Source: Clostridia bacterium (GTDB lineage: Bacteria > Bacillota > Clostridia > Oscillospirales > CAG-272). Taken from it: a stretch of 45,624 nucleotides of DNA. A program made the translations under genes and the position numbers. Numbering within the stretch: position 1 is the stretch's first letter; each line of letters opens with the position of its first letter. The stretch covers positions 1 through 45,624 of the forward strand of contig JAKSPH010000003.1 of assembly GCA_024404975.1 (NCBI GenBank). Reading direction: 5' to 3'. Under the pieces are notes generated by a model, which was not told the DNA's origin, did no database searches, and saw nothing but the letters and a program-made list of their open reading frames with translations. Shown here piece after piece: positions 1 to 45,624 of this stretch.

Positions 1-80
1 CTTTGACGAGCTGAACATCGGCGCTCAACACATCGGCGTGAGAAATCATGCCGATAATCTATTTAAGAAGGGGAACTCCT

Positions 81-485
81 ATGAATCATTCATCTACCTA
101 TCGGAAAAGCAAAAAACACCTCTCTTTTATGAAATCCGCGCTTTCAATCATATTTGTAATCTGTTTATTAATCGGATGCTCCGCCGCACTGACATCTTGC
201 GGTTCCGACTCAGGCTCGCAATCTCAAGCCGGAATGCGAAAAGACTTTGTTGCCACAATGAACAGTTACGAAGCTTTTGTTGATGAATACGTGTCCTTTA
301 TGAAGAAATATAAAGCGAACCCCTCTGATGCGCAGATGATTTCTCAATATTCTTCGATGATGAGCCGCTACGCAGATTTTACCAACAAATTTAATGCTTG
401 GAAAAACAAGGATTTAAACTCTGCCGAACTCAATTATTATTCCCAAGTGTTAGCTAGAACCTCCAAAAAGTTAGCTTCGGTTTAA
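81..485 (+). CDS. Putative lipoprotein, DUF6591-like helical domain
   Basis: ATG at 81 after AAGGGGA; hydrophobic N-region ending LTSC (lipobox-like); C-terminal 'YEAFVDEYVSFMKKY...ELNYY' resembles DUF6591 proteins; AT-richer than neighbours. Confidence 0.65.
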   Translation: MNHSSTYRKSKKHLSFMKSALSIIFVICLLIGCSAALTSCGSDSGSQSQAGMRKDFVATMNSYEAFVDEYVSFMKKYKANPSDAQMISQYSSMMSRYADFTNKFNAWKNKDLNSAELNYYSQVLARTSKKLASV

Positions 486-514
486 TGTTGAATTTTCAAC
501 GAATAGTTTTCGAC

Positions 515-551
515 AAAGCAAAAAGGCACCCACAGGGTGCCTTTTTGCTTT
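515..551. terminator. Bidirectional intrinsic terminator
   Basis: Perfect 17-bp inverted repeat AAAGCAAAAAGGCACCC-ACA-GGGTGCCTTTTTGCTTT between convergent genes. Confidence 0.9.
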
Positions 552-561
552 CATCGGTGAA

Positions 562-933
562 TTATTTCAAATTCTCCGACAGGTAGAGATTGATGACCGC
601 TTCCACGGTTTTCGTCAGAGCGATGCGCCGTCCTTTCGGAAGGGTGCGCGTGTGGCGGTAAAGCCGAAGCAGATGCCATTCCTCCTCCGAGAGTTCGGCG
701 GCGGTCTGCGAAAGCGGCATATCGAGGATCTCGCTCACGGGCATGCGGAACACTTCCGACAGTTTCGGAAGCATTTTCATAAAGGATGCCGAGCGCCCGC
801 GCCGCCAGTTGTTGACGGTCTTGTCCGGAAGTCCGACAACGCGTTCAAACGCCGCGTCACTCTCAAATTCCGCGGCAATGAGTTCGAAAACACGTTTTCT
901 TACGGCTTCCGTCTTTTCTTTATCCACGCTCAT
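562..933 (-). CDS. XRE/Cro-C1-type HTH transcriptional regulator
   Basis: 'AAFERVVGLPDKTVNNWRRGRS...LPKLSEVFRMPVSEIL' HTH_3 pattern; 4-nt overlap with the upstream flavin reductase. Confidence 0.75.
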   Translation of the reverse strand: MSVDKEKTEAVRKRVFELIAAEFESDAAFERVVGLPDKTVNNWRRGRSASFMKMLPKLSEVFRMPVSEILDMPLSQTAAELSEEEWHLLRLYRHTRTLPKGRRIALTKTVEAVINLYLSENLK

Positions 934-1532
934 TTTTTATCCCTCCGCGGCGGTTTTTTCGCCGTCGTCTTTTTCTTTTTTGCGGCGGAAAAGCCGAAAT
1001 GACCGAGGCATTTGCCGAGAGCGAAGTAATCGCCGTGCGCGTACGCCAGAAGGTGCGCTTTTTCAATATGGATCTTTCCCGCTTCATCAAGCAGGGATTC
1101 GTCCACCGAAACGTTCACGATCTCGGCGAGGAACATATCGTGCGAACCGAGCGGGCGGACTTCCGTCACGCGGCATTCGAGCGCGATGGGACATTCTCCG
1201 ACGGTGGGAGCGCCGACGGCTTTGCTTTCGACTGCGCTCAAGCCGCATTTTGCGAATTTATCGACTTTCGCGCCTGTATAAATCCCGCAGTAGTCCACGG
1301 TCTTTGCGAGGGTGTCGGGGGCGAGGTTGATCACGAACTCCCCCGTGCGTTTGAGGATCTCATAGGAATAGCGCGACGGGCGCACCGAGATATAGGTCAT
1401 GGCGGGGGTGGAGCAGACGATGCCCGTCCAAGCCACGGTCAGCACGTTTTTGATCTCGCCGTCCCCGACGGAAACGAGAGCAGGGGGCAGGGGCGCGGTC
1501 AGCGTGCCGGGATTGAAATTCTTTCTTGCCAT
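930..1532 (-). CDS. Flavin reductase family (flavoredoxin-like) protein
   Basis: 'PLPPALVS', 'NVLTVAWTG', 'ISVRPSRYS', 'GEFVIN', 'ECPIALEC', 'LGSHDMFLAEI' motifs. Confidence 0.9.
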   Translation of the reverse strand: MARKNFNPGTLTAPLPPALVSVGDGEIKNVLTVAWTGIVCSTPAMTYISVRPSRYSYEILKRTGEFVINLAPDTLAKTVDYCGIYTGAKVDKFAKCGLSAVESKAVGAPTVGECPIALECRVTEVRPLGSHDMFLAEIVNVSVDESLLDEAGKIHIEKAHLLAYAHGDYFALGKCLGHFGFSAAKKKKTTAKKPPRRDKK

Positions 1533-1533
1533 G

Positions 1534-2316
1534 TTATTTTTCCTCCGGATTTTTCGTCTGCATCTTCATCCACGCGTTTGTCAGAATGCGGTCGGGCAAC
1601 AGTTTGAAGAGCAGATGCTGAAGTTTTGTATACCAATTCGTCACGCACATGACTCTGCCGCGTTTCGAAGCGCGGAGCGCACGGCGGACGACCGTGTCAA
1701 CCTGAAGCAGAGGTTTGGTTTTTTTCGGCACCCACGCGCCGGGAACGGAAGTCGCAAGTCCGAGGAATTCCGTATCCACCCATCCGGGGCAGAAGCAGGT
1801 CGCGCGCAGTCCGCGGTCGCGGATCTCGAAATTGAGCGCCTTCGTATGGTGAAGGACGAGCGCCTTGGAAGAGGCGTAGATATTGAAATTCGGCAGGGGC
1901 GTGAAGCAGGAGCCGCTTCCCATCTCGACGATGCGGCCGCCGGGAATCATATACGGAATGACGGCGTGCGTCAGAAGCACAAGTGCCTTGTCATTGAGAT
2001 CGATCATGCGGATGACGTCCTCTTCCGACACCTGCTCGAACGAGCCGAATTTACCGAATCCCGCCGCGTTGATGAGGTAGGAAACTTCCGGCTTTTCTTC
2101 CGCCAAGGCGGTTTTAACCGCGGCTACGCCCTCCGCCGTGCAGAGGTCGGCAGACAGGATCTTGCAGGGAACGCCGAGTTCCTCCCGCAATGCCTCCATT
2201 TTCTCTTTTCTGCGGGCGACGAACCAGAATTCCGTGACTCCGTAATCTTCTTTCAACTGACGGGCGAACGAACGTCCGATACCGCTCGACGCGCCGGTAA
2301 TGATCGCAACTGCCAT
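1534..2316 (-). CDS. Short-chain dehydrogenase/reductase (SDR)
   Basis: TGASSGIG Rossmann motif, NAAGFG, catalytic YxxxK (YASSK); GGAG RBS. Confidence 0.9.
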   Translation of the reverse strand: MAVAIITGASSGIGRSFARQLKEDYGVTEFWFVARRKEKMEALREELGVPCKILSADLCTAEGVAAVKTALAEEKPEVSYLINAAGFGKFGSFEQVSEEDVIRMIDLNDKALVLLTHAVIPYMIPGGRIVEMGSGSCFTPLPNFNIYASSKALVLHHTKALNFEIRDRGLRATCFCPGWVDTEFLGLATSVPGAWVPKKTKPLLQVDTVVRRALRASKRGRVMCVTNWYTKLQHLLFKLLPDRILTNAWMKMQTKNPEEK

Positions 2317-2385
2317 AAAAACTCCTTTTTTACTTACAGTATATCATATTTTTGCGAAAAAATCAACCGGTTTCGTCGATATTAC

Positions 2386-2417
2386 GAAAAGGGCATAGCC
2401 TCCGCTATGCCCTTTTC
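2386..2417 (-). terminator. Intrinsic terminator of the dgo/PHP operon
   Basis: GAAAAGGGCATAGC-CTCC-GCTATGCCCTTTTC perfect hairpin just downstream of the PHP gene. Confidence 0.8.
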
Positions 2418-2440
2418 TTGTTTTGCCGGAACGTCGGCGG

Positions 2441-3454
2441 TCAGTCGAGGAAGTACGCGTTCGTGTTGGCGTGTTTGCCTTCGCCGTCCTCCACGGTGAT
2501 ACGGAAATAGGTATTGTCTTTCGGAATAGCGAATTCCGCCTCCGTGACCGGAGCGTCCTTTGCGTAACGGAACTGGATATGTCTGCCATTCGTCGTCAGA
2601 TAGATCCGTCTTGCCGGAGAGCATTTGATGCGGATCTTCTCGTCGTCCATGGTCAGCGAATAGATTTCGGGACCCTGCGATGCGTAGAAATTCCCCGCGA
2701 AGATCGCGTCCATGACCGCCTTGTAGGTAAGTTCTTTCGCGAAGATCACCGTAAACGCGCCGAACGACTCGAACTGAGGCGCGTCGTCGTCGCACCAGTT
2801 ATGGTTGTCGTCCGCGCCGATGCAGAAAATGCGCTCGCCGCCGCGGAGCATATCGTCATAGACACGGGGGTTGTATTCCTCGTAACCGTCGACGTAACAA
2901 CCGTAGTTACAGATCTCCATGGCGTGCATGCCGTGGAAATTCATATAGTCGGTGTAATCTTCCATCGACCACGTCGGGTGGTTATAGGTGACGAAGAAGC
3001 CGTGTTCTCTTCCTGCCTTGATGACCGCGTTGATGTTTTCCGCCGTGTGTTCTCTTTCAAAGTCCGGCTCGTTTTCGTAAAACTGTACGGCGTCTTTGTA
3101 TTTCGCGGAATTGCCGATCACGGTGTATTTCTCTCTGTGCCAGCAGACCTGTTTCAGGTTTTCGGGATCGCGCTGGATCAGACAGATGTGGCAGGTCTTA
3201 TGGCTTTCGCCCTTCATCCACGGCGCGGAAAACTCCATTTCGTAGCCGTGCAGAGCAAGGAAATTCTCGTCGTTCAGTTCGTCGTGCGGGATCAGAACGT
3301 CGTGATCGGTGAACGCGATGATCGAGTAACCGTGTTTCATATACGCTTCTTTTGCCGCGGCAGGCGTGAACTTGCCGTCGGACACGCGGGAATGGCTGTG
3401 CAGGTTGGCTTTGTATTTATTTTCGCTCTCGTCAAGTAAAATCTTATTCATCAT
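2441..3454 (-). CDS. PHP-domain metallohydrolase (CehA/McbA-like)
   Basis: 'NLHSHSRVSDG', 'FTDHD', 'NHP', 'DDNH' metal-binding motifs, plus a C-terminal beta domain. Confidence 0.85.
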   Translation of the reverse strand: MMNKILLDESENKYKANLHSHSRVSDGKFTPAAAKEAYMKHGYSIIAFTDHDVLIPHDELNDENFLALHGYEMEFSAPWMKGESHKTCHICLIQRDPENLKQVCWHREKYTVIGNSAKYKDAVQFYENEPDFEREHTAENINAVIKAGREHGFFVTYNHPTWSMEDYTDYMNFHGMHAMEICNYGCYVDGYEEYNPRVYDDMLRGGERIFCIGADDNHNWCDDDAPQFESFGAFTVIFAKELTYKAVMDAIFAGNFYASQGPEIYSLTMDDEKIRIKCSPARRIYLTTNGRHIQFRYAKDAPVTEAEFAIPKDNTYFRITVEDGEGKHANTNAYFLD

Positions 3455-3463
3455 GTATTCTCC

Positions 3464-4945
3464 TTATCGGTCAAACATTTTATTGATCTGTTCAACGGTC
3501 TTTCTGACCAGAAGATCTCCGCCCTCATGGCCGGTCACACCGCTGGAAACGTAGGCGGAATAGTGGCTGCCCTGTTCCGCTTTCAAGGTGGGAAGATAGC
3601 CGTCCGCGCCGCAGGCAAGCTGAATTAAGAAGGTCTGCTGTGCCTTGCTTCTCGCGCGGATCTGATTGCCGTAATTCAGGAACAGTTCGAAACTGTTGGA
3701 CGCGAACGCGATGTCGCCGAATCTCGCGATGTGGATCTCCGCGGGGTAGAGGTTGTATTTCTCCTGCATCTCGTAACGGGCGATGGTTCCGGCGTAGACG
3801 TGCATCTTCGCGTTCTCCGCGAAGGTGATCTTTTCGACCGTCTTGACAAAGGCGTCGATCTTCTCTTTCGCCTCATTGTATTCTTTGTCCGTCACTCTGC
3901 GGACGGGAACTTCGAGAATGATATTTTCGTGGACAAGCTTTGCTTCCGTACGGATCTCGCCGTCCTCGATCTCGTCGTAAACGTCGATGATCTCCCGCGC
4001 GATGCGTTTACCGATCTTCCACGTTCCCTTGATGTCGTACATGGAAGGATCCGCTTTGCGAAGGATCACGTTCGTTCTGATGACGTTGGGGTCGTCGATC
4101 GGCGTTTCGGGATCTACCCAGCGCACAAGATCTCTTGGACACTGGTCGCCCGCCGCGGAGCAAAGTCCCAGAACGAAGAGATCTTTACCGAAGCGTTCGC
4201 GGAGCAGGATCTTGACCTTGCCCCAATAGTCGGCGGAAAAGAAACTTCTCTGTTCCAATACCTGTGCGGGGCAGGCGACGTTCGCGACGATACCCGTGAG
4301 GGCTTTTTTCTCATCGTAAACAAAGAGCAGTTCCATGCCGGAATCGTTGCCGCCTTCGAGTTCCGTGAAGGTCGCGGTGTTGGTGTCGCCCCACATTTTC
4401 GCGCTTCCGTCAGAATAGCAAACTCTGCGGTTCATACCGACTGCCGCTCTGCCGAACGCGTTGGCATACGCTGCGGGACGTCTGTTTTCCCACGCCTGTT
4501 TCACCGCTTGCGCGATGCGGTCGATGAGGAAATACAAACCTTCGTCGCCTTCCATCACGTCGTCGCGCTTTTGCGGTTTGACCGCGGTTTCTTCGCCGAG
4601 GTACTTGGAAAGAAGGTTCAGAGAGCCGTCCAGACTGACGCGTCTTTTGCTCGTGTATTTGATAGAAGTATGCGAGTGTGTCGCGTGGATGATGACCATT
4701 TCGGGATCAATGCCCTCTACGGCTTTGAGTTTTTCTCTGACACCGCAGACGAGGTTGTAGCCAATGCCTTCCATATCGCAGGAGCAAATGATCAGCTGCG
4801 CGCCTTCGGATTCGATCGCCATGGCGGTCGCGGTGATTTCGGTTTCGGTGTACTGCGAGATTCTTTCGTAAAACTGTCCTTCAAGGGACGCTTTCTTGTC
4901 GGGAGTGATGCTGACTTCCGACCAACCGATTTTCAGTTCGCTCAT
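3464..4945 (-). CDS. Conserved hypothetical protein, neutral/alkaline ceramidase-like hydrolase fold
   Basis: 'IGWSEVSITP', 'IIHATHSHT', 'SAAGDQCP', 'GYLPT' motifs typical of ceramidase-N-like bacterial proteins; ATG at 4945 after GGAG; lies between dgoD and the PHP gene. Confidence 0.6.
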   Translation of the reverse strand: MSELKIGWSEVSITPDKKASLEGQFYERISQYTETEITATAMAIESEGAQLIICSCDMEGIGYNLVCGVREKLKAVEGIDPEMVIIHATHSHTSIKYTSKRRVSLDGSLNLLSKYLGEETAVKPQKRDDVMEGDEGLYFLIDRIAQAVKQAWENRRPAAYANAFGRAAVGMNRRVCYSDGSAKMWGDTNTATFTELEGGNDSGMELLFVYDEKKALTGIVANVACPAQVLEQRSFFSADYWGKVKILLRERFGKDLFVLGLCSAAGDQCPRDLVRWVDPETPIDDPNVIRTNVILRKADPSMYDIKGTWKIGKRIAREIIDVYDEIEDGEIRTEAKLVHENIILEVPVRRVTDKEYNEAKEKIDAFVKTVEKITFAENAKMHVYAGTIARYEMQEKYNLYPAEIHIARFGDIAFASNSFELFLNYGNQIRARSKAQQTFLIQLACGADGYLPTLKAEQGSHYSAYVSSGVTGHEGGDLLVRKTVEQINKMFDR

Positions 4946-4962
4946 CGTATCTTCTCCGTCCT

Positions 4963-6111
4963 TTACCATTCCGCGACGGAACCGTCCGCATGGTGCCATA
5001 CGGGGTTCTTCCATTCGTGAGGAGTTTTGTTTTCTTCGATCACGAGTTCCTTATTGACGTCAACGCCGAGACCGGGAAGTTTCGGGAGTTCGACGAATCC
5101 GTCCTTGAACTCAAAGTCTTTCGTGTTGTGAACGTAGTCGAGAACGCTCTTGCCTACGTTGTAGTGGATGCCGATGCTCTGTTCCTGGATCACGGCGTTG
5201 TAACTCGTCGCGTCCACGTTGAGGCACGCCGCGAGGGCGATCGGTCCGAGCGGGCAATGCGGTGCGAGGGCAACGTCGTAACTCTCCGCCATAGCGGCGA
5301 TCTTCTTGACTTCCGTGATACCGCCCGCGTGAGAAAGGTCGGGCTGAATGATGGAAATACCGCCGGCGTTCAGGAGGCGCTTGAAATCCCATTTGGAGAA
5401 CAGGCGTTCACCCGTCGCGATCGGAATATTGCAGCAAGCCGCGATCTCCGCGAAACTCTCCATATTTTCACACAGAACGGGTTCTTCGATGAACATGGGA
5501 TCGAACTCTTCGAGTTTCTTCGCGAGGACTTTCGCCATCGGTTTATGAACTCTGCCGTGGAAGTCGATCGCAATGCCGAAATACTTACCGCACGCCTCGC
5601 GGATCGCCGCCACACGTTCGAGAACGGCGTCGATCTTGTCGTAGGTGTCGATCATCTGTAACTCTTCGGTCGCGTTCATCTTGATGGCGCAGAAGCCGGC
5701 ATCCTGTTTCTCTTTTGCCGCTTTTCCGACGTCGGAAGGTCTGTCACCGCCGATCCATGAATACACCTTCATTCTGTCACGGCATCTGCCGCCCATCAGT
5801 TCGTAGACGGGAGCGCCGAACGCCTTGCCCTTGATGTCCCAAAGCGCCTGGTCGATACCCGCGATCGCGCTCATCAGAACGCCGCCGCCGCGATAGAAAC
5901 CGGCACGGTAGAGCGTGGACCAGATGTCCTCGATCCTCATGGGATCGTTCCCGATCAGATAGGTTTTCATCTCCTGAACACAGGCAAGCACCGCGGAGCA
6001 GTGTCCTTCCAATACCGCCTCGCCCCAACCGGTAAGTCCGTTGTCCGTTTCGATCTCAACGAATCCCCATCTCGGACGGACAAAGTAAGTTTGCACGTTA
6101 GTGATCTTCAT
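4963..6111 (-). CDS. dgoD: Galactonate dehydratase (enolase superfamily)
   Basis: '[11 protein letters not shown]', '[26 protein letters not shown]', '[12 protein letters not shown]', '[10 protein letters not shown]', C-terminal 'DGSVAEW', all typical of DgoD. Confidence 0.95.
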
Positions 6112-6128
6112 AACTGTATTTCTCCTTT

Positions 6129-7055
6129 TTACGTTCTGTATTCATAGATCCGGATCATTCCGTTGACCGTGGAATGATCGACTTCTTCGTTTGACAGTAT
6201 CACGATTTCGGCATCGGTGTATTCTTTCAGAATGGTGCCGATGGCTTCTTTGATGGCGGCTTTACCGCCGATGACGACCCGCTTCGGAGAGCGGGAGAGG
6301 ATACACCGGATCTCGCCCGAAACCATCACGCCGAGGAAGAACGAATACAGTTCGCTCTCCGACTTATGAAACGTATTTTTCAGAATTCTGACCTTGAAGA
6401 GCGCCTCGCCGATCCCGTGTTTGTCCGCATAGTCGAATCCTTGGAGCAAAGTTTCTTTGCAGATCTCGTGATCTTCGAGTTTCACCGCGTCAGCGAGAAT
6501 GGTGTCCGTTGCGACGGCGTAGATCATTTCGCCCGTCAGCATCGTGCGGGAATCCCGGATCTTTCCGTTTTCCGTTTCGATGATCTTGGTGTGAGAACCG
6601 GGGAATACGTACACGCCGTCCCCTGAGAAAACGCCCATCAGTTCGGTTTCCTCGCCGCGCATCATGTCGCTGTTTTCGACCGTCGTGCATTCCGTTTTCA
6701 CGCCCCGCATGAAGGCGAAGGGGATGCCGGCGATGTCCTCCATACGGCAAAGGTGCATACTGCCGTGAAGTTCTTCCATACCGGCGGGTGCGACGGTGTG
6801 AGGAAGTTCCAGAAGCCCGAGTTCGCTCGTCAGCATTCCGCAGGCGAGGACGGCTTTGACATCGCCCTCCTTATAACCGTTCTTATCAAGGATCTCGCGG
6901 ATCCCGTTTCTGACGGTTTCTTTCAGAATCTCTTTGTTGCCGATACTCTTTTTCGCACCTACGCGGAAAGAGAGCGTTTCGATCACTTTCCCGTCCGTGC
7001 AAAGCGATATGCGGGTGTTGGTCGTTCCGCCGTCGACGGCGATATAATTACTCAA
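6129..7055 (-). CDS. dgoK: 2-dehydro-3-deoxygalactonokinase
   Basis: '[10 protein letters not shown]', 'GMLTSELGL', 'DMMRGEETE', 'PGSHTK', 'TMLTGE'; TTG start at 7055 preceded by GGAGG. Confidence 0.9.
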
Positions 7056-7704
7056 CGTCCGACACCTCCGCAACGTATTTTTTCGCGAGTTCGGTGATGC
7101 CGTTCCAATCGTTCTCACGGATCATTTTCTTATCGGTGATATTGGAACCGATTCCGAAACCGCGGATTCCGCAGGACAGGTACTCTTTCATATTGCCCGT
7201 ATGGATTCCGCCGACCGCGAGAAGTTTAATGTGCGACAGGGGTGCCGATACCGCTTTGATGTATTCCGGTCCGAGGCTCGTGACGGGGAACACTTTCACG
7301 AAATCCGCGCCCGACTTGTGGGCGAACGCGATCTCCGTCGGTGTCAGCGCACCGGGAATGGAAACCAATCCCAGTCGGTTGCTTTCTTTGATCACTTCTT
7401 CATCCGTGTTGGGAGAAATGATGAATTGTCCGCCCGCCTCGGCGGTCAGTCTGACCTGCTGTGCGGTCAGAACGGTGCCGGAACCGATGAACATTTTTCC
7501 TTTGAACTTTGCAGCGAGTTCTCCGATCGCTCCGGCGGTGTCCTGATCCGACACCTTTCCGTCCGCGGAGTAGGTGATCTCCATCAGTCGGATCCCTCCG
7601 TCGTAAAGTGCCTGCGCCAGGGGAATCAGTTTCTCCTTCGGAACACCGCGGATGATCGCGATGATTTTGTGTTTTCCAATTGCTTCAATGATCTGGTCTT
7701 TCAT
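7048..7704 (-). CDS. dgoA: KDPG/KDPGal (2-dehydro-3-deoxy-6-phosphogalactonate) aldolase, Eda/DgoA family
   Basis: 'IIAIIRG', 'GSGTVLT', 'FIISPN', 'PGALTPTE', 'VKVFP', 'AVGGI'; first gene of the dgoK-dgoD operon. Confidence 0.85.
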   Translation of the reverse strand: MKDQIIEAIGKHKIIAIIRGVPKEKLIPLAQALYDGGIRLMEITYSADGKVSDQDTAGAIGELAAKFKGKMFIGSGTVLTAQQVRLTAEAGGQFIISPNTDEEVIKESNRLGLVSIPGALTPTEIAFAHKSGADFVKVFPVTSLGPEYIKAVSAPLSHIKLLAVGGIHTGNMKEYLSCGIRGFGIGSNITDKKMIRENDWNGITELAKKYVAEVSDVE

Positions 7705-7827
7705 TTTGCACCTCGTGTGGTTTTTAGTTTACATTTCTATTATAATATGTAATTTTATCAATGTATATTGATTTTTTAACAAATTATATGGATTTTCTTG
7801 CAAAAATGTAGTATAATACTCCCGGTG

Positions 7828-8634
7828 ATGAAAATGAAGGAATTGTTTGATAACAGAATCGAAACGGAAAACACGGTATTCCGTCACGCAAACGGAAAAA
7901 GTATCGAATCCGGCAAAGAGTTTCACATCTTCCACGAGATCATCTATTTTATCGACGGAGATGCGGAATTTTTGGGTGAGAACATTCACGTCGGTATCAA
8001 GCCGAACACGCTGATCGTGATCCCCAAAGAAACCTATCACCGTCTGATCATTCACGGGGACAGGGAGAAATACCACCGTTGCGTGATCAATCTGTACGAC
8101 TCCCCCGCGCTCGCGGGGCTGATCTGCAGATGTATGACATGCCAGACCGTGTTGCCGTCAGACGCGGAAATCACACGCCTGTTCGACAAACTGATCGGAT
8201 ATACGGGGCGGGAAGATGCCGGCGTTTACCTCGGTGCGGTAACGGTGCTTCTTCTTGACGCGATCGCGGAGAAATGCCGTTCCGACGTCGGTAAAACGCA
8301 CCGCAACGCCACTTTGGATCGGGCGCTCGAATACATCAATGCCAATATCGGGAAAAAGATGAGCATTGAGGAGATCGCGAAAGAATGTACGGTTTCGGAA
8401 TCCGCCCTCTCCCATCTTTTCAGAAAAGAGTTCAATATCACGATCCACAAATTCATCGTGAAGAAAAAACTCATCAACGCCTATAATAGGATCCACGCCG
8501 GCGTGCCGTCTACCGTGGCGGCGATGGAATGCGGATTCAACGATTATTCGGGATTCTATAAACAGTACAGAAAGGCGTTCGGAGAATCCCCGTCCAAAAC
8601 CTCTTCAAAACCCGCCTCACGCGGCGTGAAATGA
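7828..8634 (+). CDS. AraC family transcriptional regulator, divergent from the dgo operon
   Basis: Cupin-like N-terminus ('HIFHEIIYF...H'), double HTH C-terminus ('LSHLFRKE', 'CGFNDYSGFYKQYRKAFGESP'); start may be 7825, 7828 or 7834. Confidence 0.9.
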   Translation: MKMKELFDNRIETENTVFRHANGKSIESGKEFHIFHEIIYFIDGDAEFLGENIHVGIKPNTLIVIPKETYHRLIIHGDREKYHRCVINLYDSPALAGLICRCMTCQTVLPSDAEITRLFDKLIGYTGREDAGVYLGAVTVLLLDAIAEKCRSDVGKTHRNATLDRALEYINANIGKKMSIEEIAKECTVSESALSHLFRKEFNITIHKFIVKKKLINAYNRIHAGVPSTVAAMECGFNDYSGFYKQYRKAFGESPSKTSSKPASRGVK

Positions 8635-8671
8635 CGTCGGAATTCGCTTTTTGCGTGATCAGAGCGAATCC

Positions 8672-8756
8672 TTATTCAGCGTTTTTCACTGCCTCGACGT
8701 ATTTTTCGGCAAGTGCGGTAACACCGTCGTAATCCCCGGCGGCGATCTCGACCTGA
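8672..8756 (-). pseudogene. 3'-terminal remnant of a second Eda/DgoA-type aldolase gene
   Basis: Minus strand reads QVEIAAGDYDGVTALAEKYVEAVKNAE*, aligning with the C-terminus of the 7048..7704 aldolase (IRENDWNGITELAKKYVAEV); no start codon; abuts repeat unit 1. Confidence 0.6.
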
Positions 8757-8887
8757 CGCTCGGTCAGTCGCGGCTCTGACAGCCCACCGGGCTGTCATTC
8801 ACTCCCGCTCCCATTCGAGTCCGCGATGTCCCATAAACAAAAAACCCCTCGTTGAGGGGTATTTTTGTTGGTGGACCATCAAGGACT
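8757..8887. repeat. tRNA-linked tandem repeat, unit 1 (131 bp)
   Basis: Near-identical to 8908..9040; contains hairpin TGACAGCCC-ACC-GGGCTGTCA, a terminator-like hairpin and a 19-bp copy of the tRNA 3' end (8869..8887). Confidence 0.95.
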
Positions 8888-8907
8888 AGATTCTCACGCG
8901 AACTGCG

Positions 8908-9040
8908 CGCTCGGTCAGTCGCGGCTCTGACAGCCCACCGGGCTGTCATTCACTCCCGCTCCTATTCGAGTCCGCGATGTCCCATAAACAAAAAGCCCCC
9001 TCGTTGAGGGGGTGTTTTTGTTGGTGGACCATCAAGGACT
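8908..9040. repeat. tRNA-linked tandem repeat, unit 2 (133 bp; last 19 bp are the real tRNA 3' end)
   Basis: Direct repeat of 8757..8887 separated by a 20-bp spacer AGATTCTCACGCGAACTGCG. Confidence 0.95.
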
Positions 9041-9098
9041 CGAACCTTGGACCGACCGGTTATGAGCCGGGAGCTCTGACCAACTGCGCTAATGGTCC
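9022..9098 (-). tRNA. tRNA with CAU anticodon, most likely tRNA-Ile2 (lysidine-modified)
   Basis: GGACCATTAGCGCAGTTGGTCAGAGCTCCCGGCTCATAACCGGTCGGTCCAAGGTTCGAGTCCTTGATGGTCCACCA, 77 nt with encoded CCA; GGACC/GGTCC acceptor stem matches the Bacillota Ile2 type rather than fMet/Met. Confidence 0.93.
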
Positions 9099-9111
9099 GT
9101 TGGCTTTTAGT

Positions 9112-9140
9112 ATTATATCATCTTTTTTTCGGTTTTGCAA
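9112..9140 (-). promoter_or_regulatory. sigmaA promoter of the tRNA
   Basis: TTGCAA-17 nt-TATAAT on the minus strand, 13 nt upstream of the tRNA 5' end. Confidence 0.75.
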
Positions 9141-9271
9141 TAGGGTTCCCGAAAAAACCGAAAGAACAGGGGAAAAACGGAACAAATCTTTCGGAAAATC
9201 ACGGCGGCGCTATTGACTTTTCCTTCCGTTTGTTATACCATAAAGAAAAAAGTATTTGAAAGGAAACACAT

Positions 9272-10927
9272 ATGCCCGGACTTTATACGCTTCTCACCCC
9301 CGAAAAACTTGATACCATCCGCAAAGCCCCTTTTTACCGCGAACTGCGTGAGGGAATGATCGCGCAGGCGGACGCGTTTCTCGCCGAAGCCCCCGCTTAT
9401 CTGAAATTCGCCGATCTGCACCTGTTTGCCACGACCGGAAACCGTTCCGTGTACGAAAAAACATACACGGAGCATCTCGACCGCTTGGAAAGCTACTTCG
9501 CCGTCTATCTCATCACGGAAGACGAAAAGTATCTCAACGCACTGACCGACATCGTCTGGGACGTCTGCGGTGTCGAATCCTGGTCGATCCCCGCTCACGT
9601 CAAAGAGGATCTTTCGATCGAACGCCGCCGCCGCAATCTCGACCTCGTTTCCACCCGCGTGGGAATGATCATGGCGGAGATCTATCACTTCCTCGGCGAT
9701 AAACTGCCCGATCTCGTGCGCCGCCGTATCGAATACGAAATGCGCGTGCGCATCCTCGACTCCTACTTTGCCGGTGACGAATATTGGTGGGAGTATACCA
9801 ACAACAACTGGGCTGCGGTCTGCGCCGCAAACATTTTCTGCTCGTTTATTCTGATGGGCGGAAAAGAGGAAACCGAACGCGCGATCCCCCGCCTCGAAAA
9901 GACGATCGAAGGTTTCCTTCTCGGTTTTGACGATGAGGGCTGCTGCAAGGAAGGTTACAGCTATTGGAAATACGGCTTCGGTCATTTCTGCATCTACGCC
10001 ACCGCTCTGCGTGAGTACACGGACGGAAAGATCGACTACTTCAAACTCCCCAAGATCCGTGCCATCGCCGGTTTTGAGGAATCCATCGCCATCAACGACA
10101 CGCAATGCATCTCCTTCTCGGACTGCAAACAGATCTTCGCACCGTCCATGGGACTTTCCCACTTCCTGAAAACGGAATACCCCGACCTCGGTCTGCCGAA
10201 GATGGGGCTTCCCGCCATGAAGAAGATCACCCTGTACGACCTTTTGTGGCTCAATCCCGCGCTGGAAGGTGTCAGCACGGCTTCCAAAGCCAAGGTGTTC
10301 CGCGAGAATCAATGGTTCATCTACCATTCCGAGGCGTTCAACTTCGCCTGCAAGGCGGGTTGCAACAATGAGTTCCACAACCACAACGATATCGGTTCCT
10401 TCGTCTTCTCGAAGAACGGAAAAATGACCTTCTCGGATCCCGGCGGAGGAGAATACACAAGACAGTATTTCAGTTCCGAACGGTACTCCATCCTCGCCGC
10501 TTCTTCCCGCGGACACAGCGTGCCGATCATCAACGGTCAGTATCAGGTTACGGGAACGGAAAAATCCGTGATCCTCGCCGAGGAAAAAAACCGCTACGCT
10601 TTCACGATGAAGAACGGCTATGACGTAGAGTCGCTGAACGCCCTCAACCGCGAGTTCAGAGCGGAGAAAGACGCTCTCGTCATCACCGACACTTACGACT
10701 TTGAAAAAGACCCTGACGAGGTGATCGAACGCTTCGTTTCGCTTCTCCCCATCACGGTCGACGGCGGAAAGGCGGTTTGCGGTGATTCCGAACTCGTCTT
10801 TGACACTGCCGTGTTCGATGCCTCTGTAACGACGGAGGATTTCCGTGTCGGCGTTCCGCTCTATCAGCTGAATCTCAAAGTCAAAGTTCCCGATGCAAAA
10901 ATGACACTTTCCGTGAAAGTTTGCTGA
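9272..10927 (+). CDS. Heparinase II/III-like protein (cytoplasmic oligosaccharide lyase)
   Basis: 'NNNWAAVC', 'DEGCCKEGYSYWKYG', 'HNHNDIGSF', 'DPGGGEY', 'SSRGHSVPIING' motifs; no signal peptide. Confidence 0.85.
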   Translation: MPGLYTLLTPEKLDTIRKAPFYRELREGMIAQADAFLAEAPAYLKFADLHLFATTGNRSVYEKTYTEHLDRLESYFAVYLITEDEKYLNALTDIVWDVCGVESWSIPAHVKEDLSIERRRRNLDLVSTRVGMIMAEIYHFLGDKLPDLVRRRIEYEMRVRILDSYFAGDEYWWEYTNNNWAAVCAANIFCSFILMGGKEETERAIPRLEKTIEGFLLGFDDEGCCKEGYSYWKYGFGHFCIYATALREYTDGKIDYFKLPKIRAIAGFEESIAINDTQCISFSDCKQIFAPSMGLSHFLKTEYPDLGLPKMGLPAMKKITLYDLLWLNPALEGVSTASKAKVFRENQWFIYHSEAFNFACKAGCNNEFHNHNDIGSFVFSKNGKMTFSDPGGGEYTRQYFSSERYSILAASSRGHSVPIINGQYQVTGTEKSVILAEEKNRYAFTMKNGYDVESLNALNREFRAEKDALVITDTYDFEKDPDEVIERFVSLLPITVDGGKAVCGDSELVFDTAVFDASVTTEDFRVGVPLYQLNLKVKVPDAKMTLSVKVC

Positions 10928-10932
10928 CAATC

Positions 10933-10967
10933 AAAAGATCCGTCCGGATGCCGGACGGATCTTTTTT
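10933..10967. terminator. Bidirectional intrinsic terminator
   Basis: AAAAGATCCGTCCGG-ATG-CCGGACGGATCTTTT between convergent genes. Confidence 0.9.
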
Positions 10968-10987
10968 GTTAACTTTTGTTTGCAATA

Positions 10988-11974
10988 TCAGTGGATTCTT
11001 CCGTATGCCCACGGATCCGCGTCGTCGCCGATGAACTCTTTGATCGGCTCGGTCGCACGGTTCAGCGCTTCGATGACGTCGGGAGCGAGGGTGAGATCTC
11101 CGGCTTTCGCGTTGGCGATCGCCTGTGCCGGGGTTCTCGCGCCGGCAATCACGCTCGTGATCTCCGGTCGGGACAAACTCCACGCGAGTGCCACGTCCTC
11201 CATCGGCTGACCGATCTCAAGACAGATCTCTCGGATCTTGTCGATGCAGGAGAAGGCGAGTTCCTCGCAACCGGCTCCGCCGTGTCTTGCGCCCTGACGG
11301 ATCGCCGAATTGAAGATCTTGGTTCTTGCTCTGCCGACGGGGAAATCGTCGGCGGTTTTATATTTACCGGAAAGCAACCCCTGTCCGAGAGAACTGTACG
11401 TCAGAATTCCGATTCCGTTCTCATGGCATTTGCCCATGATCGAGTATTCAATGCCGCGGAAGAGCAGGTTGTACGCCATCTGATTGGAAACCACGTCCGC
11501 TTTACCGAGAACGCGGTCAAGATCGCCGATGCCGAAATTGGAAACGCCGATCGCGCGGATCTTACCTTGCTTTTTGAGGTCGGTCAAGGTGTCGAGTGCC
11601 TCGTCCATGGAGTCCGCCGACGGCCAATGGATCTGATAGAGGTCAAGATAATCCGTGCCGAGTCTTTTCAGCGTGTTTTCGAGGGAGGAAACCATATCCG
11701 CACGGTTCAGATGAGAGTTGGAAACCTTGGATTGGATGACGACGCGGGAGCGGTCGGCACCGAGTGCTTTTCCGAGGATGACTTCGGTCAACCCGCCGGC
11801 GTAACTTTCGGCGGTGTCGAAGGAGGTAACGCCGCTGTCAAGGGCAGCTCTGATGGTTTCAACGGAGTCTTTTTCGTCCTGCGGCCCCCAGTTGGAATCG
11901 CCGGTAAAGGTCATGCATCCGAGAGTAACGGCAGAGAGCGTCAGTCCCGAATTTCCGAGTGCTTTGTACTTCAT
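10988..11974 (-). CDS. Aldo/keto reductase
   Basis: 'LGCMTF', 'FDTAESY', 'LGTDYLDLYQIHWP', 'GKIRAIGVSNF', 'YSSLGQGLLSGKY'. Confidence 0.93.
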   Translation of the reverse strand: MKYKALGNSGLTLSAVTLGCMTFTGDSNWGPQDEKDSVETIRAALDSGVTSFDTAESYAGGLTEVILGKALGADRSRVVIQSKVSNSHLNRADMVSSLENTLKRLGTDYLDLYQIHWPSADSMDEALDTLTDLKKQGKIRAIGVSNFGIGDLDRVLGKADVVSNQMAYNLLFRGIEYSIMGKCHENGIGILTYSSLGQGLLSGKYKTADDFPVGRARTKIFNSAIRQGARHGGAGCEELAFSCIDKIREICLEIGQPMEDVALAWSLSRPEITSVIAGARTPAQAIANAKAGDLTLAPDVIEALNRATEPIKEFIGDDADPWAYGRIH

Positions 11975-11992
11975 ATCTGATCTCCTTTTAAT

Positions 11993-13030
11993 TTATTCAC
12001 CGTAAATCGGCAGATGAAGGGCTTTCATGATCCCGCGGATATGCCCGATGGCGTACGCCACCGTCGCGTGGGAAGTCTGACAACCGGCAAGGGCGGGGTA
12101 GTGATCGGGAATGAAACATCCGTCGAAACCGGCATCGTAATAGGTCTTGAGCGTGCGGGGAATATCCACGTCGCCGTCGTCGATCATCATTTCGTCGTAC
12201 TTCGGTATCGCCCCGCGGACGTTGCGCAAATGGACGTAGGAAATGCGTTTTTCTCTTGCGAAGTGATCAATGGTCTTGTACACGTCCACACCCATTTCGG
12301 AGAACGTGCCTTGACAAAATTCCACGGTGCAATACGGCGTCGGGAAGGTGCGGAACAGTTCGTCGTAATCCTCCGGCGAGATGAGAACGCGCCCCGCGTG
12401 GCGGAGCATAGGGATCGGGGGATCTTCGGGATGCGCGGCAAGCTGAACCCCAGCGTCGGCGCAGACCGGGAGGATGTTTTCCAAGAAACGGTACAGACGG
12501 TGCTTCATCTCCTCGCGGGAGATTTCGGGATACGTGCCGGTGGCTTCCGGTTCGACCACGGTGTTCCACGCCATGGAGCGGGGAATGTAATCGTCGACGA
12601 AGGGGTGTCCTTCGGGATCGAAACTGACGGACATCGTGCCGCCTCTGCCGACGGGCGCGGAATATCTGCCGATGACACCGCCCGCGGAGAAGTTGTATCC
12701 CATGATCGGGATACCCGCTTTTCCCATATTGGAAATCGTACGCTTGAGGTTTTCGAGTTGTTTCTCCTGTCCCGGCAGATCCATCAGAATCTTATGCCAG
12801 AAGCGCGGCGGGAAATTCTCGATCGCCTCGAATCCGAGACCGTTCTCACGGAAGTGAGCGACAAGGCGTTTGAGATCGTCTTCCGCCCAATATCCGTCCT
12901 TCGCGGAAGGAAGAACGTCGGTGTCATATTTGAAACCGAGGACGTGAGTAACACCTATCTGACGGAGAAATTGTAAATAGTTCTTGTCATATAGTTCGGT
13001 GGCGGCGCGCAATCCGACGGCAACTTTCAT
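11993..13030 (-). CDS. uxuA: Mannonate dehydratase (UxuA family, divergent)
   Basis: 'GYNFS', 'FLENILPVC', 'HPEDPP', 'FCQGTFSEM', 'VHLRNVRG', 'IPDHYP', 'AYAIGHIRG'; exact substrate uncertain. Confidence 0.8.
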   Translation of the reverse strand: MKVAVGLRAATELYDKNYLQFLRQIGVTHVLGFKYDTDVLPSAKDGYWAEDDLKRLVAHFRENGLGFEAIENFPPRFWHKILMDLPGQEKQLENLKRTISNMGKAGIPIMGYNFSAGGVIGRYSAPVGRGGTMSVSFDPEGHPFVDDYIPRSMAWNTVVEPEATGTYPEISREEMKHRLYRFLENILPVCADAGVQLAAHPEDPPIPMLRHAGRVLISPEDYDELFRTFPTPYCTVEFCQGTFSEMGVDVYKTIDHFAREKRISYVHLRNVRGAIPKYDEMMIDDGDVDIPRTLKTYYDAGFDGCFIPDHYPALAGCQTSHATVAYAIGHIRGIMKALHLPIYGE

Positions 13031-13062
13031 AAAATACCTCTATTACTTCGCAAAAACGCGAT

Positions 13063-13773
13063 TCAGTCAAGATAGAAGTTTTCTCTTACGGAAACGACGT
13101 TGGGCTGGGAGAACGGCGTTCCTTCTCTTTTACGAACGGCATCGATAAACTCTTCCATCGAGTCGATGGGATGCTCGAAAGAAAGACCGCCGATGATGGC
13201 TTGGCTTCTTCTGTGCATATCGGAACCCGCGGTGGGGATCATGCCGAACGCGCCGACATAGGAATTGGCGAGCGCGTTTTCTCTGTTGCCGCGGCTGGCG
13301 TTGATGATCTCCACGGCTTCGGCTTCGGGATAGAGATTGAAGTGATCGAGATCGGGACTCTCACGATAAGGATGCGCGTGGACGGCGAGAGCGCCGTTCT
13401 CTTTGGCGAACTGAAGGAACTGACGTGCGGAGAGATCCATGATTTCGGGCAGGGCAGCGAGTTTGTCCTCGTCCCAACCGTAGACCAGAATATGCGTTCC
13501 GGGGAATCCCTGTTCAAATCCGAAAAATACTTTCAGACGGTCGCCGGCGGCTTCCTTGACCTCGCGGTATCCGCGGGCGAAGGCGTGTACTCTGTCGGCG
13601 AAGGGCGCATCGGGCATCTCGTCGTTGATACGGCAGTTTCCGTGGAAAAAGTGATCGGTGACGATGACACCGTAATAACCGTTATTCACGTACAGATCCA
13701 CGATCTGTTCCGCGCTCATTTTTCCGCAGCGGCTCACGGAAGCCGTATGCAAATGCGTTTCGATTTTGAACAT
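13063..13773 (-). CDS. PHP-domain phosphoesterase (paralog 2)
   Basis: 'ETHLHT', 'VTDHF', 'HAHPYR', 'GSDMH'. Confidence 0.85.
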   Translation of the reverse strand: MFKIETHLHTASVSRCGKMSAEQIVDLYVNNGYYGVIVTDHFFHGNCRINDEMPDAPFADRVHAFARGYREVKEAAGDRLKVFFGFEQGFPGTHILVYGWDEDKLAALPEIMDLSARQFLQFAKENGALAVHAHPYRESPDLDHFNLYPEAEAVEIINASRGNRENALANSYVGAFGMIPTAGSDMHRRSQAIIGGLSFEHPIDSMEEFIDAVRKREGTPFSQPNVVSVRENFYLD

Positions 13774-13776
13774 TCT

Positions 13777-14484
13777 TCACACCTCTTCTTTCGGTTTCGC
13801 GGCAAGGACGTTTGCGCGGTTGATGGGTTTTCCGAGTCCCGCTCTGACGGCGGCAATGTATTCTTCGATATTGTGGATGGGTTCTTCAAATGCCATACCG
13901 CCGAGGCGGGGCGTTACCGTCGCATGGGCATCGGAACCGGAAGTTTTGAGTTTATCGAAGTTGTTGGCGTAAATGACCGCGAGAGCGTTGGTCTTGTCGG
14001 GCATGGAGGCGTTCATGACTTCCACGCCTTCCGTCTGCGGGAACAGGCGGATGTGGTCGATGTAACCCGCTTGGCGGTAAGGATGCGCCTGCACGGTGAA
14101 GGCGCCGTTCTCCTTGGCGAATTTCAGAAACTCTTTCGGCGGCATATCCATGATCTCCGGCATGGAAACGAGTTTTTCCTCATCCCATCCGTACACGAGG
14201 ATATCCGTGCCTTTGTAGGTGTATTCAAATCCGAACATGACGGTCAGTTTGTCGCCTGCCGCCTCCTTGACCTCGCGGTAAGCACGCGCGTACCGTCTGA
14301 TTTTTTCTTCGTAGGAAGCATCCGGCATCTCGCGGCGTACAACGCAGTTTCCGTTCAGAAAGTGATCGGTGACGATCACGCCGGAATATCCGTTCTTCAC
14401 GTACAGATCGACGAGTTCTTCCGCGCTCATCCTTCCGCAGATGGAGGAGATTGCGGTATGGCAGTGGGTTTCGTAATAATACAT
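13777..14484 (-). CDS. PHP-domain phosphoesterase (paralog 1)
   Basis: 'ETHCHT', 'VTDHF', 'QAHPYR', 'GSDAH'; ATG at 14484 after GAGG. Confidence 0.85.
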   Translation of the reverse strand: MYYYETHCHTAISSICGRMSAEELVDLYVKNGYSGVIVTDHFLNGNCVVRREMPDASYEEKIRRYARAYREVKEAAGDKLTVMFGFEYTYKGTDILVYGWDEEKLVSMPEIMDMPPKEFLKFAKENGAFTVQAHPYRQAGYIDHIRLFPQTEGVEVMNASMPDKTNALAVIYANNFDKLKTSGSDAHATVTPRLGGMAFEEPIHNIEEYIAAVRAGLGKPINRANVLAAKPKEEV

Positions 14485-14533
14485 CGGTATCTGACCTCTT
14501 TTCAAAAATTACTGTTTTTTCGGGGATCCTGTA

Positions 14534-15388
14534 TTAGAAGAGGATCTTTCCGAGTACCGCCGGTTTTCTTCCTTCAAAGAGTGCGGCGGCGTTTTCGTAA
14601 ACGTCCGAAGCCGTCAGTGGGACGGGGCGCAATATCCTGCCCGTAGAACCCGCGCTCAGTTCATATAGCCACGGACCGCGGTATCCGACCTCCGACAGGG
14701 CTTTCAGAACCCCCGAAAAATCCGCTTTTCCTTCACCGGGCAAAACGTGTCTTTCGTCGATCAGATCGTAGTCGGACACGTGTGTGGTAACGATCTTTTC
14801 TCCGACGGCGCGGACGAATTCCGCGTTGTCCTGTTTCGTCAGATGATTGGTGTCGAAAACGACGCGCAACCGGCTGTCCGCTTCCAGCAAGGCGAGGATC
14901 TCTCCGCTGTCGTGACCGATACAGGAGCGGGGCAGGTCTTCCACGCAGAGAGTAACGCCGAGATCCCCGGCGGTCTGACACAGTTCCCGCACGGAGCGTT
15001 TCGCGGCTTCGAGATGCGCCGCGCGGTCGGCATCGGCAATGGGTTCGCCGCTCGCGTGAAAAACGAAATGTGAAAAGCCGTGAGGCGCCGCTGCCTTCAT
15101 ATAATCCGTGAATTTCCCGACGGTGTATCTCCGCATCTCTTCGTTCGGGGAGGAAGGATCGAGTTTCTCAAACGGCAGGAAGGGCAAGTGGTACGACCAC
15201 AGCGTTACGCCATGCGCACGCGCGGCTTCGCCGATCCCGTCGAGGATCAGTGCGTCGTGGTCTTTTTCCGCGCCGAAAGATAGTTCGAAATGCGTGATCC
15301 CGCCTTTCTCGTATTCGGAAAACCACACGTCAAAAGAAATCGGCTGTGCCGCCGAAAAGAAAGAACTTGACAGTCCGACAGGATACAT
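14534..15388 (-). CDS. Sugar phosphate isomerase/epimerase (xylose isomerase-like TIM barrel)
   Basis: 'SYHLPF', 'VFHASGEP', 'VEDLPR', 'FDTNH', 'HVSDYD...ERHVLPGEG', 'YE' metal ligands. Confidence 0.85.
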   Translation of the reverse strand: MYPVGLSSSFFSAAQPISFDVWFSEYEKGGITHFELSFGAEKDHDALILDGIGEAARAHGVTLWSYHLPFLPFEKLDPSSPNEEMRRYTVGKFTDYMKAAAPHGFSHFVFHASGEPIADADRAAHLEAAKRSVRELCQTAGDLGVTLCVEDLPRSCIGHDSGEILALLEADSRLRVVFDTNHLTKQDNAEFVRAVGEKIVTTHVSDYDLIDERHVLPGEGKADFSGVLKALSEVGYRGPWLYELSAGSTGRILRPVPLTASDVYENAAALFEGRKPAVLGKILF

Positions 15389-15528
15389 AATCCACCTCGT
15401 ATTGTTTTTTTAGTATAACACGCGCGCGGGATGTTGTCAAGAGCGCCGGAGCGGTTTTGAAAACTCCGCGGGGCAAACAGCAAAACGGCGGCAGGGTACT
15501 TTCGTCCCCGCTGCCGTTCGGTGATCAA

Positions 15529-16896
15529 TTATTCTTCGTAGCGTTCAAAGACGACTTCTGCTGTGGTAAAGAGTTTCATTTTGAAATACAGACGGAAGTT
15601 TCCGCCGGAGAGGATCTCCTCTTTGACGACGGCAGCGTCACTGTCGGCATCGACAACGCGGAAAGTCGCTTTGACGGGTCCCGTGATTCCGAGATCCTTC
15701 ACGTCGATACGGACGGTCTTGTCTTCCGCTTCGTCCGCGTCGCGGTAGTAGGTGAACATCAGTGCCGCCTTGTCTTCGGACTTCGCGCCGACGGCATAGA
15801 GTGCCTCGTCGTCGGTCGAAACCCTGACGGCGGTGCCGAGGCGGTAGAGGTCGCCGAAATACAGGAAGGGGTAATACCCTTTGAGTTTATCGCACACGAA
15901 ATCCGTGGCGAACATGCCGTTCATACCGCAGGGGCGTGCATCGTAGTACATCAGAAGATCGAGCGGCGCGTATTGCTCCGAAGCCATCACGGCGGAAATG
16001 AAGGACGAGCCTTTCAGACCTTTCTCGGTTTTGAGAGAGTAGACCCAATCGTCGCCGACCCAACTCTTGACGTAGTTCCATTCGTTCAGAATGCTCTCGG
16101 TCTTCGTAAAGCCGAACTCATCGAGAATATCTCTCGCGAGGCGCGTATCGGCGAGAACTTTTTCAGGCGTGGAAGTATAGACGTGCCAGGAGAAGAAATC
16201 GAGGGGCGTTCCGTGATCCCGGCAATATGCGAGGAAGTCGCGGCACCAGGGTTTTGTGGAACGGCAAACGGCAGGACCGCCGATCTTCAGATGAGGGAAA
16301 CGCGCTTTGAGGCGTTTTGCCGCAATATCGAAGAGGTCGAAGAACTGCGCTTTCGTGCCGCCCCAGGTCTTCTTGTCAACGATATCGGCGTCGTCGGCGC
16401 ACATGTCCGGCTCGTTCCAGATCTCCCAATATTCGATATCGTATTTGAAACCGTTGTCCCATCCTTCGGTATAGTGCGCGACGATATGCTCGCAAATCCT
16501 TGCCCATTTTTGAAAATCGGGCGGGGGAAGCGTTCCGTACTTTTTCGGTGGGTGTTCGATCTTCGAGCCGAGACGGTAAAATGTTTTCACACCTGCGTAC
16601 TCGCAGACTTTGATATACTCGTCCGTGAGATCGAAATCGTAGGAGGCGGGATCGTTCTCGTCGGCGTCAAAGTTTCTGAAAATATTGTGGACGTCGACCG
16701 TGTGTTCTCCGCCGTAGGTGGCGCAGAACGCCGCATCGTGGTTTCTCGCATAGGGAATGCCGGCATCCACGAACGCCTGCAAGTTGGAGATTCGCTGATC
16801 TGCCGTGAATTTGTAGACCGGTCCGTTGTTGACGGCGTGCATCGGCTTGACTCTGCCGAGGTCGGTATTTCCTTCAAAAATCAAAGTGGACATCAT
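15529..16896 (-). CDS. GH39-like glycoside hydrolase
   Basis: 'YWEIWNEPD' (acid/base), 'KIGGPA', 'LDFFSWHVY', 'ILNEWN' (nucleophile) of clan GH-A; no signal peptide. Confidence 0.8.
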   Translation of the reverse strand: MMSTLIFEGNTDLGRVKPMHAVNNGPVYKFTADQRISNLQAFVDAGIPYARNHDAAFCATYGGEHTVDVHNIFRNFDADENDPASYDFDLTDEYIKVCEYAGVKTFYRLGSKIEHPPKKYGTLPPPDFQKWARICEHIVAHYTEGWDNGFKYDIEYWEIWNEPDMCADDADIVDKKTWGGTKAQFFDLFDIAAKRLKARFPHLKIGGPAVCRSTKPWCRDFLAYCRDHGTPLDFFSWHVYTSTPEKVLADTRLARDILDEFGFTKTESILNEWNYVKSWVGDDWVYSLKTEKGLKGSSFISAVMASEQYAPLDLLMYYDARPCGMNGMFATDFVCDKLKGYYPFLYFGDLYRLGTAVRVSTDDEALYAVGAKSEDKAALMFTYYRDADEAEDKTVRIDVKDLGITGPVKATFRVVDADSDAAVVKEEILSGGNFRLYFKMKLFTTAEVVFERYEE

Positions 16897-16941
16897 GATT
16901 TCCTTTCTTCCGGACAGGAAACGAAAAATGCAGTTTTACGA

Positions 16942-17427
16942 TCACAGATCGGCGATCAGAAGCATGCGGCTCTTGTTGTCGAGAGTACGGTAATCTTCGA
17001 TGATATAACGGTTATCGTCCGAGTCGCGCACACGGATGGAGAAGTCGCGGTTGATTCTGATATCGTGGTTGCGGTTGCGGATATCGAAGCCACGTACACC
17101 GCGCTCGGTTTCGACCACCCAGCGGAGGGTACCGTATTTCTCCACGACGGAGAGGATCTTCGTGATCTTGGGGACAAGATAGTAGTCGTCGAGCGAACGG
17201 CGGATCGCCGCGGCGCTTTCGGGCGAGAGATCGTCGATCTTGCGGATGACCGCTCTTTCGACGAATTCGGAATCGAGAAGGGTGATATATTCTTCAAGTT
17301 TGTTGACGGGGAACAGACGGCGGGGTTCGAGTTTTTCCATCACGGTACCGTCTTTGAGCGTGACGGTAACGAGGTTATTTTCGTACTGTTCAACCTTATC
17401 TTCTGCGGTCAGGTAAATTCTTTCCAT
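16942..17427 (-). CDS. DUF1854 domain protein
   Basis: 'RLFPV...YITL', 'YLVPKITKI', 'WVVETERG', 'DSDDNRYIIED...LDNKSR'; directly downstream of the ABC gene, as is typical for this family. Confidence 0.8.
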   Translation of the reverse strand: MERIYLTAEDKVEQYENNLVTVTLKDGTVMEKLEPRRLFPVNKLEEYITLLDSEFVERAVIRKIDDLSPESAAAIRRSLDDYYLVPKITKILSVVEKYGTLRWVVETERGVRGFDIRNRNHDIRINRDFSIRVRDSDDNRYIIEDYRTLDNKSRMLLIADL

Positions 17428-17444
17428 GATTCTTTATCCTCCTA

Positions 17445-19754
17445 TCAGAAGTGTTCTTCTTCGCGCATCTTGTCCGCCTCGGCGGTCATGGACTGGATCT
17501 GCACGAGTTTGTAGTATTTGCCTTTGAGTGCCATCAGTTCTTCGGGCGAACCGTTTTCGATGATCTTACCGTTGTCGACAACGATAATGCGGTTTGCCTT
17601 ACGGAGCGTGGAAAGACGGTGCGCGATCATCAGCGTGGTCTTGCCCGCGATCAGACGGTCGATCGCTTCCTGGATCAGATGCTCGGTTTCGGAGTCGACG
17701 GCTGCGGTCGCTTCGTCGAAGATCAGAATGGAGGGGTTCATCAGCACGGCGCGGGCAATGGAAAGACGCTGCTTTTCACCGCCGGAAACGCCGACACCGC
17801 GCTCACCGAGCCACGTGTCGTAGGCATCGGGCTGACGGGCGATGAAGCCGTGGGCGTTTGCGATATCCGCCGCGTGGATGACGTCCTCGACGGAGGCATC
17901 CGGATTGGAGTACGCAATGTTGTTGAAAATGGTATCGGAGAACATCATCGGTTCCTGCTGAACGTAACCGATCTGTCCGCGGTATGCCGCGAGGTCGAAG
18001 TTCTTGATATTGTGTCCGTCGACGAGGATCTCTCCGGAATATCCGTCGTAGAATCTCATCAGAAGGTTGATCAGCGTGGATTTACCGGAACCGGTCGTAC
18101 CGACGATACCGACGACTTCACCGGGATTGATGGTGATCGTTACGTCGTCAAGCACTTTCTTGGTGCGGTCGAAGGAGAAACCGACGTGGAGGAATTCCAC
18201 TTTGCCCTTGAGTTTTTCGGGGACAACGTACTCTTCGGATTGCGTTTCCGGCTCGGCTTCCAGAATATCGAGGATCTTCTCGGTGGAGGCGAGGGCGGAC
18301 TGATAGGAATCGGAGAGGTTGGCGAAGAAGCTGACGGGGTTATAGAACATATTCGCGTAGGAGATGAAGGTGATGATGGTGCCGGCGGAGTATCCTGCCG
18401 CACCGCTGATCACCTTGGAACCGCCGAAGCCCCAGATGATGAGGGATCCGCAGGTGATGAAGAAGGAAACGAACTGCGGGAACGCGGTTGCGAGTTTACC
18501 GATGCGAAGATCCATATCCAGCCAATCTTTGTTCTTCTGTTCGAACTTATCGGTGGAACGCTGTTCTCCGGTGAAGGATTTGATGACTTTGATACAGGGG
18601 ATGGTGTCGGCGAGGGTCGCGAACACACTCGACCATCTGCGCCAGATACGGCGGTAGAACGGACGGATCTTCAGAGAGAAGAATCTCGTCAGCAGAACGA
18701 TGATCGGCACGGGGATCAGAGAGAGCGCGGTAAGCCCGGGGTTCTTCGCCAGCATGATGACGACAAGACCGACGAGCTGGAACAAATGGACGACCGCTTC
18801 CTGCGTGATACGGAGCATGAACGCCTGAAGTGTTCCGGAGTCCGATGCGATACGGTTGATGACCGAACCCGTGGAAGTCTTATCGTAGAACTTCATGGGC
18901 AGGTACTGTGCTTTGCGGTAAATGTCAAGACGGAGGGCGGCGACGGCTTTATCACCGACGGTACGCATGAGGTAGGCGCGGATCGTACCGATACCGTATT
19001 GGAGAATGTACGTTCCGAGCAGGAGCAGGATCATCGCCGTCAGCAGTTTGGACTGTTGCGTTGCGCCGATGCGGTCACGCACCCAGTTCAGCACGACGTT
19101 GGTGGATTCCTTGCCGTTGAATACGGAGTCCACGATGAAACCGGTGATGGCGGGGGGGACAAGTGCCATTGCCGTCGTGAACAGCGAGAGGAAGATACAG
19201 AGGATGACGCGCTTCATCTGCGGGCGGAGATAGGTGTAAAGTTTCTTTACGATCTTCTTCTTGGAGCGGCACATGATACATTCCGCACCGGGGTGGAGAA
19301 GCGTTCTGCCGCACTTGGGGCAGACGGAGAGCGCGCGTTCGAAAGTGACCGCCATAATGGCGTTTTCTTCATTGAGGGGAGCGCCGTTGTTCAAATGGGA
19401 GATAAAGAGCGCGGATGCGTCGCACAGAGAGGCGATGGCGTAGGTGTAACGGAAGTACACTTCACGCTTACCGTCCGGCATCACGGCGGAGAGTGTCGCG
19501 TTGCCGTACATACGTTTGGCTTCCACCTCTTTCATATCTTTGAAGAGGTACTTTTTGTATTCTCCCGGAGTAGCGTCGTAGCAATACACCGATTCCGGCG
19601 TAAAGAAAAGAGCGGTCTCGGAATATCTGCCGTTCAGTTTCAAATCACCTACTATGGCAAACAGTACGTTTTCACCGCTCTCGGAAATTTTGTCGAGAAT
19701 AAAGAGGGAACCTTCGGGGAGTGCTTTGTTTTTCAAAATCATCTGCGTATCCAT
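17445..19754 (-). CDS. ABC exporter (fused TMD + ATPase) with N-terminal extension and C4 zinc ribbon
   Basis: Walker A GTTGSGKS, signature VSGGEKQR, Walker B LIFDEATA, H-loop IAHRLST; multiple TM segments; CPKC-x10-CIMC before the TMD. Confidence 0.93.
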   Translation of the reverse strand: MDTQMILKNKALPEGSLFILDKISESGENVLFAIVGDLKLNGRYSETALFFTPESVYCYDATPGEYKKYLFKDMKEVEAKRMYGNATLSAVMPDGKREVYFRYTYAIASLCDASALFISHLNNGAPLNEENAIMAVTFERALSVCPKCGRTLLHPGAECIMCRSKKKIVKKLYTYLRPQMKRVILCIFLSLFTTAMALVPPAITGFIVDSVFNGKESTNVVLNWVRDRIGATQQSKLLTAMILLLLGTYILQYGIGTIRAYLMRTVGDKAVAALRLDIYRKAQYLPMKFYDKTSTGSVINRIASDSGTLQAFMLRITQEAVVHLFQLVGLVVIMLAKNPGLTALSLIPVPIIVLLTRFFSLKIRPFYRRIWRRWSSVFATLADTIPCIKVIKSFTGEQRSTDKFEQKNKDWLDMDLRIGKLATAFPQFVSFFITCGSLIIWGFGGSKVISGAAGYSAGTIITFISYANMFYNPVSFFANLSDSYQSALASTEKILDILEAEPETQSEEYVVPEKLKGKVEFLHVGFSFDRTKKVLDDVTITINPGEVVGIVGTTGSGKSTLINLLMRFYDGYSGEILVDGHNIKNFDLAAYRGQIGYVQQEPMMFSDTIFNNIAYSNPDASVEDVIHAADIANAHGFIARQPDAYDTWLGERGVGVSGGEKQRLSIARAVLMNPSILIFDEATAAVDSETEHLIQEAIDRLIAGKTTLMIAHRLSTLRKANRIIVVDNGKIIENGSPEELMALKGKYYKLVQIQSMTAEADKMREEEHF

Positions 19755-19819
19755 GAAATATTACCGCCTTTTCCTTTTTCGCGCAGGGCGCGCGCATACC
19801 CGACCTTAATTATGATAAT

Positions 19820-19873
19820 ACCATCGGTTGATGGTCTAAAAAGCATTGTATCGCAAACGTCCGGAATTGTCAA
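19820..19873 (-). promoter_or_regulatory. sigmaA promoter of the ABC-DUF1854-GH39 unit with a downstream palindromic operator
   Basis: TTGACA (19873-19868)-17 nt-TACAAT (19850-19845); ACCATC-GGTT-GATGGT palindrome at 19820..19835 just after the predicted start site. Confidence 0.65.
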
Positions 19874-20232
19874 CCTTTTTCCCGAAAAAGGGGGAAAAAC
19901 TTTTGAATTAGTTCACTTCAGTGCAAAAGCGGAGAGAATCGGACAAACCCGAGGAAAAAGGGAAACGGCGATTTTCCTTTTTCCTTTGGCAGTGCGGCAT
20001 TTCCGCTTCCGGAATTTCCGCGGAAGTTTTCTTATGTAATTATTCAAGACGGATTCTCCTTATAAAACACGCGCCCGATAAAAACCGTAAAGGTTCTTAT
20101 CGGGCGCGTTTCTTCGAGGGGAGTGTTTTGCAACGTCCCTGCAAGGAAAGAGTCGAAAAGAAGGTTACCTCGGATTCTTCAAAGGCGGTACGCAAGCGAA
20201 ACCGACGGATCTCTGTTTTTTTCTCAAACCCC

Positions 20233-20261
20233 TTGACAAACCGTTCTTTCCTTTGTATAAT
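20233..20261 (+). promoter_or_regulatory. sigmaA promoter of the alaS leader
   Basis: Perfect TTGACA-17 nt-TATAAT. Confidence 0.85.
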
Positions 20262-20267
20262 AAACAG

Positions 20268-20540
20268 GTACGACGAAGAAGGGAAGGAGTAGCCCCTCCG
20301 ACACACCGAAGAGAGGAAACGGCGGTGAGAAGTTTCCGTGTGCAAAAGGCGAAGCAGTCCCTGAGTCCCGGGAGGAAAGCGCGAGCGAGTAAACCCCGGC
20401 GGATGCCTCCGTTACAGGGCGTGAGTCGGTTTTCGACTTTCCGAGGGATCTTTCGCGTGAGCGGGATCCGAACTTCGGTGGTAACACGAATTATTCGTCC
20501 GGAGCATAGCGTGTTTTTACGCTATGTTCCTTTTTTATTT
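20268..20540 (+). ncRNA. T-box riboswitch (Ala specifier)
   Basis: AGTAG, AGAGA and GGTGAGA stem-I motifs; GAA-GCA specifier (GCA = Ala, 20354..20356); T-box AACTTCGGTGGTAACACG; terminator CATAGCGT...ACGCTATG followed by a U tract; upstream of alaS. Confidence 0.9.
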
Positions 20541-20585
20541 GCGTATTTATTAAACATTTTCAATATATTTCGGAGGAAAACATCC

Positions 20586-23207
20586 ATGAAATGGACATCT
20601 CTCAACGATCTGCGTGAAAAGTACCTCTCCTTCTTCGAGAGTAAAGGCCATCTTCGCCTTCCCAGTTTCTCGCTGATCCCCAACAACGACAAATCCCTGC
20701 TTCTCATCAACTCCGGTATGGCGCCCATGAAGAAATTCTTTACGGGCGAGGAAGAACCGCCGAGAAGACGCGTCTGCACCTGTCAGAAGTGCATCCGTAC
20801 GCCCGACCTTGAGCGTGTCGGACACACCGCGCGCCACGGCACGTACTTCGAAATGCTCGGCAACTTCTCCTTCGGCGATTACTTCAAAAAAGAGGCGATT
20901 CCGTGGGCTTGGGAATTTCTGAACGGCGTTCTTGAAATTCCGAAAGACCTGCTTTGGCCCTCCGTCTACAAAGACGACGACGAGGCATACGCCATCTGGC
21001 GCGACGTGATCGGAATTTCCGAAGATCACATCGTAAGACTCGGCAAAGAGGATAACTTCTGGGAACACGGTTCCGGTCCCTGCGGCCCCTGCTCCGAGAT
21101 CTACTTCGACCGCGGAGAAAAATACGGCTGCGGTTCTCCCGACTGCAAACCCGGATGCGACTGCGACAGATTCATGGAGATCTGGAACAACGTATTCTCC
21201 CAGTTCAACAACGACGGAAACGGCAACTACACCGAACTCGTTCAGAAGAACATTGATACCGGTATGGGACTTGAGCGTCTTGCCTGTGTCATGCAGGGCG
21301 TCGACAACCTCTTTGAAGTCGATACCGTGCGCCGCATCCTCGACACTGTTTGCGCCATCGCCGGAAAGAAATACGGCGAAGACCGGAACGACGATATTTC
21401 CATCCGTGTCATCACCGACCACATCCGTTCCTCGACCTTCATGATCTCCGACGGCGTTATCCCCTCCAACGAGGGCAGAGGCTACGTCCTCCGCCGTATT
21501 CTCCGCCGCGCCTGCCGCCACGGAAAACTCCTCGGCATCGACCGCAAGTTCCTCACCGAACTCTGTGAGATCGTCATCAGTCAGAACGAGAACGCTTATC
21601 CCGAACTCAAGACCAAGAAAGATTACATCCTCAACGTCATCGCGCTCGAAGAAGAAAGATTCGATCAGACGATCGACTCCGGTCTTTCCATCCTCTCCGC
21701 CGTGATGGAGAACGAGGCGAAGAAGAATTCCGCCGTCATCAGCGGTGCGGATGCCTTCAAACTTTACGACACCTACGGTTTCCCCGTTGACCTCACCCGC
21801 GAGATCGCAGAGGAAAAGGGCTTCACCATCGACGAGGATAAGTTCCGCGAACTGATGGAAGAGCAGAGAACCCGCGCGAGAGCCGCAAGAGGTAACATCA
21901 GCGGTTGGACCGATACCCAGAAAACTCTCCTTGCGGGACTTCCCAAGACCGAGTTCCTCGGCTACGATGCGAACGAGTGCGAGGGAAAAGTCATCGCCAT
22001 CCTCGCAGACGGCGAAGAGATCCCCGAAGTTTCCGAAGGCGAATGCTCCGTCATCACCGATAAGACCGTGTTCTACGGCGAAGGCGGCGGACAGGTCGGC
22101 GATACCGGTGTCATCACCGCCGGCGACACGAAACTCACCGTTCTCGATACCAAAAAGACCGACGGCGTTTATATCCACCTTGTCAAAGTGGAAAACGGCA
22201 CGCTGAATAAAGGTCAGACCGTAACTCTTTCGATCGACGCCGTCCGCCGTGCCGCCATCCGCAGAAACCACACCGCAGCCCACCTCCTTCAGGCGGCGCT
22301 CCGTTCCGTCCTCGGCGCTCACGTCGAGCAGGCAGGTTCCTACGTCGATGAAAAAGAAGTCCGTTTCGACTTCTCGCACTTCAAAGCCATGACCGCGGAC
22401 GAGATCGCCGAAGTCGAAGCGATCGTTAACGAGCATATTCTCGCCGCAGAGGAATGTTCCACCACCGTTACCGATATCGAATCCGCACGCAAGATGGGTG
22501 CTATGGCACTCTTCGGTGAAAAGTACGGCGAAAAAGTCCGCGTCGTCAAAGCCGGCGTTTCCTCTCTCGAATTCTGCGGCGGTACTCACGTTTCCAACAC
22601 CGGAAACATCGGTCTGTTCAAGATCGTTTCCGAATCTTCCGTTGCCGCAGGTGTCAGAAGAATTCAGGGTACGACCGGTCTCGGTGTCCTCGCTCTGATG
22701 AACGAGAAATCCGATCTGATCGCCGAAGTCGCAAAGGAACTCAAAACCGGTAACGTCCGTGACGTTGCGAAACGTGCCGTTGCCGTTCAGGACGAGATCC
22801 GCGAACTCAAACGCGAACTCGACAGCGCAAATGCCAAGATCTCCGAAATGCAGATGGCATCCCTCCTCTCCTCCGCGAAAACCGTCGGAAAGTTCAAAGT
22901 CCTTACCGCGAAACTGAACGTGAAACCCGATGCCGCAAGAAATCTCTGCGACACCGTGAAAGCATCTCAACCCGACACCGTCGCCGTATTCGCGGCAGTA
23001 TCGGACGGCAAACTCAACTTTGTCGCGGCAGCCGGTCCCGAAGCAGTCAAGATGGGCGCACACGCAGGAAAGATCCTCGGTGAAGTCAGCGCGATCTGCG
23101 GCGGAAAAGGCGGCGGCCGTCCCGACAGTGCTATGAGCGGCGGTCGTGATCTTGACAAGATCGAAGAAGCGCTTGCCAAGGTCGAATCCATCCTCGCTTC
23201 TCTCTGA
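20586..23207 (+). CDS. alaS: Alanine--tRNA ligase
   Basis: 'NSGMAPMK', 'CQKCIRT', 'FEMLGNFSFGDYFK', 'GPCGPCSE', 'DTGMGLER', editing 'HTAAHLL...EFCGGTH', C-terminal 'GGKGGG'; GGAGG RBS before ATG 20586. Confidence 0.99.
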   Translation: MKWTSLNDLREKYLSFFESKGHLRLPSFSLIPNNDKSLLLINSGMAPMKKFFTGEEEPPRRRVCTCQKCIRTPDLERVGHTARHGTYFEMLGNFSFGDYFKKEAIPWAWEFLNGVLEIPKDLLWPSVYKDDDEAYAIWRDVIGISEDHIVRLGKEDNFWEHGSGPCGPCSEIYFDRGEKYGCGSPDCKPGCDCDRFMEIWNNVFSQFNNDGNGNYTELVQKNIDTGMGLERLACVMQGVDNLFEVDTVRRILDTVCAIAGKKYGEDRNDDISIRVITDHIRSSTFMISDGVIPSNEGRGYVLRRILRRACRHGKLLGIDRKFLTELCEIVISQNENAYPELKTKKDYILNVIALEEERFDQTIDSGLSILSAVMENEAKKNSAVISGADAFKLYDTYGFPVDLTREIAEEKGFTIDEDKFRELMEEQRTRARAARGNISGWTDTQKTLLAGLPKTEFLGYDANECEGKVIAILADGEEIPEVSEGECSVITDKTVFYGEGGGQVGDTGVITAGDTKLTVLDTKKTDGVYIHLVKVENGTLNKGQTVTLSIDAVRRAAIRRNHTAAHLLQAALRSVLGAHVEQAGSYVDEKEVRFDFSHFKAMTADEIAEVEAIVNEHILAAEECSTTVTDIESARKMGAMALFGEKYGEKVRVVKAGVSSLEFCGGTHVSNTGNIGLFKIVSESSVAAGVRRIQGTTGLGVLALMNEKSDLIAEVAKELKTGNVRDVAKRAVAVQDEIRELKRELDSANAKISEMQMASLLSSAKTVGKFKVLTAKLNVKPDAARNLCDTVKASQPDTVAVFAAVSDGKLNFVAAAGPEAVKMGAHAGKILGEVSAICGGKGGGRPDSAMSGGRDLDKIEEALAKVESILASL

Positions 23208-23218
23208 TCAAAGGATAA

Positions 23219-24613
23219 ATGACAACAAAGGTCGGTAACATTAAAGATTCCGAGCGGCCGCTCGCCGTTCAGATACTTCTCTTTGTACTTCCTGTCATCG
23301 CAACGAGCGTACTTCATTCCTTATTCAACACCGCCGATACCTACATGGTGGGAAACTTCGGCGGTGCCACGGAGGAAGAGTGTCAGACGGCGCTTGCCGC
23401 GGTCGGCTCCTGTTCTTCGCTCATCAATTTGTTGGTCAATTTCTTTATGACGCTTTCCCTCGGTGCAGGCGTTACGGTAGCGCAGAGTTACGGTGCGAAA
23501 AACTATGACGTGATGCGCCGTGCCGTACCTACCGCGGTCATCATCGGCGGTATCTTCGGCGTTGTCGTCATGGTCACCGGCGAACTGTTCGCCGAGCCTC
23601 TCCTCGTCCTGATGGGAACGACACCGAGCGCACTGCCGCAAGCCGTCCTGTATATGAAAGCGTATTTCCTCGGCATCCCTGCTTCGCTGATCTATAACTA
23701 CGCGGCGGCTTGCCTGCGTTCCACGGGCGATACGACGCATCCTCTGGTCTTTCTCACGACGGGCGGCGTCTGCAACGTCATCTTCAATTTCATCACCGTT
23801 GTGGGCTTCGGAATGGGCGCTCTCGGTGTCGGTCTTGCCACCGCCGTGAGCCAGGTCGTTTCCTGTATTCTCGTTCTGATCCACCTCTTCCGCGGAAAGG
23901 GCATGTGCAAACTTGCGATCAAAGAGTTGAAGATCGACTTCCCCGTGCTGAAAAAAATGCTGATCATCGGCATCCCCGCCGGCATTCAATCCGTCCTCTT
24001 CTCCATTTCGAACGTGATGATCCAGGCATCGGTCAACTCCTTCGGTTCCGAAGCCGTCGTTGCGGGAAACACCTCGGCGGGTACCGTCGGCGATTACGTC
24101 TACGTCATTCAGAACGGATTCTATCAGGGCGCCTTGACCTTCACCGGTCAGTTCTTCGGCGCGCGCCGTCCCGATAAGATCAAAAAAGCCACCTTGTGGT
24201 GTCTGTTCTACGTTACGGCATTCGGTCTGTTCTTCGGAACGCTCGCCAACGTATTTGCTGTCCCGCTTCTCTCGATCTTCCTGAAAGACAGTGCCGCCAT
24301 CGAAGTCGGTGTGATCCGTCTGCTCTGGATCGTACAGCCGTATTTCCTCTGCGGTGTCATGGAAGTCGGAAGCGGCGTTCTGCGCGGTCCCGGAAAGTCC
24401 ACTCTCTCCATGATCATCGCCTTGCTCGGTTCGTGTGCGTTCCGTATCCTTTGGATCACGTTGGTGTTCTCGCAGCATCACACGCTTCCGTGGCTCTACG
24501 TGTCCTACGCCATCTCATGGATCGTTACCTCGATCGTCTACTACATCTTCGCCTTTGTCAATGTGAACAAGTATCAAAAGCGCTTTGCCGCCGAAGATGC
24601 AATGGCACGGTAA
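23219..24613 (+). CDS. MATE family efflux transporter
   Basis: 'LFNTADTYMVG', 'ALAAVG', 'LRSTGDTTHPL', about 12 hydrophobic segments in two repeats. Confidence 0.93.
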   Translation: MTTKVGNIKDSERPLAVQILLFVLPVIATSVLHSLFNTADTYMVGNFGGATEEECQTALAAVGSCSSLINLLVNFFMTLSLGAGVTVAQSYGAKNYDVMRRAVPTAVIIGGIFGVVVMVTGELFAEPLLVLMGTTPSALPQAVLYMKAYFLGIPASLIYNYAAACLRSTGDTTHPLVFLTTGGVCNVIFNFITVVGFGMGALGVGLATAVSQVVSCILVLIHLFRGKGMCKLAIKELKIDFPVLKKMLIIGIPAGIQSVLFSISNVMIQASVNSFGSEAVVAGNTSAGTVGDYVYVIQNGFYQGALTFTGQFFGARRPDKIKKATLWCLFYVTAFGLFFGTLANVFAVPLLSIFLKDSAAIEVGVIRLLWIVQPYFLCGVMEVGSGVLRGPGKSTLSMIIALLGSCAFRILWITLVFSQHHTLPWLYVSYAISWIVTSIVYYIFAFVNVNKYQKRFAAEDAMAR

Positions 24614-24651
24614 GGAAAGCCTCCGCCGTTACGGACGGTTTCACAGGAATT

Positions 24652-24688
24652 AAAAAACGACGGGAACGTTTGGTTCCCGCCGTTTTTG
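24652..24688. terminator. Bidirectional terminator between MATE and vWA genes
   Basis: AAAAAACGACGGGAAC-GTTTG-GTTCCCGCCGTTTTT near-perfect hairpin. Confidence 0.75.
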
Positions 24689-24745
24689 CTTTTTGTTTCG
24701 TAAAATGCGTGTATATGTAAACAATAATTTGCAGATTGGTGTCGT

Positions 24746-25333
24746 TTATCTGCCGGTTTTACGGATGCTGCAGAGCTGATCGCTCACCTGCTCAAACATC
24801 TGGAACATCTCCGCTTTCTCAAAGGAAATGCAGTTGCCGAGCGGGATGCCCATTTTTCTGCCATCCTCTGACGCGTCGATGTCCGCGGCGGTAAAGATAA
24901 ACTGCCAGCCTTTTTCCGAAGTCTGCGTTTGGATCAGTTTTCGTATGTCCTCTTTATCGAAACTGCGGCTTGAGTTCTCGTAGCCGTCCGTGGAGATCAC
25001 GAACACGGTGTGTTCGGGGACGTCCTCTTCCCGCACGTACTTCTGAATTTCGAAAATGCGCTCCGCTTGGGTTCCAACGGCGTCAAACAGAGCCGTCCCG
25101 CCGCCGACTTCGTATTCTTCTACCGTCAACGGCTTCACGTCCCCGATCTTTGCGCGGTCGATCAGAATCCGGCTCTCGGTGGAGAACAGCACCGCCGTGA
25201 CAAGGCACTCGCCCTCCTCTTTCTTCTGCTTTGCGATCATGGTGTTGAACCCGCCGACGACGTCGCTCTCGCTCCCCGCCATCGACCCGCTCCGATCGAG
25301 AATAAATACAAGTTCCGTGAGATCTTTTTTCAT
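24746..25333 (-). CDS. Stand-alone von Willebrand factor A (vWA) domain protein
   Basis: MIDAS 'ILDRSGSM', 'GGTALFDAVG', 'VISTDGYENSS'; AAAGGAG RBS. Confidence 0.88.
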   Translation of the reverse strand: MKKDLTELVFILDRSGSMAGSESDVVGGFNTMIAKQKKEEGECLVTAVLFSTESRILIDRAKIGDVKPLTVEEYEVGGGTALFDAVGTQAERIFEIQKYVREEDVPEHTVFVISTDGYENSSRSFDKEDIRKLIQTQTSEKGWQFIFTAADIDASEDGRKMGIPLGNCISFEKAEMFQMFEQVSDQLCSIRKTGR

Positions 25334-25457
25334 TTGATAATGCTCCTTTTCTTTTTGTTTTGAACGTCTTGAAATGCGCTCTCACTTCTATTATATCAGT
25401 TCCCCTGTACCAAAAATCGCCCACGGTAAATAAAAAATTGTTTTTCCAAAATAAAAA

Positions 25458-25552
25458 CCGCCATCGAAGTCGGTGTGATCCGTCTGCTCTGATCGTACAG
25501 CCGTATTTCCTCTGCGGTGTCATGGAAGTCGGAAGCGGCGTTCTGCGCGGTC
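25458..25552 (+). repeat. 95-bp non-coding duplicate of an internal MATE segment (24294..24389)
   Basis: Identical to 24294..24389 except for one deleted G (CTCTGGATC to CTCTGATC). Confidence 0.95.
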
Positions 25553-25566
25553 TCGAATCATACGTC

Positions 25567-25595
25567 TTGACAAACATAAAAGATTTTATTATAAT
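25567..25595 (+). promoter_or_regulatory. sigmaA promoter of the helicase-nuclease gene
   Basis: Perfect TTGACA-17 nt-TATAAT; GGGAGG RBS at 25621. Confidence 0.85.
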
Positions 25596-25633
25596 ATACA
25601 TTAAAGATTAGTATAATATCGGGAGGGACATTT

Positions 25634-28483
25634 ATGGATATCAGACTTTCTGATGAGCAGCAAAACTTTATCGATTTAGCTTTATCGGGAAAGAATATTT
25701 TAGTAAATGCCTGTATTGGTAGCGGAAAAACCACGGCAATTCAATGCTTGACTCAAGTCATACCAAGCAACAAATCCATTTTATACTTAACCTACAACCG
25801 TTTACTAAAGGTCGATGCAAAATCCAAGATAATGAGAAAAAATACTATGGTTACAAATTATCACGGATTTGCCAGTACTATTCTAAAACCATACGGAATA
25901 CCTAGCGGAATACCTGACTTGATTCAAACGTTTCTGAAAACACAACCTTATTTGCCGCATTATGATATCTTACTGATTGACGAGTATCAGGACATAGATC
26001 AAGAACTTTCCGAAATGTTGGAAGTGATCAAAGAATCCAACCCTTATATGCAGCTAATTGCCGTCGGCGATATGGATCAAAAAATATATGATAAAACATC
26101 CCTTGACATACGCAGTTTTATCAATTCTTTTCTCGGTCAATATGAAACACTTTCTTTTACAAAATGCTTTCGATTGAATGCCGAACACGCTGCAATGTTG
26201 GGCGAAATATGGCATAAACCTATTGTCGGAGTGAATGATACCGCTAAAGTTGAAGTAATGACGTGTGAAGAAGCCGTACAATTTTTGTCCAAACAGCAGC
26301 CTTCCGATATTCTTTGCCTCGGTGGACGAAAAGGCACTATTTTCAATAATGTACTCAATCGGTTGGAAATGGAACATCCCTCCATATTTAACAAAAAAAC
26401 TGTATGGGCAAGCATTTCCAATAAAGATGGCATGGGTTCTACCGAACCAAATCAAAACTCTGCGATTTTTACCACTTTTGATAGCAGCAAAGGGTTGGAG
26501 AGAAAAATATGTGTAGTTGCCGATTTCACCGATGACTATTGGCGTAAGAGAGCGGACCAGCCCTTTCAAAAATATGAAATATTGAGAAACATCTTTTGCG
26601 TTGCTGCCAGCAGAGGAAAAGAACACATTATATTTATTTCTCCGTCCATTGATACTGTCCATCTTCTATCAAAAGAAGTCCTCGCAATAAAGTTTGACAA
26701 AAAAGACGCAAATAAGCTCCCCATACCTATAACCGAATTGTTTGATTTCAAATATATTGAAAGTATTGAAAAATGTTATTCATTGCTTGAAATAAAAGAT
26801 GTATCTTCGGATGATTTAAGTGAGATTCCTATTAAAACAAGCGATTGTTTGATAGATCTCAGTCCTTGCGTTGGAATATATCAGGAATCCTCTTTCTTTC
26901 AAGGGTATGATTTAAAAACAGCAATCTTATTTTACGATCCTCGAATTTCCGAAGAAGAAATCGACCAAGCATCCGAGGAAGAAAAAGTCCTTATCCTCAC
27001 CGCTTTGGAAACGAAGCAAGATCGCTACAGAGTTCAAGTTGAAATTCCCTTTATTGCAGAAGAAGAAACAAAAGCACTCCATCGCAGATTGGAAACTGTT
27101 TTTTCCCGAAATGAAACTATTCAAAAATTAGTTCAATTAGACTTTGCTCCATACGGTTTCCCTTTTTTGAAAGCACGCGGATATTGCGATGTAATCAAAG
27201 ATAATATTGTCTATGAACTCAAATTCGTATCTGAACTCACGCACACGCATTTTTTGCAGTGTGCTTGCTACATGATCGGTTTAGGATTAAAAAAGGGAAT
27301 ACTTTGGAATACACGTTTCAATAAAAAATTTGAAATCCGTATTAAGGATCAAGATTTGTTTATGCTGAATGTAGCAGAAACAGTATTGAAAAAAGATCAT
27401 TTAACTGCGTCGTTTGAAGGTAAGCGGTCATCTTTAACACTCCCCCAAACAACTGTCTCGGCTTCGCCTTTCAAACTGCACGTTTCTAATGCCTTTTCGC
27501 ACCATTTCGCCGTTCTTGATGTTGAAACCACACTTGCGGGGAATGTTATGTCTGTCGGTCTTGTTATTGCAGATAAACACAGTTTTAATCAAGTGGATCA
27601 ATTATATTTGGTTTCCGAACCGGAATGCACCGAAAACAGTATGTTTCGTTCTGCTCTTTGGCTTCCGAATACGCCGAGAGCAATTATGACTAACAAGCAG
27701 GCGTTAGGGGAGCATATTTCCCGTCTTCTTAATCAGTATGGAGTGCATGAGATTTGTGCATATAATGCCGGGTTTGATCAGCGTGCGTTACCTTGCTTGA
27801 ACAATTTTTTTTGGATTGATATAATGAAAATTGCACCATACAAACAATTCAACTCAAAAATCCCGGATTCCGCAGAATGTTGCTCAACAGGAAGGCTCAA
27901 GACCAAATATAAGGCACAAGATATGATTCACCTACTGACCGGTAATCTCGCTTATTCCGAATCTCACAACGCTTTCCGGGATGCTCAAGATGAGTTACTG
28001 ATTATGCAAAAATTGAACTTGCCTTTTGAAATCTATGTTCAACACGGATCACTTGGGCTTAAGTCATCTTCGCCATCCTTTGGAAGTAGCAAGTCTGTTC
28101 TATATAATAAAACGGAAAATCCGATTATCCGGCAAAATCAACCAAAACCTTTTGTTTCTCAATCTCAATTTTCTGGTTTTGCCTCCGATAAGCCAATTGC
28201 CCAAACTGTAACGGCAAGCAGTTTTTCTCCGGATTTGTATTATGGATTTGATGAAACCGCTCACCTCTTGGGGCAAAGGCGAACGGACATTCATCGTTAT
28301 ATTGATGAAGGGAAACTACAAGCAATCCAAAAATGGAATAGGATTTATATCACAAAAGAATCGGCAAACAAATTAAAAGACGAGCTTGACCAAATGAACG
28401 AGGAAGCAATGAAGATCTATAGAATAATCTTCGGAATGATCTTTCTCATGATATTGCTGTTTTGTTTTTTATCAGGATGTTAA
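25634..28483 (+). CDS. Multidomain SF1 (UvrD-like) helicase + PD-(D/E)xK nuclease + DEDDh 3'-5' exonuclease + HTH + C-terminal TM
   Basis: ACIGSGKTT, LLIDEYQD, AVGDMDQKIY, CFRL, TFDSSKGLE, VAASRGK; GYCDVIKDNIVYELK...QCACY; VLDVETT / YNAGFD / HNAFRD; YYGFDETAHLLG...IDEGKLQA; IIFGMIFLMILLFCFL; markedly AT-rich. Confidence 0.85.
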   Translation: MDIRLSDEQQNFIDLALSGKNILVNACIGSGKTTAIQCLTQVIPSNKSILYLTYNRLLKVDAKSKIMRKNTMVTNYHGFASTILKPYGIPSGIPDLIQTFLKTQPYLPHYDILLIDEYQDIDQELSEMLEVIKESNPYMQLIAVGDMDQKIYDKTSLDIRSFINSFLGQYETLSFTKCFRLNAEHAAMLGEIWHKPIVGVNDTAKVEVMTCEEAVQFLSKQQPSDILCLGGRKGTIFNNVLNRLEMEHPSIFNKKTVWASISNKDGMGSTEPNQNSAIFTTFDSSKGLERKICVVADFTDDYWRKRADQPFQKYEILRNIFCVAASRGKEHIIFISPSIDTVHLLSKEVLAIKFDKKDANKLPIPITELFDFKYIESIEKCYSLLEIKDVSSDDLSEIPIKTSDCLIDLSPCVGIYQESSFFQGYDLKTAILFYDPRISEEEIDQASEEEKVLILTALETKQDRYRVQVEIPFIAEEETKALHRRLETVFSRNETIQKLVQLDFAPYGFPFLKARGYCDVIKDNIVYELKFVSELTHTHFLQCACYMIGLGLKKGILWNTRFNKKFEIRIKDQDLFMLNVAETVLKKDHLTASFEGKRSSLTLPQTTVSASPFKLHVSNAFSHHFAVLDVETTLAGNVMSVGLVIADKHSFNQVDQLYLVSEPECTENSMFRSALWLPNTPRAIMTNKQALGEHISRLLNQYGVHEICAYNAGFDQRALPCLNNFFWIDIMKIAPYKQFNSKIPDSAECCSTGRLKTKYKAQDMIHLLTGNLAYSESHNAFRDAQDELLIMQKLNLPFEIYVQHGSLGLKSSSPSFGSSKSVLYNKTENPIIRQNQPKPFVSQSQFSGFASDKPIAQTVTASSFSPDLYYGFDETAHLLGQRRTDIHRYIDEGKLQAIQKWNRIYITKESANKLKDELDQMNEEAMKIYRIIFGMIFLMILLFCFLSGC

Positions 28484-28487
28484 AACA

Positions 28488-28515
28488 ACCCCCGCCTCGG
28501 AACCGAGGCGGGGGT
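28488..28515. terminator. Strong hairpin terminator between convergent genes
   Basis: ACCCCCGCCTCGG-AA-CCGAGGCGGGGGT perfect 13-bp stem. Confidence 0.8.
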
Positions 28516-28533
28516 GCTGTTTCTGAAGAGGGA

Positions 28534-30441
28534 TCATTTCCTGTAGGCGAGTTTGCCCGATTTTTCAAGCAGTTTGATGAACAGGCCGCCCTGGACGGTT
28601 CTGTGCTGGAAGCCGACCTTTCCGCCGGTAACCGTGTCGTACCAATCGGTCATCGGGACGTGAGAGAAGGACTCATCGTAAGTGCGCCAGAGCGGAGCGA
28701 TGAACTTCTCGAAATCGCCTTTCGTTTTCGCCATGGTCGCCGTCCAGACGAGCCAGTCGGACTTGGTGTTGTCCGCTCTGGAATCGAGCGGCAAGCCGTA
28801 TCTGTTCATCTTTGCGAAATAACTTGCGATCTCGCTTTCCACGACCTCGGCAGGGAACAGACCGGTACCCCAGATCTTATCCCAAACCATATTGTATTTC
28901 ATGGAGAAGGAATCGGGTTTATCAAACGCGAGGCGGTAGGAACCGTCGCCGTTCGCGGCACGGGCGACCCAACTCTGCGCTTTTTCTTTGGCGATGGCGG
29001 CGAATTTCTCCGCTTCGTCCTTCTTTCCGAGTTTGTCGCAGAGAACGGAAGTTCCCATAATGCCCATGATGGCTTTGAGCGAGAGGTTGCAGTTGTGCGC
29101 GAGGTGTCCGGCGAAATCGTCGGTGCAGAGTTGGTTTTCGGGATCGTCCCCGAAGCGGATGAGGTATTCCGTCCAACCGAGAAGGGTGTCGAAATGAGAT
29201 TTCGGGAAGTCGGTTTTTCCGTCGGCAAGAACGGCGGTGGCTTCCATAATGATCATATTTCCGCATTCCTCCACGGGCATCTGCATTTCATAACGGAGTT
29301 TTCCGGTCGCTCTGTCAAGACCGTAGACCTGACCGTTGACGAGAGGATACTGTCCGGCATCGTGAGGCGCAAAGTCAAATTCCCACGCGGGCGACGCGGC
29401 GAACTTGTAGATCGGACGCATCATGGCGCGGACGAGTTCGGGGTTGTACCGCAGGAAGATCGGGATCGAGGGATAGGAAACGTCCACCGTGGCGGCACAG
29501 CCGTTCGAGAAACATTCCTTGGAAATGTAGAGGAGATCGCCGGCTTCGTCGCGGACGAGTTTTGCCGCCGCAAGGATCTGACGGTAAGCGAGGTTCAGAA
29601 GATCTGCGTATTTCTTTCCGCCGGCGGCGACCGCCTCGGCATAGAGTTCCGCGGAGAACTTGTCGGCGCGGGAAACGAGAGTTTCATATTCTTCGTTTGC
29701 CGCGGTGATGGCGCAGCGAATGCATTTTCCGCCGTCGCGCCACGGGCTGACAAGGTTTTTACCGAAATACTGTATGGATTCCACGTCGTCGTAGGCGAGG
29801 AGAACAAGCCCCGGTTCTCCGGCGGCGAGATTCTTTTCGACTCTGATCATGTGAGCGCCGGCTTCGGTGCGGGTTTCACCGCGCATACCGAGGTAAAGAT
29901 ATCCCCAATCAATACGGAGATCGTCGCCCGAACGGTTCAGCACGTTTTGTTCCTCGGCGCCCATCTTCAAACCGGAAACACCGCCGACACGGAACTCTTC
30001 CGTGACGATCGGCTTCTGTCCTTTACTGTTCAGAACCAACGTGTCTTCCGCGGACACGGAAAGAGAAACTTCGTGCGCCTTACCGTCCGTCGGCTCCCAT
30101 CTGACTTCCATATAGGAAACGGGGCGGGAGAGGAGGTTCACGTCATCGAGGAAAAGCGGTGTCATCATACGGACGGACGCGCGGATGCCGAAGCCCTCAA
30201 ACACGGCTTTGGTGGAGAGAGCGTCGATGTCAAGCGAAATCTGCTCAAATTTTCTCATGTTTCTGTCAAAACCGAGGAAAGCGGCGTTGACACCGTCGAC
30301 ACGCATCGCACCGAGAACGTAATTGCGGGCGCCCGTCCAATGCATAGGAACGTCCGCGTTCAGTCGGGTGTATTTCGACCAAACGGAAAAATAAGGATCT
30401 ACAGTAAATAAAGGAACTGCGGGGGCGCGGAACTTTCTCAT
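28534..30441 (-). CDS. Glutaminase A (GtaA)-like six-hairpin protein (DUF5127/DUF4965/DUF1793 type)
   Basis: 'RAPAVPLFTVDPYFSVWS', 'RIDWGYLY', 'SKECFSNG..ATVDVSYP', 'FAPHDAGQYP', 'MPVEECGNM', 'NQLCTDDFAG', 'GLPLDSR', 'KSDW'. Confidence 0.85.
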   Translation of the reverse strand: MRKFRAPAVPLFTVDPYFSVWSKYTRLNADVPMHWTGARNYVLGAMRVDGVNAAFLGFDRNMRKFEQISLDIDALSTKAVFEGFGIRASVRMMTPLFLDDVNLLSRPVSYMEVRWEPTDGKAHEVSLSVSAEDTLVLNSKGQKPIVTEEFRVGGVSGLKMGAEEQNVLNRSGDDLRIDWGYLYLGMRGETRTEAGAHMIRVEKNLAAGEPGLVLLAYDDVESIQYFGKNLVSPWRDGGKCIRCAITAANEEYETLVSRADKFSAELYAEAVAAGGKKYADLLNLAYRQILAAAKLVRDEAGDLLYISKECFSNGCAATVDVSYPSIPIFLRYNPELVRAMMRPIYKFAASPAWEFDFAPHDAGQYPLVNGQVYGLDRATGKLRYEMQMPVEECGNMIIMEATAVLADGKTDFPKSHFDTLLGWTEYLIRFGDDPENQLCTDDFAGHLAHNCNLSLKAIMGIMGTSVLCDKLGKKDEAEKFAAIAKEKAQSWVARAANGDGSYRLAFDKPDSFSMKYNMVWDKIWGTGLFPAEVVESEIASYFAKMNRYGLPLDSRADNTKSDWLVWTATMAKTKGDFEKFIAPLWRTYDESFSHVPMTDWYDTVTGGKVGFQHRTVQGGLFIKLLEKSGKLAYRK

Positions 30442-30554
30442 AAAGATTCTCCTTTGTTTTTATGTTCATTATAGCATAGGTTTTTCCGTTATTCAAGAAG
30501 AAAACGAAAAAAAGAAGCGCCCTTTTCCAAAGCGGAAAAAGGTGCTTCTTTTGA

Positions 30555-31868
30555 TCACTGAACCGCGTTTTTGAAGGAGTCGTCAAGCGTTACCACGGCG
30601 GTCTGTCCTTCGACACCCGCGCGGACGTAATGAACGACGACGGTGTCGCCGACTTTGGCGTGGAGCATGGCATCAATGACGTTGTAACGGCGGTTGACTT
30701 CGTACGTTTTCCCCGCGATCTCAATGCTGACGATCACGTCGTCGACACAAAGCTGCGCCGAAACGGGGTTCACCGTGGCTATCTCATCGACGGCTACGGT
30801 TTCACGGATATGCACTTTCCCGTTTTCCGTGTCGTAAACGGCAGAAGAATCCACGGTTTTGACCTGCACGTTCAAAAGAGACCGGTACATTTTGCCGTCA
30901 TTGTAAAACAGAATGTTATCCGCGACCGCCGTGGCGATGTTGGAAGGAATCGCGTAACCGATATTGTCGATCGAAGAATCCTGAAGTTTGGCGTTTACGA
31001 TGCCGATCAGTTCGCCCTTGTTGTTGAACAGACCGCCGCCGGAGTTTCCGCCGTTGACCGCGGTGTCGATACGCATCAGACGCATATTGAGCGAAGTCTT
31101 TCCGTCTGCCGCCGTCATCGTGAGATATTCACTGTCAACGTTGACGTGTCCGAGGGTTGCGGAAACGCCGCGTCCTTCGGGGTTGCCGATGGCGATCGCG
31201 GTTTCGAGAACGCTCACGTCGTCGGAATTCGCCGTCGTCGCCTCAAGTGCCGCCGATTGACGGAGGACCTGCGAGTTTTCCACTTTCAGCACCGCGATAT
31301 CGTAGGTCATCGAACCGCCGACGTAGGTCGCGGGAATGGCGTACTGACTGCCTTCCATGCCGTAGAGGAAGAGTTGCAGGGACTTACTGATGGAGGGACT
31401 GCCGCTCGCGTTGTAAACCACGTGATAGTTGGTGATGATATAAGCGTTTCCGAGATCCTTTTCCAACCGATAGATCACGCCGGCACCCGCCTGCGTGGAT
31501 TGGGTAACGCCCTGCTGATAAGATCCCCACCCGACTCTCGTGGTGTAAGGAACGTCAAACGTCGCGTAAATACTGACGACGGAGAGCAGTGCCTTGGAAG
31601 CGGCGAGCGTGTCGACGCCGGTTTCGGTATTGACTGAAACCTCGTAGGTGTCGCCCGAATTCACGGAAAGTCCGCGGATCGCCTCGGCGATCGCCGCGTT
31701 GAGTTGATCCTTCGTGACCGAATCGTCGTTCTTTCCGTTTGTTTGCGCGGGAGTATCGCCGAGCGATCCCGTGCTTAATAGATAATCCCCCATAAGGCAG
31801 GAAGAAAACATTGTCGCCGAGATCATAAGGGTGATCGCGAGGATCAATGCCGAAATGCGTTTTTTCAT
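30555..31868 (-). CDS. htrA: HtrA/DegP-like serine protease with PDZ domain, probable lipoprotein
   Basis: Catalytic triad TNYHVV / YDIAVLK / GNSGGGL; 'AIGNPEG'; signal peptide with FSSC; C-terminal PDZ-like region. Confidence 0.85.
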   Translation of the reverse strand: MKKRISALILAITLMISATMFSSCLMGDYLLSTGSLGDTPAQTNGKNDDSVTKDQLNAAIAEAIRGLSVNSGDTYEVSVNTETGVDTLAASKALLSVVSIYATFDVPYTTRVGWGSYQQGVTQSTQAGAGVIYRLEKDLGNAYIITNYHVVYNASGSPSISKSLQLFLYGMEGSQYAIPATYVGGSMTYDIAVLKVENSQVLRQSAALEATTANSDDVSVLETAIAIGNPEGRGVSATLGHVNVDSEYLTMTAADGKTSLNMRLMRIDTAVNGGNSGGGLFNNKGELIGIVNAKLQDSSIDNIGYAIPSNIATAVADNILFYNDGKMYRSLLNVQVKTVDSSAVYDTENGKVHIRETVAVDEIATVNPVSAQLCVDDVIVSIEIAGKTYEVNRRYNVIDAMLHAKVGDTVVVHYVRAGVEGQTAVVTLDDSFKNAVQ

Positions 31869-31989
31869 AAGCGCCTCCGTAGCAGAAAGTGCTTATAGTA
31901 TAATCTATTTTTGTTAAGAGAATGTGTACAAAGCACGGAAAATGTGTTATTTTTTCAAAGTATTTTCATACGTTTCGGGAAAACATTAA

Positions 31990-32018
31990 GCCGGCACCCG
32001 CAAATTACGGGTGCCGGC
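31990..32018 (-). terminator. Hairpin downstream of spoVFB
   Basis: GCCGGCACCCG-CAAATTA-CGGGTGCCGGC. Confidence 0.65.
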
Positions 32019-32033
32019 ACGGAAAACACAGGT

Positions 32034-32597
32034 TCAGCCGAGGAACAGAGGACGGCGCTGTCTGCCGTTCAGCGCGGATTCGAGGCAGTCGCCGAGCATG
32101 GAAAATTCCGCGACGAGCGAGTGGGGTTTCTTCTCCGGATCGTCCTGCCGCATCGGAACGAAATAGACTTCCCGCCGCAAAAGAAGCGCGGCGATGTTAT
32201 GGAGATTCTGCGAGAGAGAATCGTTGGAAGCGAGGGCGATCACGGTCGGACGGTCGCACCGCAGATGGGCTTTCGCCGCCATCGTCACGGCACTGTCGGT
32301 GATTCCTGCCGCGATCTTCGCCAAAGTGTTTCCGGTGCAGGGGGCGAGGATGAGCGCTTCGAGCGGCTTCGCGGGGCCGAGCGGTTCGGCATCCACCACG
32401 GTGTGGATAATGGGGTTGCCGCACAGTTCCTCCACCTTCTCGCGAAACACCCGCGCTTCGCCGAACCTCGTGTCGGTGGCATACACGCGCTCACTCATGA
32501 TCGGCTGGACGTTCCAGCCCGCACCGACGAGTTTTTCAAGTTCCGAGAACGAGCGTTTGAGTGTGCAGAAAGAACCGGTAAAAGCGTATCCGATCAT
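32034..32597 (-). CDS. spoVFB: Dipicolinate synthase subunit B
   Basis: 'GYAFTGSFCT', 'TDTRFG', 'AEPLGP', 'APCTGNTLAKIA', 'MAAKAHLR', 'QDDPEKKPHSL'. Confidence 0.95.
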   Translation of the reverse strand: MIGYAFTGSFCTLKRSFSELEKLVGAGWNVQPIMSERVYATDTRFGEARVFREKVEELCGNPIIHTVVDAEPLGPAKPLEALILAPCTGNTLAKIAAGITDSAVTMAAKAHLRCDRPTVIALASNDSLSQNLHNIAALLLRREVYFVPMRQDDPEKKPHSLVAEFSMLGDCLESALNGRQRRPLFLG

Positions 32598-32636
32598 AGC
32601 GTTTTCCCTCTCGGCGGTCGTTTTTCCGATAACGTA

Positions 32637-33416
32637 TTATTTTTCAGACGTCATTCCTCCCATCATGCGGAGGACGGAACGGCAGAGCGCACGTCCCGCG
32701 CTGTCGGGGAACATGGCGGTCGGTACGCCCCTCAGAGTTTCGTACGCCAGACCGTAGGGCAGGTTCTCCCCGGAAGCGAGTTCGATCACGCGTACCCCCG
32801 CGAGGTCGGATTGTTCCGTGATGATATTCTTCGCGGGGGCGGTGTTGATCAGAATATCCAGCCCCGAAAAATCCGCGGGCGGGCAGTCCCCGCCGACCTG
32901 TACCGCGTCCACGCCGACTCTGCCGAGGGTTTTGCAGGTTTCCATTTTGGTGGAAAAGACCTTGATCTTCGCGCCGAGGAAGAGCAGTTCGCGGACGAGT
33001 TCCCGCCCGATCCTGCCGTATCCCACGATCCCCGCGCGCAGGTCGGCGGGAACGCGATTCGCGGTAGTGAGCAGGTAGCCGAGCGTCCCCTGCGCCGTAA
33101 AGTGCGCGTTCTCCGACAGAAAGATCAGATCTTTTGAAACGTCGATCACCCGCCCGCCGTGCGATGTGATTTCGTCAACTATTGTTTGCATAACGGCATA
33201 TCCGACCGTTACGGTCCCGCGCCCTCCGAGGGAGGAGAGAGGAACGTCGGTCCCCCGAAGGACACCGGCTTCCGCCACCGTAGGGATGGGGAGCAGTTCC
33301 ACCCGTTCCACGTCCGGAAAGAGATCTTTCCCCGACAGGGCAAAAAACTCTTTCAGACATTTTTTGCATACGGGCAACCGCTTGTCGGCGCCGTAAGTTT
33401 GAATTGTCATGAGCAT
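32637..33416 (-). CDS. spoVFA: Dipicolinate synthase subunit A (divergent)
   Basis: 'GADKR', 'LLPIP', 'NAHFTAQG', Rossmann 'IVGYGRIG', 'INTAP', 'IELAS', 'GVP..MFPDSAG'; immediately upstream of spoVFB. Confidence 0.8.
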   Translation of the reverse strand: MLMTIQTYGADKRLPVCKKCLKEFFALSGKDLFPDVERVELLPIPTVAEAGVLRGTDVPLSSLGGRGTVTVGYAVMQTIVDEITSHGGRVIDVSKDLIFLSENAHFTAQGTLGYLLTTANRVPADLRAGIVGYGRIGRELVRELLFLGAKIKVFSTKMETCKTLGRVGVDAVQVGGDCPPADFSGLDILINTAPAKNIITEQSDLAGVRVIELASGENLPYGLAYETLRGVPTAMFPDSAGRALCRSVLRMMGGMTSEK

Positions 33417-33518
33417 TCTCCAACGGATATTGACGGTTTCCCGTCTTTATCATTGTATGCAAAACACGCGCCGCCGGACAGAAAAAAACGCGCGTGCTCC
33501 CGCATTTCTGCATCAGGG

Positions 33519-33547
33519 TTGACTTTTTCGCTAAAATATGATATAAT
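33519..33547 (+). promoter_or_regulatory. sigmaA promoter for the 33-aa small ORF
   Basis: TTGACT-17 nt-TATAAT. Confidence 0.7.
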
Positions 33548-33582
33548 ATGCATATCAATCGAGAAAGGCCACTGTGGCATCC

Positions 33583-33684
33583 ATGAAAAAGTTCCAAGAA
33601 ATTGCGAAAATCGTCGCATTGATCCTCGCCGGGATCCTGCTGTTTGGCGTGATCGCCGTGGTATTAAAGTCCATCGGCGCATAA
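33583..33684 (+). CDS. Small single-pass membrane protein (33 aa), below the ORF-track cutoff
   Basis: MKKFQEIAKIVALILAGILLFGVIAVVLKSIGA followed by two stops; own promoter, GAAAGG RBS and terminator. Confidence 0.7.
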   Translation: MKKFQEIAKIVALILAGILLFGVIAVVLKSIGA

Positions 33685-33728
33685 TAAAACCTCCGGAAGA
33701 AAAGTCCACCGGAGGTTTTATTTTTTTT
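33685..33728. terminator. Bidirectional terminator
   Basis: TAAAACCTCCGG...CCGGAGGTTTTA followed by a T8 tract. Confidence 0.8.
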
Positions 33729-33767
33729 CGCATTGTCGGGTCTGTTTCACCGTTTTCCGATTTCGGC

Positions 33768-34757
33768 TCATTCTACGGGGCGGGGAAGCGATTCGAGATA
33801 TTCGACGTATTCGGAGATGAGAACGTCAAAGTTTGCGCGTGCTTCCTCTTCGGAGTCCGAGAAGGAATTTACGAAATAGGTATAATCCTCGTTCGCCAGG
33901 CTGAAATCGTAACTGTTGGAATTGTTGGTGAATACGGTATCGCCGATCCTGTAAGTGCCGGTTGCGGCATCGTAGGAGAAGGTCAGAGTTTCCTCCATCT
34001 TCTCGGGATTTGCCTTGCGCTCCGCATAGCAATGTTTTACCGTGCCGGCGGCAACGTCGAAGAAATAGTAATCGTACAGGGGAGAGGTTTCAACATCGCC
34101 GATCTGACTGCCGGTAAAGGATTTTGAGAGAAGCATGGGGTTGAGTTCATAGGGAGTAGGCGTGAGCGTCTTGCCGATCGAGCGGTTCACGGTGTCCAGC
34201 GTCGTATCGTTCGAAACGCGCTTGTAGGTGATGTCGATCTTTGCCTTATTTCCGATGTAATAGGTCTTGCCGGACAGGATGCCGCGGAAAGACGAGCGCC
34301 ATGCGGACTTGTTGTCCGACAGCGTCTTGGACTTCGCCTGCACGTAGAAGGACGACTCAAAACCGGAGTTGCCGTCAAGGGTGATGCGGCCGATAAGGTC
34401 GGTCGTAACGGAAGTACCGTCCTCCTGCTGTTCGGTTTCGTATTCGTATTTCGGATGCGTTTCGATGCAGTACCATTCGGTTTCATTGTCCGAGTACGCG
34501 TAATACGCGGGGCCGGACGTGGGAATGACGACGAAGATCCGCATACCCGATTCTTTGATCAGATCGCGCGTGACGCGTTCTTCTTCGGGAATGGTGTTGT
34601 TTTTCGAATCGTACATATTGGTAATCTCATACTTGGTGAGTTGGTAGGTTCCCGCGATCTCGGAAAGTTTGCCGGCATCGACTCGGTTACAGCCGACGAG
34701 GGCGCAAATCGAAAGGCAAAGACAAAGCACGAGTAACAAAGCAGTTGATTTTTTCAT
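33768..34757 (-). CDS. Hypothetical lipoprotein
   Basis: MKKSTALLLVLCLCLSICALVGC lipobox; AAGGAG RBS; 'IAGTYQLTKY' lipocalin-like start; host-like codon usage. Confidence 0.75.
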   Translation of the reverse strand: MKKSTALLLVLCLCLSICALVGCNRVDAGKLSEIAGTYQLTKYEITNMYDSKNNTIPEEERVTRDLIKESGMRIFVVIPTSGPAYYAYSDNETEWYCIETHPKYEYETEQQEDGTSVTTDLIGRITLDGNSGFESSFYVQAKSKTLSDNKSAWRSSFRGILSGKTYYIGNKAKIDITYKRVSNDTTLDTVNRSIGKTLTPTPYELNPMLLSKSFTGSQIGDVETSPLYDYYFFDVAAGTVKHCYAERKANPEKMEETLTFSYDAATGTYRIGDTVFTNNSNSYDFSLANEDYTYFVNSFSDSEEEARANFDVLISEYVEYLESLPRPVE

Positions 34758-34842
34758 GTTTTTCTCCTTTTCCACCGGTTTCCGGTGATGGCTTCATTAT
34801 AACAGAAATTTCTCCGTGTGTCAAGCGGGATATTTATCCGCC

Positions 34843-35586
34843 TCATTTCATCAGTTTGCGGAAGGCTTCCTCCGCGGCGGCGTAGATCTCCGCACTTTTT
34901 CTGTCCGTCCGCTTCGCGACGTCGGAGAGGATACGGATGGCGACGAGGGTATCGTCGGGAAGGTCGCGGATCCCCGCTTTCTGATAGATGGGAAGAGATG
35001 AGAGTTTCACGGTGTACGCGTCGTAGAATTCCACCGCCGCGCCGTCGGTATAGGGTGCCGCTTCGGCGTACAGATTGACACTCTGTGTCTGCTTGTAGTA
35101 TTCATATACTTCCGGCGAAAGGAAACAGATATAGTAATCGCTCATCGTAACGTTCGCGGCGAAGGTGTCGGCGTTCTCGCGGATGAGATTGACGTTCACT
35201 TCCTCATCCTTGCCCTCATCTTTCAACCGCTGATTCTCCGCGGTGATCTGCGCGTTCGTCAGATAGAACAGAGGGAGAAAGGAGATTTTGATCTCTCCGT
35301 TTCCGTCGCGGTCGGACGCGTAGTCCGTGAGGACACCCGATATGGTTTTATATTCGGGAACTCCGCCATTGTCGCTTTTCATGGACACCTCGTAATCCCC
35401 CGCGTACATATAATATACGTCGTAACTGTCTTTCTTCGAACACTGACAAACGCAAACCGTGATGACGATCGCGAAGAACAGAATGATCAGCGTGTGCCAT
35501 TTATAGTGGTACCAGAAATTTTCGAGCCAAAGTCCGAACTTGCTTTTCGGGACCTCGATTTCCGGTGAATTCTGATAATCTGCCAT
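34843..35586 (-). CDS. Conserved hypothetical membrane-anchored protein
   Basis: 'WLENFWYHYKWHTLIILFFAIVITVC' N-terminal anchor typical of a clostridial family; 'DRDGNGE' EF-hand-like loop; GAGGAGG RBS. Confidence 0.75.
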   Translation of the reverse strand: MADYQNSPEIEVPKSKFGLWLENFWYHYKWHTLIILFFAIVITVCVCQCSKKDSYDVYYMYAGDYEVSMKSDNGGVPEYKTISGVLTDYASDRDGNGEIKISFLPLFYLTNAQITAENQRLKDEGKDEEVNVNLIRENADTFAANVTMSDYYICFLSPEVYEYYKQTQSVNLYAEAAPYTDGAAVEFYDAYTVKLSSLPIYQKAGIRDLPDDTLVAIRILSDVAKRTDRKSAEIYAAAEEAFRKLMK

Positions 35587-35747
35587 TTTTTCCTCCTCAA
35601 TAAGAGATAAAATCAGTATACCACACCCCCGCACTCTTGTCAAGGGCGGGAGAGAACCGCGCCTTTATATAAAAATGGGAGATTCTCCGGAAAATCCCTT
35701 GCAAAATTTTCTCAAATAGTGTAAACTATAAGTAACTTACGGAGAAA

Positions 35748-36248
35748 ATGGATATGAATGAGAAATTTGCTCAACGGTTGAAAGAGATTTATGAAGATCA
35801 GACGCTGACGGCGGCGCTCAGATACGCCTGCTACGTCTGCGTGGCGGTCACCGCTTACGCGCTCGGCTATCTTCTCGTGCTTCACGCGGGGGAGGATCTG
35901 TGGTTCTGCGTCAGGGTGCTCGGTATCCTCGGCATCCCGTTTCTTCTCGTTTCGCTCCTGCGGATGTTCATCAACGCGTCCCGCCCGTGCGAACTTCTGG
36001 ACTTCTACGGCGAGATCCCGAAGCGCAAGAAGGGAAGATCCTTTCCGAGCCGGCACACGTTTTCCGCCTTTGCCGTCGGAACGCTCGTTCTGTTCTATCT
36101 CCCCGGTTTCGGACTCGGCATCCTTGCCGCCGGAATCGCACTCGCCGTCTGCCGTGTTCTGCTCGGCTACCACTTCCCGCGTGACGTCGTCGCCGGCGCG
36201 CTCATCGGCACCGTTTCTTCTCTCATCGGTTATTTCATTATCTTATAA
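35748..36248 (+). CDS. PAP2 family membrane phosphatase
   Basis: 'SRP', 'SFPSRH', 'CRVLLGYHFPRDVVAG' motifs. Confidence 0.88.
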   Translation: MDMNEKFAQRLKEIYEDQTLTAALRYACYVCVAVTAYALGYLLVLHAGEDLWFCVRVLGILGIPFLLVSLLRMFINASRPCELLDFYGEIPKRKKGRSFPSRHTFSAFAVGTLVLFYLPGFGLGILAAGIALAVCRVLLGYHFPRDVVAGALIGTVSSLIGYFIIL

Positions 36249-36268
36249 ATATTCGGAGGCTTTTTCAA

Positions 36269-36958
36269 ATGAAAGTAACATGGCTCACCCAAGCGGGACT
36301 TTGGCTCGAAAACGATCGCATTTCCATCATGGTAGATCCCTATCTGTCGGATGCCTGCGGAAAAATCAATGAAAGCAAGCACAGAAGAATGCCCGTTGAC
36401 GAACGGTTCTTTGAGAAAACACCCGACGTGCTTATCATCACGCACGACCACATGGATCACCTCGATACGGAAACACTCGACCGCATACTGAAAACCGACA
36501 AAGCGATCACAGTCATCGCACCCTACAACGCCTACCGTAAACTTCTCTCCTACGGCGGAAATCACAACTACGTTCTTCTTCAGCCTCATTCCGTATGGAG
36601 CGAAAAAAACGTGACCTTCTATGCCGTCAAAGCGGAACACAGTGACCTTACCGCCGCGGGCTACATCATCGACGACGGAAACAACACCTTCTACATTTCC
36701 GGCGACACGCTCTACAATTACGACGTGATCGACGACGTGCTGGAACTTGTTGAGGACGGCGTGGACTACGCGTTCCTGCCGATCAACGGTGTGGGAAACA
36801 ATATGAACGCCAAGGATGCCGCCGACTTTGCCTATGAGATCGGAGCGAAACACGCCATTCCGATCCACTACGGTCTGTTCGACAGTCTGGATCCCGCCGC
36901 TTTCGATTTTGAAGACTCCGTGATCCTTCTTCCGTACAAAGAAACGGAACTGAATTAA
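36269..36958 (+). CDS. MBL-fold metallo-hydrolase (UlaG-like)
   Basis: 'VDPYLS', 'THDHMDHLD', 'YISGDT', 'LPING..NNM', 'PIHYG'. Confidence 0.9.
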   Translation: MKVTWLTQAGLWLENDRISIMVDPYLSDACGKINESKHRRMPVDERFFEKTPDVLIITHDHMDHLDTETLDRILKTDKAITVIAPYNAYRKLLSYGGNHNYVLLQPHSVWSEKNVTFYAVKAEHSDLTAAGYIIDDGNNTFYISGDTLYNYDVIDDVLELVEDGVDYAFLPINGVGNNMNAKDAADFAYEIGAKHAIPIHYGLFDSLDPAAFDFEDSVILLPYKETELN

Positions 36959-36968
36959 AAACGAAACG

Positions 36969-37001
36969 AAAAGCGTCCGCAATTTTGTTGCGGACGCTTT
37001 T
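36969..37001. terminator. Bidirectional terminator
   Basis: AAAAGCGTCCGCAA-TTTTG-TTGCGGACGCTTTT. Confidence 0.88.
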
Positions 37002-37856
37002 TTACATATTCGGCTGATACTGCGCGGTGCGGTAGGAACTCGGCGCACAGCTGTGATATTTGTTGAAAATACGGTTGAAATAGGACACCGACGAGATGCC
37101 GACGGCGGCGGAGATCTCAAACACACTGTCCTGCGTTTCGACAAGCAGTTTTTCCGCCTTGCAGATCCGCACGAAGTTCAGATACTCCGTGAAGGTCGCA
37201 CCGGTCGCGGTCTTGAATATCCGGCAGAAGTAGCAGGGATTGAAGCCGAGATAAGTGGACACGGTTTCGAGGTCGATATCCCCGGCGTAATTCTCGTTGA
37301 TGAAAGAGAGCGCGGGAAGGATCTTCTGTACTTCCTTTTTCTGATACAGTTCCTCGCCGTCGGAGAGGATGCCGCGGCGGTAAAGTTCACCGAGAAGCCG
37401 GAATATTCCCGCTTTGATGAACATCTCGTAGCCGACCGCCTTCTCCTCCGCCTCATCGAGAATACCGTTCACCGCGGAAAACAGTTCGGGATCTTTGAGG
37501 ATCAGCACCGGCTCGCCGATGATCGAACGGAATTTCACGGAATAGCGCACGGCGCGCTCGATCTCGGTGTCAAGATAATCTTTCAAGCGGAACTGCAACA
37601 GTCCGTTTCTCGTTCCGTCTTCGGGGTTGGACGTCGCGTGGGGGATCCCCGAATTGATAAAGATGACTTCGCCCTTTTCCGCGACGTAATCCACGCCGTC
37701 CACAGTGCAGCAGAATTTTCCCTCGTAGACAGGGAGAAATTCCATTTCGTCGTGGAAATGAAGTGCGGCGACCGGACCTGCCGTTTTCGGCGAGGCGCTT
37801 TTGGAAGCATGAACCCGCGTTTTCGGGACGTTCGCTCTTACGGTTTCGTTTTTCAC
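37002..37856 (-). CDS. AraC family transcriptional regulator
   Basis: 'LHFHDEMEF', 'FINSGIPH', 'YFCRIFK..TG', 'VGISSVSYFNRIFNKY'; GTG start at 37856 after AAGGAG. Confidence 0.9.
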   Translation of the reverse strand: MKNETVRANVPKTRVHASKSASPKTAGPVAALHFHDEMEFLPVYEGKFCCTVDGVDYVAEKGEVIFINSGIPHATSNPEDGTRNGLLQFRLKDYLDTEIERAVRYSVKFRSIIGEPVLILKDPELFSAVNGILDEAEEKAVGYEMFIKAGIFRLLGELYRRGILSDGEELYQKKEVQKILPALSFINENYAGDIDLETVSTYLGFNPCYFCRIFKTATGATFTEYLNFVRICKAEKLLVETQDSVFEISAAVGISSVSYFNRIFNKYHSCAPSSYRTAQYQPNM

Positions 37857-37881
37857 CGACCGCGGCTCCTTTCGGTAGAAT

Positions 37882-39354
37882 TTACGCTCTGCGCCATGCG
37901 GCGGGAGAGAGCAGGACGAGCATTGGGAAGATCTCAAGCCGTCCCGCAAGCATATCGAAGATCAGCACGAGTTTGGATACGACGGAAAAGTCCCCGAAAT
38001 TCCTTGTCGGACCGACACCGGAAAAACCGGGTCCGATATTATTGAAACAAGCAATGCAGGCGGTCATGGACGTGGTCATATCCGAAACCGCACGGTCGAA
38101 ACTGACGATTAAGAAACTGACGATCAGAATCGCAAGGTACGCGGCGAGATATCCGTTGGTGTTGGAGAGAACTTTCTCGTCCACGGGTTTTCCGCAGAGC
38201 CGGATGCTCTTGACACGGTCGGGATGGAGGACCCGCGAGAGGTTTCTTCTCGCGCCTTTGAGAATGAGCAGGAAGCGGGATACTTTGAAACCGCCGCCCG
38301 TACTGCCCGCCGAAGCACCGATGAGCATCAGCAAGGCGAGGATGGCTTTGGAGAACGTCGGCCACAGATCGAAGTCCGCCGTGGAAAATCCCGTCGTCGT
38401 CATAATACTTCCGACCTGGAACGCCGCGTGGCGCAGGGATTCTCCGAACGTGCCGTACACAGCACCCGCACCGAAGAGGTTGCGCAAGGCGATGGCGAGT
38501 GTACTTCCCAGAACGATGATGCCGTAAGCGCGGAGTTCCTCGTCTTTGAGGACGGCGCGGAACTTTCCGAAAGCGATCAGGAAATAGCAGCTGAAGTTGA
38601 CGCCGAACAGGAGCATGAACACCGTCGTAACGACCTGTATATAGGGGGAATACCCGCCGATGGAATCGTTTTTCAAACCGAAACCGCCGGTACCCGCCGT
38701 TCCGAACGCGGTGCAGAGCGCCTCGAAGAAACTCATTCCTCCGATCAGAAGAAAGACGACGTTGAGAACGGTCAATACAAGATAGCAAATATACAGAATG
38801 GCGGCGGTGGAACGCATCTTCGGGACGAGTTTACCGACGTCGGGACCGGGAGATTCCGCACGCATGAGGTGCAGGGTAAAACCTTGATTCTTTCCGGAGA
38901 TCGGGACGATGGCGAGAAGGAAGATCAGAACGCCCATGCCTCCGACCCAGTGGGAGAAGGAGCGCCAGAACAGAATTCCGCGCGGCAGACATTCCACGTC
39001 GGAGAGTACCGACGCACCGGTCGTCGAAAAACCGGAAGCGATCTCAAACAGTGCGTCGATATAGGAATCGAAACAGCCCGAAAGCCGGAAGGGGAGCGCG
39101 CCGAGCAGGCTCATGCCGAGCCAACAAATTCCAACGCATATCAGTCCCTCACGGGCGTAAAATTTCACGCTCGCGCCCCGGCAGAGAATGGCGAGGATGA
39201 GGGCAAGCACGCCGGTCAGAGCGATCGAGATGCCGAAAGCCAGCGCCGCCTGTCCGTCTTTGTCGCACAGACAGAGTATGAACGAGGGAAGCATAAATCC
39301 GCATAACGCACCGAAGATCATGGCGTTTAAGCGGCCCATCATTTTATAGTTCAT
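37882..39354 (-). CDS. trkH: TrkH family potassium uptake membrane protein
   Basis: 'SGFSTTGAS', 'HWVGGMG', 'GTGGFG', 'TTTGF', 'AGSTGGG', 'NNIGPG', 'GRLEIFP'. Confidence 0.95.
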   Translation of the reverse strand: MNYKMMGRLNAMIFGALCGFMLPSFILCLCDKDGQAALAFGISIALTGVLALILAILCRGASVKFYAREGLICVGICWLGMSLLGALPFRLSGCFDSYIDALFEIASGFSTTGASVLSDVECLPRGILFWRSFSHWVGGMGVLIFLLAIVPISGKNQGFTLHLMRAESPGPDVGKLVPKMRSTAAILYICYLVLTVLNVVFLLIGGMSFFEALCTAFGTAGTGGFGLKNDSIGGYSPYIQVVTTVFMLLFGVNFSCYFLIAFGKFRAVLKDEELRAYGIIVLGSTLAIALRNLFGAGAVYGTFGESLRHAAFQVGSIMTTTGFSTADFDLWPTFSKAILALLMLIGASAGSTGGGFKVSRFLLILKGARRNLSRVLHPDRVKSIRLCGKPVDEKVLSNTNGYLAAYLAILIVSFLIVSFDRAVSDMTTSMTACIACFNNIGPGFSGVGPTRNFGDFSVVSKLVLIFDMLAGRLEIFPMLVLLSPAAWRRA

Positions 39355-39401
39355 CGGTTTCCTCTTATGATCGCCGACCGCGGAAAATCTCCCGCTTGGG
39401 A

Positions 39402-40763
39402 TCAGTCGGCAAAAATGTCGTTGAGTTCAAGCAATACTTCGTCGCGGCTGGTGACGAGAACGACGGTGTCGCCCTCTCCGAAGATGGAATCACCGCCGGC
39501 GATCTCGGTCTTGTCGGCACGGTTGATGCCGGCAATACGGATATTGGGTTTCAGACGGATATTTTTGAGCGGCTCGCCGAAGTGCTTGGTGTTCATATCG
39601 ACGACGAACTCAATGGCTTCCGCCTGTCCGTCCGCGATGGAGTGTACCGCGATGGCGGCACCCGTTTTATGGTGAATGGCTCTTGCGTAACGGACGATGG
39701 TATTGCAACAGAGTTTACGGGGGCTGACGACGCATCCCAGAGGTAGCGTGTCAATGATGTTCATATCTTCCACGCGTCCGAGATTCGTGATGATCTGCGG
39801 AACGCCGTAACTCTTTCCGTAAAGCGAGATCAGAATATTGGTTTCGTCGTTTCCCGTCAGAGCGACGAGAGCGTCGCAATCCCGCAGGCCTTCGGCATCG
39901 AGAACTTTCTGACTTGTGCCGTCGCCGTAGATAATATCCGCTTTGGGGAGCAGGGCGGAGAGTTCACGGCACCGTTCCGCATCTCTCTCCACAAGTTTGA
40001 CGTGGATGCCGTGTTCCAGAAGCGATTCCGCGAGGTAATAACCTCCGAGACCGCCGCCGATGACCATGGCGGAACGGACTTTGCGGTGGACGACGCCGAG
40101 ATTTTTGAGAAGAGCGGAAAGATCGTTCGCCGTCGCGGTAACGAAGATTCTGTCACCGGCTTTCAGCACGAAATCACCGGCGGGGGTAATACAGGTTCCG
40201 GCACGGAGAACGGCGCAGACGAGGATCTTGCAATCGAGGAGCGATCCGATCTCGGTCAGAGAAGCGTTGGCAAGTTTACTGCCTTCCTCCACCTTGAGTT
40301 CGGCGATCTCCATACGGCCCTTGGCGAAGGACTCGCGCTTCAGGAATCCGGGATAGTGGAGCAAGCGGTCGATCTCTGCCGCCGCCTGCCGTTCGGGATT
40401 GAAGATCATGGACAGAGAGAATACGTCCCTCATGCGGTAGACCTGCTTGGAATACTCCGGATTCCGGATACGGGCAATGGTATTCAACGTCGGGCAGAGG
40501 GAATGCGCCGCCGCACAGCAAAGAAGATTGATCTCATCCGATCCCGTCGCGGCGATCAGCAGATCCGCTTTTCCGACTTCCGCCTCGGTCAGCACTTCCA
40601 TGGAAGCGCAGTTACCGTTTACCGTGATGACATCACAGATTTCAACGATACGTTCCAGCGCTTCTTTGTTGGTGTCGAGGACTGTCAGATCGTATCCTTC
40701 TTCGGCAAACTGTTCGACCAGTGTCTTGCCGACTTTTCCGATGCCGGCGATCAAAATTTTCAC
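39402..40763 (-). CDS. trkA: Trk system potassium uptake protein TrkA
   Basis: Two RCK_N/RCK_C pairs ('IAGIGKVG', 'VIGGGLGG', 'ARIRNPEY', 'ALTGNDETN'); GTG start after AAAGGAG. Confidence 0.95.
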   Translation of the reverse strand: MKILIAGIGKVGKTLVEQFAEEGYDLTVLDTNKEALERIVEICDVITVNGNCASMEVLTEAEVGKADLLIAATGSDEINLLCCAAAHSLCPTLNTIARIRNPEYSKQVYRMRDVFSLSMIFNPERQAAAEIDRLLHYPGFLKRESFAKGRMEIAELKVEEGSKLANASLTEIGSLLDCKILVCAVLRAGTCITPAGDFVLKAGDRIFVTATANDLSALLKNLGVVHRKVRSAMVIGGGLGGYYLAESLLEHGIHVKLVERDAERCRELSALLPKADIIYGDGTSQKVLDAEGLRDCDALVALTGNDETNILISLYGKSYGVPQIITNLGRVEDMNIIDTLPLGCVVSPRKLCCNTIVRYARAIHHKTGAAIAVHSIADGQAEAIEFVVDMNTKHFGEPLKNIRLKPNIRIAGINRADKTEIAGGDSIFGEGDTVVLVTSRDEVLLELNDIFAD

Positions 40764-40940
40764 GGGTGCATACTCCTTTCCCGATGCATATACTTATACG
40801 AATAATATTTTAACACATATTATTGAAAAATGCAAGTCGGTTGCCGTCTTTTCCGTTGTGAAATTTGCAAGAGTTTCCTTTTTTCCATTGTAAAGGGAAA
40901 ACGCGTGTGATACAATGAGAAAAAAAGGAGAACTTCCCCG

Positions 40941-43202
40941 ATGGAAAACCGCGAAAAGTACGTGATGAAAGAAGCAGACCGGCTCTATATCACTCATAAA
41001 TACTACAATCCCGACAAACCGCACGACGGCTATAAGCGTTTCACATACCTCGGACACGACTGCGATCCCGCGACGGGACTTTCCGATGCCGAACTCCGCG
41101 CGAAGGTGCATGAACTCGCCGGAAGTCAGCCGAAGGAACTCGACCACGCCGTGGCGAAAGCCGAGGCGCTCGCGCTCGTGTTCGACAACACGCGGATCGA
41201 CGTTTCCGACAACGACTACTTCGCGGGATTTCATTCCTGGGGACGCGTGATCTTCCCCGACTATCCCGAACGCTGGCAAAACGAACTGTTCAACAGTATC
41301 ATGCCCGAAACGCGGGATCTGATGAACAAACTCCGCGCGGCGGGACTTTCGGACAACTGGCTCGACTATGACCACGCCGTTCCCGATTGGGACGCCATCT
41401 TCCGGCTCGGATTTCCGGGGCTTCGCCAAAGAGCCGCCGACTGCCGCCGCAAGAACGAAGAAAAAGGCGAACTGACCGACGGACAAAAGGCGTTCTACGA
41501 TTCCATCGAAATCGCGTTCTCCGCGATGCTCCGTCTGATCGGACGGATGCGCGACTACGCCGCGCAAAGAAACGGCGAGAAGTTCCCGAAGATCGCAAAG
41601 TGCCTCGGCACCCTGCTTTGCGGTGCGCCGACCGACACGTACGAAGCGCTTCAGCTGATGTACCTCTACTTCATGTTCTCGGAGAGTGTCGACTGCTATC
41701 AGGTGCGCTCCCTCGGAAACGGTTTCGACCGCATCATCGCGCCGTTCTATGAAAAAGATCTGAAGAGCGGAAAATACACCGCCGCCGAACTCGACGACTT
41801 CATCGCTTATTTTCTAATGCAGTTCTACGCGATCGGCAACTATTGGGGACAGCCCCTCTTCATGGGCGGAACCAACCCCGACGGATCGACGAAATACACC
41901 CCCTTTGCCGTGCGTGTCCTGCAACTCTGGGACGACCTCGGCATCCACAATCCGAAGATCCAGCTGGTCGTCGGCGAATCCACGCCGAAGGACGTGCGCT
42001 ACCTCATCTACGACATCATCCGCCGCGGAAAATACTTCACCTTAGTGGGCGAAGAAGGCGCACGTACCTCCGTGAAGACCGGTTTCGACTGCACCGATGA
42101 GGAGGCGAAAGACTTCATCGTTTCCGGTTGCTACGAACCCCTCGTCCGCGGAGGAACGCTGATCGAAAACGGCTATCCCAACCTCGCGAAACTCGTTTCC
42201 GTCACCCTGCGCGACGGCTTCGACTGCATGACGAAAACGCAGGTCGGACTTCACACCGGCAGGAAATTCGACACCTTCGACGATTTCTTCGCCGCGTTCG
42301 AACAGCAGTTCAAAAACCTCTTTGACACCCTGCGCGGCATCACGAACACGACGGAAAAATACCTCACCTTTGTGAACCCCGCGATCATGCTTTCGGCGAC
42401 GAAAGAAGAAAGTCTGATCCGCATGGAGGACGGTTACGCGATGACCGATCCCAAGGCGACCACGCTCTTTGAACTCAACGCCTACGGAAGCGCCGTCGAC
42501 GCGCTCGTGGCGATCAAACGGCTCGTCTTTGACGAAAAAGCGGTCACTCTCGACCGCCTTGTCGAAATTCTCGACAATAACTGGAAAGGGGAGGACGCGC
42601 TTCGCCGCCACGTACTCGCCGACATTCCGAAATACGGCAACGCCGTTCCCGAATCGGACGAGATCGCGCACAAAGTCGCCGCCCTCGTTCCGAAATACAT
42701 TCTCTGCCACCGCAACCTGCGCGGCGCCCGTTTCGTCGTGGAATTTCACGGCGCGATGGAATACGCATGGCAGGGAGATCTGACCGAAGCGACCGCAGAC
42801 GGCAGACGGAAAGGCGAGGAGCTCTCCAAAAACGCCTCCCCCTCCGTCGGCTCGGACAAGAAGGGCGCAACGGCGTTCATCCGCTCCTGCACCAACGCGA
42901 TCCGCCCCGAATACGCTCCCGCCGGTTTCAACGCCGACGTGATGCTCCACCCCTCGGCACTTGAAGGGGAAGAAGGTCTGATCGCCCTCGACGCTCTGAT
43001 GACCGTCTACCGCAAACGCGGCGGCATCGACATCCAGTTCAACGTCGTGAGCGCGGACACCCTGCGCGACGCACAGAAGCACCCCGAACGGTATCAGAAC
43101 CTGCAGATCCGTGTCAGCGGATGGAACGTTCTCTGGAACGACATCCCCCCGAAACTTCAGGAAGGTTACATTCTCCGCGCGGAATCCGCGGTCGGAATGT
43201 AA
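40941..43202 (+). CDS. Glycyl radical enzyme (PFL-like family), substrate unknown
   Basis: Cys loop 'VSGCYEP', 'PKYGN', 'ATADGRRKGE.LSKNASP', 'IQFNVVSADTLRDAQKHPERYQNLQIRVSGW'. Confidence 0.9.
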   Translation: MENREKYVMKEADRLYITHKYYNPDKPHDGYKRFTYLGHDCDPATGLSDAELRAKVHELAGSQPKELDHAVAKAEALALVFDNTRIDVSDNDYFAGFHSWGRVIFPDYPERWQNELFNSIMPETRDLMNKLRAAGLSDNWLDYDHAVPDWDAIFRLGFPGLRQRAADCRRKNEEKGELTDGQKAFYDSIEIAFSAMLRLIGRMRDYAAQRNGEKFPKIAKCLGTLLCGAPTDTYEALQLMYLYFMFSESVDCYQVRSLGNGFDRIIAPFYEKDLKSGKYTAAELDDFIAYFLMQFYAIGNYWGQPLFMGGTNPDGSTKYTPFAVRVLQLWDDLGIHNPKIQLVVGESTPKDVRYLIYDIIRRGKYFTLVGEEGARTSVKTGFDCTDEEAKDFIVSGCYEPLVRGGTLIENGYPNLAKLVSVTLRDGFDCMTKTQVGLHTGRKFDTFDDFFAAFEQQFKNLFDTLRGITNTTEKYLTFVNPAIMLSATKEESLIRMEDGYAMTDPKATTLFELNAYGSAVDALVAIKRLVFDEKAVTLDRLVEILDNNWKGEDALRRHVLADIPKYGNAVPESDEIAHKVAALVPKYILCHRNLRGARFVVEFHGAMEYAWQGDLTEATADGRRKGEELSKNASPSVGSDKKGATAFIRSCTNAIRPEYAPAGFNADVMLHPSALEGEEGLIALDALMTVYRKRGGIDIQFNVVSADTLRDAQKHPERYQNLQIRVSGWNVLWNDIPPKLQEGYILRAESAVGM

Positions 43203-43226
43203 ATATTTGTTTTCAAATTGCATAGG

Positions 43227-43264
43227 AAAAACGGCGGGTGGCCTTGCGGGTTCCGCCGTTTTTG
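43227..43264. terminator. Bidirectional terminator
   Basis: AAAAACGGCGG...CCGCCGTTTTT between the convergent GRE and ECF genes. Confidence 0.7.
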
Positions 43265-43275
43265 TTGTGGAAAGA

Positions 43276-43815
43276 TCACGGATTCTGCGGGATCTTCATG
43301 GTTTTGTCGTAGAGTTTCTTCACGCCGAACACAAAGACGAGGAGCATACCGACGACGGCACCGACACCCGCCTGCAGGATCTGATAGGGAAGTTTCACCC
43401 ACGCGTATTCGGGGGTGCTGTAAAGGAACGCTCTGCCGAGAGAGTAACCGACGACGTTGATGATCGCGCCGAGGGTAACGCCGATGCCGGAGGCAACGAC
43501 GGGATGCTTTTTCAGCACGCGGTGGGAGAGCAGAGAGATCACGACGGCTTGCACGCCGTGGGTGACGAGAGAAACGAACATAGGCGTCGGATAGAAGAAC
43601 AGATCGCCGAGGAAGGCGCCGACACCGCCGACCATGAACGCCGTTATGGGATCGAGAAGGATCGCCGCCGTGCAGATCACGATGTCGTTAAGATACAAAT
43701 GTCCGCCCGGTACGGGAATGGAAAAAATGCTGGAACTCAGCACGACGTTCATCGCCATGAGCATGGCACCGACACACATCGTGAGTATCATCTGATGCGA
43801 TTTACTTTTCATCAT
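43276..43815 (-). CDS. ECF transporter S component (probably vitamin B6/HMP type)
   Basis: 'IPVPGGHLYLND', 'GGVGAFLGDL', 'SLVTHGVQA', 'YQILQA'; about 6 TM segments; divergent from a MocR regulator. Confidence 0.85.
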   Translation of the reverse strand: MMKSKSHQMILTMCVGAMLMAMNVVLSSSIFSIPVPGGHLYLNDIVICTAAILLDPITAFMVGGVGAFLGDLFFYPTPMFVSLVTHGVQAVVISLLSHRVLKKHPVVASGIGVTLGAIINVVGYSLGRAFLYSTPEYAWVKLPYQILQAGVGAVVGMLLVFVFGVKKLYDKTMKIPQNP

Positions 43816-43854
43816 AAAAACCTCTTTACAATTGAATGATCTTATGATACAATA

Positions 43855-43882
43855 ATTCTGATCATAAGTAAATGGTCAGAAT
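43855..43882. promoter_or_regulatory. Candidate MocR/PdxR operator
   Basis: ATTCTGATCAT-AAGTAA-ATGGTCAGAAT imperfect inverted repeat (10/11) in the divergent intergenic region. Confidence 0.55.
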
Positions 43883-43914
43883 ACGTTTTTTTGATATAAC
43901 CAGAAGGGAAGAAC

Positions 43915-45009
43915 ATGAAATATCTCATCGACAGGGAAAGCACCGTCCCGATCTATCTTCAACTGTACGCGCAACTGAAAAAAGACGTTGTGGAGGGCGT
44001 TTGCCCTTACGGCGCGCGCCTGCCGTCCAAGCGCACACTCGCGGAGAAACTCGGCATTTCGGTCATCCCCGTGGAACACGCGCTGACCTTGCTCTGCGAC
44101 GAGGGGTATGCCGAAGCGCGGGAGAGAAGCGGCGTTTTCGTCATCTACCGCAGGGACGATTTCATCACACCGCCCGTTCTGACGGCTCTGCCGGAAACGG
44201 AAGCGGGATCCCCCCTCCCGCCTGCGAAAAAAGCGGTGGGTTACGTTTTCCCCCTCTCCGTGCTGACCAAGAAAATGCGGAAAGTCATGCTCGACCGCGG
44301 GGAAGCGCTCTTGATCAAATCCCCCAACCGCGGTCTTTCCGAACTGCGCACGGCGATCACCTCCTACCTGCGGCGGAGCAACGGCATTCTCGCCGATCCC
44401 TCGCAGATCGTCATCGGTTCCGGCGCGGAATATTTGTACAGTACCGTTTTGCAACTGCTCGGCAGGGGAAGGACGTTTGCGCTTGAGGATCCCTCCTACG
44501 AAAAGATCGAAAAGGTCTATGAAGCGAACGGCGTGACCGTCGAAAAACTCCCTCTCGCCGCCGACGGCATCCGTTCGGACGCACTCGCGAAGTCGGAGGC
44601 GACCGTCCTCCACGTCACGCCCTTCAACAGTTTTCCGAGCGGGGTGACGGCAAGCGCGAGCAAACGCACCGAGTACCTGTCGTGGGCGAGAACGCGGAGC
44701 GGATTCGTCATTGAGGACAACTACGACTCCGAACTGACCGTTTCGCGCAAGAACGAGGACACGCTTTTCGCCACCGACGGCGGGAAGCACGTGATCTACC
44801 TCAACACGTTCTCCAAGACCGTGGCGCCCTCCGTGCGTGTCGGTTATATGATCCTCCCGCGGAATCTCGTCGGCGAATTCGACAGAAAACTCGGTTTTTA
44901 CTCCTGCACCGTCCCCGTGTTCGAGCAGTATCTGCTCTGTGAACTGTTGGAAAGCGGAGATTTCGAACGGCACGTCAACCGTGTCCGCCGGCAGAAACGA
45001 AAGGGCTGA
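43915..45009 (+). CDS. MocR/GabR (PdxR-like) PLP-binding GntR regulator, short form
   Basis: GntR wHTH 'PIYLQLY...RLPSKRTLA..LGIS'; AAT domain 'LEDPSY', 'IEDNYDSE', 'TFSKTVAPSVRVGY'. Confidence 0.92.
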   Translation: MKYLIDRESTVPIYLQLYAQLKKDVVEGVCPYGARLPSKRTLAEKLGISVIPVEHALTLLCDEGYAEARERSGVFVIYRRDDFITPPVLTALPETEAGSPLPPAKKAVGYVFPLSVLTKKMRKVMLDRGEALLIKSPNRGLSELRTAITSYLRRSNGILADPSQIVIGSGAEYLYSTVLQLLGRGRTFALEDPSYEKIEKVYEANGVTVEKLPLAADGIRSDALAKSEATVLHVTPFNSFPSGVTASASKRTEYLSWARTRSGFVIEDNYDSELTVSRKNEDTLFATDGGKHVIYLNTFSKTVAPSVRVGYMILPRNLVGEFDRKLGFYSCTVPVFEQYLLCELLESGDFERHVNRVRRQKRKG

Positions 45010-45074
45010 ACGCGGGATGCGGGGTGTCCCCGAACCCGGCTGATTAAAGTATACTCAAAATTACAAAAACTCTA

Positions 45075-45104
45075 TTGACAAACGCTTTTCATGAATGTTA
45101 TAAT
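45075..45104 (+). promoter_or_regulatory. sigmaA promoter of the long leader region
   Basis: TTGACA-18 nt-TATAAT with extended -10 TG. Confidence 0.8.
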
Positions 45105-45137
45105 GAAGCCGACAATACAAGAAGGAGATCTACCGTC

Positions 45138-45230
45138 GTGATGAACCGTCGCTTTTACGGATATTACTACTTTATTTTCGCTTTTGAAAATAAGGTGTTT
45201 TGCGACGTCCGGAAGCATACGTTGGTTTGA
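45138..45230 (+). CDS. Micro-ORF 1, aromatic-rich leader-like peptide (M)MNRRFYGYYYFIFAFENKVFCDVRKHTLV
   Basis: AAGGAG RBS at 45122..45127; GTG 45138 or ATG 45141; TGA 45228..45230; shares a motif with micro-ORF 2. Confidence 0.7.
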   Translation: MMNRRFYGYYYFIFAFENKVFCDVRKHTLV

Positions 45231-45251
45231 CGAGTAGTTCATTCCCGATAT

Positions 45252-45288
45252 GCCGGCGGTTCGCAAGACCGCCGGCTTCTTCTTTTTT
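45252..45288 (+). terminator. Intrinsic terminator/attenuator 1
   Basis: GCCGGCGGT-TCGCAAG-ACCGCCGGC followed by TTCTTCTTTTTT, 21 nt after the micro-ORF 1 stop. Confidence 0.85.
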
Positions 45289-45329
45289 ATTCAGACACCG
45301 CATGAAAACTTTACAGACAGGACAGAACG

Positions 45330-45452
45330 ATGAACACTTTGAATCTTAATCTTTATTACAATTATTTTACTGCCTTTACCTTTGCATATCCGGGTAAAGT
45401 TTTTTGTGTTTTCCGAAAAAACGGACAAGTCGGATGCCGATACCGTCAGTGA
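45330..45452 (+). CDS. Micro-ORF 2, aromatic-rich leader-like peptide MNTLNLNLYYNYFTAFTFAYPGKVFCVFRKNGQVGCRYRQ
   Basis: AGGA RBS 7 nt upstream; shares FxFA[FY]xxKVFCxxRK with micro-ORF 1. Confidence 0.68.
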   Translation: MNTLNLNLYYNYFTAFTFAYPGKVFCVFRKNGQVGCRYRQ

Positions 45453-45467
45453 TCGGCAGAAGATACG

Positions 45468-45504
45468 AACCGCTCGGTGAACACGCCGGGCGGTTTTCTT
45501 TTTT
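45468..45504 (+). terminator. Intrinsic terminator/attenuator 2
   Basis: AACCGCTCGGTG-AACA-CGCCGGGCGGTT (two G:U pairs) followed by TTCTTTTTT, 15 nt after the micro-ORF 2 stop. Confidence 0.8.
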
Positions 45505-45570
45505 CCGCCGTATAAAATCGGGCGGAACCTGCAATGCTTACCAATATTATATTATAAAGGAGAATCCACT

Positions 45571-45624
45571 ATGAAACGCATCCCGTCCCTCATTCTCTCA
45601 GCTGCCTTGGCGGCAAGCGCGGCC
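45571..45624 (+). CDS. 5' end of an exported protein (truncated by the window edge)
   Basis: AAAGGAG RBS; MKRIPSLILSAALAASAA signal-peptide-like start. Confidence 0.65.
   Translation, partial: MKRIPSLILSAALAASAA

Follow-up and report, generated by a model that had tools for sequence, protein, structure and literature searches.

What does a lone chromosomal gene do whose product appears to join a helicase motor to two nucleases, a helix-turn-helix, and a membrane tail? We addressed this question in a 45,624-nucleotide stretch of DNA from a Clostridia bacterium (GCA_024404975.1 JAKSPH010000003.1:1-45624), hereafter the window, in which the original prediction had singled out such a gene as a candidate anti-phage or anti-plasmid system. 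The features of the locus, in window coordinates, are as follows.

25567..25595, + strand: promoter TTGACA-17-TATAAT, sigma-70/SigA-type, 12/12 positions matching the consensus
25622..25628, + strand: ribosome-binding site GGGAGGG, 6 nt 5' of the ATG, read from the sequence
25634..28483, + strand: 949-aa open reading frame (protein P0001), translation intact
25634..26668, + strand: predicted compact UvrD-like SF1 helicase, residues 1-345 (Pfam AAA_19 4.6e-13, UvrD-helicase 1.8e-10)
26831..27403, + strand: predicted PD-(D/E)xK nuclease, residues 400-590 (D519, E528, K530, Q542, Y546)
27497..28039, + strand: predicted DEDDh (DnaQ/PolC-exo-like) 3'-5' exonuclease, residues 622-802 (PADLOC DEDDh model 8.4e-6)
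28040..28237, + strand: Ser/Pro/Gln-rich linker, residues 803-868, read from the translation and unconserved in alignment A1
28238..28360, + strand: predicted helix-turn-helix (Pfam HTH_17), residues 869-909
28412..28480, + strand: predicted hydrophobic C-terminal tail anchor, residues 927-949 (hydropathy)
28488..28515, no strand assigned: GC-rich hairpin of 12 pairs, 10 of them G-C, with a terminator score on both strands
25456..28549, no strand assigned: single-gene cassette of ~3.1 kb, present or absent between populations (joint in metagenome run X2; boundaries ±30 nt)

As originally described, the gene is AT-rich and monocistronic, with its own promoter and terminator. Its GC content is 0.37–0.40 at 26–28 kb versus 0.50–0.60 in most other 1-kb bins (flanks ~0.54), and the flanking VWA and GtaA-like genes are on the opposite strand. 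A promoter scan of the region returned 11 sites (9.1 ± 3.0 in the shuffled region), the single perfect one being that at 25567..25595. The region first singled out begins at its −35 hexamer (position 25567) and finishes at position 28515 with the end of the hairpin, which separates the convergent pair formed by the P0001 reading frame and the GtaA-like gene. The gene had also been described as inserted among core genes without mobility genes, and only the second half of this description stood: the GtaA-like neighbor is present in 12 of 61 genomes of the genus, and the 17 ORFs scanned from 17.4 to 34.8 kb include no gene for an integrase, a transposase, replication, or transfer.

The closest homologues of P0001 reach E = 1e-271, a similarity far above chance. 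Helicase and PD-(D/E)xK nuclease make up a core of ~590 aa (residues 1–590). In P0001, both helicase profiles pass their Pfam cut-offs (AAA_19 49.9 bits against 25.1, UvrD-helicase 41.4 against 23), and the translation contains GSGKT (29–33), DEYQD (116–120), GDMDQ (145–149), KGLE (286–289), and AASRG (324–328); the corresponding Walker A, DEYQD, GD..Q, KG.E, and SRG motifs are invariant in the 51 family members of alignment A1. DEYQD and GD..Q.IY in P0001 resemble the consensus forms of UvrD, RecB, and AddA. The helicase also matches PHROG 1967 ‘DNA helicase’ (1.6e-28), and the Pfam UvrD_C domain was undetected in P0001. Taken together, these matches place P0001 among the SF1 UvrD/Rep-like helicases, and from motif resemblance alone it would be expected to translocate 3'–5' and to unwind DNA with ATP. 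The predicted nuclease carries D519-x8-E528-L-K530, then Q542...Y546 (nt 27188–27271), a Cas4/RecB-like D..ExK..Q...Y pattern; no four-Cys Fe-S signature like that of Cas4 was identified. With a Pfam PDDEXK_3 score of 21.9 bits, P0001 falls just short of the cut-off of 22, which homologues exceed (26.6–29.7 bits). The D-E-K triad is invariant in A1 and present in 110 of the 133 representatives (32/32 of those with this type of DEDDh domain versus 78/101 of those without it), and the catalytic Glu is replaced in several mobile-element variants (L074, L109, L116, L129, and L141). By catalytic triad and profile match, the domain is assigned to the PD-(D/E)xK superfamily; a sequence search of the PDB with it returned no solved relative. 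All catalytic residues of P0001 are invariant in the 51 aligned members apart from D715, shared by at least 90% of them.

The predicted exonuclease, between nt 27518 and 27982, has the DxE, NxxxD, and HxxxxD signatures of the DEDDh family: ExoI D629-V-E631 (D629/E631), ExoII in YNAGFD 710–715 (N711/D715), and ExoIII in HNAFRD 778–783 (H778/D783). Sub-alignment A2 matches the PolC-type exonuclease 2p1j in the PDB at 1.7e-17, a score that may be inflated by one classical RNase_T protein (L068) in A2; its matches to DnaQ, ExoX, and epsilon (1e-7 to 1e-4) and to Cas2-DEDDh chains (1e-4) are weaker. The PADLOC ‘DEDDh’ model that recognizes the domain was built from CRISPR-associated proteins, and no CRISPR array or cas gene was seen among the window ORFs scanned around P0001. 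On this evidence the domain is placed in the DEDDh (DnaQ-like) exonuclease family, so that all three enzymatic domains first proposed for the protein find support. A DEDDh/RNase_T domain is fused to the core at its C-terminus, or at its N-terminus in P0133, P0203, P0214, and P0241, and is encoded by a gene adjoining the core in G438, L066, and L069. Fusion at either end or adjacency, together with the retention of D-E-K, points to an exonuclease that is functionally coupled to the core. WRN is likewise a helicase fused to a DEDDh 3'–5' exonuclease. ExoDinG and EndoDinG are described as helicases fused to a DEDDh 3'–5' exonuclease or a PD-(D/E)xK nuclease (PMC11981726, PMC12345164); they are SF2 enzymes with one nuclease, placed N-terminally, in contrast to the SF1 motor and two nucleases of P0001, and both count as repair proteins.

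Beyond the linker, HTH_17 (PF12728) stays below its cut-off of 27 bits in P0001 (22.1 bits, 1.9e-4, in the whole protein; 26.0 bits, 1.1e-5, in the isolated C-terminus) and passes clearly in homologues (45.4 bits in L032), 29 of the 120 listed carrying PF12728. The Kyte-Doolittle 19-residue mean reaches 2.72 at residue 931 of 949, the maximum of the protein, and P0001 is accordingly predicted, by hydropathy alone, to be a tail-anchored membrane protein. The original description of a helix-turn-helix after a Ser/Pro/Gln-rich linker and of a hydrophobic C-terminal tail is supported, the helix-turn-helix being a borderline profile match in P0001 itself. Among the 120 homologues listed, a tail occurs in 30/30 HTH forms versus 0/90 other relatives, and the HTH forms share a conserved HTH pattern and a constant HTH-to-tail spacing, which indicates that HTH and tail anchor form a recurrent, tightly coupled module. 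P0001 falls within a clade of 14 in which every member is tail-anchored (support 0.991), and outside the DEDDh clade a tail anchor is rare (1/101 representatives versus 10/30 within it). The full architecture with its membrane tail, once thought unfamiliar, thus recurs beyond the window, HTH and tail being found in 30 of the 120 relatives listed.

The family comprises >1,500 matches, and its sole database name is “AAA family ATPase”. Our literature search found no paper on this helicase-nuclease family, and no solved structure of a relative was found. The distribution is patchy. None of 40 relatives, 24 from its genus and 16 from its order, has the P0001 gene, and among 399 scored genomes of the class only the host genome (G000) has the full-length gene, six others carrying merely a stand-alone DEDDh ORF of ~200 aa. 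Further afield, 9 of 301 genomes in the Lachnospiraceae-type family to which G438 belongs have the gene, as do 16 of 151 in the Mycoplasmopsis family, against 0 of 400 other genomes of a phylum sample that includes the former family. In a public metagenome (run X2), one contig joins position 25455 to position 28550 and skips 3094 bases, a joint identified by flank matches only, on a single contig (shorter side 30 letters, 90% likeness, depth 4.36). Run X1 spans the whole gene, and a contig of run X4 diverges from the window sequence after 25445. The cassette is therefore polymorphic in presence and absence between conspecific populations. Given its low GC, patchy distribution, and cassette polymorphism, the gene is accessory and horizontally acquired.

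P0001 resembles RecB and AddA in having an N-terminal UvrD-like SF1 motor followed by a PD-(D/E)xK nuclease, and AddA is its best, though weak, match in both NCBIfam and PDB profiles. However, its core measures ~590 aa against ~1200 in RecB/AddA, and unlike these it carries a DEDDh exonuclease, HTH, and tail anchor in addition, and is encoded by an accessory rather than a core gene. A RecB/AddA equivalog is ruled out, because the scores lie far below every NCBIfam equivalog cut-off (addA_Gpos 30.1 bits against 707.65, recB 17.3 against 696) and no AddB or RecC/RecD partner subunit gene adjoins P0001 among the neighboring ORFs scanned. Since the host already has a separate AddA-like gene (C1:30404-34003; 580 + 124 bits), P0001 is not required as the end-processing enzyme of the cell.

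No specific PADLOC system model matches P0001, an outcome that had been named in advance as support for novelty. The top PADLOC matches are GajB models (down to 1.6e-15), which cover short motif stretches such as residues 103–153. GajB shares the UvrD-type helicase but lacks nuclease domains, and Gabija was ruled out because these matches are short and no GajA-like (OLD/TOPRIM) gene adjoins P0001 among the neighboring ORFs scanned. Hna and Nhi models were absent among the best 25 of 41 PADLOC matches, and when the nuclease, exonuclease, and C-terminal pieces were searched at 1e-6, the PADLOC DEDDh model alone matched. The domain order of Nhi is nuclease first. Nhi is described as a single multifunctional nuclease-helicase that degrades phage DNA sequence-independently (PMC11084316), and by that description it resembles P0001 in uniting nuclease and helicase in one enzyme. 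Hna is presented as a single-protein defence system with a helicase at the N-terminus and a PD-(D/E)xK nuclease at the C-terminus, an auto-inhibited 3'–5' ssDNA exonuclease that is released by phage SSB and leads to abortive infection (PMC13381803). Like P0001, it is one polypeptide from a stand-alone gene with the helicase N-terminal and PD-(D/E)xK C-terminal; however, its helicase motifs are SF2 rather than SF1/UvrD-like, and that source describes it without the DEDDh domain, HTH, or membrane tail that P0001 has.

Support for a defence function comes from association, the neighborhoods of relatives included. Recognized or candidate defence genes (PADLOC) lie near 4 of 12 DEDDh-form loci (the window, L002, L003, L031–L034, L036–L038, L066, and L069), a raw count. 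The 56 neighbors scanned with PADLOC (52 of 131 ORFs, two from L003, and two from the window) were picked for the absence of an obviously housekeeping Pfam match. Two of the loci sit in dense defence islands: at L066, HsdR (2e-46), the Hachiman genes HamA (8e-134) and HamB (E = 0), and GmrSD-like and Mrr-like genes lie directly upstream, and L069 neighbors a SIR2-APAZ/pAgo fusion (E = 0), a caspase-like gene, and ParE/RelB. L031 lies near PDC-S01 (1e-161) and a PIN gene, and L033 near PDC-M42A (8e-40) and three serine recombinases; PDC models are themselves candidates rather than proven defence systems. Weak hints occur at two loci (C-5 methylase fragments at L003, DUF4238 at L032), and no recognizable defence neighbor was found at six of the 12, the window included. 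Core-only relatives also have such neighbors: L035 adjoins AbiEi and PDC-S22, and L116 a type II R-M pair, a TIR protein, and a DarG-like ORF.

Because this large, unstudied family often adjoins known anti-virus genes, P0001 is probably a new kind of immune protein. More specifically, we give a probability of about 0.5 to P0001 being a horizontally acquired, single-protein, RecB-like nucleic-acid defence nuclease whose anchor confines it to entering DNA, a reading whose defence component is one of neighborhood association. In the mechanism we propose, in which helicase polarity, substrates, membrane localization, spatial self/non-self discrimination, and defence phenotype are all inferred, the UvrD-like (SF1A-type) motor would load on free ends or single-stranded regions of invading DNA and unwind it, the PD-(D/E)xK nuclease would cut the unwound DNA, and the fused DEDDh domain would degrade the 3'-ended strand. 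Since HTH_17 lies ~20 residues from the tail anchor, the entire cytoplasmic enzyme would be tethered at the membrane's inner face, where it would meet injected or transferred DNA and stay away from the chromosome. A published conceptual precedent for a membrane-tethered degrader of incoming DNA is SNIPE, an unrelated protein. This nuclease, anchored in the membrane, is reported to cut phage DNA as it is injected and to become toxic without its membrane domain, and its homologues swap membrane-targeting modules (PMC13190303). Both proteins follow one logic, in which a single polypeptide unites a cytoplasmic nuclease with a DNA-binding domain and an anchor (predicted in P0001) in the membrane, and both families vary the corresponding module, C-terminal in the P0001 family. 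The two are not homologous, as SNIPE has an N-terminal TM, DUF4041, and GIY-YIG, where P0001 has a helicase, PD-(D/E)xK and DEDDh nucleases, HTH_17, and a C-terminal tail; SNIPE membership was ruled out, with neither DUF4041 nor GIY-YIG among the Pfam matches of P0001 at E ≤ 1.

A serious rival, although in our view an unlikely one, arises because the core is often found on plasmids, on ICE-like elements, and on phage contigs: P0001 could be a mobile-element helicase-nuclease (plasmid/ICE/phage RecB-like) for replication, recombination, or maintenance that has been stranded as a lone chromosomal cassette. Core-only relatives occur on 101 IMG/VR contigs (45–55% identity over residues 5–590), near TraX, YodL, and sortase (ICE-like contexts), TnpB, and Toprim_Crpt, and on a contig with a major head protein; the core is also found on two actinobacterial plasmids (Gordonia and Rhodococcus), adjoining a topoisomerase and an HTH gene. 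Core-only relatives match PHROG 1967 as P0001 does, ESM Atlas neighbors include phage and giant-virus helicase clusters, and some Mycoplasma-family genomes hold 2–4 copies. A replication or recombination role fits a core that is common on mobile elements, fused to an N-terminal DUF5710, and interrupted by inteins (P0231 and P0262); Rep_3 plasmid initiators of Acinetobacter carry a fused DUF5710 domain (PMC11233732). Yet the polymorphic unit is a single gene with no mobility gene among the ORFs scanned around it, INPHARED phage genomes gave no family match, and tail anchoring is nearly restricted to the DEDDh clade. In addition, the catalytic Glu replaced in the five mobile-element variants is kept in all DEDDh-bearing forms, so mobile-element variants and DEDDh forms may differ in function. 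Mobile elements commonly carry defence genes, and defence is therefore compatible with a mobile context. The proposal of an anti-phage or anti-plasmid system accordingly gains from association (4/12 loci) and patchiness, and loses from the six loci without a defence neighbor and from the core on mobile elements.

The same defence-gene association is shared by an abortive-infection reading, which we hold to be less probable again, in which an auto-inhibited and possibly membrane-sequestered enzyme would respond to a phage SSB or DNA-end cue with indiscriminate DNA degradation that stops the infected cell. The domain order and SSB-released auto-inhibition of Hna, as described (PMC13381803), would suit it, as would the TA modules (PIN, ParE/RelB, and AbiEi) that adjoin relatives; but no sensor domain is indicated in the P0001 sequence, and the constancy of the HTH-plus-tail module speaks for localization rather than allosteric triggering. 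The sequence by itself is compatible with either mode of defence. We consider it improbable that P0001 is an accessory enzyme for DNA repair, recombination, or uptake, in which a RecB/AddA-like end processor carrying an exonuclease of the proofreading type would act at the membrane on damaged or transforming DNA. ExoDinG and similar fusions of a helicase with a DEDDh domain are regarded as repair proteins (PMC11981726). The RecB/AddA domain order, the weak best match to AddA, and the 3-methyladenine glycosylase gene adjoining L036 agree with such a role. The family is present in Mycoplasma-family genomes, which are not known to have RecBCD/AddAB. Repair genes, however, would not be expected to show this patchy distribution and within-species presence/absence; the host carries its own AddA-like gene, P0001 lies far under the equivalog cut-offs (30 bits against 708 for AddA), and some relatives sit in defence islands.

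Returning to the defence nuclease held near entering DNA, a bolder form of it is possible but doubtful: a new single-protein immunity in which a tail-anchored, ATP-driven ‘mini-RecBCD’ with two nucleases, recruited from a mobile-element helicase-nuclease, would destroy phage, plasmid, and transforming DNA processively at entry. If this were true, the cell would recognize foreign DNA by where it is, not by its sequence or modification, and evolution would retune the system through C-terminal swaps (tail anchor, amphipathic tail, Zn ribbon, or none). HTH and tail had been raised as possible variable add-ons; in the 120 relatives listed they always occur together, and the C-terminal module does vary among 148 DEDDh-fused forms. 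Of these forms, 38 end in a tail anchor, 9 in a Zn ribbon, 22 in a basic amphipathic-looking tail, and 61 in none.

P0001, the 949-aa protein encoded in the window, is a candidate helicase-nuclease for defence with membrane anchoring, a function that we treat as putative. The gene and its signals are laid out as follows.

25567-25595, + strand: promoter, a perfect motif match to TTGACA-17-TATAAT
6 nt upstream of the ATG, + strand: ribosome-binding site GGGAGGG, from the sequence
25634-28483, + strand: 949-aa open reading frame of P0001, uninterrupted
28488-28515: 12-bp GC-rich hairpin, scoring as a terminator on both strands

The GC content of the ORF is 0.37-0.40 vs about 0.50-0.60 elsewhere in the window, and the original prediction of an AT-rich gene with a consensus promoter and its own terminator is thereby borne out. 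The hairpin separates the gene from a convergent GtaA-like gene. Upstream are alaS and a MatE gene, both on the + strand; the other neighbours, all on the - strand, are a small VWA gene, then the GtaA-like gene, then an HtrA-like gene. Mobility genes are absent from the 17 ORFs scanned (window 17.4-34.8 kb), as had been predicted, and the cassette is not flanked by convincing repeats, whether direct or inverted. The claim that the gene lies among core genes did not hold: the GtaA-like neighbour (glutaminase A six-hairpin, 28534-30441, - strand) is itself accessory, with matches in just 12 of 61 genus genomes, the best of them only 62% identical.

All of the motifs first read from the sequence are present in the translation at the positions predicted for them. 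In Pfam, the helicase is matched by AAA_19 (49.9 bits) and UvrD-helicase (41.4 bits), both above the cut-off. The nuclease match, to PDDEXK_3 at residues 520-564, scores 21.9 bits vs a cut-off of 22 in P0001 and passes clearly in relatives (26.6-29.7 bits). Similarly, HTH_17 at residues 869-909 scores 22.1 bits in the whole protein and 26.0 bits in the isolated C-terminus vs a cut-off of 27, and a relative passes clearly at 45.4 bits. The exonuclease is matched by the PADLOC DEDDh model (8.4e-6, residues 627-785). When the domain was aligned with its stand-alone and split relatives, this sub-alignment matched a PolC-type exonuclease (2p1j) at 1.7e-17 and, more weakly, DnaQ, ExoX, epsilon, and Cas2-DEDDh. 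Domain boundaries are those given by profiles and motifs. Across an alignment of 51 family members, Walker A, DEYQD, GD..Q, KG.E, and SRG are invariant in the helicase, D519/E528/K530/Q542/Y546 in the nuclease, and D629/E631/N711/H778/D783 in the exonuclease, where D715 is kept in at least 90%. P0001 is at its most hydrophobic in the final 23 residues (Kyte-Doolittle mean 2.72). Searched by sequence against solved structures, neither the whole protein nor the profile of the 51-member alignment had a significant match, and the nuclease sub-alignment had no match; the ESM Atlas model of P0001 has a pTM of 0.56.

Helicase-nucleases recur in bacterial immunity, among them RecBCD, Cas3, Gabija, Hachiman, Nhi, and Hna. 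P0001 is not a RecB/AddA equivalog (30 bits vs 708), nor is it Gabija, as there is no GajA gene and the GajB matches are motif-level only, and SNIPE membership was ruled out by the lack of DUF4041 or GIY-YIG. The Hna and Nhi models are absent from the best 25 of 41 PADLOC matches to P0001. No model in PADLOC v2.0.0 is specific to the family, which agrees with the novelty originally suggested, and our full-text searches found no literature on an architecture of helicase, two nucleases, and anchor, with the reservation that supplementary tables may list the family.

The family is large. A word-indexed search that scored 7,999 candidates found 1,545 relatives, and an exhaustive search of 50%-identity representatives returned 2,588 proteins at E <= 1e-3, of which 257 reach E <= 1e-30. 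The best relatives are 44-53% identical, and the few with a name are called 'AAA family ATPase'. The conserved unit is a core of helicase and PD-(D/E)xK nuclease (residues 1 to ~590), and many relatives consist of this core alone, at ~600 aa. Coupling of an exonuclease to the core takes several forms: DEDDh is fused C-terminally in P0001-like proteins, an RNase_T-type domain is fused N-terminally in P0133, P0203, P0214, and P0241, and the exonuclease is encoded in the gene next to the core in G438 (a Lachnospiraceae-type genome) and at loci L066 and L069. The nuclease D-E-K is kept in 110 of the 133 representative proteins that have the nuclease region, comprising 32/32 with the P0001-type DEDDh vs 78/101 without it. 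The catalytic Glu is gone in several mobile-element variants, including all four (L074, L109, L116, L129) that bear a ~315-aa C-terminal extension in place of DEDDh; neither Pfam nor PADLOC matches the extensions of L074 and L116. Two members, P0231 and P0262, have intein-type insertions within the helicase domain, both matching LAGLIDADG_3 and that of P0231 also Hom_end_hint. Stand-alone DEDDh ORFs (L009-L014, L151-L153) are 182-221 aa as called and 39-44% identical to residues ~620-805; their contexts are ordinary, with no defence genes by Pfam around L151-L153, and uninformative as to function.

The C-terminus of the fused proteins is modular. Of the 120 best matches, 30 bear the HTH (the query and 29 others flagged PF12728), and every one of these finishes with a hydrophobic tail of ~20 residues; none of the 90 proteins without HTH does. 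Spacing is constant (HTH, 10-25 mostly charged residues, tail, 0-6 residues), and the Mycoplasmopsis agalactiae homologue likewise ends in a hydrophobic tail. Across 148 DEDDh-fused proteins, 38 are predicted to be tail-anchored, 61 stop right after the exonuclease, 9 have Zn-ribbon-like CxxC pairs, 22 have a basic, amphipathic-looking tail by a crude pattern of our own, and 18 are of other kinds. In a FastTree phylogeny of the DEDDh-fused proteins, tail-anchored forms make up a scattered basal grade, the tail is absent from a derived clade of 76 proteins (support 1.0), Zn-ribbon clades are nested among the tail-anchored ones, and P0001 falls in a clade of 14, all tail-anchored (support 0.991). 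This topology indicates that the HTH and tail module is old in the DEDDh-fused clade and has been repeatedly lost or replaced. On the original question of whether HTH and membrane segment are variable add-ons, the C-termini do vary, and among the 120 best matches the HTH does not occur without the tail.

Gene neighbourhoods give mixed support to a defence role. We examined 12 loci of the DEDDh form (the window, L002, L003, L031-L034, L036-L038, L066, L069), and the counts that follow are raw, uncorrected for background, and treat PADLOC candidate-defence (PDC) models as candidates only. Dense defence islands surround two of the 12. The five ORFs of >100 aa upstream in L066 encode HsdR (2e-46), HamA (8e-134), HamB (E = 0), and GmrSD-like and Mrr-like proteins; upstream in L069 are a serine recombinase, a SIR2-APAZ/pAgo fusion, a caspase-like protein, and ParE/RelB. 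The L069 cluster at 2723-7983 (a 1,045-aa fusion with PADLOC E = 0, then the 694-aa caspase-like protein and ParE/RelB) sits just upstream of the split helicase-nuclease and DEDDh pair. Two further loci have candidate-defence genes nearby: PDC-S01 (1e-161) ~1.1 kb upstream in L031, with a PIN gene adjacent, and PDC-M42A (8e-40) directly downstream in L033, with three serine recombinases upstream. Weak hints come from another two, namely C-5 methylase fragments ~5 kb off in L003 and, ~3 kb off in L032, a DUF4238 protein that lacks a PADLOC match and is presumably of a described defence type. No defence neighbours were found at the remaining six (window, L002, L034, L036, L037, L038). As for core-only relatives, L035 is beside AbiEi and PDC-S22, L068 is near an NsnA-like gene, and L116, in which Cys replaces the nuclease Glu, shares its element with a type II R-M pair and a TIR protein; a 207-aa DarG-like macrodomain ORF (L116 9190-9813, 3.4e-13) is directly upstream of the homologue. 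QueD is found a few kb from the homologue in L031 (12211-13311, with QueE, in a Lachnospiraceae-type genome) and in L008 (4412-4957, Gordonia plasmid pGKT2), a proximity that may be due to chance or may point to 7-deazaguanine DNA modification.

The core also has a life on mobile elements, and there it may serve replication or recombination, at least in the core-only forms. Plasmids of Gordonia and Rhodococcus encode it alone, with topoisomerase and HTH genes adjoining (35-36% identity across residues 3-589). The core alone also turns up on 101 IMG/VR contigs, in surroundings that resemble ICEs or plasmids (TraX, YodL, sortase, VWA, and TnpB genes), and on one contig that encodes a major head protein; INPHARED phage genomes had no match. 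In addition, the core can bear DUF5710 at its N-terminus, and in Acinetobacter this domain is fused to plasmid initiators of the Rep_3 type (PMC11233732). Because the core occurs in several mobile settings, the family probably originated as a helicase-nuclease of mobile elements. The originally proposed defence interpretation is upheld in part: the dense islands and nearby candidate genes speak for it, and the six loci lacking defence neighbours and the mobile-element cores speak against it. We put the probability of a defence role, whatever its mode, at about 0.65.

P0001 shares its domain order with RecB/AddA, the UvrD-like motor coming before the PD-(D/E)xK nuclease. It is not the host's end-repair enzyme, because the host genome has its own AddA-like gene (C1:30404-34003, an open frame of 1,248 aa that scores 580 + 124 bits with addA_Gpos). 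By analogy with RecB/AddA, the motor would start at a DNA end, move 3'-5' along one strand, and feed the nuclease. The DEDDh domain may add a 3'-5' exonuclease that acts on the strand displaced or trimmed, and the HTH-tail module would tether the otherwise cytoplasmic enzyme to the membrane. A nuclease confined to the membrane as a means of sparing self DNA has been demonstrated only lately, in SNIPE: according to PMC13190303, this membrane-anchored nuclease cuts phage DNA during injection, is toxic without its anchor, and has homologues that exchange membrane-targeting modules. The variable C-termini of the P0001 family show the same pattern, although the proteins are unrelated. Direct degradation by a membrane-confined enzyme is a tentative reading, with odds no better than even and perhaps lower. 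An abortive-infection mode, drawn by analogy with that described for Hna in PMC13381803, is a less likely alternative.

If the defence reading is correct, the family would unite helicase-nuclease and membrane confinement in one polypeptide, plus a second nuclease, and would hinder both phage therapy and genetic manipulation in the organisms that carry it. The modular C-terminus would offer a natural experiment on localisation as a control of autoimmunity. The family is abundant in gut Firmicutes and Mycoplasma-family genomes, groups in which, to our knowledge, few defence systems have been tested. Should it prove to be no defence system, it is nonetheless a mobile-element helicase-nuclease, widespread and unstudied.

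The distribution of the gene is patchy. It was absent from all 40 relatives, of which 24 belong to the host's genus and 16 to its order, and among 399 scored genomes of the class (2 more were unscorable) it is full length only in the host; six others have just a stand-alone exonuclease ORF of 192-238 aa. In the family of a Lachnospiraceae MAG, 9 of 301 genomes carry it (6 near full length, 1 split, 1 fragment, 1 broken), as do 16 of 151 in the Mycoplasmopsis family, some of which have 2-4 copies of the core-only form; none of 400 other genomes sampled across the phylum has a homologue. The flanks were found in contigs of public gut and faecal metagenomes. Run X1 spans the whole stretch, one contig of run X2 joins 25455 to 28550 and skips 3,094 bases (a single contig, with 30 letters on the shorter side), and a contig of run X4 diverges from the window sequence after 25445. 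Contigs of X4 and X6 cover the flanks and not 25433-28513, missing cover that we do not count as evidence. The full cover, the joint, and the departure together point to a single-gene cassette that some but not all populations of the species carry. The genomes of the genus are too divergent for an empty-site comparison, with neighbours just 48-62% identical and no synteny.

Two minor features of the flanks were also seen. The alaS ORF (20253-23207, + strand) is listed with a TTG start, but tRNA-synt_2c of Pfam matches it from residue 120 onwards; the true start is probably further downstream. In the gap between the MatE and VWA genes, a ~47-nt stretch (24651-24700) is 94% identical to another place in the host genome (G000:C66:7145-7193) and is probably a short dispersed repeat; in the metagenome contigs its summed depth is in excess and loose ends are numerous.

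What the first reader, a model, noticed from the sequence alone, without database searches (positions are those of the whole stretch)
45075..45624. Tandem micro-ORF + terminator units sharing a conserved peptide motif: candidate new double leader/arrest-peptide attenuator
The ~470-nt region between a consensus promoter and the exported-protein gene at 45571 holds two consecutive units of RBS, 30-40 aa ORF and intrinsic terminator. Both peptides have a Tyr/Phe-rich stretch and align without gaps as FIFAFENKVFCDVRK / FTFAYPGKVFCVFRK (9/15 identical). Seven of the nine identical residues use different synonymous codons (TTC/TTT, GCT/GCA, AAG/AAA, GTG/GTT, TGC/TGT, CGG/CGA, AAG/AAA), the signature of selection on the peptide rather than a DNA repeat. 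Stops lie 21 and 15 nt before the terminator stems. Alternative pairings are visible: CCGGAAGCATA with TATGCCGG overlaps terminator 1, and TGCCGAT/ATCGGCA spans stop 2. This layout resembles ribosome-mediated attenuation (pheL, tnaC, speFL are established examples). Conservation of a non-aromatic KVFCxxRK motif hints at a ligand-sensing arrest peptide used twice in series for tighter control (inference). An alternative is a family of small peptides expressed in their own right. I know no described family with this motif.
Basis: partly seen in the sequence, partly recalled or inferred. Interest (0 to 1): 0.85.

Follow-up and report, generated by a model that had tools for sequence, protein, structure and literature searches.

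The report
Tandem tyrosine/phenylalanine leader-peptide attenuators
Two small tyrosine/phenylalanine-rich mini-genes, each followed by a transcription stop signal, most likely act as classical ribosome-stalling switches that turn on an amino-acid import pump when these amino acids run short, doing the job that a tRNA-sensing T-box RNA does in related bacteria.

Summary
A 12/12 consensus promoter, two micro-ORFs, two strong terminators and in-frame peptide similarity are all present.

The arrest-peptide reading is not supported. The cut gene at 45571 is a TrpX-like ABC substrate-binding lipoprotein. Contig C24 starts with 50 nt that are 86% identical to the window's end.

In 42 of 49 orthologous loci examined in the genus, this gene follows a T-box. 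The specifier is UAC (Tyr) in 14 and UUC (Phe) in 28. The closest orthologues lack a T-box. They carry a promoter, a Tyr/Phe-rich micro-ORF, a hairpin and a terminator.

The KVFC codons lie in a nucleotide block that relatives read in other frames or leave untranslated. The block is complementary to each leader's own terminator: 1 of 20,000 random assignments matches the cognate pairing.

So this is a classical trp/pheL-style attenuator sensing charged tRNA-Tyr/Phe, here duplicated in tandem. Unit 2 is dispensable: one strain lacks it, another has ATG>ATA, and unit 1 is invariant.

Earlier notes of this scan describe the same family in other genomes. No expression data were available.

The parts
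45075..45104 (+). Sigma-70-type promoter, TTGACA-18-TATAAT with an upstream TG. It is the only + strand promoter-like site in 44900-45624.
   Evidence: 12 of 12 consensus. Homologous promoters sit at the same place in the G159, G046, G223 and G152 leaders.
45122..45128 (+). Shine-Dalgarno AAGGAGA of ORF1. The spacing is 10 nt to GTG 45138 and 13 nt to ATG 45141, which is rather long.
   Evidence: Sequence.
45141..45230 (+). Leader ORF1, MNRRFYGYYYFIFAFENKVFCDVRKHTLV. Nine of its 29 codons are Tyr or Phe.
   Evidence: Homologous Tyr/Phe-rich leader ORFs precede the closest SBP orthologues.
45153..45185 (+). Regulatory codon run F-Y-G-Y-Y-Y-F-I-F-A-F (region 1). It forms the 5' arm of the long hairpin.
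   Evidence: The hairpin 45130-45240 has z = -3.0; 4 of 500 shuffles fold as well.
45187..45221 (+). Region 2: 3' arm of the hairpin and 5' strand of the antiterminator. It contains the conserved nucleotide block that encodes KVFCDVRK.
   Evidence: Duplex with its own terminator is -25.2 kcal/mol, reached by 8 of 1000 shuffles. Cognate pairing is the best of 120 permutations and is reached by 1 of 20,000 random assignments over 11 units.
45252..45290 (+). Intrinsic terminator 1: stem 45252-45276 at -20.7 kcal/mol, then TTCTTCTTTTTT.
45330..45452 (+). Leader ORF2, MNTLNLNLYYNYFTAFTFAYPGKVFCVFRKNGQVGCRYRQ (Tyr/Phe run at codons 9-20, 45354-45389). Its SD is only a weak AGGA at 45319-45322.
   Evidence: In run X2 the start codon reads ATA (45332 G>A); in run X3 there is 45384 G>A (Ala19Thr).
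45390..45425 (+). Region 2 of unit 2, complementary to terminator 2.
   Evidence: Duplex -19.3 kcal/mol, reached by 54 of 1000 shuffles. The structure of the 5' domain is not above shuffles (z = -1.2).
45467..45506 (+). Intrinsic terminator 2: stem 45467-45496 at -22.3 kcal/mol, then a T tract.
   Evidence: In run X2 one T of the tract is missing (45499).
45280..45495 (+). The 216 nt missing from one strain: all of unit 2 from T tract 1 to T tract 2, with 9 nt that fit on either side of the joint.
   Evidence: table 5. One contig of run X12, 322 nt long at depth about 3.
45556..45624 (+). RBS and the first 18 codons (MKRIPSLILSAALAASAA) of the regulated gene, a TrpX-like ABC substrate-binding lipoprotein cut by the contig end.
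   Evidence: 43 of 50 nt are identical to the first 50 nt of contig C24 (E = 4.9e-6). C24 encodes PF04392 (E = 1.3e-54), a permease and an ATPase. The N-terminus resembles those of orthologues (MKRIVSLIL...).

Best explanation
The 466-nt leader is a classical ribosome-mediated (trpL/pheL-type) transcription attenuator, present twice in series. It controls a TrpX-like ABC importer operon (substrate-binding lipoprotein, permease, ATPase) that most likely takes up tyrosine and/or phenylalanine.

How unit 1 would work:
- Transcription starts at the consensus promoter.
- A ribosome translates ORF1.
- When charged tRNA-Tyr and tRNA-Phe are plentiful, the ribosome runs through the F-Y-G-Y-Y-Y-F-I-F-A-F codons. 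Region 1 (those codons) pairs again with region 2, or the ribosome covers region 2. Terminator 1 then forms and the transcript ends.
- When charged tRNA-Tyr/Phe is scarce, the ribosome stalls on region 1. Region 2 (45187-45221, the KVFCDVRK codons) is left free to pair with the 5' arm, loop and top of the 3' arm of terminator 1. The terminator cannot form and the polymerase reads on.

Unit 2 is an old, diverged tandem copy. It repeats the test and would lower basal read-through, but it is not essential in this species.

The KVFCxxRK similarity is mainly a by-product of a nucleotide block that has to pair with the terminator.

Shown:
- the anatomy;
- the homology of the two ORFs;
- the identity of the downstream gene family;
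- Tyr or Phe T-boxes in front of orthologues;
- homologous Tyr/Phe leader ORFs in the closest orthologues;
- co-variation of region 2 with its own terminator;
- the strain variation.

Inferred:
- translation of the ORFs;
- stalling;
- read-through;
- the substrate of the transporter;
- that C24 continues the window's contig.
For: 1. Anatomy and statistics of the two ORFs.

2. Downstream gene.
- The window's last 50 nt match C24:1-50 end to end (43 of 50, E = 4.9e-6).
- C24 encodes PF04392 (E = 1.3e-54). Its nearest NCBIfam model is TrpX at 227.5 bits, below the cut-off of 390. A BPD_transp_2 permease and an ABC ATPase follow.

3. Regulation of orthologues.
- 55 matches outside G000 in 50 of 212 genus genomes; 49 were examined.
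- A T-box lies directly upstream in 42 of those 49: 10 at Rfam's gathering score, 14 of 17 at E <= 1.6e-11, and 18 of 20 further upstream pieces.
- The specifier is UAC in 14 and UUC in 28.
- The codon register was checked on the own genome's T-boxes before the genes I read, from their first residues, as alaS, thrS, valS and ileS: GCA, ACC, GUC and AUC.

4. Leader ORFs in close relatives.
- The closest SBPs (65-70% identity) have no T-box. They carry a promoter, SD, Tyr/Phe ORF, hairpin and terminator.
- G159: MKSTLVYADRFYFYYFTPVNSKSDL. G046: MKRRFSFAYAYFYYFYGKQ. G223: MANSVRFMGYYYFYFYFYPEKVRAICDAQNRKEDGSRFR. L165: MFYYFYFAGFSYGKHHDL. L160: MSFRFRAGRYFYYYFFPKSNGRLCCA.
- In the SBP tree, G000 groups with L165, L107 and L106 (support 94) among T-box-bearing branches.

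5. RNA switch.
- The unit 1 hairpin has z = -3.0.
- Region 2 / own-terminator duplexes are -25.2, -19.3, -17.9, -17.7 and -15.8 kcal/mol, reached by 8, 54, 4, 5 and 59 of 1000 shuffles.
- Cognate pairing is the best of 120 permutations.
- With automatic definitions over 11 units, 1 of 20,000 random assignments reaches the cognate sum. For the six new loci alone, 5 of 720 do.
- By eye, compensatory change in the apical pairs printed: UUGCGA:UCGCAA in u1 against UUGUGA:UCACAA in G046.

6. Strains. No variant lies in 45075-45290 in runs X2, X3 or X12, whereas unit 2 and the distal leader carry 45306, 45332, 45384, 45499del, 45518, 45535 and 45541.

7. Precedent. Classical attenuators exist in Firmicutes. 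PMC9413887: passages read, on His leader peptides predicted in the B. cereus group, Peptostreptococcaceae and Erysipelotrichales. PMC5794164: abstract and listing only, on a Leu-rich attenuator peptide in S. aureus.
Against: - No RNA or ribosome data were available.
- When the nascent RNA is cut at the 5' arm of the terminator, the antiterminator is no better than shuffles: 211 and 219 of 500 for unit 1, 85 of 500 for unit 2. In thermodynamic folds the terminator always forms. Support for the antiterminator therefore rests on the full-terminator duplex and its co-variation.
- In the 11-unit matrix the cognate terminator is the best partner in only 4 of 11 rows. Several leaders are close kin (L157/L172, G159/G223), so the tests overstate independence.
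- SD spacing of ORF1 is long. ORF2 has only a weak SD.
- In unit 2 the strand that would sequester region 2 lies upstream of the ORF, not under the stalled ribosome, and that domain is not significantly structured (z = -1.2).
- The link between C53 and C24 rests on a 50-nt, 86% identical end overlap. C24 could be a paralogue or another strain's allele.
- G152 has a homologous leader without a Tyr/Phe ORF.
- Loci with a leader peptide are scattered on the SBP tree: 8 changes, of which 4 are forced by starred branches.
- The excess of third-position differences between ORF1 and ORF2 leaves room for some selection on the peptide.
Confidence: 0.8

Rival explanations
1. One reading: KVFCxxRK is a ligand-sensing or sequence-specific arrest peptide. 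It stalls the ribosome independently of tRNA charging and thereby controls the two terminators.
For: ORF1 and ORF2 share 9 of 15 residues, 7 of them with synonymous differences. Third positions differ most (10/12/18 over 26 codons, p = 0.03). G223 keeps K-V, C-D and R-K in the same order.
Against: - The motif was not found outside this locus.
- Of the six single-unit leaders compared, G046 ends before the block and G159 and L165 end inside it in another frame. L160 reads a variant of the block (GRLCCA).
- The same nucleotides are therefore conserved regardless of frame.
- The block co-varies with the terminator.
- Orthologous operons are controlled by Tyr or Phe T-boxes, that is by tRNA charging.
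- A ribosome arrested on the motif would cover the antiterminator strand (inference).
Confidence: 0.04
2. The ORFs are incidental. The leader is controlled by an RNA-binding protein, a small ligand or a tRNA through an unrecognised structured RNA, and the Tyr/Phe richness only reflects a U/A-rich hairpin.
For: - Unit 1 is invariant at the nucleotide level among strains, more so than the neighbouring coding gene. One contig of run X2 has 6 differences in 365 nt of the regulator gene.
- G152 has the leader without the ORF.
- In G223 the (UUUUAC)n run can also be read as a Leu run in another frame.
Against: - No Rfam family matches at E <= 10, T-box included.
- An SD plus ATG is kept in front of a Tyr/Phe-rich frame in G000, G159, G046, L165 and L160 while codons vary.
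- ORF1 and ORF2 are similar only in that frame (56 against at most 29).
- The amino acids match the T-box specifiers of orthologues exactly.
Confidence: 0.08
3. Unit 1 (and perhaps unit 2) is a gene in its own right. It would be a small RNA, or a small aromatic peptide such as a type I toxin or a signal peptide, expressed from the strong promoter and ended by terminator 1. The transporter gene would then have its own promoter.
For: The promoter is consensus. The transcript would be about 175 nt, a long hairpin plus terminator, with start and stop codons paired to each other. Attenuator transcripts can act in trans (PMC6614838, search-listing abstract only).
Against: - No + strand promoter-like site lies between terminator 2 and the gene.
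- The same element always sits directly upstream of orthologous SBP genes, in the place of a T-box.
- The hydrophobic stretch of about 11 residues is too short for a membrane helix (reasoning).
- No small-protein family matches.
Confidence: 0.05

Closest known systems
E. coli pheL-pheA and pheM-pheST leader-peptide attenuators (Rfam Phe_leader RF01859); also trpL, hisL, leuL, thrL. Names are recalled; PMC3082878 was seen as an abstract in a search listing.
   Same: A short ORF with a run of codons for the sensed amino acid, an anti-antiterminator / antiterminator / terminator trio, and an intrinsic terminator before the first gene.
   Different: - No sequence or covariance-model match.
- Mixed Tyr + Phe codons rather than Phe alone.
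- Host is a gut Clostridia MAG that otherwise uses T-boxes (9 in 69% of the genome).
- Target is an importer, not a biosynthetic or synthetase gene.
- The antiterminator strand reaches across the terminator loop.
- Two units in tandem.
T-box riboswitches (RF00230) with Tyr (UAC) or Phe (UUC) specifiers in front of the orthologous SBP operon
   Same: Same position, same regulated operon, same signal (charging of tRNA-Tyr/Phe), and the same output (anti-termination at an intrinsic terminator).
   Different: The sensor is a translating ribosome on a micro-ORF, not direct tRNA binding. No T-box elements are present in the window's leader.
Leader-peptide attenuators predicted or shown in Firmicutes: His leaders in the B. 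cereus group, Peptostreptococcaceae and Erysipelotrichales (PMC9413887, passages read), and the Leu-rich attenuator peptide of S. aureus ilv (PMC5794164, abstract only)
   Same: The classical mechanism appears sporadically in Firmicutes lineages where relatives use a T-box or a repressor. The transporter family is related: hisXYZ and trpXYZ are named in PMC9413887 and in NCBIfam NF041285.
   Different: A different amino acid, a different leader sequence, and a tandem arrangement.
Tandem cis-regulators: tandem T-boxes and riboswitches, and the two-ORF mgtCBR leader of Salmonella (recalled, no call)
   Same: Two terminator-based switches in series in front of one operon.
   Different: Here both units are homologous leader-peptide attenuators, and the second is polymorphic within the species.

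Membership tests
Classical ribosome-mediated leader-peptide transcription attenuator (mechanistic class) | Short translatable ORF with an SD in the leader | tested here: met
   ORF1 has AAGGAGA plus GTG/ATG. ORF2 has a weak AGGA plus ATG. The frame is kept in G159, G046, G223, L165 and L160. Translation itself is not shown.
Classical ribosome-mediated leader-peptide transcription attenuator (mechanistic class) | Cluster of codons for the amino acid that the regulated genes deal with | tested here: met
   8 of 12 and 7 of 12 Tyr/Phe codons, ranks 1 and 2 among 368 candidates. Orthologous operons carry T-boxes with UAC (14) or UUC (28) specifiers.
Classical ribosome-mediated leader-peptide transcription attenuator (mechanistic class) | Intrinsic terminator between the ORF and the first gene, with no internal promoter | tested here: met
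Classical ribosome-mediated leader-peptide transcription attenuator (mechanistic class) | Mutually exclusive pairings 1:2, 2:3 and 3:4, with the regulatory codons in region 1 | tested here: met
   - The 1:2 hairpin has z = -3.0.
- Region 2 / own-terminator complementarity is above shuffles and specific to the cognate partner.
- A control with truncated RNA was not above chance.
- Unit 2 fits less well.
Classical ribosome-mediated leader-peptide transcription attenuator (mechanistic class) | Read-through depends on translation and on tRNA charging | not testable with these tools
   No RNA run holds the stretch. An experiment is needed.
Rfam Phe_leader RF01859 and other curated leader families | Match to the family covariance model | tested here: not met
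   cmscan of 44900-45624 at E <= 10 gave only chance-level hits dominated by the terminators, and no leader family.
T-box leader RF00230 | Stem I with specifier loop and the T-box sequence | tested here: not met
   No T-box hit in the window's leader, although the model finds 9 elsewhere in this genome and 42 before orthologues.
Regulatory arrest peptides (TnaC, SecM, MifM, SpeFL, Erm leaders) | A peptide sequence conserved among orthologous leaders and placed so that the arrest frees the regulatory RNA | tested here: not met
   KVFCxxRK is absent from orthologous leaders. The block is read in other frames or lies after the stop. The motif was not found in any collection searched.
Regulatory arrest peptides (TnaC, SecM, MifM, SpeFL, Erm leaders) | Stalling that depends on a ligand or on the nascent chain | not testable with these tools
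   Needs toeprinting or Ribo-seq.
TrpX-type ABC substrate-binding protein (PF04392 / NF041285) for the regulated gene | Pfam and NCBIfam model scores | tested here: inconclusive
   PF04392 is met (185.9 bits against a cut-off of 25.9). The TrpX equivalog is not met (227.5 against 390), so the protein belongs to the family but is not TrpX itself. The match is to C24, which is linked to the window only by a 50-nt, 86% identical overlap.

The most novel reading that the evidence does not exclude
The two units may not be redundant. They could form a two-step gate in which, besides Tyr/Phe codon stalling, the shared C-terminal peptide K-V-F-C-x-x-R-K is itself under selection and tunes ribosome pausing or release on the antiterminator strand. 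The second unit, with its Asn/Tyr/Phe/Thr-rich run, would add a second input.

The family as a whole would be an undescribed Tyr/Phe attenuator class that has repeatedly displaced T-boxes in gut Clostridia.
Probability: 0.1. Interest if true: 0.7.

Novelty: new member of a known kind. Interest (0 to 1): 0.45.

Why it matters
It shows two different sensors of the same signal, charged tRNA-Tyr/Phe, swapped in front of one orthologous importer operon within a single genus: a T-box RNA in some species and a translated leader peptide in others.

The T-box specifiers in relatives assign both the signal of the attenuator and a likely Tyr/Phe substrate to a poorly characterised ABC importer family of gut Clostridia.

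It also catches a tandem attenuator whose second copy is being lost within the species. That is a natural experiment on what a second switch in series is worth.

For annotation, it warns that conserved-looking micro-peptide motifs in leaders can be the shadow of RNA pairing constraints.

Tried and rejected
1. Rfam at E <= 10 on the leader gave nothing meaningful.

2. DNA search of the 550 nt in 40 relatives gave only noise.

3. Motif searches:
- The KVFCxxRK pattern in 200 genus genomes gave hits at or below the control rate, none in a similar peptide.
- Longer motif patterns in genome contigs and metagenome contigs gave 0 hits.
- The two-peptide profile over 212 genus genomes gave noise; the best E of 0.003 per genome is what chance gives across 212 genomes.
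- Pfam and NCBIfam on the peptides found no family.
- The ORF2 protein search, at near and longer lengths, found no candidate. This is weak evidence, since such short ORFs are rarely called.

4. Synteny through the upstream MocR-type regulator failed. Orthologues are at most 58% identical and their downstream genes differ.

5. Ribosome-masked thermodynamic folds always showed the terminator. A truncated-transcript antiterminator was not above shuffles. I therefore dropped that form of the argument and tested full-terminator complementarity instead.

6. Expression: no RNA holder was listed for this stretch, so nothing can be said about expression.

7. The 2722-nt contig of run X2 runs 1936 nt past the window's end, but its letters are not shown. 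The downstream gene had to be inferred from C24.

8. A type I toxin reading was rejected because the hydrophobic stretch is too short and the element always sits before the SBP gene.

9. A 6S or SRP-like RNA was rejected because Rfam gives no match.

10. Literature searches listed no paper on a Tyr/Phe leader-peptide attenuator before a transporter in Firmicutes. They cover only the open library, and supplements could not be read. The supplementary tables of PMC2494555 and PMC9413887 may list such transporters.
Full report
**1. The observation**

The window is the whole of contig C53 of a 69%-complete MAG with 129 contigs and GC 0.53.

At its right end the sequence shows, in order:
- a 12/12 consensus promoter at 45075-45104 with an upstream TG;
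- an AAGGAGA Shine-Dalgarno;
- ORF1 at 45141-45230 (29 aa, with an in-frame GTG at 45138);
- terminator 1, stem 45252-45276 at -20.7 kcal/mol plus a T tract;
- ORF2 at 45330-45452 (40 aa, weak AGGA);
- terminator 2, stem 45467-45496 at -22.3 kcal/mol plus a T tract;
- a strong RBS and the ATG at 45571 of a gene with a signal-peptide-like start, cut after 18 codons.

No other + strand promoter-like site lies in 44900-45624.

The peptide similarity is real and frame-specific:
- The best ungapped score is 49, against a mean of 22 and a maximum of 46 in 3000 residue shuffles.
- The ORF/ORF frame pair scores 56, and the next best of nine frame pairs scores 29.
- Third codon positions differ most (10/12/18 over 26 codons, p = 0.03).

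Among 368 genome-wide candidates of the form SD + micro-ORF + terminator, the two ORFs rank first and second in Tyr/Phe density. The only slip is 14 rather than 15 nt between stop 2 and its terminator stem.

**2. The motif outside this locus**

KVFCxxRK, or longer forms of it, turned up nowhere else:
- In the own genome it occurs only twice.
- In 200 genomes of the genus, 26 hits compare with about 40 for the reversed control, and none lies in a similar peptide.
- It gave 0 hits in one genome each of 185,579 species and 0 in JGI metagenome contigs.
- A profile of the two peptides found only noise in all 212 other genomes of the genus.
- Pfam, NCBIfam and the protein search of 5.8 billion sequences gave nothing.
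- Rfam gave no family for the leader at E <= 10.

The organism does use T-boxes: 9 were found in the 69% of the genome that is held.

**3. The regulated gene**

The window stops inside the gene. Among the 5'-open ORFs at the contig ends of the MAG, contig C24 begins with a cut lipoprotein signal peptide, RILSLSLSVAVAATAALSLTSCGKK.

Its first 50 nt align end to end with the last 50 nt of the window (43 of 50 identical, E = 4.9e-6). One of the seven differences, 45584 C>T, is also the allele seen in run X2.

C24 goes on with three genes:
- a PF04392 ABC substrate-binding protein (E = 1.3e-54), whose nearest NCBIfam model is the tryptophan-binding TrpX at 227.5 bits, below the cut-off of 390;
- a BPD_transp_2 permease;
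- an ABC ATPase.

The window's MKRIPSLIL start also resembles the N-termini of orthologues such as MKRIVSLIL.

I read C24 as the continuation of the locus, assembled from a co-occurring strain. A close paralogue cannot be excluded. Either way, the gene at 45571 belongs to this SBP group.

**4. What controls the orthologues**

The SBP has 55 matches outside G000 in 50 of the 212 other genomes of the genus. I examined the upstream DNA of 49 of them.

A T-box lies directly upstream in 42:
- 10 at Rfam's gathering score;
- 14 of 17 further loci at E <= 1.6e-11;
- 18 of 20 further upstream pieces.

Reading the specifier after the S-turn GAA, as in the cmscan alignments, gives UAC (Tyr) in 14 and UUC (Phe) in 28, with no other codon.

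The register was checked on this genome's own T-boxes in front of the genes I read, from their first residues, as alaS, thrS, valS and ileS. These read GCA, ACC, GUC and AUC. A second, more distant PF04392 paralogue on C5 follows a UGG (Trp) T-box.

In the genus, then, this operon answers to the charging of tRNA-Tyr or tRNA-Phe. Those are exactly the two amino acids that crowd ORF1 and ORF2.

**5. Homologous leaders**

The loci without a T-box include the closest relatives of the C24 protein (65-70% identity). They carry the same design as unit 1: a TTGACA-17-TATAAT/TATACT promoter, an SD, a Tyr/Phe-rich micro-ORF, a hairpin whose 5' arm is the Tyr/Phe codon run, and an intrinsic terminator.

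The leader peptides are:
- G159: MKSTLVYADRFYFYYFTPVNSKSDL
- G046: MKRRFSFAYAYFYYFYGKQ
- G223: MANSVRFMGYYYFYFYFYPEKVRAICDAQNRKEDGSRFR

Among the 80 best loci from all GTDB species there are also:
- L165: MFYYFYFAGFSYGKHHDL
- L160: MSFRFRAGRYFYYYFFPKSNGRLCCA
- more divergent ones in L193, L209, L221, L157 and L172.

Only 6 of those 80 loci have a T-box, 5 with UUC and 1 with UAC. Most of the rest show neither element.

G152 has a homologous leader without the ORF.

In a FastTree of 111 SBPs, G000 groups with L165, L107 and L106 (support 94) inside a set whose basal branches carry T-boxes. The leader-peptide label is scattered over the tree (8 changes, 4 of them forced), so several gains, losses or transfers are needed.

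All these single-species leaders have one unit. The tandem form was seen only in the window.

**6. What the KVFC motif is**

The alignment of the leaders shows a conserved nucleotide block, roughly GTAAGAG.GATTTGTGATGC, right after the Tyr/Phe codons. It is read differently in each leader:
- In unit 1 of the window it is read K-V-F-C-D.
- In G223 it is read V-R-A-I-C-D-A.
- In G159 and L165 the stop codon lies inside it, in another frame (..D-L-stop).
- In G046 it lies after the stop.

The conservation is therefore at the RNA level.

The block and its flanks are complementary to the 5' arm, loop and top of the 3' arm of the leader's own terminator. The duplex energies are -25.2 (u1), -19.3 (u2), -17.9, -17.7 and -15.8 kcal/mol, reached by 8, 54, 4, 5 and 59 of 1000 shuffles.

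The cognate assignment is the best of all 120 permutations. By eye, the apical pairs printed show compensatory change: UUGCGA:UCGCAA in u1, UUGUGA:UCACAA in G046, and a G-U variant in G159.

I repeated the test with automatic, coordinate-based definitions over 11 units. Only 1 of 20,000 random assignments reaches the cognate sum, and for the six newly found loci alone 5 of 720 do.

Caveats:
- The cognate terminator is the best partner in only 4 of 11 rows.
- Some leaders are close kin.
- An earlier test on RNA cut at the terminator's 5' arm was not above shuffles.
- Thermodynamic folds always keep the terminator, as expected for a kinetic switch.

The unit 1 hairpin (region 1 with region 2) has z = -3.0.

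**7. Mechanism**

These features are the defining trio of a classical attenuator. The regulatory codons sit in region 1. Region 2 can pair either with region 1 or with the terminator.
- A ribosome stalled on the Tyr/Phe codons masks region 1 and frees region 2 for the antiterminator.
- A ribosome that runs on lets 1:2 re-form, or covers region 2. In G046, G159 and L165 the stop sits at the block. The terminator then forms.

An arrest at the KVFC/RK codons would instead cover the antiterminator strand.

Unit 2 fits less well. Its sequestering strand lies upstream of ORF2, its 5' domain is not significantly structured (z = -1.2), and its SD is weak.

**8. Strains**

The stretch is held by 19 runs of 6 studies of animal gut or faeces. 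No RNA holder was listed.

I laid contigs of four runs:
- Unit 1 with its promoter (45075-45290) has no difference in X2, X3 or X12.
- X2 carries 45306 A>T, 45332 G>A (ORF2 ATG to ATA), a 1-nt loss in T tract 2 (45499), 45518 T>A and 45584 C>T.
- X3 carries 45384 G>A (Ala19Thr inside the shared motif), 45518 T>G, 45535 T>A and 45541 C>T.
- One X12 contig joins 45279 to 45496, skipping 216 nt, which is the whole of unit 2, with 9 nt that fit on either side of the joint.

So unit 1 is under strong constraint, and unit 2 is variable and dispensable. Because u1 and u2 are only 49-60% identical in DNA, the duplication is old and the X12 form is most simply a deletion. These contigs have depths of 3-7, so single differences may be errors.

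**9. Comparison and novelty**

In mechanism this is a trpL/pheL-type attenuator. It is not a member of Rfam's Phe_leader or any other curated family.

Classical attenuators in Firmicutes have precedents:
- His leader peptides predicted in the B. cereus group, Peptostreptococcaceae and Erysipelotrichales (PMC9413887, passages read);
- a Leu-rich attenuator peptide in S. aureus (PMC5794164, abstract in listing).

Three literature searches listed no Tyr/Phe version before a transporter. Supplements could not be read.

Earlier notes of this scan describe the same kind of Tyr/Phe leader-peptide attenuator before COG2984-type importers in other gut Clostridia and Bacilli genomes, with T-boxes in relatives. 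I saw them only after reaching the same reading, and they agree with it.

New in this window are the tandem duplication, its polymorphism within the species, and the demonstration that the shared peptide motif is the shadow of an RNA pairing block.

**Verdict**

The attenuator layout is supported and the arrest-peptide idea is not. This is a new member of a known kind, of moderate interest.

Noticed in passing
window 20267-20505 (+): T-box (94 bits) with specifier GCA (Ala). It lies directly upstream of an 831-aa ORF whose N-terminus looks like alanyl-tRNA synthetase.
   Followed up: partly
window 43276-45009: Divergent pair: an ECF-transporter S component of the riboflavin type (PF07155) on the - strand, and a GntR + aminotransferase (MocR-type) regulator on the + strand. 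This looks like a vitamin or PLP-related transporter-regulator unit. The regulator ends 65 nt before the attenuator promoter.
   Followed up: partly
G000 contig C69:3023-3267 (L066): A T-box with a UAC (Tyr) specifier in front of a 544-aa ORF that looks like an AMP-dependent ligase. The organism therefore still uses a Tyr T-box elsewhere.
   Followed up: no
G000 contig C5 (L064): 325-421 (-) and 553-798 (+): A TPP riboswitch on the - strand. A UGG (Trp) T-box on the + strand precedes a second PF04392/TrpX-like SBP that is 25% identical to the C24 protein.
   Followed up: partly
L106 (G152:C6), about 285 nt upstream of the SBP gene: The promoter, SD-like stretch, 3' half of the leader and terminator are homologous to the G046 leader. 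No Tyr/Phe ORF and no ATG follow the SD. This is either a decayed attenuator or a different way of control.
   Followed up: partly
L170, L184, L185, L207, L211, L214-L220, L224, L225, L227, L228 (Faecalibacterium loci), about 320-340 nt upstream of the SBP gene: A conserved ORF of about 49 aa (MQAKLWQALYF.YDY...LPQLE.NL...) precedes the SBP gene. No T-box or leader-peptide attenuator was seen there.
   Followed up: no
L151 66-147 (+) and 188-276 (-): Two sub-threshold matches to Rfam Gut-1 RNA (36 and 47 bits, cut-off 50) next to the T-box of that locus.
   Followed up: no
G004:C50, G011:C35, G006:C17: Window 45366-45387 (22 nt, inside ORF2) gives 91% matches, in pairs about 600 nt apart, in several genomes of the genus. 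They may be chance hits in a conserved repeated gene. Not examined.
   Followed up: no
L161, L174, L188 (Blautia loci), about 180-245 nt upstream of the SBP gene: Conserved F-rich micro-ORFs (e.g. ..NIFQPIFFFYFLLYFLT.RR) among several T tracts. This may be a different Phe-type leader, or just T-rich DNA.
   Followed up: no
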